Below, one piece after another: positions 1 through 64,000 of a stretch of 64,000 nucleotides of DNA. The stretch is from Eledone cirrhosa (Eukaryota), in assembly GCA_964016885.1 (NCBI GenBank), contig OZ024761.1, forward strand, positions 5,022,001 to 5,086,000. Reading direction: 5' to 3'. The position numbers and the translations under genes were made by a program. The notes below the pieces were generated by a model. The model worked only from the letters and a program-made list of their open reading frames with translations. It had not been told where the DNA came from and made no database searches. Positions within the stretch are counted from its first letter, which is position 1; each line of letters starts with the position of its first letter.

Positions 1-562
1 AAAAATAACAAACCTATATTGGCAATGGCCGTGACACCCGGACAAATTTTAAATCTGTTTGACAAATTTCAAATTTGTTTCGCAACAATTAAGTGAAAGT
101 TACTATTCCTGTGCTCTTCTGCAGGTATCCAGAAATTGGTACCTTCCACTTCAAAATACTTAAGAAGACTGAGAAACATGTGTTGTTGAACGCACGTGTG
201 TCAGCGCCTAACTCTTTAAGCTATTTAATTGTAAAAGACTATTTCGAGTTTATAACTCAATATTTGATATTTATGGCTCCATGCGTTGAGCTAATTTTTT
301 AGTCCCATAAAACCGACTGCTATTTTTAGCGGCAGGGATATGAAACGAGTTAGGCGCTGGGACACACGTGCGTTCAACAACACATGTTTCTCAGTCTTCT
401 TAAGTATTTTGAAGTGGAAGGTACCAATTTCTGGATACCTGCAGAAGAGCACAGGAATAGTAACTTTCACTTAATTGTTGCGAAACAAATTTGAAATTTG
501 TCAAACAGATTTAAAATTTGTCCGGGTGTCACGGCCATTGCCAATATAGGTTTGTTATTTTT
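1..562. repeat. Long inverted repeat (arms ~1-213 and ~348-562), fold-back element, probably Penelope-like terminal inversion
   Basis: 1-213 is the near-exact reverse complement of 348-562 (AAAAATAACAAACCTATATTGGCAATGGCC... / ...GGCCATTGCCAATATAGGTTTGTTATTTTT). The left arm may run off the window. Confidence 0.85.
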
Positions 563-954
563 ATTGATTTATTATTTTAAATCGAGACCGGCAAACCATA
601 TTATGTTAAATTAGTAATCTTTCAACCTAGCTAATTTGGTCATTTGCAATCTGAACACTTCTATAATTGTATAGATGTTCATCTCTCATATATTCACTTG
701 TATTACACGGCTCAGAAATATTCCCTTCTTTGAGCTATTTAATTGTAAAAAACTATTTCGAGTTTATAACTCAATATTTGATATGTATATATATGTATAT
801 ATATATATATATATGTATTTATATGTATATATATATGCATGTGTATATGTTTTTCAAGAGATGTCAACATGAATGGACCTATTATTTTTATCTAAAGACA
901 TTTTTTCCAATTCCTTCCCACCTGTCCCCTTAATCTATTTTATTTCTCATTCTT

Positions 955-990
955 TCTTCTGATGAAGGACTAGCGTCCGAAACGTTAAGA
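955..990 (+). ncRNA. Minimal type I hammerhead ribozyme (Penelope-like element type)
   Basis: TCTT-CTGATGA-A-GGAC(TAGC)GTCC-GAAAC-GTT-AAGA: intact core, stem II GGAC/GTCC, stem I TCTT/AAGA, palindromic ACGT in place of stem III. Confidence 0.8.
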
Positions 991-1074
991 CCCTCTTCCT
1001 GCTATATCAATCGTTAACCTAATATATACCTTCCATATACTGTACTGATTGTGTTGTTATTTCTGTTTACCTTT

Positions 1075-1106
<32 letters not shown>

Positions 1107-1113
<7 letters not shown>

Positions 1114-1596
1114 CGTAGTTAAGAAAGCCACAACAATGCAGAGGGAAATCTCGAGGTAGGAAGTGAAAGATAGATAGGAAAAACAGGTGAAAGTGAAAAT
1201 TGAGAGAGACAAAGATGAAAACAAAACAAAGGTAGAAGGGTTACCGTAGTGGAGATTTAATCCCAATATTTCGGGCTCACGCCCATCAACGGGGGAAAGT
1301 TCCAAAAGGGGGGGAACAGGCCAAGCGGAGATCCTCATAACGGCATTCCTGTCTTAACGACATCACAACTTTCTCCGCTTGGCCTGTTCCCCCCCTTTTG
1401 GAACTTTCCCCCGTTGATGGGCGTGAGCCCGAAATATTGGGATTAAATCTCCACTACGGTAACCCTTCTACCTTTGTTTTGTTTTCATCTTTGTCTCTCT
1501 CAATTTTCAGTTTCACCTGTTTCTCTTATCTATCTTTCACTTCCTACCTCGAGATTTCCCTCTGCATTGTTGTGGCTTTCTTAACTACGTATTTTA
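1107..1596. mobile_element. Fold-back Penelope-like tail (inverted arms 1107-1331 / 1372-1596) next to (TA)n
   Basis: About 225-bp arms are near-perfect reverse complements (the same peptide appears in ORFs 1057-1338 - and 1398-1730 +). Each arm carries a hammerhead-like motif. Confidence 0.75.
1407..1442 (+). ncRNA. Hammerhead-like motif with variant core CCGUUGA (mirror copy 1261-1296 on -)
   Basis: TCCC-CCGTTGA-T-GGGC(GTGA)GCCC-GAAA-TATT-GGGA: stems I and II and GAAA intact, two core substitutions relative to CUGANGA. Confidence 0.6.
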
Positions 1597-1984
1597 CACA
1601 TTTCACAATGCTTCAAGCAAACTTTAACACCCTCATATATATATATATATATATATATAGTGAAAGAGTGAAGAATAACATGGTCAAGAAACCTCTTGTT
1701 GAATCAAACAATGCCGTACGCTTAAACTAGCCAGAATACGGAGTACTCACAACCTCTAACTGGATTACCTATAACGATAACTTGTTATCCCTTATATATA
1801 TAAGGGATAACATTAGTGCGGCAGAAACTCTAGTCCGGGAACATTATAGGCACCCGTTTTACGTGTGTTGTGTTGAGGCAAATAACTATGTGTATACTCT
1901 GGTAATGTATCTTACATTGCCCATTGAGTGCGCTGAGATATAACCGGTACTGGCATTGATTAATATGCTGGGTCCGTCAACCCT

Positions 1985-2027
<43 letters not shown>

Positions 2028-2126
2028 TGTTGAAGTTTCCGTGGAAAAAGTAAAAGGAATGAAGAGTGCTCTATGTAAGTAACAGAGCTAAATATTTAAT
2101 GTATAATAAACAACACAGTATAATTA

Positions 2127-2194
2127 CCTCATTACCCAGGGTTTCCCGAACAGGACGAACACAAGAGACGTCCGCATTTGTTCGTCAGATAAGG
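2127..2194 (-). ncRNA. Type I hammerhead ribozyme with long stem II
   Basis: Minus strand CCTTAT-CTGACGA-...GGACG..CGTCC...-GAAA-CCC-T-GG-GTA-ATGAGG; stem I CCTTAT/ATGAGG, stem III ACCC/GGGT, GUA cleavage triplet. Confidence 0.75.
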
Positions 2195-2278
2195 CAATAT
2201 AACATAATTATATATATAAATATATATATATATATACATATGTAGGTATGTATATATATATATATATATATATGTATA

Positions 2279-3575
2279 CAGGGTGCGGACAATATTTGTT
2301 CGCAAGATTACTGTCTAGGAAAAAGTAACACAGTAGTTATATTTTTTAAGGTATATTTATCAAACTTGGGTCAGTTTGGCTTCATGACTTGTTCTTTCGA
2401 TCTCACTCGATAAACCCGCCATTGGGTTTGATGACGGCCTCAAGGCGGCTTTGGAACTGGCTACAGGCCTTCGTCACTGTCCCCCGACTTAGGCCCCTAA
2501 AGGCACTTGTGATTCTGGCCTTCAGATCATCTTTCGTATTGCAGCTAGATGTGTTGGTGTCTCGTTCCACTGCGCCCCACACAAAGAAGTCGAGGGGATT
2601 GCAGTCAGGTGAGCTGGGAGGCTAGATGTCAGGTGACGTGTGGTCGACGAAGTTCTCTGACAGCCAGGCTTGGGTTTTTTGGCTGGTATGGCAGGGCGCT
2701 GAGTCTTGCTGCCACACGTACGGCCTACCTGCAGCTATCTGGTCGATCCAGGGCTTTACTACCTCGCTCAGAACACGGATGTAATCATCAGTGTTCAGCT
2801 TGAGGCCCTCAGGGAAGAAGTGAGGTGGCATGATGTCACCTTGACTGCTGACGACACCTAAGACCAATGTTGTCGCTGAAACTTTGTCTGCATGACTCTG
2901 GGCACGTCTTTGGATGAGACAGCGAGCCACCTGTTGTTCTGGGAGTTGATCTGCTGGTCTTGGCAGAAGTTTTTCCCGTCGGAGAAAAACCACACCATGC
3001 CTGGCTCCAGTGGGTGTTTCAACTTGTTGATCAGCTTCTTTGCGTGCTTCAGTCGCTTTTCTTGCATCTCCTTTGACAGAAATTGTCCTTTCTTCATCTT
3101 GTATGAAACGTAGCGAATATCTTCATGTACCACCAGCCAAATGAGCTTTTCATCCACGCCTTTCTCCCTTGCAATGGCACGCATCGACTTGCTAGGTTCA
3201 TTGTTGATGATATCCTGAACTTCAGCGATGAACTTGGGCGTTCTGAAGGCGTCAGATCGTGTGTTTTCCTCTCTGATGTTGCTTCGTAGTCGAATCCTGA
3301 ATCTTAAAATTCCTTTCTGACCTTTTCCACCATTCTCCTGCTGGCGCTGAGAAAGTCTGAAATTTCTTTATTTGTCCTCCCGGCACGGATTCCAAGAACT
3401 CTGTGTCTCTTCCACAAATTTGGAGGTTCAAAATTATTCATAATCAATTATTCTGAAAATAAATAATGGAAAATATAATCACTGTTTTTATGAAGACAAG
3501 AGTGACAACGGAAGTAAAAAGAATTGGCATAAAATTAGCAGTTGAAAATTGCGAACAAATATCGTCCACACCCTG
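2279..3575 (-). mobile_element. Tc1/mariner-superfamily DNA transposon, DD37D (maT) group, ~1.3 kb
   Basis: TIRs CAGGGTGCGGACAATATTTGTTCGCAA / TTGCGAACAAATATCGTCCACACCCTG, TA on both sides, internal transposase. Confidence 0.92.
2403..3441 (-). pseudogene. Disrupted DD37D transposase
   Basis: Motifs WFFSDGKNF, WQQDSAPCH and PPSSPDCNPLDF, with 37 residues between the 2nd and 3rd catalytic D. In-frame stop (DI*PP) and frameshifts are present. Confidence 0.88.
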
Positions 3576-3782
3576 TATATATATATATATCATCATCATC
3601 GCTTAACATCCATCTTCCACGCTAGATATAGTACCACTACTACCATGAAGCAAGTTGATTCGGGTGACCATGTCTCACTCATATAGGACTGTTTCTAACT
3701 AGATATATATATATATATATTTTTTTTTTTATCATCATCATCATCGTTTAACATCTATCTTCCATGCTAGCATGGGTTGGAC

Positions 3783-3854
<72 letters not shown>

Positions 3855-4009
3855 AGAAACGATTATTAGGAAGACAAATTTTTTTTTTCCGTTATTTTTT
3901 TCCAGGGTTAGAAAATGTTTAAAACAAATTATTTTACTTTCTGTGAAGTGTCAAAATATTAATTTATTTATTTATTAATTAACAATAACATTAATTTATT
4001 TATTTATTA

Positions 4010-4040
<31 letters not shown>

Positions 4041-4413
4041 CACATTCACTTTATATTGTTTCTGTTGCATGGTTTAACTAATGGATAGATCTAGTCATTC
4101 TGATTAGCAGACCATGATACAATAAGCAGACCATGATGTAATAAACTAACGCATTCAATGCATACCTTACATCTTTATTTATTCAAATGTTTTTTTTACC
4201 CAGCCCACAATAGTCATTTGTGTAGAATAATATAGACATAATCCACACATCATTTACTCCAAACAATCTCCACTCAACAGTCAAATATGTAATACCAATT
4301 ACACAGCACATAGACACACTACATAACAAAACATATGACGTAACACTATGAAATACCACCAGAAACAACAAAACAAATCTACACAGCAAAGCTAATCTTA
4401 TCTATATATCTAA

Positions 4414-5400
4414 CTAATGTATTGGTATGCGATGGGGCCCACCCACAGCCCGGGCGGACAGAATGGAGAAGGCATTTCCCCGGAGGGCGGCAAGGGAGAC
4501 GCGCTGGAAAAGCCACTCCAACTCGCGGGGCTCACACCTGCAGCTGGCCAGCTCAGCGCCTATGGTGGTGAGTAAGGAGGTAGCCCTGGGGCTGAGGACA
4601 CCAGAAGTCTCCACTTCCAGGAAAACGACCGCAAACCTGTTGGAGAGCGACCAGTATTTGAGCAGTTTGGCCCCCTCAGCCCGACGTGCAGCATAATCTG
4701 GGTCAGTCGCAGATTACACCAGGTTGCAGCTGCAGAAAGTGTCTGTGCAAGTGGCATCCCAGACGAGGGGTTTGCCACTGCGGAACGGGAAGATGGTCAT
4801 GCCATCTGGCCTTTTGCCGTCCCCTCGATCCAGACCCACCGGCTCAAGCTGGGAAGGGAAGCCTGCAGCGTCCAAGCCATGCTTAATGACCTCGTTCAGG
4901 GCAGCATGGTGTGGAATGCGGCCGGCACTGTGGCGACAGGAAAGCGGATGGAGGCCGAAAGAGTCCACGGTGGAACCGCAGCGACATTGGTGTGGCTGGC
5001 AGATCCAGAAGCCGAGCCTCAGGGAAATGCCGATGCGCAGGCTATGGTTGTCTAGCTGTGTGCCAGTGGAGAAGCAGGGCAGGGCATAGAGCCAGGTACC
5101 ACTGTGGCGTTTGGAGGCCGCACGAAAACAAGCAAGGCAGTGCTGGTCGAGCTGGCGCGTGAGCCTGTCTGAGGCCAGGCTGCACTGGATGGCATCCCAA
5201 GTGTGTTGGGGGGAGGGGACTTGACGTCAACAGGGGGAGAAGGAGGAGGGACGTCTACTGGGCTGAATCCCAGCCGGTCCCACATCTCACAGGCGGTCTC
5301 ACATTCTCTGAACACAGAGGGTTCTGTTGTGTTTTGAAGAACCCTGCTGACAAGGATGTAGCACGAGGTTACCGACGAAAGATACGCTGGCAAAGTGAGA
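4414..5400 (-). mobile_element. 3' fragment of a CRE-like non-LTR retrotransposon (Zn knuckle plus restriction-like endonuclease)
   Basis: GC-rich island. Minus-strand peptides GLHPLSC..GRIPHHAALN, GKRPDGMTIFPFRSGKPLVWDATCTDT and WLFQRVSLAALRGNA are typical of RLE-domain C-termini. Frameshifted. Confidence 0.8.
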
Positions 5401-5479
5401 TCGATCCTCTGGTTGTTGCAGAAATGAAGTTAATTACTTCAATGAAAGTAGAGGATCAGATTTTAATATATTCCTTTAA

Positions 5480-5800
5480 CCCTTTAGCATTTAAACTGGC
5501 CATATCTGGCCCATATTCTCTCACCTCTTTCTGTTCAAACCAGCTATAACCAGCTACTCATACTGATGTTAAGGTATTTTAAGGGAGACAAAGATTTAAA
5601 CTGGCCATATCTGGTCAATATTCTCTCACCTCTTTCTGTTCAAACCAGCTATAACCAGCTACTCATACTGATGTTAAGGTATTTTAAGGGAGACAAAGAT
5701 TTAAACTGGCCATATCTGGCCAATATTCTCTCACCTCTTTCTGTTCAAACCGGCTGTAACCAGCTACTCATACTGATGTTAAGGTATTTTAGGGGGAAAC
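5480..5800. repeat. piggyBac-type MITE end followed by ~102-bp unit triplication
   Basis: TTAA-CCCTTTAGCATTTAAACTGGCCATATC start, the same as other copies in the window; unit repeated 3 times. Confidence 0.6.
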
Positions 5801-5856
5801 AAAGTTTTAAACTATATGTTGAGATGCTTTGGGAGTGAAATAAATGTGTATATATA

Positions 5857-5889
<33 letters not shown>

Positions 5890-5896
5890 GTGTGTG

Positions 5897-7655
5897 TCAT
5901 CAACATCATCATTTAATGTCTATCTTCCACGCTAGCATGGGTTTGGACGGGAATTTTCCCACTTGAGGCAAGATTGGTTGTCTTGCTCGTATAAGACTGT
6001 CTGGCAGGTTTTCTACAGCTGGATGCCCTTCTTAACACCAACTACGTTTAGTGTGGACTGGGAGGTTTTTACCCTGTTACCTACACGGCCACATTACAAC
6101 GTGGACTGTGTGTTTTTTTGTCGTGACACCTACACGACCTCATTTATTTCGGACTGGATGTTGTGGTACCAACATAACTTTACATCGAAAGGGGTGGTGT
6201 GGATGGGGTGGGGGTAGTGGGACGGGGGTGTATTTTTGTTAAGAGGTGCCTACTGACTGTAGGTTTCGCTTTGTACTTAGGTAAGGCGGGTCTTCTGTAT
6301 TACTATGTAGCGCCAAAGATCTCAGTCCAGTGACATTGTCTTGGAGAGGTGTAAGTGTGTGAGGTCGGAATTTATCAAGTAGTCCCAGGTTTTTCTGGGT
6401 CTGCCTACTCCGTGGCTACCGTCTATTTTTATCGCCCTGCACTTTTTTATACACCTGTCGTCTTTCATGCGCATCACGTGACCATACCAACATAGTCTTC
6501 TCTCCAGTAAACAACATCTGATCCCTCTTATTCCTAAATTTCTCCCTTAGTTCATTTATGCTTTGCCGTTCACGTATATTACTATTACACATCCAGCGGA
6601 GCATGCAAGCTTCGTTCCTCTCCAGTCTGCGTATATCCTCTGCACACAATTCCCAAGTCTCACTGCCATGTAACATTGCTGTTCGTATGCAGGCATCATA
6701 CAGCCTGCCTTTCATTTTTAGAGAGAACCCTTTAGCGGCCAATAGTGGTATAAGCTCTCTGAACTTTTTCCATCCCGTTCTGACTCTAGCTACTGTACTT
6801 TCAGAGCACCCTCCACCACTGCTGATTTTGTCACACAGGTAACGGAAGGTGTCCACTATTTCTATAGAACCATCTGTGCAATGGAATGAGCTAGTATTCT
6901 GTGGGCACTTGCTGCTACTTATTGCACCTGAGCACCGGCCACATATAAAATCTATATTCTTAGTTAGCTTACCTGTGATCCCACTACATCTTTTATGCAC
7001 CCATACTTTGCATTTGGGACATAAAATGGAGTTTCTGCCTACTCCTTTCCTACACACTGAGCATGGCCATTTCCCAGGTGGGACCGGTGCCCTATTTTCC
7101 TTCCTACAAACTAGAACTTTACTCTCAGACAGGTTAATTTTAAGGCCTTTTGATTCTAGGCCATGCTTCCATGTTTAGAATTTCTTCTCTAGTTCAGCCA
7201 TTGATTCAGCTATGAGCGTTAGATCATCTGCGTATAGGAGTTCCCATGGGCAGCCGGTCTTGAACTCCTCTGTTATAGCCTGAAGGGCAATAATAATAGT
7301 AGGGGGCTAAGAAAGGAGCCCTGGTGAACACCAACCTTTACGCTAAACTCTTCACTATATTCGTTGTTAATTCTAACCTTGCTGACTGTTTCTTTATACA
7401 TGGCTTGTATAGCTCTCACAAGCCATTCATCAACACCTAGTTTTCTAAGAGCCCACCAGATAATGGAGCAGGGGACTCTGTCAAAGGCTTTCTCCAAGTC
7501 AACAAAAGCTAAGTATAGGGGTTTACTTTTAGCTAGGTACTTCTCCTGTAGTTGTCGTACAATGAAAAGAGCGTCTGTTGTACTTTTACCTGACACAAAC
7601 CCGAACTGCATTTCATTTAAATCAATTCGCTCCCTGATTAGTTGCGCTATTACTT
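5897..7655 (-). mobile_element. RTE-clade LINE, 5'-truncated (RT, PHD-like finger, 3' tail ending in (GAT)n)
   Basis: LAFVDLEKAFDRV, GVHQGS, LYADDL, CRK..CPKCKVWVHKRC..CGRC; nearly identical to the copy at 32290-33690. Confidence 0.9.
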
Positions 7656-7659
7656 TTTA

Positions 7660-8045
7660 TATGTGTCTGTGTATATATATGTGTGTGTGTGTATATATAT
7701 ATATGTGTGTGTATATATATATATATATGTGTGTGTGTATATATATATATATGTGTGTGTATATATATATATATATATGTGTGTGTGTATATATATATAT
7801 GTGTGTGTATATATATATATATATGTGTGTGTGTATATATATATATGTGTGTGTATATATATATATATATGTGTGTGTGTATATATATATATGTGTGTGT
7901 GTATATATGTGTATATATATATGTGTGTGTGTGTATATTTAAATCAATTCGCTCCCTGATTAGTTGCGCTATTACTTTTTATGTGTCTGTGTATATATAT
8001 GTGTGTGTGTCTATATATATATATGTGTGTATATATATATATATA

Positions 8046-8090
<45 letters not shown>

Positions 8091-8149
8091 ATATATATAT
8101 GTGTGTGTGTGTATATATATATGTGTGTGTGTGTATATATATGTGTCTG

Positions 8150-8180
<31 letters not shown>

Positions 8181-8369
8181 ATATATATATGTGTGTGTGT
8201 ATATATATGTGTGCGTGTGTGTGTATATATATATATATATGTGTGTTTATATACATATGTGTGTGTGTATATATGTGTGTGTGTATAAATGTGTGTTTAT
8301 GTATATATGTGTGTGTGTATATATATATATATATAGGTGTATATATATATGTGTATGTATACATATATA

Positions 8370-8400
<31 letters not shown>

Positions 8401-8427
8401 GTGTGTGTGTGTATATATATGTGTGTG

Positions 8428-8462
<35 letters not shown>

Positions 8463-8644
8463 CTATATGTGTGTGTGTATTTATATATATGTGTGTATAT
8501 ATATATATATGTGTGTGTGTATATATATATGTGTGTGTGTATATATATATATGTGTGTGTGTATGTATATATATATGTGTGTGTGTATATATATATATGT
8601 GTGTATATATATATGCGTGTGTGTATATATATATATATGTGTGC

Positions 8645-8684
<40 letters not shown>

Positions 8685-8785
8685 GTGTGCGTGTGTATAT
8701 ATGTATGTGTGTATATATGTGTGTGTGTATATATATATATGTGTATGTGTGTGTGTGTATATATATATATATATGTGTATGTGTG
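7660..8785. repeat. Compound (TA)n/(TG)n microsatellite, ~1.1 kb
   Basis: Alternating TA and TG runs; includes a duplicated 40-bp RTE junction (TTTAAATCAATTCGCTCCCTGATTAG) near 7938. Confidence 0.95.
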
Positions 8786-10187
8786 TCTCCAGAACACAAC
8801 ATTTGATACCTCTTATGTTTACTCTCTCTCTCAATTCGTTTATGCTTCACCATTCGTGCACATTAGTATTACACATCCATCGGAGCACGCATGCTTCATT
8901 TCTTTCTAATCTACACAAGTCTTCAGCACACGACACCCAAGTCTCACTACCATGTAATATCGCCATTTGTATACAAGCATCATACAATCTGCCTTTCACT
9001 TTTAGAGAAAAACCCCTTGTGGCCAACAGCGGTATTAGCTCTCTGAACTTTTTCCATCCCATTCTAACTCTGGCTACTACACTTTCAGAACACCCTCCTC
9101 CACTGCTGATTTTGTCAACGGAAAGTGTCTACTATTTCTATAGAACCATCTGGGCAGTTGAAGGAGATAGCATCCAGTGGGTCCTTGCTACTTACTGCAA
9201 CTGAGCATCAGCCACATATAAAATCTACATTCTTAGAAAGCTTGCCTGTGATCCCACTACATCTTTTATGTACCCATAGTTTGCATTTGGGGCATAACAT
9301 GGAATTGCTACCTACTCCTTTCTTACACACTAAGCATGGCCATTTCCCAGATGGTACCTGTGCCCTATTCTCCTTTCTACATACTAGAACCTTAGTCTTA
9401 GACAAGTTGACTCTAAGGCCTTTTGATTCTAGGCCATGCTTCCATGTTTCAAATTTCCTCTCTAGTTCAGCCATATATTCAGCTATGAGAGTTAGATCGT
9501 CTGCATGTAGAAGTTCCCATGGGCAGCCAGTCTTAAACCCTTCTGTTATAGCCTGTAGGACAATAATAAACAGGAGTGGGCTAAGGACGGATCCCTGGTG
9601 AACCCCTACTATTACTTTAAATTCTTGACTATATTCATTGTTAATTCTAACCTTGCTGACTGTTCCTCTATACATGACTTGTATAGCTCCCACAAGCCAT
9701 TCTTCCACTCCTAGTTTTCTAAGAGCCCACCAGATTAAGGTGCGTGGGACTCTGTCAAAGGCTTTCTCCAGGTCAACAAAAGCTAAGTAGAGGTGTTTAC
9801 TGTTAGCTAGGTACTTCTCCTGTCATTTTCGTACAAGGAAAAGAGCATCCGTTGTGCTTTTACTTGACACAAACCCAAACTGCATTTTATCTAGATCAAT
9901 TCGGTCCCTAATCAGTTGAGTAATAACTCTTTCTGTGACTTTCATGACTTGGTCAACTAATTTAATACCTCTATAGTTTCCTCTATCCAGGATGTCTCCT
10001 TTGCCCTTGTAACAGTTGACGATGATGCTGCTATGCCAGTCATTTGGTATGACTCCATTCTGTATTACTTGGTTTACTATCCAGGTGACCATGGTATGTC
10101 CCACCATTCCAGATACCTTCAACATTTCAGCAACTGTCCCCAAAGACCCAGCTACCTTGCCTGTCTTCATATCTCTGATTGCCTTAC
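8786..10187 (-). mobile_element. RTE-clade LINE fragment (second subfamily)
   Basis: KGKGDILDRGNYRGIKL, GVHQGSVLSPLLF, LHADDL, PHD-like CLVCKK..CPKCKLWVHKRC. Confidence 0.9.
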
Positions 10188-10350
10188 TATATATATATAT
10201 ATGTACATTTAAATTTGGTGGTTTACCACTGGGTAGAATTGGTCATTCTGCAATGTTAACCATGACAATATGAGAAAAGCACTCAACGTTATGCAACTCA
10301 TCCATTTTTGATGTTGAATCATGTTGGTGGTGTGGGAATGGAGTCAAAAA

Positions 10351-10683
10351 TATTATAAAGTAAAATAACAGGAGGCCAAATATGTTGAATTTCCTTAATT
10401 ATTTATTTCTGGAAACACTAGGCACATTTTGGTGGCCAGGTTGCCTAAGAACCTGGTGATATCTTCAGGTGGAAATTGGTTTTTTTCTTTGCTTTTTTTC
10501 CTTAAAGCCTCTTGGAATGTATTTACCATCATTCCATTGGTATACATCTATTATGCAATTTACACCTGAAGATGTCACCGGGTTCTTACACAACCTGACC
10601 ACTGAAATGTGCATAGTGTTTGAAGAAATAAATAATTGAGGAAATTCAACATATTTTGCCTCCTGTCATTTTACTTTATAATA
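10351..10683. mobile_element. Diverged fold-back Penelope-like tail (arms ~10351-10477 / ~10557-10683)
   Basis: Arms are imperfect reverse complements, each containing a hammerhead motif; the right arm ends in (TA)n. Confidence 0.7.
10562..10619 (+). ncRNA. Type I hammerhead ribozyme (degenerate mirror copy 10415-10470 -)
   Basis: ACAC-CTGAAGA-T-stem II-GAAA-TGTGC-ATA-GTGT; stem I ACAC/GTGT, AUA triplet. The mirror copy has GAAA mutated to AAAA. Confidence 0.7.
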
Positions 10684-10793
10684 TATATATATATATACTT
10701 AGGTTAATAGGAGTTAGGTATTATATACCCGTGTCCCATTAAGGTATTGGCAGCATAATAATTAGCTCTATGCTTTGGAGCCGTATATATGAT

Positions 10794-11133
10794 AAAGAAC
10801 ACAAGAGCGTCTACAACATCAAAAGATTTTTATTGGCTTACAATGTTTCTTCCTTACGTAACCGTAGGATTCGTCAGAGCTATAAAAGGGGTTTGATTGG
10901 TGTTATGGACTCTACCAACCAAACATTCAAGAACAAAGAGTAAAGAGAGTAAAGAGCAAAAGTAGGGGACGATAAGTCTAATTTTGGTGCGGGAGGGTGG
11001 GGTGTGGGTCCTTGTTTACTAGCTGCAGTCATATTCATTCCCGGGAGTCGGGTGGTTAGCTGAACCATAGATGGGGTGGCGTCGATAGTAGGGTGCAGAG
11101 GGTGTGCAGAGGCTACACACACACAAAGCGCAT

Positions 11134-11172
<39 letters not shown>

Positions 11173-11939
11173 CGGAGGAGAAAGTACATGAGGTAATTAG
11201 AAATGGAAAAAGAGTAATAATAATAATCTATAATTAATAGTGTATAATAAGGCATAGGGAAGATTACACTATAATAAGGTATAAAAGTAAGAATAAGGTA
11301 AAAAAAAAAAGGTAAGGTAAAAAAAAAGGTAAAAATCGGTTTTTTTACATTGTGTTTTCCCCTCCAAATATTCGCTTATATTTCTTTATATATTCTCTAT
11401 ATATATATTTTTTTATCTTTATTATTTCCACTTTTATCCTCCTTTATATTTTACCTTATTCTTACCTTTATACCTTATTATAGTGTAATCTTCCCCATGC
11501 CTTATTATACACTATTAATTATAGATTATTATTATTACTCTTTTTCCATTTCTAATTACCTCATGTACCTTCTCCTCCGCTATATGTATATATGTATTCT
11601 ACGCCCTTTGTGTTTGTGTAGCCTCTGCGCACCCTCTGCACCCTACTATCGACGCCACCCCATCTATGGTTCAGCTAACCACCCGACTCCCGGGAATGAA
11701 TATGACCGCAGCTAGTAAACAAGGACCCACACCCCACCCTCGCGCACCAAAATTAGACTTATCGTCCCCTGCTTTTGCTCTTTACTCTCTTTACTCTTTG
11801 TTCTTGAATGTTTGGTTGGTAGAGTCCATAACACCAATCAAACCCCTTTTATAGCTCTGACGAATCCTACGGTTACGTAAGGAAGAAACATTGTAAGCCA
11901 ATAAAAATCTTTTGATGTTGTAGACGCTCTTGTGTTCTT

Positions 11940-11940
<1 letters not shown>
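10794..11940. mobile_element. Large fold-back Penelope-like tail (arms ~10794-11303 / ~11449-11940), flanked by (TA)n
   Basis: About 500-bp arms are reverse complements (matching ORF peptides 10880-11137 - and 11666-11854 +), with a hammerhead near each outer end. Confidence 0.8.
11854..11898 (+). ncRNA. Type I hammerhead ribozyme (identical mirror copy 10836-10880 -)
   Basis: GCT-CTGACGA-A-TCCTACG(GTTA)CGTAAGGA-A-GAAAC-ATT-GTA-AGC; intact core, GUA triplet. Confidence 0.8.
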
Positions 11941-11983
<43 letters not shown>

Positions 11984-12316
11984 CGTTTCTGAATTTGTTT
12001 AGCAAGATTCTTTATCTGAAATCATGTGTTGAAACCGATATTGTTATACTTTGGGAGGGTCATGTTGCCAATAAGAAACACACGCACCAGTTGCTTTCAC
12101 TTCAATTTATTATATATTTATAAATTTATAAATTTACAAATCTACAAACTAATAAATTATAAATTTCTGGTTGGTTGGTTGGTTCCACAACCAGATAGTT
12201 GTTTATATATAGTCATATATATATATATATAGGTATTAGGGTGCAAATTAATTGTGTCCATAGGCAGTATGACAAATGAGCACTCAATGCTCTTGGGGAG
12301 CAGAGTATCAATAGCA

Positions 12317-12538
12317 TTAATATATAAGGGAACAAAGAATCAGTGTTGCATCATATACATATTTAATTACATATTACATATGTTTCACTGTTGATCAGCT
12401 CGCGAAACTTCCGATTCCAGAGTCAGGTTTGATCATTAATAGATCATACCTCGAGCTGATCGACAGTGAAACATATGTAATATATAATTAAATATGTATA
12501 TGATGTAATACTGATTCTTTGTTCCCTTATATATTAAT
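12317..12538. repeat. Inverted repeat (~85-bp arms) carrying the 3' half of a hammerhead
   Basis: 12317-12402 versus 12452-12538. Arms start CGAG-CTGATCGACAG-TGAAACATATGTA, so the 5' core is truncated. Confidence 0.65.
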
Positions 12539-12540
12539 AT

Positions 12541-12576
<36 letters not shown>

Positions 12577-12667
12577 TAGATAGATTAAGAGGGACGGGGC
12601 TGTGTGGTTACTGATAATGAGTGTTAGAAAGTAAAAGAAACATGAACAAGAGATAGACATTTTCCTT

Positions 12668-12732
12668 TCATCAGTTGTCTACTACGGATCACAGATGTTT
12701 CAGCATATTATAGACAATACATCTATCCGTAG
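12668..12732 (-). ncRNA. Permuted, pseudoknotted hammerhead-like motif with k-turn, copy 1
   Basis: Minus strand CTACGG-ATA-GATGT-A-TTGTCTA-TAATATGCT-GAA-ACATC-TGTGAT-CCGTAG-TAGACAA-CTGATGA. Confidence 0.7.
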
Positions 12733-12774
12733 CGCGCCCATAACTTATTATCAAAATGTTATATATATTTATAT

Positions 12775-13112
12775 GGAGGCACATGGCTTAGTGGTTAGCG
12801 CATTGGGCTTGCAATCGAAAGGTTGTGAGTTCAATTCTCAGACCGGGTGATGTGTTGTTTCCTTGAGCAAGACACTTTATTTCACATTGCTCCAGTTTAC
12901 TCAGCTGTAGAAATGAGATGATAGGGACGGGGGTCCCTATCATTCCACTGCAAAGTGGTCGTGGAGGTGCCACGGCAAAAAAGCACCCAGCACTCACTGT
13001 AAAAATGAGGTTGGTGTTAGGAAGGGCATCCAGCTGTAGAAATCAAGCCAGAATCAGTTCCCGTCCCACCCTTGCAAGCAGGGAAAAAGCGGACGTAAAA
13101 TGAAATGATGAA
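12775..13112 (+). mobile_element. tRNA-derived SINE with CORE/Meta-like central domain and RTE-like 3' tail
   Basis: A box TGGCTTAGTGG, B box GAGTTCAATTC, CCTTGAGCAAGACACTTT..CTCAGCTGTAGAAATGAG, GAT-repeat tail; near-identical copies at 36161 and 62391. Confidence 0.88.
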
Positions 13113-13164
13113 ATGAATATATATGTATGTATGTTGATGTGCATGTATTTTTATTTTATTTTAG

Positions 13165-13323
13165 CTGTTGAAATATATCCATCAGACTTTTCACTGGTGG
13201 AATACCTAAAAGACAAGAAGCTCATCCCTGCAGGAGTGTCATGGAAGGAATTAAACATCTTTCTCCTAGTTGGGGGTATCAGAGCTGTCAAAGACCCCCT
13301 CTATCTTACAAATATATTCTCAG
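13165..13323 (+). CDS. GLT1D1: GLT1D1-like glycosyltransferase, internal exon (upstream exons not located)
   Basis: tttag|CT...TCAG|gtttg; encodes ...NIFLLVGGIRAVKDPLYLTNIFS, matching the recalled GLT1D1 motif FLLxxGxRxVKDPLYL; phase fits the next exon. Confidence 0.85.
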
Positions 13324-13379
13324 GTTTGTTTCATATCTTCTTCTTTCACTATTGTCACATTTTAACATATCACTAACAT

Positions 13380-13918
13380 TGTAGTGTAGTGTTGTTGGTA
13401 GTGTAGTGGTGTTGGGGGTAGTGTAGTGGTGGTGGTAGTATAGTGGTGGTGTAGTGGTGTTGGTGGTGGTAGTATAGTGGTGGTGGTGGTAGTATAGTGG
13501 TGGTGGTGGTGGTAGTGTAGTGGTGGTGGTTGTAGTATAGTGGTGTTGGTTGTAGTGTAGTGATGGTGTGGTGGTGGTAGTGTAGTGGTGTTGGTGGTAG
13601 TGTAATGGTGTTGGTGGTAGTGTAGTGCTGGTGGTGTAGTGGCGAAGTTGTGTGATGTAGTGGTGGTGGTGGTAGTATAGTGGTGTTGGTGGTAGTGTAG
13701 TGTAGTGGTGCTGGTAGTAATGTATTGGTGGTGGTGTGGTGGTGGTATAGTGATGTTTGTAGTGGTGGTAGTGGTGGTGGTGGTAGTGATGGTGGGGTGG
13801 GATGTAGTGTAGGAGAGATGATATAGTGCTGGGGAGGTGATGGTGGCGGTCGGGTGTAGTGTAGAGGAGGTGATGTGGTGTAGGGGAGGTGATAGAGGTG
13901 GTGGTAGTGTAGGGGAGG
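13380..13918. repeat. GGT/AGT low-complexity repeat
   Basis: Degenerate (GGT)n and GTAGT runs. Confidence 0.9.
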
Positions 13919-14018
13919 ATGTCTGCTCTGCTGGAATGTTACATGGATGACAGATTTAGTGTTTTCACACTTCTACAAAACAATAAAATAAAACTAAGGA
14001 ATTGTTTTCTGTTTACAG

Positions 14019-14068
14019 AATGGAACAGAGAACACAAGACATGTCTGTTTGTCATTATTGGACCTAAG
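14019..14068 (+). CDS. GLT1D1: GLT1D1-like exon (EWNREHKTCLFVIIGPK)
   Basis: ttacag|AA...AAG|gtgagt, 50 nt, phase-consistent. Confidence 0.85.
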
Positions 14069-15802
14069 GTGAGTAGAAGACATCTGTTTAATCTGTCTTA
14101 GCACCATTTAATCTTTAACCTAAGGTGGGTAGAAGACATCTGTTTAATCTGGCTTAGCACCATTTAATCTTTAACCTAAGGTGGGTAGAAGACATCTGTT
14201 TAATCTGTCTTAGCACCATTTAATCTTTAACCTAAGGTGGGTAGAAGACAGCTGTTTAATCTGTCTTAGCACCATTTTATCTTCAACCTAAGGTGGGTAG
14301 AAGACAGCTGTTTAATCTGTCTTAGCACCATTTAATCTTTAACCTAAGGTGGGTAGAAGACAGCTGTTTAATCTGTCTTAGCACCATTTTATCTTCAACC
14401 TAAGGTGGGTAGAAGACAGCTGTTTAATCTGTCTTAGCACCATTTTATCTTCAACCTAAGGTGGGTAGAAGACAGCTGTTTAATCTGTCTTAGCACCATT
14501 TTATCTTCAACCTAAGGTGGGTAGAAGACAGCTGTTTAATCTGTCTTAGCACCATTTTATCTTCAACCTAAGGTGGGTAGAAGACAGCTGTTTAATCTGT
14601 CTTAGCACCATTTTATCTTCAACCTAAGGTGGGTAGAAGACAGCTGTTTAATCTGTCTTAGCACCATTTAATCTTTAACCTAAGGTGGGTAGAAGACAGC
14701 TGTTTAATCTGTCTTAGCACCATTTTATCTTCAACCTAAGGTGGGTAGAAGACAGCTGTTTAATCTGTCTTAGCACCATTTTATCTTCAACCTAAGGTGG
14801 GTAGAAGACAGCTGTTTAATCTGTCTTAGCACCATTTTATCTTCAACCTAAGGTGGGTAGAAGACAGCTGTTTAATCTGTCTTAGCACCATTTTATCTTC
14901 AACCTAAGGTGGGTAGAAGACAGCTGTTTAATCTGTCTTAGCACCATTTAATCTTTAACCTAAGGTGGGTAGAAGACAGCTGTTTAATCTGTCTTAGCAC
15001 CATTTTATCTTCAACCTAAGGTGGGTAGAAGACATCTGTTTAATCTGTCTTAGCACCATTTAATCTTTAACCTAAGGTGGGTAGAAGACAGCTGTTTAAT
15101 CTGTCTTAGCACCATTTTATCTTCAACCTAAGGTGGGTAGAAGACAGCTGTTTAATCTGTCTTAGCACCATTTTATCTTCAACCTAAGGTGGGTAGAAGA
15201 CAGCTGTTTAATCTGTCTTAGCACCATTTTATCTTCAACCTAAGGTGGGTAGAAGACAGCTGTTTAATCTGTCTTAGCACCATTTAATCTTTAACCTAAG
15301 GTGGGTAGAAGACAGCTGTTTAATCTGTCTTAGCACCATTTTATCTTCAACCTAAGGTGGGTAGAAGACATCTGTTTAATCTGTCTTAGCACCATTTAAT
15401 CTTTAACCTAAGGTGGGTAGAAGACAGCTGTTTAATCTGTCTTAGCACCATTTTATCTTCAACCTAAGGTGGGTAGAAGACAGCTGTTTAATCTGTCTTA
15501 GCACCATTTTATCTTCAACCTAAGGTGGGTAGAAGACAGCTGTTTAATCTGTCTTAGCACCATTTTATCTTCAACCTAATGTGGGTAGAAGACAGCTGTT
15601 TAATCTGTCTTAGCACCATTTTATCTTCAACCTAAGGTGGGTAGAAGACATCTGTTTAATCTGTCTTAGCACCATTTAATCTTTAACCTAAGGTGGGTAG
15701 AAGACAGCTGTTTAATCTGTCTTAGCACCATTTTATCTTCAACCTAAGGTGGGTAGAAGACAGCTGTTTAATCTGTCTTAGCACCATTTTATCTATAACC
15801 TA
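14063..15802 (+). repeat. 56-bp minisatellite, 31 copies, starting at an exon donor junction
   Basis: Unit CCTAAGGTGGGTAGAAGACAGCTGTTTAATCTGTCTTAGCACCATTTTATCTTCAA; unit starts at 14063, 14119 ... 15743. Confidence 0.95.
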
Positions 15803-15856
15803 TGTAAGTATGTAGGTATACGTACATACATATATGTATACAGACGTACAGTAGCA

Positions 15857-15892
<36 letters not shown>

Positions 15893-15926
15893 CATACTGA
15901 TACGTACATATATGTATGTGTACCTG

Positions 15927-15962
<36 letters not shown>

Positions 15963-16293
15963 TGCTACTGTACGTCTGTATACATATATGTATGTACGTA
16001 TACATACATACTTACATATATATATATATATATATATATATAACTAACAAATAGTTTATTACTCTACATGGCTGAATACAAGAAATGTAAATCTGAGTTT
16101 TTCTAATATTAATAAGCAGTATACGATACTGATGAAACATTAGTATCTGCAGTTCTGTTTACATGCCAACACAAGAGCAAGAATGAGGAGTTCATTCTAC
16201 TGATATGGCTTAAAGAGGCTACTTGCATAATTGAAAACGAATCGAATATTATTATTAATATTTGAAAAACTCAAATTACATTTATATATATAT

Positions 16294-16680
16294 ATCATCA
16301 TTTTTCGTCCACTTTTCCCTGCTTGCAAGGGTGGGAAGGGTCTTATTCAGCACAGCATCTCTCCATTCGTCACGGTCCTTTGTCATCTCCTCCGTGAGCT
16401 TCAGCGATCTGAGGTCAGCTCTCACCACCTCCACCCATGATTTTCATGGTCTACCTCTACTGTGTCTTCCTTCCACTAGCATTTCTTGGCACTTCTTTAC
16501 CCAGCGGTCATCCTCCATGTGCATCACATGTCCATACCATCTCAGTCTTCTCTCCCGCACACTACAGTGTATCCCTCTTATACACAGTTTCTCTCTCAAC
16601 TTGTCTATGCTTGGTCGTTCACGCACATTGACATTACACACCTATTGGAGCATGCTTGCTTCATTTCTCTCCAGCTGTGA
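16294..16680 (-). mobile_element. RTE LINE 3' end fragment
   Basis: RERRLRWYGHVMHMEDDRWVKKC..GRP followed by GAT tail; related pieces at 17502-17718 and 36745-36925. Confidence 0.8.
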
Positions 16681-16841
16681 ATGAGGTTGGTGCTAGGAAG
16701 GGCATCCTGTTGAAGGAACCAAGCCAAAATCAGTTCTGTATGTGCAAGACATGGTCACCTGACCTAGGATTGCTCACAACAGGACAACCTGTCTAACCCA
16801 TGCTAGCGTGGACAAATTGACATAAAATGGTGATGATGATG

Positions 16842-16874
<33 letters not shown>

Positions 16875-17806
16875 TTCATTTTATATGACTAAATAGTGAG
16901 TCTTGTTACCCTGGAACTTCACCTGTTTCTCACAGGGTCGTCATAATGTTCACATAAGCCAGATTCCTATCCCTAAACTGAAGGGCTATGGAAAGGATCA
17001 GTTGTTATGTAATATGTGGTAGCCTACAGGTTGAAGTGTCTGGAAGTAAGACAAAGTAACATTACGTTACGACAAATGTGATGTGGATGACCCCCAGACT
17101 GCAGTCAAGCGAGCACACACATCTTCTTCTTTTCAGGTCCGTAAATGAGCAAACAGCTGTTTCCCCTCAGGTGTGAAACTTCAGAGCTGTAGCTATCTTC
17201 ATTAGCATGATGAAAGTTAGGTCTGGAGAAATTGTGGAGATGATAGAGAGATGTGTAGTTCTATGTTGTGTACAATAAGTAAAATGGAATATAGCTTCTA
17301 CCAGACTTATCAGAAGCCATGGAACATAGGTAGAAGCTCTTCTGGGTAGCAGTAAAGGTGTAGAAGGTGTAGGTATATAACTAGTAGAGAGATGGGCAGA
17401 TAACTGAGGTAGTCAAAGTGGGTAATAGGATAAACTTTGACTAGAATTGGGAATATAAAAGGTACTACAGTGTCTGCAGCACAAGTTGGGCTTCAGAAGT
17501 ATCATCATCATCACCACCATTTTACATCCGCTTTTTCCTGCTTGCAAGGACGGCTCTTATTCAGCAGAGCATCTCTCCACTTGTCACCGTCCTTCATCAT
17601 CTCCTCCGTGAGTTTCAGCGATCTGAGGTCTGCTCTCACCACCTCCGCCCATGTTTTTCGTGGTCTTCCTCTACTGCGTCTTCCTTCTACTGGGATTTCT
17701 TGGCACTTCTTTACCCAGTAAAGTATCTGGAACCAAATTCTGACATGCCCTTCCCACCATCTTCAGGTTATCCTAATGTTTTAATGTCTCACATCATTTC
17801 TTATAG

Positions 17807-17850
17807 GTAGAAGATTCTTATTATGATGTCTTCCTCAAAAAAATCAAAAT
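17807..17850 (+). CDS. GLT1D1: GLT1D1-like exon (VEDSYYDVFLKKIK)
   Basis: ttatag|GTA...AAAT|gtaagt; 44 nt bridges phase 0 to phase 2 exactly, at the expected position. Confidence 0.78.
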
Positions 17851-17902
17851 GTAAGTTATTCACTTTTATCTCTTCCTGATTTTTTCTCTTGTGAGTTTCT
17901 TA

Positions 17903-18682
17903 CAACCATCACCACCATTACCACCACTACCACTACTACTACCACTACCACCACCACCACCACCAATACCATCACTACCACCACCACCATCACCACCACC
18001 ACCAATACCACCACTACCATCATCACCACCACCAATACCACCGCTACCATCACCACCACTACCATCATCACCACCACCAATACCACCGCTACCATCACCA
18101 CCACTACCTCTACTATCACCACCACCACCACCACCAATACCAACACTACCATCACCACCACTACCAATACCACTACTACCACCACCACCAATACCATAGC
18201 CACCATCACCACCAATACCACCGCTACCATCACCACCACCAATACCACCGCTACCATCACCACCACCACCACTACCTCTACTATCACCACCACCACCAAT
18301 ACCAACACTACCATCACCACCACTACCAATACCACTACTACCACCACCACCAATACCATAGCCACCATCACCACCACCACCAATACCACCACTACCATCA
18401 CCACCACCAATACCACTGCCACCATCACCACCACCACCAATACCACCGCTACCATCACCACCATCACCACCATCACCAATACCACTGCTACCACCACTAC
18501 CATCACCACCACCACCACTACCATCACCACCACTACCACTACTACCACCACCACCAATACCACTACTACCATCCCCACCACCACTAATACCACCGCTACC
18601 ATCACCAATACCACCACTACCACTATTACCTTCACCACTACCACCACCACCACCACCACCATCACCACCACCAATACCACTG
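17903..18682. repeat. (ACC/ACT)n trinucleotide low-complexity tract
   Basis: Degenerate ACC repeats; similar tracts at 20228-20675 and 40570-41022. Confidence 0.95.
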
Positions 18683-18849
18683 CTAGAGGAGTAGTTTGAC
18701 TACCTCATACTACTCCTCTCTCTTTACCTCTGCTGCCTGTGTGAATGTATGTGTGTGTGTGTGTGTGTATGTTTGTGTGACTGTATGTGTGTGTAAAAGG
18801 AAGGAAGAGGAAGCATGTCTGTGTTTGCATGTTTATATTTATATACTTG

Positions 18850-19385
18850 AGAGAGAGACTGAGCATAAGAGGAATCAAATGCTGTGTGCAGGAGAGGAGG
18901 TTGCGTTGGTATGGACATGTGATGCGTATGAAGGATGACAGCTGCATAAAACGATGCAGAGCACTAAAAGTCGATGGAAGCCGCGGAGTGGGGAGACCCA
19001 AGAAGACCTGGGATGAGGTGATAATGGCCGACCTTACCCAATTGTACCTCTCAAAGGTGATGACACAGGACCGTGACCTCTGGCGTCACGCAGTAATACA
19101 GAAGACCCAACTTCCCATGGGTACAAACCGAAGCTGAAGCATATAGACAATATGCCTCCACCCCTTGCAAAGTGGTCGTAGAGGTGCCACGGCAAAAAAG
19201 CACCCAGCACTCACTGTAAATGAGGTTGGTGTTAGGAAGGGCATCCAGCTGTAGAAATCAAGCCAGAATCAGTTCCCGTATGAGCAAGTCAAGGTCAGCC
19301 GACCGGACACTACCCACAACAGGACAACCCGTCTAACCCATGCTAGCATGGAAGAACAGCCGTAAAATGGTGATGATGATGATGA
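18850..19385 (+). mobile_element. RTE LINE 3' end with shared SINE-type tail
   Basis: ERRLRWYGHVMRMKDDSCIKRC..GRPKKTW followed by GGAAGGGCATCCAGC...CCCATGCTAGCATGG-(GAT)n. Confidence 0.8.
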
Positions 19386-19440
19386 CTCATACATATAAAT
19401 GTATGCATATGCACATACACACACATACACACATACATAT

Positions 19441-20135
19441 CACCTGTATCTGTATATTGTAGGTTACCTAGTGTAGTCTACATCAAAGCCCTTCCCCTCC
19501 CAGCCACACCTGTACACCTCACCTGTATCTTTATATTGTAGGTTACCTGGTGTAGTCTACATCAAAGCCCTGCCCCTCCCAGCCACACCTGTACACCTCA
19601 CCTGTATCTCTATATTGTAGGTTACCTGGTGTAGTCTACATCAAAGCCCTTCCCCTCCCAGCCACACCTGTACACCTCACCTGTATCTCTACATTGTAGG
19701 TTACCTGGTGTAGTCTACATCAAAGCCCTGCCCCTCCCAGCCACACCTGTACACCTCACCTGTATCTCTATATTGTAGGTTACCTGGTGTAGTCTACATC
19801 AAAGCCCTGCCCCTCCCAGCCACACCTGTACACCTCACCTGTATCTGTATATTGTAGGTTACCTGGTGTAGTCTACATCAAAGCCCTGCCCCTCCCAGCC
19901 ACACCTGTATACCTCACCTGTATCTGTATATTGTAGGTTACCTGGTGTAGTCTACATCAAAGCCCTGCCCCTCCCAGCCACACCTGTACACCTCACCTGT
20001 ATCTCTATATTGTAGGTTACCTGGTGTAGTCTACATCAAAGCCCTGCCCCTCCCAGCCACACCTGTACACCTCACATGTATCTCTATATTGTAGGTTACC
20101 TGGTGTAGTCTACATCAAAGCCCTGCCCCTCCCAG
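19441..20135 (+). repeat. 79-bp minisatellite (~9 copies) containing a splice acceptor and the first ~40 nt of an exon
   Basis: TTGTAG|GTTACCTGGTG... recurs from 19463 to 20095 in steps of 79. Confidence 0.95.
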
Positions 20136-20215
20136 ACACCCATGCTGCTATACAACAGAGTTTTGTATTGGTCAACTCATCCATCAGTGAAGGAATGTCC
20201 ACAGCAATTCTGGAG
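20095..20215 (+). CDS. GLT1D1: GLT1D1-like exon (LPGVVYIKALPLPDTHAAIQQSFVLVNSSISEGMSTAILE)
   Basis: GT-B/GT4 motif NSSxSEGMSxAILEA; ttgtag|G...GAG|gtaaga, 121 nt. Confidence 0.92.
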
Positions 20216-20480
20216 GTAAGACACTTTACTACCACTACTACCACCACTACTATTACCACCACCACTACTACTACTGCTACAATTACTACTACTACTACTA
20301 CTGCTACTACTACTACTACAATTACTACTACTACTACTACTGCTGCTACCACTACCATAACTACTACTACCACTGCTGCTGCTGCTGCAGCTACTACTAC
20401 TACAATTGCTACTACTACTACTGTCGCTGCTGCTGTTACTACTATAACTACTACTGCTACCACCACCACTGCTGCTGCTG

Positions 20481-20515
<35 letters not shown>

Positions 20516-21191
20516 TCTACCACCACTACTACTACTTCTACCACCACCACTACTACTATCACCACCACCACTACTACTATCACCACCACCACTACTACTA
20601 TCACCAACACCACCACTACTACTACTACTAGTACTACTACCACTGCTACTACTACTACCATTACTATCACCATCACACACTCTTTCTTTCCAACATGTAA
20701 TATTTTGTGAATGTTCCTTATTTCAGTGGAATGGGCCTCAGTCAGTTTCTACGATGATTGTTCCAGTTGTTTGACTAGTACATATCTTAACAATATAGGA
20801 ACATTCAGCACAACAGAGTGACAAGGCTGGCCTTTTTTAATTCCATTGATAAGGCTTCCAAATGGTCTCTGTCAACCAAATTTCACTCATTCACCAAGGA
20901 TTAGGTTGACTAAAGGCTTAGGTTGACCAGAGGTTTAGGTTGACCAGAGGTTTAGGTTAGGTTGACCAGAGGTTTAGGTTGACCAGATGCTTAGGTTAAG
21001 TTGACCAGAGGCTTAGGTTGACCAGAGACCTAGGTTGACCAGAGGCTATGGTAATGACACTTGCCCAAGATGTCATGCTTATACTGTGGCACTCTGAGCC
21101 ATATAATTCTGATGCAAACTTCGTAAATTATTTAATAAATACTGGAAACATCTAATAAATTCTTTATTTCTTTTATTTTCATTTTGTTATT

Positions 21192-21495
21192 CAAAATCGA
21201 AACAACAATTTAAAATCAAAACACCAATTTAAAATCAAAACACCAATTTAAAATCACAACACCAATTTAAAATCAAAACACCAATTTAAAATCGAAATAC
21301 CAATTTAAAATCAAAACACCAATTTAAAATCAAAACACCAATTTAAAATCGAAATACCAATTTAAAATCAAAATACCAATTTAAAATCAAAACACCAATT
21401 TAAAATCAAAACACCAATTTAAAATCGAAATACCAATTTAAAATCAAAACACTAATTTAAAATCTAAACACCAATTTAAAATCCAAGCACCAATT
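21192..21495. repeat. 19-bp minisatellite abutting an acceptor
   Basis: CAATTTAAAATCAAAACAC, about 15 copies. Confidence 0.9.
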
Positions 21496-21510
21496 TTTTT
21501 TCTATTTAAG

Positions 21511-21609
21511 GCAATGCATCTTGGCACCCCAGTCATTGCTCGCAATATTCCTGGTAATTCTGCCATTCTCCAAGATGGTAAATCTGCTCTTCTCTATAAT
21601 ACACCTCAG
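21511..21609 (+). CDS. GLT1D1: GLT1D1-like exon (AMHLGTPVIARNIPGNSAILQDGKSALLYNTPQ)
   Basis: tttaag|GCA...CAG|gtcagt, 99 nt; PVxARNIPGN motif. Confidence 0.92.
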
Positions 21610-21960
21610 GTCAGTATTGCTTTTGCTTTACTATTTATTATCACTGTATAGAGTGGGAATCAGCAGATTCTTTAGGGGTGGGATAAATAAAACATGCCTC
21701 TGTATTTGTTCCGACTTATTCCTGAGTTCAAATCCTGCTGAGGTGTTTTTCACCATCTTTTCAAAGTTGATAAAGTTCTAGTCCAGCATTAGGATAAATT
21801 CTTCCTCTGTATTTCTTTCTTTCTCTCTGGAAGAAATTGGCTGTGTTCTGACCTGTAGAGGGATAAGCTTCGCTAGGTTTAAAATACCCCAGAGAGACAC
21901 CATCTGTTAGAATGGTGATCCCATGACTCGATCAGAGGTAAAGGGCCTTTTTCCTACCTA

Positions 21961-22128
21961 CCGTATTTCCCAGCGCTGAAGATGCTTCATCCTCGAGGGC
22001 CTAACCCTAATTTTAACAACAAAAATTTTTTTTAAAATAATACACAACCTTTGGCCTCCAGGACGCATGGTAGATTTTTTAGACTTATTTTATGAAAAAA
22101 ATAGCATCTTCAACACCAGGAAATACGG
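21961..22128. mobile_element. pogo/Tigger-like MITE
   Basis: TA-CCGTATTTCCCAGCGCTGAAGATGC ... GCATCTTCAACACCAGGAAATACGG-TA; imperfect 25-bp TIRs with TA TSD. Confidence 0.75.
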
Positions 22129-22886
22129 TATATATATATATATATATATTATTGGAGCATATAAGTATGTCAGGTTCCTTTGGTCACAAATGCCCATGGG
22201 ATTTGTGACTTGGAAAGTTCCCCTTCGAGGCACAAGTCTGAGAAAGGTTGATTATGGAAGATCAGCAGTCTACCCTCTCCGCAACACCAATGTTGTGCAA
22301 GGGAAAGGCGAAGTCCAATACTGCTTGGCACCAGTGATGTCGCAACTCATTTCTACAGTGAACTGGTGGAGCAACATGAAAAATTAAAGTGTCTTGCTCA
22401 AGGACACAACACATTGCCCAGGAATCGAACTCACAACCTTACAATTGTGATTCTGATTCTCTAAGCACTAAGCCAGGTGTCTTCACCAGCAGTATATCAC
22501 CATTATCACCACTATCACCATCATCATCATCTGTTTTCCCTGCTGACAAGTTGGGTGAATCATCACCAGCCATGTCAGCAGTCAGTCTTACTGTGTCACA
22601 GAGTACATCTCACATAGCTGCACTCTATAGAGTGCACCAGGTGCACTTTATGACACTAGCACTAGAGAGGTCATCGTGTCTTTGACACGGATGAAGAGTC
22701 CTCCCCGTGTACCTATTCTAAACTGGATAGACGCACAGAGAGGGGGGGGGGGATAGATAGAGGGCGAGAGAGTGTGTGTGTGAGAGGGAGAGTGAGAGAG
22801 TGTGTGTGTGAGAGGGAGAGAGAGTGTGAGTGTGAGAGAGATAGTGTGTGTGTGTGTGTGAGAGAGAGAGTGTGTGTAGGAGAGTG

Positions 22887-22929
<43 letters not shown>

Positions 22930-22992
22930 TATGATGAAAACAATAACTGAATTACTCAGAGAGTCTAACATTTACTATTCTTGTTGTTTCAG

Positions 22993-23208
22993 GAATTCTT
23001 GGAGAAAGCCAAATTGTTATTAAAAGACACATCTTTATACAACGAAATTGTGACAGCAGCAACACAGAGCATTGTGGCATGTCATAGTCTAGAGAAAGAA
23101 CAAACAGCCTACACCACAATAGTACACCACCTGACAACAGACAGCCTACACCACAACAGTACACCACCTGACAACAGACAGCCTACACCACAACAGTACA
23201 CCATCTGA
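22993..23208 (+). CDS. GLT1D1: GLT1D1-like last coding exon (EFLEKAKLLLKDTSLYNEIV...HSLEKEQTAYTTIVHHL plus repeat-derived tail)
   Basis: tttcag|GAA; EF..AK.L..D..L..EIV...HS...E...Y pattern of the GLT1D1 C-terminus. The stop lies inside the minisatellite. Confidence 0.85.
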   Translation, partial: EFLEKAKLLLKDTSLYNEIVTAATQSIVACHSLEKEQTAYTTIVHHLTTDSLHHNSTPPDNRQPTPQQYTI

Positions 23209-26030
23209 CAACAGACAGCCTACACCACAACAGTACACCACCTGACAACAGACAGCCTACACCACAACAGTACACCACCTGACAACAGACAGCCTACACC
23301 ACAACAGTACACCACCTGACAACAGCCTACACCACAACAGTACACTACCTGACAACAGACAGCCTACACTACAACAGTACACCACCTGACAACAGACAGC
23401 CTACACTACAACAGTACACCACCTGACAACAGACAGCCTACACCACAACAGTACACCACCTGACAACAGACAGCCTACACCACAACAGTACACCACCTGA
23501 CAACAGACAGCCTACACCACAACAGTACACCACCTGACAACAGCCTAGACCACAACAGTAAACCACCTGACAACAGACAGCCTACACCACAACAGTACAC
23601 CATCTGACAACAGACAGCCTAGACCACAACAGTACACCACCTGACAACAGACAACCTACACCACAACAGTACACCACCTGACAACAGACAGCCTACACCA
23701 CAACAGTACACCACCTGACAACAGACAGCCTACACCACAACAGTACACCACCTGACAACAGCCTACACCACAACAGTAAACCACCTGACAACAGACAGCC
23801 TACACCACAACAGTACACCATCTGACAACAGACAGCCTAGACCACAACAGTACACCACCTGACAACAACCTACACCACAACAGTACACCATCTGACAACA
23901 GCCTACACCACAACAGTACACCACCTGACAACAGACAGCCTACACTACAACAGTACACCACCTGACAACAGACAGCCTACACTACAACAGTACACCACCT
24001 GACAACAGACAGCCTACACCACAACAGTACACCACCTGACAACAGACAGCCTACACCACAACAGTACACCACCTGACAACAGACAGCCTACACTACAACA
24101 GTACACCACCTGACAACAGCCTACACCACAACAGTACACCACCTGACAACAGACAGCCTACACCACAACAGTACACCATCTGACAACAGACAGCCTACAC
24201 TACAACAGTACACCACCTGACAACAGCCTACACCACAACAGTACACCACCTGACAACAGACAGCCTACACCACAACAGTACACCACCTGACAACAGACAG
24301 CCTACACCACAACAGTACACCACCTGACAACAGACAGCCTACACCACGACAGTACACCATCTGACAACAGCCTACACCACAACAGTACACCACCTGACAA
24401 CAGCCTACACCACAACAGTACACCACCTGACAACAGACAACCTACACCACAACAGTACACCACCTGACAACAGACAGCCTACACCACAACAGTACACCAC
24501 CTGACAACAGACAGCCTACACCACGACAGTACACCATCTGACAACAGCCTACACCACAACAGTACACCACCTGACAACAGACAGCCTACACCACAACAGT
24601 ACACCACCTGACAACAGACAGCCTACACCACAACAGTATACCACCTGACAACAGACAGCCTACACTACAACAGTACACCACCTGACAACAGACAACCTAC
24701 ACCACAACAGTACACCACCTGACAACAGACAGCCTACACCACAACAGTACACCACCTGACAACAGACAACCTACACCACAACAGTACACCACCTGACAAC
24801 AGACAGCCTACACCACAACAGTACACCACCTGACAACAGACAACCTACACCACAACAGTACACCATCTGACAACAGACAGCCTAGACCACAACAGTACAC
24901 CATCTGACAACAGCCTACACCACAACAGTACACCACCTGACAACAGCCTACACCACAACAGTACACCATCTGACAACAGACAGCCTACACCACAACAGTA
25001 CACCATCTGACAACAACCTACATCACAACAGTACACCACCTGACAACAACCTACACCACAACAGTACACCACCTGACAACAGACAGCCTACACCACAACA
25101 GTACACCACCTGACAACAGACAGCCTACACCACAACAGTACACCACCTGACAACAGCCTACACCACAACAGTACACCATCTGACAACAGACAGCCTACAC
25201 CACAACAGTACACCATCTGACAACAGCCTAGACCACAACAGTACACCATCTGACAACAGCCTAAACCACAACAGTACACCACCTGACAACAGCCTAGACC
25301 ACAACAGTACACCATCTGACAACAGACAGCCTACACCACCTGACAACAGACAGCCTACACCACCTGACAACAGACAGCCTAGACTACAACAGTACACCAT
25401 CTGACAACAGCCTAGACCACAACAGTACACCATCTGACAACAGCCTACACCACAACAGTACACCATCTGACAACAGCCTACACCACAACAGTACACCACC
25501 TGACAACAGACAGCCTACACCACCTGACAACAGACAGCCTACACCACCTGACTACAGCCTACACCACAACAGTACACCACCTGACAACAGACAGCCTACA
25601 CCACAACAGTACACCACCTGACAACAGACAGCCTAGACTACAACAGTATACCACCTGACAACAGCCTACACCACAACAGTACACCACCTGACAACAACCT
25701 ACACCACAACAGTACACCATCTGACAACAGCCTACACCACAACAGTACACCACCTGACAACAGCCTACACCACAACAGTACACCACCTGACAACAGCCTA
25801 CACCACAACAGTACACCACCTGACAACAGCCTACACCACAACAGTACACCATGTGACAACAGCCTACACCACAACAGTACACCATGTGACAACAGCCTAC
25901 ACCACAACAGTACACCACCTGACAACAGACAGCCTACACCACAACAGTACACCACCTGACAACAGACAGCCTACACCACAACAGTACACCACCTGACAAC
26001 AGACAGCCTACACCACAAGAGTACACCATC
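23104..26030 (+). repeat. 33/37-bp minisatellite, ~2.9 kb, seeded in the last coding exon
   Basis: Unit ACAG(ACAG)CCTACACCACAACAGTACACCACCTGACA. Confidence 0.95.
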
Positions 26031-26329
26031 TCCTGACTCACATTGACTCTATAAAATCTATAAACTGTTTGTAATGTTATCTTTGCTAAAAGGTATCTGT
26101 TATATTATGACGAAGACAGGGTGCTGCTAAGCCCCCTCGACCACCCCAAATTTACCCCCAATACCCCCTGTATATTTATCTAGAGCTCAATTGATTATTT
26201 TTTTTAACTCCTAACTTTCTGTTTGGTTGACTTTAATTTTGTGTCCTGCTAAATTTTCTTTACACTTGAAGAGGAGATAGGTACCAAGAAGTATTTCTAA
26301 GGACTGAAATACCCTACTGAACTATCAAA

Positions 26330-27092
26330 TGTCTAGAGTGGCACTGCAAGGACGGACCACAACAGTGGCACATCTAGAGTGGCACCCCATGGACGGGCTG
26401 CAACAGTGGCACTACAATGAGTGACATCCCAAGGATGGGCTGTACTAGTGGCGCATCTAGGGTGGCACTCCAATGATGGGGCACAACAGTGACACATCTA
26501 GAGTGGTACCTCAAAGACGGGTGGCACTCCAACGACTGTCTGCAACAGTGGCACTCCAATGAGTGACTGCACCAGTGGAAAATCTAGGGTGGCACCTTAA
26601 CGACTGGCTGTACCAGTGGCACATCTAGAGTGGCACTCCAATGACTGGCTGCACCAGTGGCACATCTAGGGTGGCACTCCAACGACTGGCTGCACCAGTG
26701 GCATATCTAGGGTGGCACTCCAATGACTGGCTGTACCAGTGGCACATCTAGGGTGGCACTCCAATGAGTGACTGCACCAGTGGCACATCTAGGGTGAAAC
26801 TCCAACGACTGTCTGCACCAGTGGCACTCCAATGACTGGCTGCACCAGTGGCACATCTAGGGTGGCACTTCAACGACTGGCTGCACCAGTGACACATCTA
26901 GGGTGGCACACCAGCGACTGGCTGCACCAGTGGCACATCTAGAGTGGCACTCCAATGACTGGCTGTACCAGTGGCACATCTAGGGTGGCACTCCAATGAC
27001 TGGCTGTACCAGTGGCACATCTAGGGTGGCACTCCAATGACTGGCTGCACCAGTGGCACATCTAGGGTGGCACTCCAACGAGTGACTGCAAC
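26330..27092. repeat. ~41-bp degenerate minisatellite
   Basis: GTGGCACATCTAGGGTGGCACTCCAATGACTGGCTGCACCA variants. Confidence 0.9.
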
Positions 27093-27715
27093 ATTTACAG
27101 GAACTTAAGCTGAAAATGTTTAAAAACTGATCTCTCAAATGTTGAAAGCATCTTTACTTTTCCACAGAAACTTTGGAAATTACTGGAAATAAACTAAAGA
27201 TTTTAATGTTTATTGTAATTCATTTGCTTCCAAAATGTCCAATAATTCAACCAGAAGTGGGTGAAAGACTCGGCTACTTTTATGCTCTTCTTTTTCTTTG
27301 TCCACTTATTCCTGGGAGGGTCATGGAGGTAGATCACTCAGACATGCTTTCTAGAAGGTCCTATCAGAAGCAATTATCTCCAAATGATCCAGCTTGATCC
27401 CCAAGTGTGACCAACCAAGGTTATGGATGTTATCCAACAATCTTTATCGTGGTATACCCTTGGGTTTCCTGCTGGTTGGCTTTGCCCATAAAATCTGTTA
27501 AGTGATTCTTTCCTTAGACATTCTAACAACATGACTGTGGTACTGGAACAGTAATTCCTCAACACAGAGAAATAATATGACATTGCCTTGAAAAGATCTG
27601 TCCAACCGATGAAAGCATGGAGAAGTGGACGTACAAACGACGATGATGATGATAATAAAGTATAATTGTTAGAGCAAATAAAATATAACACTGTTTACCA
27701 CCTCGTTAAAATAAA

Positions 27716-28826
27716 TATAATTGTTTCTACTTTTGTCACAAGGCCAGCAATTACCTCAGTACATTACTGGTACTTTATTTTATCGACTTCGTAAGGATGA
27801 AAGGCAAAGTTAACCTTCGCGGATTTGAACTCAGAACATAAAGGGCCATAACGCTATGCTGCAAAGCATGGTGTCCAACTCTCTACCAATACTGCCAATC
27901 CACTGCCATTAGATAAAAATAATGATTTCTAGTATAGGCACAAGGCCAGTAATTTAGGGGAAGAGGAAAGTCAATTAAATCAACCCCAGTACGTTACTGG
28001 TACTTTATTTTTATCGACCCCATAAGGATGAAAGGCAAAGTTAACCTTGGCAGGATTTGAAATCAGGCTGTAAAGGATCGTAACTCTATGCTGCAAAGCA
28101 TGATGACCCTCTACCGATTCTGCCAATCCACCGCCCTGATGTAATAATGGCAATGATGATGATGGGACCCTCTACTGATTCTGCCAATCCACCACCCTGT
28201 TAAATAGATATAATAAAACATTTATAATCTGAATACCAACTAAATATCTGTTAAGTCTCATGAAAGGCTAAAGTGTTAGATTCATATTATGTCTTGTTAC
28301 TATATATTCGGTAGAGCGTCAGACGTCACAACCTTTTATGTTCTGATTTCAAATCCCGCTGGGGTTAGCTTTGTCCTTCATCCTTACAGGATCAATAAAA
28401 TAAAGTACCAGTAATGCACTGGGGTCAACATAATCAACTTCCCTCACGAAAATTGCTGGCCTTGTGCCAGTATCGGTAGAGAGTCGGACACCATGCTTTG
28501 AAGCATAGAGTTACGTCCCTTTACGATCTGAGTTCAAATCCCGCCGAGGTTAACTTTGCCTTTCATCCTTACGGGGGTCGATAAAATAAAGTACCAGTAA
28601 TGTACTGGGTAATTGCTGGCCTTGTGCCTAAAGTAGAAACAATTCTTGGCAGTATCGGTAGAGAGTCGGACACCATGCTTTGAAGCATAGAGTTACGTCC
28701 CTTTATGGTCTGAGTTCAAATCCCGCCGAGGTTAACTTTGCCTTTCATCCTTACGGGGTTGATAAAATAAAGTTCCAGTAATGTACTGGATAATTGCTGG
28801 CCTTGTGCCTAAAATAGAAACAATTA
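27716..28826. mobile_element. Cluster of five tRNA-derived SINEs (Nin/Deu-like domain): two on -, three on +
   Basis: B box GAGTTCAAATCCC followed by GGTTAACTTTGCCTTTCATCCTTACGGGGTCGATAAAATAAAGTACCAG; further copies at 51835-52160 and 61382-61572. Confidence 0.85.
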
Positions 28827-29066
28827 TATATATATTTTTTTTTATACTTAAATGATAAACACTTATTTTATTTGCCCTGTTTACTGGAGTCTTGATTCAG
28901 TCTTGTTAATTAAGTGTTCAGTTTGTTGAGAAAACTGTTATAAAATGATAGTGTCGTTAATTTAGTGTTCAGTTTGTTGAGAAAACTGTTATAAAATGAT
29001 AGTGTCGTTAATTTAGTGTTCAGTTTGTTGAGAAAACTTATAAAATGATAGTGTCGTTAATTAAGT

Positions 29067-29172
29067 GAACAGCGAGAGTGCAAACAAACAAAGATGGGGA
29101 AGCAACGATTGATTCGTTCTTCCTCACTTTTCGTTGCTTTACCATCTTTGTTTGTTTTCACTCTCGCTGTTC
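29067..29172. repeat. 42-bp inverted repeat just upstream of permuted hammerhead copy 2
   Basis: GAACAGCGAGAGTGCAAACAAACAAAGATGGGGAAGCAACGA / TCGTTGCTTTACCATCTTTGTTTGTTTTCACTCTCGCTGTTC. Confidence 0.85.
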
Positions 29173-29217
29173 CCTTTATTTACATGTCCCAACGACTTTC
29201 TTTAGCCGTTGCTCGCA

Positions 29218-29282
29218 CCAACCGGAGGTATATGGTCTTTAAAGCGAAGAAATACCGATGATGGTTGGAAGATCACTGATGA
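29218..29282 (+). ncRNA. Permuted, pseudoknotted hammerhead-like motif with k-turn, copy 2
   Basis: CCAACC-GGA-GGTAT-A-TGGTCTT-TAAAGCGAA-GAA-ATACC-GATGAT-GGTTGG-AAGATCA-CTGATGA. Confidence 0.75.
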
Positions 29283-29352
29283 AGGACCACTTTATTCATA
29301 TGTAACCCATTTGCAACTCCGCAGCACGTTTATTCTCATATATATATATATA

Positions 29353-29538
29353 CATGGTGAGTCATAAGTAACTGGGCAGTTAAACATTTATGTTCCAAAT
29401 GATATTAAAATTTCTTGTCATATAAATACATCAAATAGAAAACTGTGGCTGATCACACAAATAAGTGGATGTTGAAAAGGTTATCTGAACCATGTAATAA
29501 AAATGCATTAATTGCCCAGTTACTTATGACTCACCCTG
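29353..29538. mobile_element. Tc1/mariner-type MITE
   Basis: TA-CATGGTGAGTCATAAGTAACTGGGCAGTTAA ... TTAATTGCCCAGTTACTTATGACTCACCCTG-TA. Confidence 0.85.
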
Positions 29539-29689
29539 TATACATCATCGTTTAACGTCCACTTTCCACGCTAGCATGGCTTAGACAGGTTGTCCCATTT
29601 GAAGCCAGGTGACTGTGTCTTATTCATAAAGAACTGTTTCTGGCTAGGTTTCTATGGCTAGATGTCCTTCCTGATGGCAACCACATTTA

Positions 29690-30155
29690 CAGTGGGCTGG
29701 GTGCTTTTTGTCATGACCACTTAACAGTGTGGATTGGGGGCTTTTTGTTGTGACACCTAAACAATCACTTTACAGTGTGGACTGGGTGCGTTTTGTTGGG
29801 ACTCCTACATGACCACTTTACAGTGTGGACTGGGTGCTTTTTGTTGTGACACCTAAACAATCACTTTACAGTGTGGACTGGGTGCTTTTTGTTGGGACTC
29901 CTACATGACCACTTTACAGGTGTGGACTGGGTGCTTTTTGTTGTGACACCTAAACAATCACTTTACAGTGTGGACTGGGTGCTTTTTGTTGTGACACCTA
30001 CATGACCACTTTACAGTGTGGACTGGGTGCTTTTTGTTGTGACACCTACATGACCACTTTACAGTGTGGACTGGGTGCTTTTTGTTGTGACACTTACACA
30101 ACCACTTTACAGTATGGACTGGGTGCTTTAGACATGACACCTACACAACCACTTT
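29690..30155. repeat. 48-bp minisatellite expanded from the RTE/SINE 3' tail
   Basis: GTGTGGACTGGGTGCTTTTTGTTGTGACACCTACATGACCACTTTACA, about 9 copies, contiguous with a tail copy starting at 29543. Confidence 0.85.
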
Positions 30156-30484
30156 ATATTTATATATATACATGTTTACATAAAAATTGGGACTTTCATG
30201 CATTTAGTTTTGTCATTTTCAGTCTTTTTATTTTAATCTACTCACCCCAAGCAAGGCAATAAAGTCATTAAAATGTAAGGGGGTCACTGAGAAGACAAAG
30301 TAAACATAAAAGAGAGAGATGTAGGATGAAGATATTGATAGAAGAAACCAGGAGACCCAGTACATTGATACAAGGACACCAGGAGACCCAGTACATTGAT
30401 ACAAGGACACCAGGAGACCCAGACAACTAAGATTATAAAATTGTTTCTAACAATAGCAAAAGCCCCAAAATCGATTATTTTGAT

Positions 30485-33400
30485 TCTATATTATGTGAAA
30501 TAATTATGAGATAAAGTGTTTATCATGAAAATACAATAGTATATATAAAGTAAGGTAAAGCCTTTACTGTGAAAATACAATAGTATATATAGAGTAATGT
30601 AAATGTTGTGAGGTAAAGCTTTTACTGTGAAAATACAATAGTATATATATAGAGTAATGTAAATATTATGTGAGATATTATGTGAGGTAAAGCCTTTACT
30701 GTGAAAATACAATAGTATATATAGAGTAATGTAAATGTTGTGAGGTAAAGCTTTTACTGTGAAAATACAATAGTATATATATAGAGTAATGTAAATATTA
30801 TGTGAGATATTATGTGAGGTAAAGCCTTTACTGTGAAAATACAATAGTATATATAGAGTAATGTAAATGTTGTGAGGTAAAGCTTTTACTGTGAAAATAC
30901 AATAGTATATATAGAGTAATGTAAATGTTATGTAAGATATTATGTGAGGTAAAGCTTTTACTGTGAAAATACAATAGTATATATAGAGTATATACTGCCT
31001 GGCGCTATAAAAGACAGATTCTATGAGATATTGATGCTCACAACCTCCCAAATAACCGACAGTGACTACATAATTAATGCTGGCGACCTAAATGGTCACG
31101 TTGGTCAACATTGTGACGGCTATGACGGAATCCATGGAGGCTATGGGTTTGGTACTAGAAATGAGGAAGGCTCCAGAATCCTGGAATTCTGCGACGCAAA
31201 TAACCTAACTATCTGTAACACTAACTTCAAAAAACGAGACAATCACTTGATCACCTATAGATCAGGGGAACACGCCAGTCAGATAGATTATATCCTTACC
31301 AGAAAACGTGATAGAGTGTCTGTTGTAAAGACTAAATCCCTCCCCCATGAAGAATGCACCTCCCAACATAGACTCATAGTCAGGACAAGACGTACTCGAC
31401 AACAGAGGACTATCCTCAGGAGAAAAATATGGAAGCTAAAGGACCCCACAGCCAGTAATAAATTTAAAAGCATATTACTTGATGCTTTCGACAGTAAGGA
31501 AGAGCAATTAGAGTCATACAATATAGAGGAACAGTGGGAATTCCTGAAAGCTAACCTGCTGAAGGCGGCAGATGAAGTTTGTGGCTGGAGCAGGCCTATA
31601 GGCAGGAGGAGAGTAACGTGGTGGTGGAATAGTAAGGTGGAGGAGTCAATTTAGACCAAAAAGCAGGCTTGGAAAGTATGGGGGAAGTAGAGAAGACTAT
31701 CAAGTGGCCAGGAGGGAAGCTAGGAGACAAGTGTACTTCGCAAGAAGGGAAGCAGAGGAAAGAAAGTTCAAGCATGTTCTACAATGCGAGGACCAAAAAC
31801 GTGGTGTTCAGGATTGCTAGGCAATGTGTCAAGGAAAACCGTGATATTGTCGGGGAGAAGTGTGTCCTTAATGATGATGGTGTACTTGCCATCACTGACG
31901 CTGATAAGAAGGTAGCTTGGAAGTGTCACTACGAAAGGCTACTAAATGAGGAGAATAAATGGGAGAAAGACAGTCTCCCCCACATCGATCCAATAGAGCG
32001 ACCAGCAGTGCGAGTTGAAGGTAGTATAAGTAAGGCAATCAAAGATATAAAGACGGGTAAGGCGGCTGGGCCTTCGGAAATAGTTGCTGAAATGCTGAAA
32101 ACATCTGGAATGGTGGGACACACTGTGGTCACCCGGAGAGTAAACCAAGTCATACAGAATGGGGCCGTTCCGAAGGACTGGCGTAGCAACATCATCATTA
32201 ACTGCTACAAGGGTAAAGGAGATGCTCTTGATAGGGGTAACTATAGAGGCATTAAATTAATTGACCAGGTCATGGGTCACAGAAAAAGTAATAGCGCAAC
32301 TAATCAGAGAACGAATTGATCTAGATGAAATACAGTTCGGGTTTGTGTCAGGTAAAAGTACCACAGACGCTCTTTTCATTGTACGTCAACTACAAGAGAA
32401 GTACCTAGCTAAAAGTAAACCCTTATACTTAGCTTTTGTTGACTTGGAGAAAGCCTTTGACAGAGTCCCCCGCTCCATTATCTGGTGGGCGCTTAGAAAA
32501 CTAGGTGTTGATGAATGAGCTATACAAGCCACGTATAAAGAAACAGTCAGCAAGGTTTTAATTAACAATGAATATAGTGAAGAGTTTAGCGTAAAAGTTG
32601 GTGTTCATCAGGGCTCCGTTCTTAGCCCCCTACTATTTATTATTTCCCTTCAGGCTATAACAGAGGAGTTCAAGACCGGCTGCCCATGGGAGCTCCTATA
32701 TGCAGATGATCTAACGCTCATAGCTGAATCAATGGCTGAACTAGAGAAGAAATTCCAAACATGGAAGCATAGCCTAGAATCAAAAGGCCTTAAAGTTAAC
32801 TTGTCTAAGACTAAAGTTCTAGTTTGTAGGAAGGAAAATAGGGCACTGGTCCCATCTGGGAAATGGCCATGCTCAATGTGTAGGAAAGGAGTAGGCAGAA
32901 ACTCCATTTTATGTCCCAAATGCAAAGTATGGGTGCATAAAAGATGTAGTGGGATCACAGGTAAGCTAACTAAGAATATAGATTTTATATGTGGCCGGTG
33001 CTCTGGTGCAATAAGTAGCAGCAAGTGCCCACAGAATACTAGCTCATTCCATTGCACAGATGGTACTATAGAAATAGTGGACACCTTCCGTTACCTGGGT
33101 GACAAAATCAGCAGTGGGGGAGGGTGCTCTGAAAGTACAGTAGCTAGAGTCAGAACGGGATGGAAAAAGTTCAGAGAGCTTATACCACTATTGGCCGCTA
33201 AAGGGTTCTCTCTAAAAATAAAAGGCAGGCTGTATGATGCCTGCATACGAACAGCAATGTTACATGGCAGTGAGACCTGGGTATTGTGTGCAGAGGATAT
33301 ACACAGACTGGAGAGAAACGAAGCTTGCATGCTCCGCTGGATGTGTAATAGTAATTATACGTGAACGGCAAAGCATAAACGAACTAAGGGAGAAATTAGG

Positions 33401-34600
33401 AATAAGAGGGATCAGATGTTGTTTACTTGAGAGAAGACTACGTTGGTACGGTCACGTGATGCGCATGAAAGACGACAGCTGTATAAAAAAGTGCAGGGCG
33501 AGAAAAATAGACGGTAGCCACGGAGTAGGCAGACCCAGAAAAACCTGGGACGACTTGATAAATTCCGACCTTACACACTTACACCTCTCCAAGACAATGT
33601 CACTGGACCGAGATCTTTGGCGCTACACAATCATACAGAAGACCCGCCTTACCTAAGTACAAAGCGAAACCTACAGTCAGTAGGCACCTGTAACAAAATA
33701 TGTGAGGTAAAGCCATTACTGTGAAAATACAATAGTATATTTAGAGTAATGTAAATGTTATGTGAGATATTATGTGAGCTAAAGCCTTTACCGTGAAAAT
33801 ATAATAGTATATATAGAGTAATGTAAATGTTATGTGAGATAAAGCTTTTACTGTGAAAATACAATAGTATATATAGAGTAATGTAAATGTTATGTGAGGT
33901 ACAGCCTTTACTGTGAAAATACAATAGTATATATAGAGTAATGTAAATGTTATGTGAGATATTATGTGAGGTAAAGCCTTTACTGTGAAAATACAATAGT
34001 ATATATAGAGTAATGTAAATGTTATGTGAGATATTATGTGAGGTAAAGCCTTTACTGTGAAAATACAATAGTATATATAGAGTAATGTAAATGTTATGTG
34101 AGATATTATGTGAGATAAAGCTTTTACTGTGAAAATACAATAGTATATATAGAGTAATGTAAATGGTATGTGAGATATTATGTGAGGTAAAGCCTTTACT
34201 GTGAAAATACAATAGTATATATAGAGTAATGTAAATGTTATGTGAGATATTATGTGAGGTAAAGCCTTACTGTGAAAATACAATAGTATATATAGAGTAA
34301 TGTAAATGTTATGTGAGATATTATGTGAGGTAAAGCCTTACTGTGAAAATACAATAGTATATATAGAGTAATGTAAATGTTATGTGAGATATGTGAGGTA
34401 AAGCCTTTACTGTGAAAATACAATAGTATATATAGAGTAATGTAAATGTTATGTGAGATATTATGTGAGATAAAGCTTTTACTGTGAAAATACAATAGTA
34501 TATATAGAGTAATGTAAATGTTATGCGAGATATTATGTGAGATAAAGCATTTACTGTGAAAATAGAATAGTATATATAGAGTAATGTAAATGCTAAATGG
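30485..34600. mobile_element. piggyBac-type MITE with internal ~60-75-bp tandem array, split by an RTE insertion
   Basis: Array unit GTAAAGCCTTTACTGTGAAAATACAATAGTATATATAGAGTAATGTAAATG at 30490-30990 and 33700-34590, ending AATGCTAAATGG-TTAA. Confidence 0.7.
30993..33690 (+). mobile_element. RTE-clade LINE, near full-length ORF but frameshifted (APE endonuclease, RT, PHD-like finger)
   Basis: AGDLNGHVG, SQIDYIL, WWWNSKV, NYRGIKL, DLEKAFDRV, GVHQGS, LYADDL, RLRWYGHV..GRPRKTW. Confidence 0.95.
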
Positions 34601-35276
34601 TTAAGAAGAGTGAACAGCAAATTTACTGTCTTTAAATAATTGTTTCTAACTTAAAAATACAAGGTCAGCAAATGATGGTGGTGGTGGTGGGCAAGGAGAA
34701 AATCCATTGTATGCCCCCCCCCCCTCCTCTGTCCCACCAATACTGCTACTTTATTTTAATGGCTCCCGGGGAAGAATCATCATCATCACCACCATTTTAC
34801 GTCCACTAGCATGGGTTAGACAAGCTGTCCTGGCAATGCCAGGTCAGGTGACCATGTCTTGCTCATACAGAACTGAAGAATGAAAAGCAAAATTGACCTT
34901 TGTAGGATTTGAACTCAGAACGTAAAGAACAGAAAAACAAATAAGAAATCATACACTTAAGTTTGGACATTTCTTTATATATATAATATATATATGTTTA
35001 TATATATATATATGTATGTATATATATATTTCGGTATTTATATATTTTTTTCTTGCATGTGATTTAAGTTTATTTTTTGAAATTTTTTTTAATTTTTTTT
35101 TTGTCAGAAATATGTGATAATGCAAGAAGAATCACATTTTGGCAACAAAAATGGCAAAACGTTGCTGCCAGTTGACTAGGGAGAGAGAGAGAAAGAGAGA
35201 GAGATCAGCACAAATTTCAGCATGTGGTGGTGGAGTCTTGTGACGTTCTTGTTGTGGACCACTATAGAAAGAAACG

Positions 35277-35321
35277 TCACTTCTTCTGTTCTCCGAGATC
35301 ATCAATGTTGTCTTCATCAAT
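35277..35321 (-). CDS. DENR: DENR last coding exon (IDEDNIDDLGEQKK*)
   Basis: tttgttag|ATT...TGA; matches the DENR C-terminus (vDddsIEDLGEvKK pattern). Confidence 0.9.
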   Translation of the reverse strand: MDEDNIDDLGEQKK

Positions 35322-35344
35322 CTAACAAAATAGGAAGGAAATGA

Positions 35345-35541
35345 AGAAATAATCTAAATATAAAGATCTAGAGATAGAAATAACCTAAATATAAAGATCT
35401 AGAGATAGAAATAACCTAAATATAAAGATCTAGAGATAGAAATAACCTAAATATAAAGATCTAGATATAGAAATAACCTAAATATAAAGATCTAGAGATA
35501 GAAATAACCTAAATATAAAGATCTAGAGATAGAAATAACCC
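35345..35541. repeat. 31-bp minisatellite next to the DENR last acceptor
   Basis: AGAAATAACCTAAATATAAAGATCTAGAGAT, about 6 copies. Confidence 0.9.
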
Positions 35542-35624
35542 TAATGTGGAAGATGAAAACAAACAATACCTATCATAATAGGTACTCTGGTAATGAGAAA
35601 GAAACACACAGACATAACAAAAAT

Positions 35625-37172
35625 CCCAGGACTTACATATATACAGAACATAGAGACAATAGCACTACTACTGTATATATATATTACATAGAGTACCCCA
35701 GGATATATATATATATAGAACATAGAGACAATAGCACTACTACTGTATATATATATATTACATAGAGTATCTCAGAATATATATATAGAACATAGAGACA
35801 ATAGCACTACTACTGTATATATATATTACATAGAGTATCTCAGGATATATATATATATATATAGAACATAGAGACAATAGCACTACTACTGTATATATAT
35901 TACATAGAGTACCTCAGAATATATATATATAGAACATAGAGACAATAGCACTACTACTGTATATATATATTACATAGAGTATCTCAGAATATATATATAT
36001 AGAACATAGAGACAATAGCACTACTACTGTATATATATTACATAGAGTACCTCAGAATATATATATATATAGAACATAGAGACAATAGCACTACTACTGT
36101 ATATATATATTACATAGAGTACCCCAGGATATATATATATATATATATATAGAACATAGAGAGGCACATGGCTTAGAGCATTGGACTTGCAATCGAAAGG
36201 TTGTGAGTTCAATTCTCAGACCGGGTGATGTGTTGTTTCCTTGAGCAAGACACTTTATTTCACATTGCTCCAGTTTACTCAGCTGTAGAAATGAGATGAT
36301 AGGGACTGGGGTCCATATCATTCCACTGCAAAGTGGTCGTGGAGGTGCCACGGCAAAAAAGCACCCAGCACTCGCTGTAAATGAGGTTGGTGTTAGGAAG
36401 GGCATCCAGCTGTAGAAATCAAGCCAGAATCAGTTCCCGTCCCACCCTTGCAAGCAAGGAAAAGCGGATGTAAAATGATGATGATAGAGACAATAGCACT
36501 ACTACTGTATATATATATTACATAGAGTACCTCAGGGTATATATATATAGAACACAGAGACAATAACACTACTACTGTATATATATATTACATAGAGTAC
36601 CTCAGGATATATATATATATATAGAACATAGAGACAATAGCACTACTACTGTATATATATTACATAGAGTACCCCAGGACTTACAAATATATGTATAACA
36701 GAGAAAATAGCACTACTAATGTATATATATTACATAGAGTACCTCATCATCATCATCATCATCATTTTACGTCCGCTTTTCCCTGCTTGCAAGGGTGGGA
36801 CGGGTCTTATTCAGCACAGCATCTCTCCACTTGTCACGGTCCTTCGTCATCTCCACCGTGAGCTTCAGCAATTTGAGGTCTGTTCACACCACCTCCGCGC
36901 ATGTTTTTCGTGGTCTACCTCTACTATGTACTGTATATATATTACATGTAGTACCTCAGGATTTATAAATATATAGAACATACAGAAAATAGCACTACTA
37001 CTGTATATATATTACACAGAGTACTTCAGGACTTATATATATAAAGAACAGAGAAAATAGCACTACTAGGTACTGTATATATATTACATAGAGTACTCCA
37101 GGACTTATATATATAACAGAGAATATAGCGTTACTAGGTATACTGTATGTATTTATATTACAAAGAGTACTC
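35625..37172. repeat. ~60-bp minisatellite with variable (TA)n, interrupted by a SINE and an RTE tail
   Basis: AGAACATAGAGACAATAGCACTACTACTGTATATATATTACATAGAGTA units. Confidence 0.85.
36161..36485 (+). mobile_element. tRNA-derived SINE (same family as 12775)
   Basis: Near-identical sequence with a short deletion in the A box. Confidence 0.88.
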
Positions 37173-37610
37173 TAAATACAATAGAAACAACACTGCACAA
37201 TGAAAATATAACTAATAATAATTCAACAAAGGGATTCTTTATGTTGAAATATTAGGGACTAATTAAATACAGACCAAAGTAAACATTCCAACATCTTTCT
37301 TGTTATTTATAATATTTAATGTCCTAATCACATTATTGAAGCAGTCTTGAAAACAAAAAGACCATTTTTCTACACTTCCACAATGTTTCAAGCAAACATA
37401 TATAACTAAGACCGTAAATTGATTTAATTTACAAGTAAATACAACCAGAATTTAAACCAAAGCCAGCCTCGACCCCAAGCAAACCATACATCTATATTTG
37501 ACCCCAAACATCAAAAGATATTGTTGGACAGGTTTTCTACAGTTGGATGTCCTTCCTAACCCCAACTACTTTACAGAGGGTAATCATATATGATGATGAA
37601 AGTCACATAC

Positions 37611-37747
37611 CTGAGGCCATTTTTCTGGGATGATGTCAAATAAATCATCTTTCACGTCTCCTTGTATTACAATCTCATCAGCAGTCACTGATGATCCACA
37701 AGAGAATTTAGTGGCAAAATATTTGCTGGCTTCTTTGAGATCAATAT
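37611..37747 (-). CDS. DENR: DENR exon, SUI1 domain ([46 protein letters not shown])
   Basis: KFSCG.SV..DEI.IQGD signature; ctacag|AT...CAG|gtatgt, 137 nt. Confidence 0.95.
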
Positions 37748-38526
37748 CTGTAGAAATATATGTTATAAAGATCAATATCTGTAGAAATATGTTATAAGAC
37801 TGTGTCACATCAAACTCTTTAGATCAATATCTGTAGAAATATGTTATAAGACTGTGTAATATCAAACTCTTTAGATCAATATCTGTAAAAATATGTTATA
37901 ATACTGTGTCACATCAAACTCTTTAGATCAATATCTGTAGAAATATGTTATAATACTGTGTCACATCAAACTCTTTAGATCAATATCTGTAGAAATATGT
38001 TATAATACTGTGTCACATCAAACTCTTTAGATCAATATCTGTAGAAATATGTTATAATACTGTGTCACATCAAACTCTTTAGATCAATATCTGTAGAAAT
38101 ATGTTATAATACTGTGTCACATCAAACTCTTTAGATCAATATCTGTAGAAATATGTTATAATACTGTGTCACATCAAACTCTTTAGATCAATATCTGTAG
38201 AAATATGTTATAATACTGTGTCACATCAAACTCTTTAGATCAATATCTGTAGAAATATGTTATAAGACTGTGTAATATCAAACTCTTTAGATCAATATCT
38301 GTAGAAATATGTTATAAGACTGTGTAATATCAAACTCTTTAGATCAATATCTGTAGAAATATGTTATAATACTGTGTCACATCAAACTCTTTAGATCAAT
38401 ATCTGTAAAAATATGTTATAATACTGTGTCACATCAAACTCTTTAGATCAATATCTGTAGAAATATGTTATAATACTGTGTCACATCAAACTGTTTAGAT
38501 CAATATCTGTAGAAATATGTTATAAG
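37738..38526 (-). repeat. 52-bp minisatellite (~15 copies) containing the DENR splice acceptor plus 10 exon nt
   Basis: AGATCAATATCTGTAGAAAT (minus: ATTTCTACAG|ATATTGATCT) at 37738, 37769, then every 52 nt to 38497. Confidence 0.95.
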
Positions 38527-39863
38527 ATAGTCTAAAGTCTCAAGTCTGGAGGTTCATAAGGCTAGTGCTTATCCCAGTTTCCTTGGTGTGAAGTGACAGA
38601 GCAAAAGACTCCCCCCTGGACAGGACACCAGTCCATCGCAGGATTAAACCACCAGTTATTGCTGGTACTCATATTTAGCTGAGTATACTGGAGCAACGTG
38701 AAATGAAGTGTTGTGCTCAAGAACACAACACGCAACCAAGTCCAGGAATCAAACCCATGTCATTATGATTGTAAGTCCAACACCCTTACTACTAGGCTAC
38801 ACAACTCTACTTTTAAGTCAGTGTAACATCAAAAATATTTGTTTTTTTAGATCAATATCTGTAGATATCAATCTAAAATTTGAAATGGGAGGGGGTGAGG
38901 GCATATTGTCTATATGCATCAGCTTGTACTTGTGAGAAGTCAGGTCTGCACAATACTCAATTTATCCAAGCTTCTTCCTCTACCCGCCCAAGTTCCCATC
39001 CCACACCAAGTGGTCCCTCTGGAACCATGACAAAAAGCACCCAGCCCTCACTATAAAGTGGTCATGTATGTGTCAGGACAAAAGCACCCAGCCCTCACTA
39101 TAAAGTGGTCATCTATGTGTCAGGACAAAAGCACCCAGCCCTCACTATAAAGTGGTCATCTATGTGTCAAGACAAAAGCACCCAGCCCTCACTATAAAGT
39201 GGTCATGTAGGTGTCCTGACAAAAAGTGCCCAGCCCACACTGTAAATGTGGTGGGCGTTAGGAAGGGCATCCAGCCATAGAAACCAAGCCAAAATCAGTT
39301 GTGTGTGTGTGTGAATCACAGTCCTCCAACTTGATCTCTCACAAAGGGACAGTCTATCCTACCCATGCTAGCGTGGAAGATGGACATTAAACTATGATGA
39401 TGATGATGATTTATGCTCTATCATTCTCATTCCCTCTTTCTTCTCTCTCTATCTCTTCCATCTCTCATCATATACACTCTATGCCTTTTCTTCTCTCCCT
39501 CTTAACTTTTTTCCTTCTTTTCTCTCTCTTCTCTGACCACTCTTCCGTTCATTAAGCAGTTTTATTTACCCCAAATCTTTGCTATGATCTTAGTTTTACA
39601 GCTACTTCCATGTTTCAGATTCCTACATATGAGATATTTACACTCAACGCTCCAAATCATTTCACAAATATCTTTGTTTTAAAATGTTTGTATTTATCAA
39701 ATAACTTTCCGTTATAATTTAATTAACATTTGTTGAAAACAACTTAATGAGAAATTTAATTATACTACTAAATTCACCCATCCAAAGTCTCAAATATTTT
39801 CAAACTTATTTGAAAATAATAGTCAGTCCTTTAATTAGAAATACGGTATCTTTAACTACTTAA

Positions 39864-40426
39864 CCCTTTAGCATTTAAACTGGACATATCCGGCTAGAAT
39901 TGTCTCACCTCTTTCTATTCAAACCGGCTATAACTGGCCACTCATACTGATGATAAGGTATTGTTCTTAAAATAAATAATATCAAACTCTCATAGATTCG
40001 ATATTATGTGAGGTAAAGTCTTTACCACAAAAGTACAATAGTATATATATACATGTCTGGCCCCATAACTCCTGATAGAGTCACAGGGGTGCCATATTGA
40101 CATACAATATTTCTTGGGCATTTTAAGCCTGGCAGAGCCCATCCTTCTCCAGGCCGCAGTACAGCAGATTTCCTCCAGAGAAAAATAGAAAGTGAGAGAG
40201 AGGAAATGAGAAAGAGATATAGAGGAAGAATCAACCCTAGTAGTAGACTGGTACTTTTTTTTTTTATAGATCTCGAAAGGATGAAAGGCAAAGTTGACCT
40301 CGGTGGGATTTGAAATCAGAGAGCAGAGAGCTGGAACTAATACCATAAAACATTCCATCTGACATTCTAAAGACTGTCAATTTGCTGCCTATAATAGTGT
40401 AATGGAGTAATGTCAAGGTTAAAGGG
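39864..40426. mobile_element. piggyBac-type MITE carrying a nested SINE (~40053-40390 -)
   Basis: TTAA-CCCTTTAGCATTTAAACTGG ... AAAGGG-TTAA; internal Nin-like SINE. Confidence 0.65.
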
Positions 40427-41088
40427 TTAATACTTTAAATGATCTCTTATAAGAATCAAACTCATTGATTTAACACTAATGTTGTTATTTTCACTAGTAA
40501 ACAGATTTTCAATCACTGCTGTTGTTTAACCTCATTCAGACCCCCCCCCCCCCCCTTCATGTACAGCTGCCACCACCACAATCATCACTACTATAACCAC
40601 CACCACCACTGCTACTACTACTATAACTACCACCACCACTGCCACTACTACTATAACTACCACCACCACTGCCACTACTACTATAACTAACACCACTACT
40701 GCCACTACTACTATAACTACCACCACCACTGCCACTACTACTATAACTAACACCACTACTACTATAACTACCACCACCACTGCCACTACTACTATAACTA
40801 CCACCACCACTGCCACTACTACTATAACTACTACCACCACCACCACTACTATAACAACCACCACCACCACCACCACTACTACTATAACCACCACCACTGC
40901 TACTACTACTACTATAACCATCACTACTATAACCACTACCACCACCACCACTACTACTACTATAACAACCACCAACACCACCACTACTACTACTATAACA
41001 ACCACCAACACCACCACCACCCATTCTCAGTACATAATATATATTAAAAACATCAACAATCAACCAGCAATAATGATGTGGAACCTAC

Positions 41089-41262
41089 CATAAGTAGCAA
41101 GTCCTGCAACAATGGTAACTCTCTTCTTCTTGCCTCTTGTAGCTGTGGACAGCTTTAAACCTTGTGGCTCACTTTTCTTTTTAGCCTTTATCACACCTCG
41201 TCCTCCCCTAGTCTGTCTCTTCTTCTTCTCTTCAGTTTCCTCTGATCCTAAATTTTCATCAC
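41089..41262 (-). CDS. DENR: DENR exon (GDENLGSEETEEKKKRQTRGGRGVIKAKKK...RGKKKRVTIVAGLATY)
   Basis: KKQxRGGRG motif; gttcag|GT...TATG|gtaggt, 174 nt, phase-consistent. Confidence 0.95.
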
Positions 41263-41348
41263 CTGAACAATAAACACAAAGTCAACATGATAATGAGAAA
41301 ATGGAAACAATTTGTTGAAGGAGTGAGTTAGTATCATTGGGTGACAGG

Positions 41349-41653
41349 CAGGGTCGGCGTTATCATATAGGCAAACTTGGCAGCTGCCTAGGGCGCTGAT
41401 TTTAGGGGAAGGGGGGGGCTCATTTCTCCAAATCAAGAACAATTTTTTAAAATAAATAAATAAATTTCAGTTTTATTGAGGGTTGTATATTATCCTGGTT
41501 TATTTCATACGGGGACAAATAAATGTTGAAAAACATTTTTAAAAAAAATTTATTGTTTATAAATTTTGAAATTCATATTTTCCTTGGGAGGGGGCGTGTG
41601 GGTGCCAAAATTTAACCTTGCCTAAGGTGCCAGATAGTCTGGCATTGGCCCTG
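41349..41653. mobile_element. Old hAT-like MITE
   Basis: CAGGGTCGGC ... ATTGGCCCTG ends with subterminal TGCCTAGGGCGC/TGCCTAAGGTGC; no clean 8-bp TSD. Confidence 0.5.
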
Positions 41654-41687
41654 GTTGTATGTCACTACTTTGGATGTGATTGACTGA

Positions 41688-42357
41688 AGCTAGAGCCTGT
41701 CCCAGTTTCATGGGGGTTAAGAATCACATGACTAGAGCTTGTCCCAGTTTCATGAGGGTTAAGAATCACATGACTAGAGCTTGTCCCAGTTTCATGAGGG
41801 TTAAGAATCACATGACTAGAGCTTGCCCCAGTTTCATGAGGGTTAAGAATCATATGACTAGAGCTTGTCCCAGTTTCATGAGGGTTAAGAATCACATGAC
41901 TAGAGCTTGTCCCAGTTTCATGAGGGTTAAGAATCACATGACTAGAGCTGGTCCCAGTTTCATGAGGGTTAAGAATCATATGACTAGAGCTTGTCCCAGT
42001 TTCATGGGGGTTAAGAATCACATGACTAGAGCTTGTCCCAGTTTCATGAGGGTTAAGAATCACATGACTAGAGCTTGTCCCAGTTTCATGAGGGTTAAGA
42101 ATCACATGACTAGAGCTTGTCCCAGTTTCATGAGGGTTAAGAATCACATGACTAGAGCTTGTCCCAGTTTCATGAGGGTTAAGAATCACATGACTAGAGC
42201 TTGTCCCAGTTTCATGAGGGTTAAGAATCACATGACTAGAGCTTGTCCCAGTTTCATGAGGGTTAAGAATCACATGACTAGAGCTTGTCCCAGTTTCATG
42301 AGGGTTAAGAATCACATGACTAAAGGTTGTCTCAGTTTCATGGAGATTAAGAATCAC
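41688..42357. repeat. 42-bp minisatellite, ~16 copies
   Basis: TGACTAGAGCTTGTCCCAGTTTCATGAGGGTTAAGAATCACA. Confidence 0.95.
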
Positions 42358-42442
42358 AAGGCTAACTCCCCAGCTGAGGTGAACTGGAGCAAAGTGACAC
42401 CTGATCTAGGAATGAAACCCATGTGTCATCACATTTGTTTAA

Positions 42443-43261
42443 CCCTTTAGCATTTACATTACAGTAAAGGCTTTACCTCACATAATTATCTCACATAATA
42501 TTGAATTTATGAGATTTTGATATTATTTAATTTGAGAACAATACCTTATCCCTTTTAGCATTTAAACCAACCATATCCGGCCAGAATTCTCTCACTTCTT
42601 TCTGTTCAAACTGGCTACCTAGCCCCTCATACCAAGGTTCTCAAAATAAATGATATCAAAATCTCATAGATTCAATATTATGTGAAGTAAAGCCTTTACC
42701 ATGAAAATACAATAGTATATATAGAGTAATGTAAATGTTATGTGAGATATTATGTGAGGTAAAGCCTTTACTGTGACAATACAATAGTATATATAGAGTA
42801 ATGTAAATGTTATGTGAGATATTATGTGAGGTAAAACCTTTACCATGAAAATACAATAGTATATATAGAGTAATGTAAATGTTATGTGAGATATTATGTG
42901 AGTAAAGCTTTTACTGTGAAAATACAATAGTATATATAGAGTAATGTAAATGTTATGCGAGATATTATGTGAGGTAAAGCCTTTACTGTGAAAATACAAT
43001 AGTATATATAGTGTAATGTAAATGTTATGTGAGATATTATGTGAGATAAAGCCTTTACTGTGAAAATACAATAGTATATATATAGAGTAATGTAAATGTT
43101 ATGTGAGATATGTGCAGTAAAGCCTTTAATGTGAAATACAATAGTATATATAGAGTAATGGTAATGGGTTAAAGTTGGTATGAGCGGCCACTTATGGCCA
43201 GTTTGAACAGAAAGAGGTGAGACAAATCTGGCTGGATATGGCCAGTTTAAATGCTAAAGGG
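42443..43261. mobile_element. piggyBac-type MITE (composite) with internal tandem array
   Basis: TTAA-CCCTTTAGCATTTA ... TAAATGCTAAAGGG-TTAA. Confidence 0.75.
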
Positions 43262-44555
43262 TTAATATCATCATCATTCTTTGTCAGCTTTTGCCATGCT
43301 TGTACGAGTTGAACAAGTCTTTTCCAAACAAAACATGACAACTGAATACTTCATCAAATATTTTTAATGAAGAAATAAATGACAACATTTATACTCAGTG
43401 ATAAATTAGACATCAAGAAAAGAAATTCACACATAATGATGAACTAACAGACTTAAATGTTGATCGAAAAGGATGAAATAACTAAAGATAACAAGGCAGG
43501 GATAATCCTTAGATTAAAACAAGGAAACTTAGTCGTCCATTATACTTTCCATTACTGTTACTACTCTGGCAGAAGAAAGATGCCAATCATCAGATTAAAC
43601 CAAGGAAACTATTGGTCTTCCATTGGTCTTTCTATTGCTGATACTCCCTGTCAGTTGCAACTCCTGGCAGAAGGAGCCCATCATAAGATTAAACCAAGGA
43701 AGCTATTTATTTTCCATTGCTGACACTCATTGTGAGTCATCACTCCTGGCAGAAGCATAACTGCTTTTTTGGTCAGAGAAATATAACATTATATTATTTT
43801 CAACACCCTGACACATGTGTGTCTGCATATGTATACATTTATATGTATGAGTATATAAATATATACGTGTAAACACAGACACACTTACAGATACACAAAC
43901 ACACACATATATTCACACAAACATTCACACAAACACACACATACATTCACACAAACACACATACATTCACACAAACAATAATTATTACATACGCAGTGTT
44001 CTATGTATGAGTATATAAATATAAACACACAAACACACATGCACTCACACACATATATACTAACTCAAACACACACACACACAGCATTTCACCATCCCCT
44101 TCCTTCCTTTTACACACAGGCAGTAGAGGTAAAGAGAGAGGAGTAGTATGAGGTAGTCAAACTACACCTCTCTCTTTACATGTTGTGACAGAATCGCAAA
44201 AATTTATATATAGATAAACCACTGTAAAGTGGTCATGTAAGTGTCACAACAAAAAGTAGCCAGTCCACACTGTAAAGTGGTTGTGTAGGTGTCACAACAA
44301 AAAGCACCTAGTACACACTGTAAAGTGGTCATGTAGGAGACATGGTAAAAAGGCTCCCAGTCCACACTGTAAAAGTGGTTGGTGTTAGGAAGGACATCCA
44401 GCCATAGAAGACTTGCCTGGGACAGTTCTGTACGAGCGAGACACGGTCACCCGACCAATCTCACTTCAAGTGGGGCAAAGCCATTCAACCCATGCTAGCG
44501 TGGAAGATAGACGTTAAACGATGATGATGATGATGATGATGATGAAAGCACCTAC

Positions 44556-44646
44556 CTTTGCCTGCCATCAGTTTTTTGAATTGATCAGGCATGTGTTTTT
44601 CAAGCCAAACTTTACACCTCTCATAATTTGGATAATATTCACAGTA
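44556..44646 (-). CDS. DENR: DENR exon (YCEYYPNYERCKVWLEKHMPDQFKKLMAGK)
   Basis: YCEY..C..WL.K motif; ttgtag|TAC...AAAG|gtaggt, 91 nt. Confidence 0.95.
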
Positions 44647-45056
44647 CTACAAAGAACCAAACAGAAATTATCAGAGATTTAAGCAAAAGAAATCACATTC
44701 AACAAAGGATTAGAAAATATGAAATATCTTAAACTTATTCATGGGAGGGTTGTGGAGGCAGTATACTTAGACATGCCTTCCTGAGGGTCCTTTCAGAAGC
44801 AACTGTCCCCAAATGAGACCAACTGAGTTCATGGATGTTATCTAAAGTTTTGCCCAGGGTCTAATCCTGCGTCTCCAGCCAGTTGGCATTGCCTGTAAAA
44901 ATCTGTCCAGTGATTCTTTCCTTAGACATTCTAACCACATGTTAGTAGTATCGAAGCAGTGGATCTACCTGGAGCAACTCTCTTCAACCTTCAGTTGTGA
45001 TGGAGGGTGGGGCTAGGAGTGAGGGAGTAGATGACACAACAGTAAACTGTACTTAC

Positions 45057-45076
45057 CTCCACTGGCATCGTACATT
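45057..45076 (-). CDS. DENR: DENR 20-nt microexon (E-CTMPVE)
   Basis: ctacag|AATGTACGATGCCAGTGGAG|gtaagt; completes YCGxCxxPxEYC. Confidence 0.9.
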
Positions 45077-45314
45077 CTGTAGAGAATAAAAAATAAGTAT
45101 TAAGAAAGAAATGAAGCAGAAATTCTTATTTTTACATTTTATATCACAGACCAAACATAGAATTACCAAATTTACTTATTTTATCTTAATTCATCACCAT
45201 CACTGATTAATGCCCATATTCCATGCTTGCATGGGTTAGATGGGTTGTCACATGTTGAAGCTAGACTTGTCAGGTGACTATGTCGCGCTCACATGCTCCA
45301 TTTTTGGCATAGTT

Positions 45315-46170
45315 TTCCTAACACCAACACCTTTACAGCATGTACTGGGAGCAAGGTTTCTACAACTAGATACCCTTCTACCCTTCCTAACACCAACCAC
45401 TTTACAGAGTGTACTGGGAGGGTAGTTTCTATGGCTGTATGTCCTTCAAAACACCAACCACTTTACAGAGTGTACTGGGAGCAAGGTTTCTACAACTAGA
45501 TGACCTTCCTAACACCAACCACTTTACAGAGTGTACTGGGAGCAAGGTTTCTACAACTAGATGACCTTCCTAACACCAACCACTTTACAGAGTGTACTGG
45601 GAGCAAGGTTTCTACAACTAGATGACCTTCCTAATACCAACCATTTTACAGCATGTACTGGGAGAGTAGTTTCTACAACTAGATGACCTTCCTAACACCA
45701 ACCACTTTACAGCATGTACTGGGAGCAAGGTTTCTACAACTAGATGACCTTCCTAACACCAACCACTTTACAGAGTGTACTGGGAGCAAGGTTTCTACAA
45801 CTAGATGACCTTCCTAACACCAACCACTTTACAGAGTGTACTGGGAGCAAGGTTTCTACAACTAGATGACCTTCCTAACACCAACCATTTTACAGCATGT
45901 ACTGGGAGAGTAGTTTCTACAACTAGATGACCTTCCTAACACCAACCACTTTACAGCATGTACTGGGAGAGTAGTTTCTACAACTAGATGACCTTCCTAA
46001 CACCAACCACTTTACAGAGTGTACTGGGAGCAAGGTTTCTACAACTAGATGACCATCCTAACACCAACCATTTTACAGCATGTACTGGGAGAGTAGTTTC
46101 TACAACTAGATGACCTTCCTAACACCAACCACTTTACAGAGTGTACTGGGAGCAAGGTTTCTATGGCTGG
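45315..46170. repeat. 61-bp minisatellite derived from the SINE/RTE tail
   Basis: TTCCTAACACCAACCACTTTACAGAGTGTACTGGGAGCAAGGTTTCTACAACTAGATGACC, about 13 copies. Confidence 0.92.
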
Positions 46171-46235
46171 ATGCCCTGACAGATTATCTCTTGGGAAGAA
46201 TTACTCCCAGTAAAAAGCAATTGTAATAAATTTAC

Positions 46236-46326
46236 CTCCACAATATAAAACTTCAATGGGATAGTTTAAATCTTTTCGTGGACCTTCATAGACAAAAAAT
46301 TTTGAGTTCTCCATAATTGTTGTCAT
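46236..46326 (-). CDS. DENR: DENR first coding exon (MTTIMENSKFFVYEGPRKDLNYPIEVLYCG)
   Basis: ttccag|A-ATG...GGAG|gtaaat; YPxxVLYCG motif. The six exons total 558 nt (185 aa plus stop). Confidence 0.9.
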
Positions 46327-46699
46327 TCTGGAAAAAAGAATTAAAAGAAACCTTTTCAATAAAACATTCTTTATAATGACAGATCAACCTATACCTGATA
46401 GAAACAGAAGCCAAATCTCCCTCATATTCTTTATAATGACAGAACAACCCAGACCTGATAGAAATAGAAGCCAAATCTCCCTCAAATTTCACCCTACAGT
46501 CTTTAAACAAGAGACATTGGATGTGGTTTTAGGTTCTTTGTACATAAAGCCATTATTAAAAGGTAACACAAGAAATACTTGAGTCACCACAGAGGAGATG
46601 AAACAAAGTAAAAGCGAATGGAGATACTGCCATGAAGAATTGTCAGAAACGAATGTAAGGAGAAATGGTGTTATCTATCTAGTACAGGTAAAATTCCTG

Positions 46700-47470
46700 A
46701 GATCCATGCACGAGTTCTCTCCAGTGGTCTCTGTCCTTCATTATCGCTGCCATGTCCTGCATCTCCCAGAGACCAGTGTCTGTCCTTAGGGCAATCAACC
46801 TCGGTCTCCTTCTTCTAGTGTGTCAATGCAGGGGCTCCCACAGGAGCACTGAGTGCAGTGTCAACTCTGAATGTCTGTGAGCATGTCCAGCTAACCTCAG
46901 TCTCCTCTGTGTTATTTTCGAGCTGACGTTTGGGAGGCTCCCATACAGCTCTGAGTTCTTCATCCTCAGTGTTTACTGATTCATGTTCAGAGCCATCCTC
47001 AGCATTCTCGTGTAGCACCCATCCACCATCTGAGTGGGTTGCTTGGTCAGTGTTCAAGTCTCAGACCCATACAGCAGCACAGACTCCACTGTAGTGACGA
47101 AGAGTCCGATCTTCAGGTTTTTATGATGGTCTGACTTCCACAACTACCTCAAACTATGACACACTGCCTAGGCTTTGCTCTTCCTTTCCACCACATCATC
47201 CTCTATGTTCCCAAACTTTGCTCCCAGATAGAGGGAGTCCTCAACCAACTCTAGCAAATTCCCGCCTACATTCAGGAGAGTTAAGGCTAAAAAGATATGA
47301 TGCTGAATTTGCTGACGACATAGTTCTGGTGACAAACACAGTGAAGGACGCAGAGGAGTTGATGGAGGAGGTGGAGGCTGTGTCGATGAGAGTAGGGCTG
47401 AGAATGAATGAGATTAAGATGGAAGTATCTGGTAGAGAATATTAAGAAGCCAGAGAAGATTACGAATGGT
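46700..47470. mobile_element. Degraded LINE RT fragments in opposite orientations
   Basis: Plus strand AEFADDIVLV..VGLRMNE (47290-47420); minus-strand remnants with LLYGSETWTL-like sequence near 47060. Confidence 0.6.
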
Positions 47471-47477
47471 GCTATAA

Positions 47478-48940
47478 GTAATGGTATGGTAGGAAATGTA
47501 AGGTGTAATGGTATGGTAGGAAATGCAAGGTGTAATGGTATGGTAGGAAATGTAAGGTGTAATGGTATGGTAGGAAATGTAAGGTGTAATGGTATGGTAG
47601 GAAATGTTAGGTGTAATGGTATGGTAGGAAATGTAAAGTGTAATGGTATGGTAGGAAATGTAAGGTGTAATGGTATGGTAGGGAATGTAAGGTGTAATGG
47701 TATGGTAGGAAATGTAAGGTGTAATGGTATGGTAGGAAATGTAAGGTGTAATGGTATGGTAGGAAATGTTAGGTGTAATGGTATGGTAGGAAATGTAAAG
47801 TGTAATGGTATGGTAGGAAATGTTAGGTGTAATGGTATGGTAGGAAATGTAAAGTGTAATGGTATGGTAGGAAATGTAAGGTGTAATGGTATGGTAGGGA
47901 ATGTAAGGTGTAATGGTATGGTAGGAAATGTAAGGTGTAATGGTATGGTAGGAAATGTAAGGTGTAATGGTATGGTAGGAAATGTTAGGTGTAATGGTAT
48001 GGTAGGAAATGTAAAGTGTAATGGTATGGTAGGAAATGTAAGGTGTAATGGTATGGTAGGGAATGTAAGGTGTAATGGTATGGTAGGAAATGTAAGGTGT
48101 AATGGTATGGTAGGGAATGTAAGGTGTAATGGTATGGTAGGGAATGTAGGGAGTAGTGGTACTATAAGGAATGGTATGGTAGGAAATGTAAGGTGTAATG
48201 GTATGGTAGGGAATGTAAGGTGTAATGGTATGGTAGGGAATGTAAGGTGTAATGGTATGGTAGGAAATGTTAGGTGTAATGGTATGGTAGGAAATGTAAA
48301 GTGTAATGGTATGGTAGGAAATGTAAGGTGTAATGGTATGGTAGGGAATGTAAGGTGTAATGGTATGGTAGGGAATGTAAGGTGTAATGGTATGGTAGGG
48401 AATGTAGGGAGTAGTGGTACTATAAGGAATGGTATGGTAGGAAATGTAAGGTGTAATGGTATGGTAGGAAATGTAGTGAGTAATGGTATGGTAGGAAATG
48501 TAAGGTGTAATGGTATGGTAGGAAATGTAAGGTATAATGGTATGGTAGGAAATGTAAGGTGTAATGGTATGGTAGGAAATGTAAGGTGTAATGGTATGGT
48601 AGGAAATGTAAGGTGTAATGGTATGGTAGGAAATGTAAGGTGTAATGGTATGGTAGGAAATGTAGGGAGTAGTGGTACTATAAGGAATGGTATGGTAGGA
48701 AATGTAAGGTGTAATGGTATGGTAGGAAATGTAAGGTGTAATGGTATGGTAGGAAATGTAAAGTGTAATGGTATGGTAGGAAATGTTAGGTGTAATGGTA
48801 TGGTAGGAAATGTAAGGTGTAATGGTATGGTAGGAAATGTTAGGTGTAATGGTATGGTAGGAAATGTAGGGAGTAGTGGTACTATAAGGAATGGTATGGT
48901 AGGAAATGTTAGATGTAGTAGTACTATAAGGAATGTTATG
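47478..48940. repeat. 27-bp minisatellite, ~50 copies
   Basis: AATGGTATGGTAGGAAATGTAAGGTGT. Confidence 0.95.
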
Positions 48941-49365
48941 GTAGTAACTGAAATATGTAGTTTAGTTAGTGGTAATCCTTGACTTCGAAATATCTCATCC
49001 AATTCGCAGTATTTGTTATGTATATAATTAGGGTAATGGTTAGGGTTACATTGTCACCTTGTGTGAATGTATGCATGGATGATCTTGTATCTCATGAAGT
49101 AGTACTAGGGGTCTCGTATTGACATACAGTGTTTGGGGGTAACTTTTAAACCTGGTGGAGCCCATCCCTCTCCAGACCTGAATACAGCAGATTTCCTCCA
49201 GAGAAAGATTGAGTAAGAGAAAGGAAGCGAGAAAGAGATATAGAGGAAGAATTGACCTCAGTACTTGACTGGTATTTTTTTTTATCGACTTCAAATGGAT
49301 AAAAGGTAAAGTTGACCTCGGTGGCGTTTGAACTCAGGGAAGAGCCGGAACGAATACTGCAAAGC

Positions 49366-49782
49366 ATTCTATCTGACGTTCTAACAACGTTATAACAACT
49401 CTACCATTCTATCTGACATTCTAACAACCCTACCATTCTATCCGACGTTCTAACCACTCTACCATTCTATCTGACATTCTAACAACTCTACCATTCTATC
49501 TGACGTTCTAACCACTCTACCATTCTATCTGACATTCTAACCACTCTACCATTCTATCTGACGTTCTAACCACTTTACCATTCTATCTGACGTTCTAACA
49601 ACTCTACCATTCTATCTGACGTTCTCACCACCCTACCATTCTATCTGACGTTCTAACAACTCTACCATTCTATCCGACGTTCTAACAACTCTACCATTCT
49701 ATCCGACGTTCTAACCACTCTACCATTCTATCTGACGTTCTAACAACTCTACCATTCTATCTGACGTTCTAACCACTCTGCC
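49366..49782. repeat. 29-bp minisatellite expanded from the head of the adjacent SINE (49100-49380 -)
   Basis: TTCTATCTGACGTTCTAACAACTCTACCA, about 13 copies, continuous with the SINE. Confidence 0.88.
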
Positions 49783-51192
49783 AATTGGCCGCCTGTGTGA
49801 GTGTATATATGGACGGAATATGTGAAATGTCACATTATCTGACGTTTGTAAGTACAACTGACAGACATAGAAAGACAGACAGTTATATATTAAACGAAAA
49901 CATTCGGTTTGGCAGGGGAGGCCGGTGTGGCGATGACACCCAATAACTGCTTTGGAAGCCTTCTTATGGAGGAGGATAATACCCTCCATAGTTTACAGCA
50001 ATTAAAAGTATTATTGACAATAGATTTCTTTTGAAGAAAATGGAAATAACTTGTCTGATTCACCGGATTTATTGCGTATATACAGGTTAGAATTTCGGCT
50101 CCAATGTCGACTCGTGAATGATCAGAGTAGCGTGAAATGAATTCAGTTAATCGGGCGAAATTGCCATTTTCTTCAAAGGAACCATCTATTATCAATGACA
50201 CTAGGACAGTGTTAACCCATAGCCGGCCCCGCTCTGGAGCTTCAGTTTTTCTCTCCATTAGACCAAAAATAAATTGACGAGTCTGATAAATAATTTGGCC
50301 CTGAAGGATATGGTTAAACCTATTATTAGCGGTGTATTTATGTCTAGAAACCCACTTTTCATTCGTTCTTTAATGTCGTGTGATTATTGGTTTGTTTTTC
50401 CTCAATCTGGCTCATCGCTAGAATGTACATTCTAGACTAACTGGTTTGATAGTTTAATGTTGGGAACAAAATGTGGAGAAATAAGGTTATTTATTCAATG
50501 AAAGACTTTAGTGAATATGTAGGAGATGGACAATGTGATAATGAATTAAAATAGAATAGACTATGTAGTCGGTAAACCCTAAAGGAACGCAACACACATC
50601 ACTATAGCGTTTCACCAGCTCCTTCCTCAATCATTACATACATGTATTTACGTGTAGATGTGTGTGTGTGTGTGGGTTTGCACTTCTGTTGTCTGTATCT
50701 GTTAATGTATTTACATGTAGGTGTGTATGTAACTAAAGTGTGACGTACGTTACCAATGGATGACTAAATGATTCTAACTTGTTTTTTAACAATTGATGGT
50801 GGAAAAAATTTCAAATTGTCTCAACTCAGACCGTAAAGGCCGCAACCCATGTTGTCTGATATTCTTACCGGCTACATAGTCTCTTCCAATTAAAATCCCC
50901 GAACAAAATACAGCTTATCGTGAGGAAAGCAAAACAGAATTAGTTGAGCCTTTGTTGGAAATACACATGACAATTAATATCAGATTTCTAATTGAAATAA
51001 AGCAATAAAGAGAAACATGCGATTGATTTGCGTAATTAAACATCACTAATTAGTGAAGTTTTAGTAAAACTCGCATGATAGCTAATGAAGGTTTCAACAC
51101 GATAATTCCAGTAGCTGTGACAATATATACAAGGACAATGTAAAGGTAAGAGAAGAGTGAATTGTAGAATAATGTTTTGTTATTCTTTTTAC

Positions 51193-51310
51193 CTGAGTGA
51201 TCAATTAATTAAAGTTGAAGTAACGGAACAAAAGAATGAAAAGTTACGAGATTGCTGAGTTAAAGTGACACCGGAAGCACGTGTTTGGACCGTCCTGCCG
51301 TCTGCCGCGA
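51193..51310 (-). promoter_or_regulatory. Probable DENR promoter and non-coding first exon
   Basis: CpG-rich patch with E-box CACGTG next to ETS site CTTCCGG (minus), followed by donor CTCAG|GTAAAA at 51193. The DENR ATG exon begins with an acceptor, so it needs an upstream exon. Confidence 0.5.
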
Positions 51311-52234
51311 CGGGAGTGCAATTTAAGGGAGATCACTCTAGTTTTTTTCTATTCCTTCATTTCCCAGTCACCGCAAATATAGAAGAGCAAGTTTCGATAA
51401 TTCAAAACAGAATTGTTGTGATTAATACTAACAGGGTCGTTTGGGGAGGAGTTGTGATGCCATCAAATTATATTAATAAGCAACAATATGGCTCAGGAGA
51501 GAGCTCTCCACACCACAAATATGGTAGCATCTCATAAGTAACATAAGACAGGGCTATTTTTATTTTGAAAATGAAAGGGATTTCACTACGACTACGATGA
51601 AAATAAATGCTCACACACACACGCATACACACATAAAATAAAGGAACATGGGCAATTGCCAGGTGTAAACTTCAGCAAATTAATTTTATTTCTAATTGTA
51701 TAAATTTACAAATATGCTTTAAATATAGACAAAAAAAATAACATTATAAATGCTTAAATAACATCATAAATTGCTCGCAATTCGTTCAGAATAACATTGC
51801 AAATATAATGTCTAAATCGTGTATAAAAATATATAATTGTTTCTTCTTTTGGCACAAGGCCAGCAAATTACCCAGTGCATTACTGGTACTTTATTTTATC
51901 GACCCCATAAAGATGAAAGGCAAAGTTAACCTCGGCGGGATTTGAACTCAGAATGGAAAGGGACGTAACTCTGGGCTGCAAACCATAGCGTCCGACCAAC
52001 AATAATAATTGTTTCTACTTTTGGCACAAGGCCAGCACTTACTCAGTGCATTACTGGTACTTTATTTTATCGACTCCGTAAGGATGAAAGGCAAAGTTAA
52101 CCTTGGCGGGATTTGAACTCAGAATGGAAAGGGCCGTAACTCTTTGCGTCAAAGCATGGCGTCCGACCCTCTACCGATAGTAAAAGGAACGGAATAAAAT
52201 TCAGAAATGCCTGGACTTATCAAATAATTATTTT

Positions 52235-52700
52235 TTCCAGCCTGTGGTGTTCGAGACGTTTGTTGGAGTTGGGCCACTGATAGTTAAGTTCTTGTCATCG
52301 CTGGCGGCTCACCTTACTGAGGCGTCAGGTGATGCCCGTGAGTGTGCCTCGTTATCTCAGCGTCTTAGCCTCGCCATCACCTCACCTTACTGAGGTGTCA
52401 GGTAATGCCTGTAAAAGTGCTTGATTGTTTCAGCGCCTTAGCCTCACCATCACCTCACCTTACTGAGGTGTCAGGTGATGCCCGTGAAGGTGCCTGGTTG
52501 TTTCAGGGCCTTAGCCTCACCATCACCTAACATTGAGATGTCAGGTGGTGCCTGGTTATTTCAGTGCCTTAGCCTTGCCATCACCTCACCTTACTGAGGT
52601 GTCATGTGATGCCTGTGAGGGTGCCTGGCTGTTTCAGCACCTTAGCCTCGCCATCACCCATGGAAATGCTGCGAGCGTATTGGCTTGCCTCAAAGTATGT
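52235..52700 (+). mobile_element. CRE-like LINE 3' fragment with internal ~73-bp tandem duplications
   Basis: FQPVVFETF..VGP...SQRLSLAIT...HGNAASVLAC, homologous in pattern to 4414-4620. Confidence 0.7.
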
Positions 52701-53129
52701 AGTTAACCCCTAAGGTGTGAATGGAGAGGAAATGGGCTCCGCTATGTAATAAAATGCTCTAGAAACGCTGTGTGTCAACACACTGCCCCTACAACTTCCC
52801 CAAACATGCAAATATATATGACAAGGCGAGGGGCATCTGATAATTTAGTCGTTGAATATTTTCAGGAGTTTATTTAACAGAGAAAGAATAATGACCCTTT
52901 CTTCGGTCTGGTTTCCTCCATAAGACATTACTATGACATATATATTGACCCGTAACTCCTTCATGGAGTAGTCCTGACATACAGCGTTTCTTGGAAACTT
53001 TTAAACCTGGTAGAGCCCATCCCCTCCCAAGGTTTATAACATATAAATAATTGTTTCTACTTTTGTGCAGCTGGGTTGGAAGTGATATCATGACTGGCAA
53101 GTGTAAAATCAGCTGGAATTTACAAACAT

Positions 53130-53915
53130 CGTGTTACTTAACTCGATAGAAGATGATCTTCGACTTGCATTTAATAGGTTTGATGCAGAGTGCTGCATGG
53201 CTGGAATGAAAATCAGTGTTGTGAAAACTGAGATACTCGTCCTCTGCACAGTACACTCTACATGTGAATGGAGTTCCACTGAAGCAGGTGGAGAAGGTCA
53301 AGTATCTCAGGGCGTGTTCATGAGTAATGGAAGGCAGGAGGCTTATTTAAGTACAGGAATTGCAGGAGCTGGTACAGTAATGTGCTAGCTTCAGCATTCA
53401 GTAATCAGAAGAAGGGAGGTAGGTGTAAAAGCCAAACTTGCTATCTTCAATTTGGTATTCGTGTCAACCCTTACCTATGGTCATGAATCTTGAGTAATGA
53501 CCGAAAGGATACAATCGCGAATACAAGCAGCTGAAATTGGGTTCCTTTGAAGGGTCTTTGGAGTAACTTTAATTGATAGTGTGCATAGCTTGGAGATCAG
53601 AGAATCACTCCAGGTAGAGCCGCTACTTCTCTGAATAGAGAGAACACAGCTCCCATACTATGGGCATGAGGCTAGATTGTCTCAGGTAAGAATCACTGGA
53701 CAGATTTTACGGACAAAACCATCTGGCATGAGAACCAGGGGTAGACCCTGAGTAAGATGGTTGGATAACATCCATGAGATTGGCTGGTCACGCTTGGGGA
53801 TCCAGCCAGATCAACTGGAGACGGTTGCTTCTGACAGGACCTGCTGGAAGGGGTGTTTGAGGACACTTCCCCCACAACCCTCTCAGGAATATGTGAGCAA
53901 AGAAGATGAAGAATT
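53130..53915 (+). mobile_element. Degraded RTE-type LINE 3' part (third family)
   Basis: AGMKISVVKTE, TLTYGHES*VMTERIQSRIQAAE; related tails at 27290-27570, 44735-44960 and 58060-58315. Confidence 0.75.
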
Positions 53916-53968
53916 TGAATCCTGGCTATTTCCAATATTCAAATTGTAAACAGTTGGAGAACCTCTGA

Positions 53969-54977
53969 CACAGGTGATAAGACCCAGGTATTGTGGAAAC
54001 CACGGTGGTTTGGTAATATAGAGGTGATAAGACATACCTAGGTATTGTGGAAACCACGGTGGTTTGGTAATATAGAGGTGATAAGACAGGTATTGTGGAA
54101 ACCACGATGGTTTGGTAATATAGAGGTGATAAGACATAGGTATTGTGGAAACCACGGTGGTTTGGTAATATACAGGTGATAAGACAGGTATTGTGGAAAC
54201 CACGGTGGTTTGGTAATATACAGGTGATAAGACAGGTATTGTGGAAACCAAGGTGATTTGGTAATATAGAGGTGATAAGACATACCTAGGTATTGTGGAA
54301 ACCAAGGTGATTTGGTAATATAGAGGTGATAAGACAGGTATTGTGGAAACCAAGGTGATTTGGTAATATAGAGGTGATAAGACCTAGGTATTGTGGAAAC
54401 CAAGGTGGTTTGGTAATATAGACAGGTGATAAGACCTAGGTATTGTGGAAACCAAAGTGGTTTGGTAATATAGACAGGTGATAAGACATAGGTATTGTAG
54501 AAACCACGGTGGTTTGGTAATATAGACAGGTGATAAGACCTAGGTATTGTGGAAACCAAAGTGGTTTGGTAATATAGAGGTGATAAGACATAGGTATTGT
54601 GGAAACCACGGTGGTTTGGTAATATGCAGGTGATAAGACAGGTATTGTGGAAACCAAGGTGATTTGGTAATATAGAGGTGATAAGACATACCTAGGTATT
54701 GTGGAAACCAAGGTGATTTGGTAATATAGAGGTGATAAGACCTAGGTATTGTGGAAACCACGGTGGTTTGGTAATATAGACAGGTGATAAGACCTAGGTA
54801 TTGTGGAAACCAAAGTGGTTTGGTAATATAAACAGGTGATAAGACATAGGTATTGTAGAAACCACGGTGGTTTGGTAATATAGACAGGTGATAAGACCTA
54901 GGTATTGTGGAAACCAAAGTGGTTTGGTAATATAGACAGGTGATAAGACATAGGTATTGTAGAAACCACGGTGGTTT
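53969..54977. repeat. ~48-57-bp minisatellite just downstream of the TATDN3 stop
   Basis: AGGTGATAAGAC..AGGTATTGTGGAAACCACGGTGGTTTGGTAATATAG units. Confidence 0.92.
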
Positions 54978-55052
54978 GTGGTTTGCTATCAAAACAGTTA
55001 AATCAAACAAAATCAGAAATTAGTTTCGGTGATTCATAATTCTTTTTAATAT

Positions 55053-55199
55053 TTATAATTTTTTAAGAAAATTTTTTAGTTTTGGAAATAATTTCAAGGC
55101 ATTTTGTGTAGTTTTATCACAGACATGACTAACATCAGTTCCTTTAATTCTAGCAATATATTCAGCAGATATTTGGATATTCTGAGGTTCATTTCTCAC
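55053..55199 (-). CDS. TATDN3: TATDN3 last coding exon (VRNEPQNIQISAEYIARIKG...TTQNALKLFPKL...*)
   Basis: RNEP and TTxNALKLF TatD motifs; strong acceptor tttttcag|GTG, 147 nt. Confidence 0.95.
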   Translation of the reverse strand: MRNEPQNIQISAEYIARIKGTDVSHVCDKTTQNALKLFPKLKNFLKKL

Positions 55200-55362
55200 C
55201 TGAAAAAAAAAGAAGAAAATACAGGTATCATTAATGTATGATATAGACTGGAAAAATTTCAGAGAACTACCTCTTTTGACAACAGGTATCTCTCTTCAGA
55301 AGAAAGGCTGGTTGTATGTATATATATGTATGTATACATATTCATACACACACACACACATA

Positions 55363-55842
55363 TCTAAACTATAATAAAGTAAGGAGTGCAGGACTGTACG
55401 GTTTATAATTTTTGATCCCATTAGTAAAATAAGTTGGATTACTTTGAATAAATAATGAATGAATATTACATAATTTATCTACTAAATTTCGTAGCTGTTG
55501 ATTTAATATATTTTATTGTTTATTTAAAGATTCACTTCTTTAAAATTTTCAAATGTCAACACTTCCGGTTAACAATCGCTTAAATAAACATTCATATATT
55601 TCCGTCACTAATTTTCTCCTAATGCAGTTTATATATAATATCGTCTTTATTTAATGTATCATGGATTACGTCACTGATTATATAAGACAATGTAACGCAG
55701 TCTTCGTTCAATTTCTGTGTATATTGTCAATTACGATATATTTGATATATCATATCTACATGCATATATACTTGCGTATAATATCAATATGCACACTACA
55801 CATGCTAGCAGAAAACCACCCGAAGGGTGGTTTTTCTGCTAG
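55363..55842 (+). mobile_element. Non-autonomous Helitron, 480 bp
   Basis: A|TCTAAACTATAATAAA 5' end; 3' hairpin CCACCC-GAA-GGGTGG then CTAG|T; inserted between A and T without TSD. Confidence 0.75.
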
Positions 55843-56784
55843 TATACATAACAATGAAAGTGAATAAAATCAAAGTTGCAGCATTGGCTAGCATCTCTCG
55901 AAAGAACAATCCTCGGAAGCTTTGCATGAAGCACTCAATAAGAAGATATCGATAAATCGATAAGTTAAATCTCAGAGTAATAAACATACGTTAAAGGTGT
56001 GACAAATTGAAAACTGTGATTAAAGGGAGAAAGCCACAGAAGCCACTAGAACAGCAAAAATACAAGCAGGTTAAATACAAACCTAGACCTTATTGAAAGA
56101 TATTATAGAATATCTTCGATTGGTTTCTGTGAACCCTAAATCAACAATCCATTGTGCAATATGCAAGTCTATATGAAGATCGAATGCGGATTCACTTTAT
56201 CAACAGGTATTTTGTTCTTTGTGCCGGTAACTCGATGTGTAGGCACCGTCATGAATGACTGTAGTATCAGCCATATATATACACATACATACATATATTT
56301 ATATATATGTGTATGTGCGTGTATAATTATAAGGGCATCCAGCTGTAGAAACTGAGCCAAAATCAGTCCTGTATGAGCAAGACATGGTCACCTGACCTGG
56401 CATTGCCCACAACAGGACAACTTGTCTAACCATACTAACGTGGAAACATTGATGTAAAATGATAATGATGATGTCACAATAAAATGTAGTTTTGGTTGCA
56501 ACTCATATAAAAGAGTCATAAAATTTCAGTATAAAATCTATGACATTTCCTGATTTATGCAATTGGAAGTTATAAGGAAAACATTTCTGAGTTTAGTCTT
56601 AAACACAAATAGAAATATTAAAAGAAAATTAAATAAATATTTTTTGGGGTATTTTTTTTGAGTTGATACTTGTAATCTGTATAGTGGCTGGTGATATGAA
56701 GGGCATCTAGCTATAGAAACCTTACCAAACTCTTCAGATATGCTGGTGCCATGATAAAATGTACATAGTCTGTGACATGTTTAA

Positions 56785-57715
56785 CCCTTTAGCATTTACA
56801 TTACTCTATATACACTATTGTATTTTCACGGTAAAGGCTTTATCTCACATATCTCACATAACATTTACATTACTCTATATATACTATTATATTTTCACAG
56901 TAAAGGATTTACCTCACATAACATTTACATTACTCTATATATACTATTATATTTTCACAGTAAAAGATTTACCTCACATTACATTTACATTACTCTATAT
57001 ATACTATTGTATTTTCATGGTAAAGGCTTTACCTCACATAATATCTCACATAACATTTACATTACTCTATATATATTATTGTATTTCACAGTAAAGGCTT
57101 TACCTCACATAATATCTCACATAACATTTACATTACTCTATATATACTATTGTATTTTCACAATAAAGACTTTACCTCACATAATATCTCACATAACATT
57201 TACATTACTCTATATATATTATTGTATTTCACAGTAAAGGCTTTACCTCACATAATATCTCACATAACATTTACATTACTCTATATATACTATTGTATTT
57301 CACAGTAAAGGCTTTACCTCACATAATATTTCACATAACATTTACATTACTCTATATATACTATTGTATTTCACAGTAAAGGCTTTACCTCACATAATAT
57401 TTCACATAACATTTACATTACTCTATATATACTATTGTATTTTCACAGTAAAGGCTTTACCTCACATAATATCTCACATAACATTTACATTACTCTATAT
57501 ATACTATTGTATTTTCACAGTAAAGGCTTTACCTCACATAATATCTCTCATAACATTTACATTACTCTATATTTACTATTATATTTTTGCAGTAAGGTAT
57601 TATTTATTCTGAGAACAATACCTTAACACTGGTATGAGGGGCTGGTTGGGGCCAGTTTGAACAGAATGAGGTGAGAGAATTCTGGCCAGATATGGCAGGT
57701 TTAAATGCTAAAGGG
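56785..57715. mobile_element. piggyBac-type MITE with internal tandem array
   Basis: TTAA-CCCTTTAGCATTTA ... TAAATGCTAAAGGG-TTAA enclosing about 12 array units. Confidence 0.85.
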
Positions 57716-57888
57716 TTAACCCTTGTTGGCAGGGGAAAATGGACATTAAATGATGATGAGGCATCATGGAAAATGTAACTATAAAATTTCATGGAAAAAA
57801 TAAAAAATTACATTATTAAGAAAGTTATGCTGGAAAAGAGGGAACATTAAACTGTAGTTCTGAGAAAATTCTCTCAGCATCAACTTAC

Positions 57889-57969
57889 CTGTTTTTGAGG
57901 GCCAAGGGCTGGTGAATCAGACTCCAGAATCAAACAGTCCAAAGGTAATTGTTTCACTAATTTTTCCTT
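57889..57969 (-). CDS. TATDN3: TATDN3 exon (KEKLVKQLPLDCLILESDSPALGPQKQ)
   Basis: LE(S/T)DSP catalytic motif; ctcaag|AAG...CAG|gtaagt, 81 nt. Confidence 0.95.
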
Positions 57970-58354
57970 CTTGAGTGAAATGAGAGAAAATGGTAAATAA
58001 GTATTGATCATGTTAATTTATTGATGTCAATATTTTAAAAATTGAGAGATCACAGCTCTGATACTATGGGTATATGGTGAGAATGTCTCAGGTAAGAATC
58101 ACTGGACAGATTTTACAGGCAAAACCAATAGGTAGAAGACCTAGGGGTAGACCCCGAGCTAGATAGTTGGATAACATCCATGAGCTTGGCTGGTCACACT
58201 TGAGGATCCAGCCAGATCATTTGGAGATGGTTACTTCTGACAGGACCTGCTGGAAGGAGTGTTTGAGGACTCTGGCCCCACAACCCTCTCAGGAATAAGT
58301 GGGAGAAGAGGAAGAATATTTAAATAATTGGTCATAACAATTCACAGCCAATCG

Positions 58355-61300
58355 TTCCGTTCAGGTAGCTACCCCTTTCTGTCAACTAGTCATTCCATTG
58401 AGGGAGCTACCCCTTTCTGTCAATCTTCTACCCCCATTCTTGTTTAAGGAGCTACACCTTTCTGTCAACTACTGTCATTCTGTTCAGGTAGCTACCCCTT
58501 TCTGTCAATCTCCTACCGTCATTCCATTCAGGGAGCTACCCCTTTCTGTCAATCCCCTACCCTCATTCCATTCAGGTAGCTACCCCTTTCTGTCAATCTC
58601 CTACCGTCATTCCATTCAGGGAGCTACCCCTTTCTGTCAATCCCCTACCCTCATTCCATTCAGGTAGCTACCCCTTTCTGTCAATCCCCTACCCTCATTC
58701 CATTCAGGTAGCTACCCCTTTCTGTCAATCTCCTACCGTCATTCCATTCAGGGAGCTACCCCTTTCTGTCAATCCCCTACCCTCATTCCATTCAGGTAGC
58801 TACCCCTTTCTGTCAATCCCCTACCCTCATTCCATTCAGGTAGCTACCCCTTTCTGTCAATCTCCTACCGTCATTCCATTCAGGGAGCTACCCCTTTCTG
58901 TCAATCCCCTACCCTCATTCCATTCAGGTAGCTACCCCTTTCTGTCAATCCCCTACCCTCATTCCATTCAGGTAGCTACCCCTTTCTGTCAATCAACTAC
59001 CGTCATTCCATTCAGGGAGCTACCCCTTTCTGTCAATCCCCTACCCTCATTCCATTCAGGTAGCTACCCCTTTCTGTCAATCAACTACCGTCATTCCATT
59101 CAGGGAGCTACCCCTTTCTGTCAATCCCCTACCCTCATTCCATTCAGGTAGCTACCCCTTTCTGTCAATCTCCTACCCTCATTCCATTCAGGGAGCTACC
59201 CCTTTCTGTCAATCTCCTACCGTCATTCCATTCAGGGAGCTACCCCTTTCTGTCAATCCCCTACCCTCATTCCATTCAGGTAGCTACCCCTTTCTGTCAA
59301 TCTCCTACCCTCATTCCATTCAGGGAGCTACCCCTTTCTGTCAATCCTCTACCCTCATTCCATTCAGGTAGCTACCCCTTTCTGTCAATCTCCTACCGTC
59401 ATTCCATTCAGGGAGCTACCCCTTTCTGTCAATCCCCTACCCTCATTCCATTCAGGTAGCTACCCCTTTCTGTCAATCAACTACCGTCATTCCATTCAGG
59501 GAGCTACCCCTTTCTGTCAATCCCCTACCCTCATTCCATTCAGGTAGCTACCCCTTTCTGTCAATCAACTACCGTCATTCCATTCAGGGAGCTACCCCTT
59601 TCTGTCAATCCCCTACCCTCATTCCATTCAGGTAGCTACCCCTTTCTGTCAATCTCCTACCCTCATTCCATTCAGGGAGCTACCCCTTTCTGTCAATCTC
59701 CTACCGTCATTCCATTCAGGGAGCTACCCCTTTCTGTCAATCCCCTACCCTCATTCCATTCAGGTAGCTACCCCTTTCTGTCAATCTCCTACCCTCATTC
59801 CATTCAGGGAGCTACCCCTTTCTGTCAATCCTCTACCCTCATTCCATTCAGGTAGCTACCCCTTTCTGTCAATCTCCTACCGTCATTCCATTCAGGGAGC
59901 TACCCCTTTCTGTCAATCCTCTACCCTCATTCCATTCAGGTAGCTACCCCTTTCTGTCAATCTCCTACCGTCATTCCATTCAGGGAGCTACCCCTTTCTG
60001 TCAATCCCCTACCTTCATTCCATTCAGGTAGCTACCCCTTTCTGTCAATCTCCTACCCTCATTCCATTCAGGGAGCTACCCCTTTCTGTCAATCTCCTAC
60101 CGTCATTCCATTCAGGGAGCTACCCCTTTCTGTCAATCCCCTACCCTCATTCCATTCAGGTAGCTACCCCTTTCTGTCAATCTCCTACCCTCATTCCATT
60201 CAGGGAGCTACCCCTTTCTGTCAATCCTCTACCCTCATTCCATTCAGGTAGCTACCCCTTTCTGTCAATCTCCTACCGTCATTCCATTCAGGGAGCTACC
60301 CCTTTCTGTCAATCCCCTACCCTCATTCCATTCAGGTAGCTACCCCTTTCTGTCAATCTCCTACCCTCATTCCATTCAGGGAGCTACCCCTTTCTGTCAA
60401 TCCCCTACCCTCATTCCATTCAGGTAGCTACCCCTTTCTGTCAATCCCCTACCCTCATTCCATTCAGGTAGCTACCCCTTTCTGTCAATCCCCTACCCTC
60501 ATTCCATTCAGGGAGCTACCCCTTTCTGTCAATCCTCTACCCTCATTCCATTCAGGGAGCTACCCCATTCTGTCAATCCCCTACCCTCATTCCATTCAGG
60601 TAGCTACCCCTTTCTGTCAATCAACTACCGTCATTCCATTCAGGGAGCTACCCCTTTCTGTCAATCCCCTACCCTCATTCCATTCAGGTAGCTACCCCTT
60701 TCTGTCAATCCCCTACCCTCATTCCATTCAGGTAGCTACCCCTTTCTGTCAATCAACTACCCTCATTCCATTCAGGGAGCTACCCCTTTCTGTCAATCCC
60801 CTACCCTCATTCCATTCAGGGAGCTACCCCTTTCTGTCAATCCCCTACCCTCATTCCATTCAGGTAGCTACCCCTTTCTGTCAATCCCCTACCCTCATTC
60901 CATTCAGGGAGCTACCCCTTTCTGTCAATCCCCTACCCTCATTCCATTCAGGTAGCTACCCCTTTCTGTCAATCCCCTACCCTCATTCCATTCAGGTAGC
61001 TACCCCTTTCTGTCAATCCCCTACCCTCATTCCATTCAGGGAGCTACCCCTTTCTGTCAATCCCCTACCCTCATTCCATTCAGGTAGCTACCCCTTTCTG
61101 TCAATCCCCTACCCTCATTCCATTCAGGGAGCTACCCCTTTCTGTCAATCCCCTACCCTCATTCCATTCAGGGAGCTACCCCTTTCTGTCAATCCCCTAC
61201 CCTCATTCCATTCAGGGAGCTACCCCTTTCTGTCAATCCCCTACCCTCATTCCATTCAGGTAGCTACCCCTTTCTGTCAATCCCCTACCCTCATTCCATT

Positions 61301-61362
61301 CAGGGAGCTACCCCTTTCTGTCAATCCCCTACCCTCATTCCATTCAGGGAGCTACCTCTTTC
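58355..61362. repeat. 44-bp minisatellite, ~3 kb
   Basis: CATTCCATTCAGG(G/T)AGCTACCCCTTTCTGTCAATCCCCTACCCT. Confidence 0.97.
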
Positions 61363-61794
61363 ACCCTCATTTATATTCAAATAATTGTTTCTATTTTTGG
61401 CACAAGGCCAGCAATTATCCCAGTGTATTACTGGTACTTTATTTTATCCACCCCGTAAGGAAGAAAGGCAAAGTTAACCTTGGCGGGATTTGAACTCAGA
61501 CCATAAAGGGCCGTAACTCTTTGCTACAAAGCATGGCGTCCAACTCTCTACCAATACCGCCATCCACCGCCTATTTATATTCAAATAATGAAGTAATTTA
61601 AGTTGACCAATTTGAAATATATGAAATGGTTACATAGCAGGAAACCTTTATGTGGTCATTTGACCTGCTAGAAACATTAGTCAAATCACCCTCAATCCAT
61701 ACTCTATTCATACTGAAGTGAAATTTGGTGAGAATCTAAAGTAGATAAAAATTGGAGGTCTCTGGTTACATTTCAGACAAATTGAAAACATATA

Positions 61795-62114
61795 CAGTTG
61801 TCCCCCAGGGGCTTATGTTCTTAGAGCACCCATGGAAAGTGAAAAACCACAAATATTGGACATGGTCCATAAAAATGCCTATAGACATCAAAACATAACG
61901 TAAAATATAGACCGTCAAATATGGTTTATTGTTATTAATAATTTTTCGTTAAAGACGTGAAAAAATATATATTTCCACGAAAAAGGCCATAAAAACAATC
62001 GCGGAAGATATTTACGATTGTGCAAATATGGGGTGGTTTCCATGAACAATGATTAGTTAGGTTCTAAGGAAAATTCTGTGAATAACTGAGACCGCGACTG
62101 TTGGGGGTACACTG
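61795..62114. mobile_element. Possible Tigger-like MITE
   Basis: TA-CAGTTGTCCCCCA ... TGGGGGTACACTG-TA imperfect TIRs. Confidence 0.45.
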
Positions 62115-62231
62115 TAAACTTTTCAATAATTAATATTTTTTTTTTTTTGTTAAAGCCTTAAATGCTTAAATCCAGCACTACACTCTACTACCTTAATAAT
62201 GTAGTCCTAGAAATTCATGTTTTCACATTAC

Positions 62232-62344
62232 CTGTTCACTTCTCACAATAGATGGTGGGATTGAGAAATAAAACCCAGCTTTCACCCCTTCAATAGCAAC
62301 AGAGGGCCGACCATCAAATGCATGGAGAAGTACATTTTCAGCTC
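62232..62344 (-). CDS. TATDN3: TATDN3 exon ([38 protein letters not shown]); upstream exons not located in the window
   Basis: [24 protein letters not shown] matches recalled TATDN3; tttcag|GA...CAG|gtaatg, 113 nt. Confidence 0.95.
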
Positions 62345-62390
62345 CTGAAATTAATCAAAGACAGAATACTTTCTATAATATATATATATA

Positions 62391-62724
62391 TCATCATTTC
62401 ATTTTACGTCCACTTTTCCCTGCTTGCAAGGGTGGGACGGGAACTGATTCTGGCTTGATTTCTACAGCTGGATGCCCTTCCTAACACCAACCTCATTTAC
62501 AGTGAGTGCTGGGTGCTTTTTTGCCGTGGCACCTCCACGACCACTTTGCAGTGGAATGATATGGACCCCAGTCCCTATCATCTCATTTCTACAGCTGCGT
62601 AAACTGGAGCAATGTGAAATAAAGTGTCTTGCTCAAGGAAACAACACATCACCCGGTCTGAGAATTGAACTCACAACCTTTCGATTGCAAGGCCAATGCT
62701 CTAACCACTAAACCATGTGCCTCC
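62391..62724 (-). mobile_element. tRNA-derived SINE (same family as 12775)
   Basis: Reverse complement of 12775-13112 with few differences. Confidence 0.88.
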
Positions 62725-62804
62725 ATATATGAATCAAAATGGCGAGCTGTGTTGTTGCAATTAAGTATAATGAAAAATTAGAAATTAGAAGTTAGGATTA
62801 TCCA

Positions 62805-62869
62805 TCATCAGTTGTCTACTAGACATCATAGGCATTTCTTTGTGTTAAAGACAAGATACCTCAGCCTAC
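62805..62869 (-). ncRNA. Permuted, pseudoknotted hammerhead-like motif with k-turn, copy 3
   Basis: Minus strand GTAGGC-TGA-GGTAT-C-TTGTCTT-TAACACAAA-GAA-ATGCC-TATGAT-GTCTAG-TAGACAA-CTGATGA. Confidence 0.72.
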
Positions 62870-63419
62870 GGCGAAACAATAACTAAAGTAAGTTATTGGG
62901 ATAAAAAGAAGTGGGTGGAGAAAGAGAAAGACATGTAAACAAACACGATGGGTGAAGCAACGTAAAGAGAGGAAAAAAGGAAAAAATTAAGTCAATGGCT
63001 TTGGCCTCGCCATGGACACGAGGTTTCTGGCAAGGGCAACGTTGGTAGAGAAACCTGTACACCATTTGGGACACGATTTCACATCGAAAACAAATTAGTT
63101 TGTATGGAAAACAGCTGGTCCTCTACAGTCTTATTACTCTGGAGTTTCACCATTTAGCCATATTCGAAGATAAGAACGGGCGAATTTTGACGAGGAGAAA
63201 AAGACAGCATCTTGACCGTAGCAGTGTGAGCAAGAAAGACTGCATACAGTGTTGGACGATGGAGGAAGTGAGAGAGAGGGTGAGTAGCAGAGAGTGAGTG
63301 AGTGAAAATGCGAGGAAGAGGCTAGCCGAGAGAGGGTGACTAGCAGAGGGGGTGAGTGAAAGTAAGAGGGAGAAGGATAAAGAGAAGGGGAGAGAGAGAG
63401 GATAGCAGCAAGAGAAGAG

Positions 63420-63454
<35 letters not shown>

Positions 63455-63672
63455 ATATATATTTATATATATTACAACAGAGATACTCTTTTATTCCTTT
63501 ATTCATTTATTGCTGGTTTCAGTCATTGGACTGAGCCCATGCTGGAGCACATCCTTCAAGTGTATATATATATAGAGAGAGATATAGATAGGTAAATATA
63601 CACGGGTGTGTATGATTGTGTATAGAAGATTATATTAATAAGAGGAATTCCAACTTTGTCTGATTTACTCGT

Positions 63673-64000
63673 TTTATTTACAATCCTTTAAAATATATAT
63701 AATGGTATTATAATGAAATAGTATGATAGAATATTAAATTCTAAGTGTTAATTGAACAAGTACTTTCATGCTTTCGCAATCTTCAGGTTCATGATATGTG
63801 GTGACAGTCGAGTTTTCAATTTTCAACTGTAATAATCTCATTACAGTTGAAAATTGCAAACTCGACTGTCACCACATATCATGAACCTGAAGATTGCGAA
63901 AGCATGAAAGTACTTGTTCAATTAACACTTAGAATTTAATATTCTATCATACTATTTCATTAGAATACCATTATATATATTTTAAAGGATTGTAAATAAA
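63673..64000. mobile_element. Near-perfect palindrome (arms 63673-63833 / 63840-64000+), Penelope-like fold-back
   Basis: 161-bp arms with a 6-nt loop and only a couple of mismatches; a hammerhead in each arm. Confidence 0.85.
63882..63920 (+). ncRNA. Minimal type I hammerhead ribozyme (mirror copy 63753-63791 -)
   Basis: TGAAC-CTGAAGA-T-TGC(GAAA)GCA-T-GAAA-GTACTT-GTTCA; stem I TGAAC/GTTCA, GNRA-capped stem II, palindromic AGTACT stem III. Confidence 0.85.

Follow-up and report, generated by a model that had tools for sequence, protein, structure and literature searches.

A 64-kb stretch of Eledone cirrhosa DNA (the window; contig OZ024761.1, positions 5,022,001 to 5,086,000) carries three copies of a hammerhead motif whose strands follow a non-cyclic, pseudoknotted order. 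The motif is real, and it is a variant of the known SGC/CSG class of permuted hammerheads, opened at a point not previously described. We consider it likely that it is a monomeric self-cleaving hammerhead, its cleavage being predicted, that came from the 3′ ends of Naiad Penelope-like elements (PLEs) and sits in a retrozyme-like element for which a Neptune-type PLE is the probable current driver.

An initial annotation had divided each copy, 65 nt in all, into segments of identical length (6-3-5-1-7-9-3-5-6-6-7-7), and this parse is confirmed at all three loci. The H of the NUH triplet falls where it had been placed, at window positions 29232 (+), 12718 (-) and 62855 (-), within AUA, GUA and AUC, respectively. 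A strand-order descriptor comprising NUH, six of six stem I pairs, stem III, GAAA and CUGANGA finds these three sites and no others in the window, and none in each of 100 block-wise dinucleotide shuffles. Together, the parse and the descriptor uphold a hammerhead core in a non-cyclic, pseudoknotted order. The expectation that standard descriptors would miss it also holds: at E ≤ 5, Rfam returns no ribozyme match at any of the three loci, and the descriptors in the accessible supplement of Eckert et al. 2023 call for a C ahead of GAAA and for a stem II that immediately follows CUGAUGA (PMC10085705). The Rfam matches that do occur in the window were set aside as microsatellite- or hairpin-driven miRNA noise and a weak tRNA match on a SINE.

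Stem II, previously given at most one pair, is in fact a helix of 4-5 bp. The last 4-5 nt of what had been read as a 9-nt linker find their partners immediately 5′ of the outer stem, so that the 5′ strand of stem II lies upstream of the 65-nt motif rather than after CUGAUGA. Because the end of the supposed linker belongs to stem II, the true linker between stems I and II is about 3-4 nt. Comparison of subfamilies gives the strand pairs UCGC/GCGA, UUGC/GCAA, ACGC/GCGU and GGCGC/GCGCC. The bases after CUGAUGA pair with a strand still further upstream to form helix IV, which closes the chain at position 9/10.1, and a hairpin V lies between the upstream helix IV strand and stem II. Among 112 copies whose stems I and III are intact, one has a contiguous stem II of at least 3 bp after CUGAUGA and none has one of 4 bp. 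The domain exceeds the annotated coordinates by roughly 32-45 nt on the 5′ side and by 5 nt on the 3′ side, giving a full predicted length of about 105 nt, about 45 nt beyond the original motif. Read 5′ to 3′, it consists of a helix IV strand, hairpin V, the stem II 5′ strand, the interaction helix (the outer stem), a putative kink, and stem III with UH; then stem I, a linker of 1-5 nt, the stem II 3′ strand with GAAA, stem III and a bulge; and finally the interaction helix, stem I with CUGANGA, and the second helix IV strand.

A kink-turn consists of a 3-nt bulge followed by G·A and A·G pairs. The 3 × 6 loop between the interaction helix and stem III is k-turn-like in its sequence in subfamilies A and B. 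There, the opposing A is present in 29 of 29 copies and the opposing G in 24 of 29; the GA on the bulged side was dictated by the search pattern. In subfamily C, a simple 3-nt bulge separates the two helices. Unconstrained folding of four copies recovers helix IV, hairpin V and the interaction helix in all four, and stem III mostly or wholly, with partial loss in copy 3. Fold z-scores are weak for copy 2 (-0.38) and for another copy, L062 (-1.53). A hairpin downstream of CUGAUGA (GGA-NNN-UCC) was rejected, as it is missing from several subfamilies and helix IV accounts better for the same bases.

The most intact of the three window copies is copy 2, of subfamily A. Its full predicted ribozyme domain, based on parse, alignment and folding, spans 29186..29287 on the plus strand. 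Helix IV pairs 29186-29189 (5′ strand) with 29284-29287 (3′ strand), hairpin V occupies 29191-29210, and stem II is formed by 29213-29216 (5′ strand) and 29244-29247 (3′ strand). The interaction helix (29218-29223/29263-29268) is joined through the putative k-turn (29224-29226/29257-29262) to stem III (29227-29231/29252-29256), after which comes the H at 29232; by analogy to the hammerhead core, cleavage is predicted 3′ of this A. Stem I (29233-29239/29269-29275), the linker (29240-29243), GAAA (29249-29252) and CUGAUGA (29276-29282) complete the domain. Position 11.1 (29248) is an unpaired A here and a U in most subfamily-A copies. The surrounding insertion (29066..29338, +) is 5′-truncated: a short inverted fragment at about 29066-29108 is followed by the 3′ part of the unit, and the insertion ends in (TA)n about 56 nt past CUGAUGA. 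This inverted fragment corresponds to the inverted repeat 29066-29173, which yields a spurious Rfam miRNA match; other long inverted repeats in the window lie at 1102-1601, 1-562 and 10784-11950.

Copy 3, of subfamily B, spans 62799..62903 on the minus strand, with its core at 62869-62805, H at 62855 (AUC), helix IV at 62903-62899/62803-62799, hairpin V at 62897-62878 and the upstream stem II strand at 62875-62871. It is probably decayed, because its stem II 3′ strand has two G-to-A changes relative to its subfamily. The insertion (62733..63422, -) has a pyrimidine-rich unit body that starts at an (AT)n tract, and its 3′ end abuts a tRNA-derived SINE. Copy 1, of the subfamily C type, covers 12668..12738 (-), with its core at 12732-12668 and H at 12718 (GUA). 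Its stem II pairs 12738-12735 with 12705-12702 on the minus strand, including two G-U pairs; its bend is a 3-nt bulge, not a k-turn, and the 5′ strand of helix IV has been lost by truncation. The insertion itself (12585..12760, -) is heavily 5′-truncated and lies between the head of a SINE and a (TC)n(TA)n tract. There are three copies of the tRNA-derived SINE in the window, 92-97% identical, at 62378-62729 (-), 12770-13124 (+) and about 36140-36486, two of which abut motif-bearing insertions. Elsewhere in the window, a 166-aa frame (2625-3122, -) resembles a Tc1/mariner transposase fragment.

Across the 3.0-Gb genome, a tight pattern for the motif has 5,624 matches against 0 in the control, and a loose pattern 11,742 against 32. 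For the main alignment, 42 complete copies were picked by eye from 105 distinct matches, excluding truncated and indel-bearing copies and many near-duplicates; GAAA, GAT and CUGAUGA are invariant in it by construction of the search pattern. In these 42 copies, 88.4% of cells are paired and two-sided changes occur in 21 of 23 pairs. The covariation score is 0.618 versus 0.244 for shuffled and at most 0.147 for slid alignments, the members being related and the shuffle control ignoring that relatedness. Stem I is 86.7% paired, stem III 92.4%, the displaced stem II 83.9% (both-sided change in three of four pairs) and the outer stem 92.4% (six of six pairs). The initial claim of covarying helices is thus supported, since stems I, II and III as well as the outer stem all show two-sided changes. 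The U16.1-A15.1 pair is U-A in 41 of the 42 copies. Helices IV and V were counted on the 29 copies of subfamilies A and B and are supported in subfamily C by one fold and inspection; helix IV is 79.9% paired, with two-sided change in one of six pairs (AU 12, GC 12, UA 3), and hairpin V 95.6%. On the A3 alignment of subfamilies A and B, further pair types are not above shuffles (375/500).

These patterns bear directly on the model of the initial annotation, namely an ordinary type SGC hammerhead with a one-pair stem II, the upstream pairings being incidental. The base after CUGAUGA can indeed pair with 11.1 in 31 of the 42 copies, using four pair types, as such a model would have it. However, the upstream strand covaries with the strand that precedes GAAA, and published Naiads make, by eye, 6 bp including G10.1-C11.1 with their upstream strand while the strand after CUGAUGA pairs elsewhere. 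We regard a one-pair stem II as extremely improbable.

All four stems pass in 71 of 146 E. cirrhosa matches, and many of the remaining genome matches are truncated or decayed. Among the matches listed for similar core patterns, the same four-stem test is passed by none of the 107 metagenome sequences and by one of the 110 viral sequences, which look chance-like and served as controls. The core shows signs of catalytic constraint as well. The identity of H, which the search left free, is A in 57, C in 39, U in 15 and G in 1 of the 112 copies with stems I and III intact, so that the NUH rule is kept in 111. Copies found through the 5′ half alone also keep CUGANGA and GAAA, mostly with single changes; 19 of them fail the core pattern, the commonest change being U-to-C at the free position 7 (6 of 19).

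Some features of the core count against self-cleavage. At 10.1-11.1, most subfamily C copies have G-C, whereas in subfamilies A and B, which lack the canonical G10.1-C11.1 pair, position 11.1 is U or A and its partner is ambiguous. In addition, the two helices inserted beside A9 could disturb the G8/A9/G12 domain. One might therefore suppose that the fold is real and that it never cleaved efficiently, or no longer does so, acting as a signal, derived from a hammerhead, by which the reverse transcriptase-endonuclease recognises the 3′ end, or that it depends on a protein such as a k-turn binder for cutting. The position of the motif, only 20-100 nt from the element 3′ end, would suit such a signal, as would the poor in vitro cleavage of metazoan PLE minimal hammerheads (PMC4209133) and the fact that Naiads with other 3′ structures are described as spreading well too (PMC8557442). 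Yet a binding signal has no need of the NUH rule, of variation that falls on position 7, or of a full core that, by eye, is kept across unrelated Naiad sequences from five phyla. We judge a signal without efficient self-cleavage to be unlikely and continue to favour a self-cleaving ribozyme.

In the accessible text of Eckert et al. 2023, the hammerhead is split into three blocks, S, G and C, which are assumed to be indivisible and thus allow six orders (PMC10085705). The order UH→GAAA→CUGAUGA, which had been annotated as undescribed, is their type SGC: it was validated in vitro in 2023, was reported from metatranscriptomes rather than from genomes of known organisms, and cleaves slowly as a monomer, at 0.007-0.19 per min, when all four stems are present (PMC10085705); this slowness, too, counts against efficient cleavage here. 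Type CSG had previously been published from two metagenome sequences (PMC10085705). The E. cirrhosa motif shares with type SGC the block order S→G→C, intact CUGANGA, GAAA and UH, a short linker between stems I and II (3-4 nt here, typically 3 nt in type SGC) and a helix that connects stems I and II at their other ends, to which the outer stem is equivalent by connectivity. In contrast to type SGC, the 5′ strand of its stem II no longer adjoins CUGAUGA and lies at the 5′ end instead, so that block C is split; helix IV and hairpin V are added at 9/10.1; a putative k-turn or a bulge links both strands of stem III to the interaction helix; and it resides in an animal genome in thousands of copies. 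From this connectivity, the new order would result if the free ends of SGC were joined through the kink and its chain were broken between A9 and N10.1, and the transcript would exit via helix IV, comparable to the open stem of types I-III. The 9/10.1 site appears permissive, because canonical PLE hammerheads tolerate and keep an extra nucleotide there (PMC4209133). Eckert et al. were puzzled by how stem III joins the helix of the stem I-stem II interaction (PMC10085705), and the kink may account for its reaching that helix. Within the literature consulted, which was mainly open-access, neither this form nor permuted hammerheads in Naiads are reported, and the accessible portions of Forgia et al. 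2023 describe no such variant.

Another alternative is a strand-swapped dimer, in which two copies in a tandem transcript would rebuild the canonical type III order. Head-to-tail tandems are common here, and dimeric activity is established for PLE and amphibian hammerheads (PMC4209133; PMC7229834). The minimal type I hammerheads of PLE pseudo-LTRs likewise lie near the 3′ end of the PLE; unlike the E. cirrhosa motif, they have the cyclic order and a weak or absent stem III and are dimer-dependent (PMC4209133). That dependence stems from the weakness of stem III, which is not a feature of the E. cirrhosa motif, where folding makes stem III and the interaction helix a stable local hairpin within each copy. 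Moreover, stems I, II and IV are complete inside one copy, and the published SGC monomers cleave (PMC10085705). A dimer is thus a very unlikely alternative to the monomeric ribozyme that we prefer.

The motif lies near the 3′ end of non-coding units that occur as 5′-truncated monomers, head-to-tail tandems and inverted pairs in (TA)n tracts; (TA)4 is found within 110 nt of CUGAUGA in 112 of 146 matches. Measured over 17 match-to-match intervals, some of them overlapping, the units are 445-637 nt long with one hammerhead each. They are 38-44% GC and 65-71% pyrimidine, and are homologous across subfamilies. Unit identity is about 70-85% from one subfamily to another, with most subfamilies at 71-82%, and 92-95% inside a subfamily. 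Folded as circles, four units are 35-46% paired. At the loci examined, no PLE coding frame is continuous with the unit and no autonomous parent is attached to the motif; the PLE frames beside two units (L075 and L130) and a unit near L469 were rejected as separate insertions, since (TA)n lies between. One site (G000:C27:2736990-2840435) holds eleven near-identical old copies spaced at intervals of 7-18 kb; they belong to a segmental array, with C2H2 zinc-finger frames close by.

In being non-coding, low in GC, tandem and endowed with one hammerhead each, these units resemble metazoan non-LTR retrozymes, which carry type I hammerheads, give rise to highly self-paired RNAs of about 170-400 nt and are thought to be derived from PLE pseudo-LTRs and mobilised by PLEs (PMC7229834; bioRxiv 10.64898/2026.07.22.740005). 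In contrast to type I retrozymes, they carry a permuted hammerhead, are longer, pyrimidine-rich and weakly paired, and are known here from DNA alone (PMC7229834). The family is therefore retrozyme-like, and departs from retrozymes in hammerhead type, size and self-pairing.

A source for the ribozyme is suggested by the Naiad elements of other animals. In the accessible text of Craig et al. 2021, Naiads are said to lack canonical hammerheads, and sequence words termed 'HHR_core' and 'HHR_half_core' fit no descriptor and are given no fold (PMC8557442). Our parse of their File S5 was made by eye and covered all 62 CTGATGA places, 30 of 81 CGAAAC places and, for most of the 54 entries, the 3′ end; within it, the fold described here ends nine Naiad consensus sequences from five phyla (PMC8557442). 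Naiad_Obim and Naiad_Ovul have, by eye, the identical fold, with the 7/13 spacing, the k-turn and the hairpin V loop, and with a 6-bp stem II beginning G10.1-C11.1 and a 1-nt linker. Three Acropora Naiads and those of Pomphorhynchus and Eulimnadia, although unrelated in sequence, have the complete set of IV, V, II, III, I and interaction helix by the same inspection, whereas those of Beroe (short stem I) and Euprymna (weak stem II) have the same order with a poorer fit. G10.1-C11.1 is supplied by the displaced strand in most of these Naiads, again as judged by eye. Eight nematode Naiads (Ppac, Parc, Nbra-1 to -3, Hcon, Hpol and Asuum, two of these names being assigned from file position) show a complete type CSG with a long interaction helix in the parts of File S5 inspected by eye (PMC8557442). 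Chelicerate and ostracod Naiads (Ptep from Parasteatoda, Lpol and Dst) present an SGC-like arrangement, partly visible in the same file, with GAAA before CUGANGA and interaction-like helices. No hammerhead is seen in the bivalve and hemichordate entries within the portions of File S5 examined; in those portions, the 3′ ends of these entries and of Naiad-1_Movir carry a different conserved structure. We take the Naiad-1_Movir structure to resemble twister. This suggests that Naiads swap ribozyme classes.

The similarity of the units to the 3′ ends of Naiad_Obim and Naiad_Ovul, as far as File S5 shows them, is clear by eye. Like Naiads, the units show (TA)n targeting, 5′ truncation, partial tandems and inverted copies (PMC8557442), features that are not diagnostic of Naiad because other PLE clades share them. 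Unlike Naiads, which have an N-terminal GIY-YIG and a C-terminal reverse transcriptase (PMC8557442), the units have no endonuclease-reverse transcriptase frame, and they are at most non-autonomous derivatives, since no Naiad frame is attached at the motif loci examined. Two Octopus-Naiad-specific patterns have no matches in the E. cirrhosa genome. A Naiad protein-motif pattern led to one decayed copy and, through it, to 80 Naiad remnants, 42 of which have stops within an 82-aa stretch; the best non-self identity of long matches is 59%. One such remnant, at G000:C2:79414900-79417200 (L416, L417), and those at 79 more places retain reverse transcriptase sequence (DKA motif, thumb) with many stops and frameshifts. 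No ribozyme motif lies beside the 25 remnants examined of these 80, and so Naiad descent is inferred from other species. On these comparisons by eye, the ribozyme appears to have been inherited from the 3′ ends of Naiads.

A different element may move the units at present. At three loci (L007, L133 and L476), the 5′ truncation of a Neptune-type element runs directly into an inverted unit, with no intervening (TA)n. L007 was found via the motif, L133 was one of two loci taken for long frames, and L476 was one of 40 taken irrespective of the motif, so that chimeric Neptune-type loci number 1 of 40 in the unselected set. The junctions, at about 1608 in L007, 1517-1540 in L133 and 3776 in L476, show short microhomologies, and L133 adds about 17 nt of the sense tail of the unit. 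The Neptune-type family has frames near 1,000 codons, inserts at (TA)n and has an ordinary type I hammerhead of its own. Pfam gives a sub-threshold RVT_1 match for the L133 protein and none for three others. The label itself comes from a C-terminal GIY-YIG-like motif and a Cys-rich linker in the translation, compared with the definition in the accessible text of Craig et al., and Nematis may be an alternative. Several other ordinary minimal type I hammerhead families, tied to other PLEs, are amassed in (TA)n tracts (L003-L030, L075, L130, L133).

From the three chimeric insertions, current mobilisation by the Neptune-type element seems fairly probable, and this element is favoured as the present driver because the Naiad remnants seen in the genome are decayed. 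The driver could instead be a Naiad not found in the assembly or another (TA)n-targeting PLE clade, with the Neptune junctions being accidental. The motif is, after all, of Naiad type, other PLEs with C-terminal GIY-YIG domains adjoin units with (TA)n between them (L075, L130), and only three chimeras were seen, one of them through the motif. Nevertheless, the units are 92-95% identical within subfamilies, whereas local Naiad matches are decayed and cephalopod Naiads are described as long inactivated (PMC8557442), and the chimeric junctions lack (TA)n and obey the inverted-copy rule of PLE insertions. We therefore consider another driver rather unlikely, and retain the Neptune-type element in the scheme that follows. 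The ribozyme would fold within a single copy, pseudoknots included, and cut 3′ of H; cleavage at successive tandem copies would release unit-length RNA, linear or circular; this RNA would serve as a template for reverse transcription, as proposed for animal retrozymes; and a Neptune-type PLE would mobilise the units in trans.

We lean slightly towards a broader reading, in which this hammerhead is a permutation outside the six thought possible, opened in its catalytic core via a fourth helix, and is, with types CSG and SGC, the missing ribozyme of Naiads in at least five animal phyla; in E. cirrhosa it would have survived the demise of its Naiad host within a retrozyme-like family numbering over 11,000 copies, which a different Penelope clade would mobilise in trans. 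If so, non-circular hammerheads would be common in animal DNA rather than a rarity of metatranscriptomes, and non-circular permutations would pass from a few hundred metatranscriptome sequences to high-copy residents of animal genomes. Two published statements would be contradicted: that Naiads lack hammerheads, and that three indivisible blocks permit six orders. The kink would offer a structural answer to the puzzle that Eckert et al. raised over the geometry of stem III and the interaction helix (PMC10085705), and genome searches would gain a new descriptor from the fold, which would also serve as a natural scaffold whose exit beside the core is free. Finally, the enzyme that moves animal retrozymes could be sought through the chimeric insertions.

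Follow-up and report, generated by a model that had tools for sequence, protein, structure and literature searches.

Three copies of a predicted hammerhead ribozyme with the block order cleavage site, GAAA, CUGAUGA (S-G-C order) occur in the window, i.e. the whole stretch of 64,000 nucleotides of Eledone cirrhosa DNA analysed here, and in each of them stem III is interrupted by an internal loop which, judged from its letters, matches the kink-turn (k-turn) consensus. The best explanation appears to be a protein-independent k-turn hinge in stem III of this scrambled-order ribozyme, a reading to which we give about even prospects. Direct reading of all three copies returned the loops as the original prediction had described them. 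Its claim of a 3x6 internal loop holds for the letters of all three but not for the minimum free energy fold of the 12668 copy, where a 4x1 loop is the ground state because A-U and U-A can pair in Watson-Crick manner. The 62805 and 29218 copies agree with the sequence definition of a k-turn, including A.G at 2b.2n, whereas the 12668 copy has A.U at this place and is a non-standard k-turn, the weakest case of the three. The canonical helix 5' of the three-nucleotide bulge is complete (5/5 pairs) in all window copies. A descriptor composed of core letters and stems, devoid of k-turn letters, gave three matches in the window; each of them shows G1b, A2b and A1n, whereas 100 random windows of matched composition gave no match. 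The chance of these three letters occurring together is 0.018 per loop. The Rfam scan of the window listed 63 matches with no hammerhead among them, all below the gathering score and mostly microsatellite look-alikes.

The 62805 copy lies on the reverse strand and its stem III covers exactly 62819-62869. At its 5' side the 5' strand of the closing helix P0 (62899..62904) pairs with 62798-62803, reading GUCC/GGAC or AUCC/GGAU in different families, and is followed by the P1 hairpin (62877..62898), which folds in all families of the type seen in the three window copies and in the metagenome and RLE copies introduced below. The 5' leader (62870..62874) serves as 5' strand of stem II and is decayed in this copy (2/5 pairs). 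Then the outer (NC) helix of stem III begins with its non-bulged strand (62864..62869), which pairs with the bulged strand 62819..62824 (5/6) and is supported by covariation. The non-bulged k-turn strand 3n-2n-1n (62861..62863) reads U-G-A, and the 3' strand of the C helix, including U16.1, occupies 62856..62860 (5/5 pairs). By analogy with the hammerhead core, C17 is 62855 and cleavage is predicted between 62855 and 62854. The apical loop of stem III contains the 5' strand of stem I (62848..62854, 6/7 pairs with 62812-62818) together with the UAA linker and the 3' strand of stem II, 11.6-11.1 (62839..62847). Core GAAA (G12-A15.1) was read directly at 62835..62838, and so was the following segment 62825..62834 with the 5' strand of the C helix, the bulge UAU (62830-62828) and GAU at 1b-3b (62827-62825). 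Finally, 62798..62818 comprises the 3' strand of stem I, CUGAUGA (62811-62805), 10.1 and the 3' strand of P0. The whole copy resides in a non-coding U/C-rich repeat unit (62725..63422, reverse strand, ends approximate) bounded by a (TA)n run at 63423-63450 and a SINE-like repeat at about 62725.

The 29218 copy (29186..29287, forward strand) has bulge GAU at 29257-29259 and GAU at 29260-29262 facing the partner GGA at 29224-29226, with U.G at 3b.3n, between a C helix of 5/5 and an outer helix of 6/6 pairs. In the 12668 copy (12663..12767, reverse strand), a member of family B with U at 2n, the bulge UGU (12693-12691) and GAU (12690-12688) face AUA (12726-12724), and the two helices are again complete (5/5 and 6/6). 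Every window copy bears a lesion outside the loop: weak leader pairing in the 62805 copy, A.A at 10.1.11.1 in the 29218 copy and a lost P0 5' strand in the 12668 copy, caused by truncation beside a SINE-like repeat. Several further features were observed in the window. An inverted 5'-truncated junction upstream of the 29218 copy (29066..29173) is the source of false MIR6462 matches, and the 5' strand of stem I in this copy (29233-29239) can also pair fully with 29283-29289, the seven bases that follow CUGAUGA, in an alternative fold that would be inactive. Segments 62500-62725 and 12771-13050 represent one SINE-like repeat that adjoins two of the ribozyme copies, and its orientation with respect to the adjoining copy differs between the two places; its head presumably resembles a tRNA. 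At 63786-63887 there is an inverted duplication with CUGAAGA on both strands that gives a false mir-6302 match.

Leaving pseudoknots aside, covariation shows P0 enclosing P1 and stem III, a long hairpin whose apical loop of 20 nt would have to dock on single strands of the multiloop. In 82 distinct rows, which had been selected for pairing in stem I and inner stem III, two-sided changes affect 22/24 pairs, and 89% of cells are paired in comparison with 73% after shuffling and 32-49% after sliding. The helices that had not been selected for behave likewise, with 89% of cells paired in outer stem III and 80% (79.8%) in the leader helix, in which 5/5 pairs show two-sided changes. All seven pairs of stem I changed on both sides, and in the C helix four of five did, with 95.9% of its cells paired in copies selected for at least three of these pairs. 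The UAA linker is kept in 86/87 copies and the pair 10.1-11.1 covaries. An ordinary strand of stem II is missing after CUGAUGA; instead, the strand before GAAA pairs with a leader of 5-6 nucleotides directly 5' of stem III. Family A forms just 10.1-11.1 in the ordinary manner (84% of cells). In families C and E, in the RLE elements and in the metagenome copies, 11.1 can be paired by the leader as well, and A9 leads into P0, which abuts P1. This split of stem II and a second link of 0-1 nucleotides (from leader to stem III) were absent from the original prediction.

Strict patterns, which yield lower bounds, detected at least 10,887 copies of family A in the 3.0-Gb E. cirrhosa genome, at least 50 of family B, at least 226 of C, at least 5 of D and at least 100 of E, each without a single control match. 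The value of 10,887 is used since a first genome count of 16,559 was rejected: chance matches had inflated it, and so had a canonical type I family, to which 6 of the first 30 loci belong. That separate and abundant (about 1500) type I hammerhead repeat, seen in L001-L004, L011 and L027 with a spacing of about 466-470 nt, had matched the first pattern by chance. The original prediction had proposed conservation of both GA dinucleotides in further copies as a check. In an unbiased sample of 30 family A and 30 family B loci, fetched with patterns lacking k-turn letters, G1b occurs in 58/60, A2b in 60/60 and A1n in 58/60 copies (29/30, 30/30 and 29/30 in either family); 2n is G in 28/30 copies of family A but U in 27/30 of family B. 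Depending on the family, position 2n is occupied by G, U or A, all of them states described for Kt-7 and Kt-23. Two sister subfamilies were also observed, namely L069, L072 and L122 with an extra U on the non-bulged strand, and their sister L034, L070 and L071 in which a G is missing and the length is restored with U at 2n.

As young copies are alike everywhere, the contrast between lineages weighs more. Fourteen representatives were compared (8 own-genome clusters with at least two copies and 6 metagenome copies, 14 single-copy clusters being left out), and in these G1b, A2b and A1n never vary and 2n is G or U, while most helix columns take 2-4 states. Because the query for the six metagenome rows contained the k-turn letters, only the eight own-genome rows count, some of them first picked by a search that included GAU; in 8/8 of these lineages the three letters are invariant and the helix columns again take 2-4 states. 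Thus the k-turn assignment of the original prediction is strengthened by key G and A positions that stay constant in lineages whose helices covary, and by a 2n position that takes known k-turn states only. The letters of the hammerhead core and the NUH triplet are likewise kept across lineages.

Conservation of the loop ends in families C and E, which lack the motif and its G.A at 1b.1n. Family C1, a near sister of family B according to their common P1, has the partner strand AUC in 6/8 copies, A1n in 0/8 and thus a plain three-nucleotide bulge. In family C2 (25 family C loci were examined) a 6-nt insert is located on the opposite strand, and family E shows a 4x2 loop devoid of tandem G.A, with CAAA in 12/25 and CA in 15/25 copies. 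Both families have spread despite this loss, with 226 and 100 matches. Judged from these alignments, the break in the helix keeps its place across families and the k-turn does not; since families C, E and some Naiads use other loops, the k-turn is not obligatory. By count, k-turn families dominate. Family C1 (L311, L316, L309) has GUU as cleavage triplet, and in comparison with family B one pair is missing from both stem I and the leader helix. Family C2 carries a self-complementary hexamer AUCGAU in the extra loop of stem III and often also in the loop of P1 (L312, L314, L315, L318, L321-L327, L329-L332), a possible dimer contact.

Related folds are found in other elements. Metagenomes were scanned for the letters of core, UAA and k-turn with no demand for pairing, which gave 44 matches; in 11 of these all stems pair in the same register, and the remaining 33 are chance or partial matches. 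The 11 copies are unrelated GC-rich sequences (two represent one element); all of them have G2n though U was allowed, and U occupies L3 in 10/11. Eight of the 11 are located 3' of a reading frame that we take to encode a restriction-like endonuclease (RLE) motif. A protein search, with no RNA letters in the query, led to such elements in the E. cirrhosa genome, where 19 of the best 20 RLE loci carry the fold or a damaged copy just 3' of the stop codon. L387 and L409 are one place, and the alignment extends over the ribozyme. In 13 weaker loci the fold is present in four (two with k-turn, two without tandem G.A) and absent in nine. The loop of the main RLE family would be built of G.A, A.A, U.G and A.A, with AGAA on the n-strand in 17/18 and GAU-GAUA on the b-strand in 13/18 copies; the strands may alternatively pair in a shifted register with G2n. 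L403 comprises a unit of 3,599 bp with a reverse transcriptase (RVT_1, E 5e-14; zf-RVT weak); 5' of this unit its 3' end is present a second time over 611 bp, i.e. L403 is a partial-tandem RLE element with a seamless tail-to-head junction, and the same junction occurs in L388 and L401. The carrier may belong to the HERO clade of RLE non-LTR elements. The search for a PDB relative of the RLE region found none, and of 86 pattern matches in viral contigs none had paired stems.

Naiads, a group of Penelope-like elements (PLEs), provide a further occurrence. In the part of the supplement of PMC8557442 that we parsed by eye, two octopus consensuses end in the fold and have a standard k-turn, in three entries a 7-nt bulge separates helices of 13 bp and 9 bp, and one is without tandem G.A. 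This paper reports Naiads without canonical hammerheads and mentions eight "half-core" cases, one of which, an octopus entry, fits the fold described here. The E. cirrhosa genome does not contain the published octopus Naiad motif in its exact form, and therefore no autonomous partner is assigned to families A-E; letters shared between the P1 loops of family A and that Naiad are at most a hint. Repeats carrying the window copies are non-coding and U/C-rich with units of 445-630 nt, and form tandem and inverted truncated arrays at (TA)n; the L006 and L056 arrays have one hammerhead per unit. A neighbouring Neptune-like PLE (L131) was rejected as carrier because a type I hammerhead of its own is present in its 3' repeat (L131:2779-5224) and the motif occurs near only 1/29 loci listed. 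It encodes reverse transcriptase and GIY-YIG domains with weak Pfam scores and targets (TA)n like the ribozyme repeats. A 3' fragment of a Neptune-like PLE was also seen in the window at 11944-12230 between two (TA)n runs, and fragments of a second Penelope-type ORF lie near several ribozyme copies in both orientations (L071, L072, L075, L149, L184).

Might the letters be conserved by descent or for another cause, the loop being just a flexible bulge, or the whole fold a non-cleaving binding site of the element's reverse transcriptase? Loss of the motif in families C and E would agree with this, and so would genomic copies that run through and past the predicted cleavage site and the inclusion of k-turn letters in the metagenome query. 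The 5' junctions at (TA)n are not enriched at the predicted cleavage site either (2/23 listed places), a test confounded by the fact that most listed places lie at TA microhomologies. On the other hand, the motif recurs in RLE copies and in L408 and L417, which were found without RNA letters in the query, and in Naiads retrieved without k-turn letters, and all core letters with the NUH triplet persist across lineages. We regard such an explanation as highly improbable.

In the hinge reading that we prefer, stem III would be bent back on itself by the kink, which is located five pairs away from the core, and the apical loop would then dock on the single strands at the base of its own stem and form stems I and II, by which CUGAUGA, GAAA and the cleavage triplet would be assembled. 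Fraying end pairs could provide slack. Mg2+ and docking itself would stabilise the kink, so that A.U and A.A at 2b.2n would be tolerated and other bends could replace it. Predicted cleavage would cut tandem retroelement transcripts into unit RNAs that could be joined into circles and copied into head-to-tail arrays. What the data show is sequence, covariation and distribution; bending, docking, cleavage and circles are the parts of this scheme which we infer.

The original prediction held that a sharp bend would let the end of stem III meet that of stem I with a zero-nucleotide linker, and it had suggested 3D modelling. A crude rigid-rod estimate with an assumed hammerhead geometry supports the need for a bend: the far ends of stem III and stem II, joined by 0-1 nt that can reach 7-13 Å, would be about 60 Å apart with a straight stem III, 42-45 Å with a mild bulge and 16-25 Å with a kink of 50 degrees, about the angle of simple k-turns, in which A1n and A2b receive A-minor bonds. 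Hence, in this model of rods only, the kink is needed but may not suffice in one molecule. The link often measures one nucleotide instead of zero, as 33/82 distinct own-genome rows and 14/17 rows of the mixed alignment fail to form the last pair of stem I. The last pairs of the leader helix are also often mismatched, and such end pairs give slack and support fold-back in one molecule.

The residual gap makes a strand-swapped dimer a live rival, unlikely as we judge it, in which the apical loops of two repeat units dock in each other's bases and two k-turns close a parallelogram; cutting would then be expected mainly in tandem transcripts or at high concentration. Rods arranged in a 50/130 degree parallelogram keep the long helices 22-29 Å apart without clash, and the long-arm Naiads (13 bp, 7-nt bulge, 9 bp) could not fold back in the same model since their return arm is too short and 36-42 Å would be left. 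Copies stand in tandem and inverted arrays, and axolotl retrozyme hammerheads cleave far better as dimers (excerpts of PMC7229834). Covariation is blind to docking in cis or in swapped form. However, an assumed geometry underlies the rods and frayed end pairs could close the gap, RLE units carry one ribozyme per 3.6 kb, and RNAs of type SGC, among them some whose links have 0 nt, are cleaved while being transcribed, in an oligomer state not given in the sections of PMC10085705 consulted.

Tuning by a protein, with host 15.5K/Snu13 or another member of the L7Ae family binding the k-turn and switching cleavage or religation, seems rather improbable. L7Ae proteins prefer U at L3, and this letter is found in 12/14 lineages besides the metagenome copies, together with a purine at L2 in 14/14, i.e. 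12/14 lineages have a bulge end RU of the box C/D type. L3 is conserved although it makes no RNA contact, and ions by themselves are not enough to fold box C/D k-turns (both from excerpts of PMC5061560). U.U at 3b.3n occurs in 5/14 lineages, one of them with U at 2n, and the host encodes PF01248 proteins (7 matches), as expected in any animal. Against such tuning, U at 2n in 27/30 family B copies removes the contact to O6 of G2n, families C and E are without the motif, and 7/14 lineages have C at 3b or G at 3n without a Watson-Crick pair, for which folding with Mg2+ only is predicted. Combining both ideas, one may imagine a natural ring-shaped hammerhead in which two k-turns close the swapped dimer, two unrelated retroelement classes (RLE LINEs and Naiad PLEs) need the encounter of two units to cut their RNA, and host 15.5K/Snu13 locks the kink and gates retrotransposition; this we consider a doubtful construction.

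If the protein-independent hinge is correct, it offers a structural answer to the question of Eckert et al. how distant helix ends are joined without a linker. Non-circularly permuted hammerheads would move from environmental RNA into animal retroelements with more than ten thousand copies. Naiads would obtain the ribozyme they were reported without, and the life cycle of RLE-type LINEs would include RNA in circular or multimeric form. With standard, Kt-23-like, plain bulge and other loops, nature provides a series on which the folding rules of k-turns could be tested by measuring cleavage, and if 15.5K binding altered cleavage, this would be a natural protein-gated small ribozyme.

With standard k-turns (Kt-7, box C/D, U4, SAM-I; excerpts of PMC5061560) the loop shares the C helix, the three-nucleotide bulge, G.A and A.G pairs and C-G at -1, but here it is placed five pairs from the core of a small ribozyme and its families are standard, non-standard or have lost it. 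A common function of k-turns is to bring a terminal loop to a receptor some distance away, and that of the SAM-I riboswitch sends its loop to a receptor in the same role as proposed here; RNase P is the known ribozyme with a k-turn, replaceable by another bend, and impaired k-turns are rescued by tertiary contacts or substituted by other bends (same excerpts). Listings of the open-licence literature contained no publication that describes a natural hammerhead with a k-turn. A.U or A.A at 2b.2n, as seen here, is known from Kt-23 (excerpts of PMC2790904 and PMC3985660). The RLE family resembles it further, since U.G and A.A at 3b.3n and 4b.4n match the outer pairs of T. thermophilus Kt-23 (PMC2790904, in part) and A2n corresponds to the adenine of T. 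solenopsae Kt-23 (PMC3985660, in part). Family B differs by combining A.U with C.A or U-A at 3b.3n, without the supporting pairs of Kt-23, and G2nU stops ion-induced folding of Kt-7 (excerpts of PMC2790904). Non-LTR retrozymes and PLE hammerheads have the same non-coding tandem units with one hammerhead each, inverted truncated copies and (TA)n targets (PMC7229834, PMC8557442 and bioRxiv 10.64898/2026.07.22.740005, each in part), but use type I ribozymes (PMC7229834) in contrast with the S-G-C order in 445-630-nt units described here.

Closest are the type SGC ribozymes (HRIMA-1 and variants, Eckert et al. 2023), for which we relied on selected parts of PMC10085705 unless stated otherwise. They have the same block order of cleavage site, GAAA and CUGAnGA with a full core and a 3-nt link from stem I to stem II, and an unexplained link of 0 nt leaves the far end of stem III, which that paper poses as a structural problem yet to be solved; the words "kink" and "k-turn" do not occur in main text and supplement. 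The CSG-1 alignment of type-CSG ribozymes in that supplement shows a UUAA link between stems I and II, similar to the invariant UAA here. The hosts are different (animal retroelements instead of environmental RNA), and stem III comprises 14 bp with a kink, compared with 5 bp in shortSGC-1 as read from its oligos. The order S, G, C with full core is present and stems I and III are supported by covariation, but an intact block C, with the 5' strand of stem II directly after CUGAnGA, was not found: block C is split at A9/10.1 or 10.1/10.2 by the junction of P0 and P1. Because its stem II is derived from the 5' leader at a four-way junction, the predicted ribozyme departs from type SGC; it would work like this type, although without the intact block C, and we regard it as a variant.
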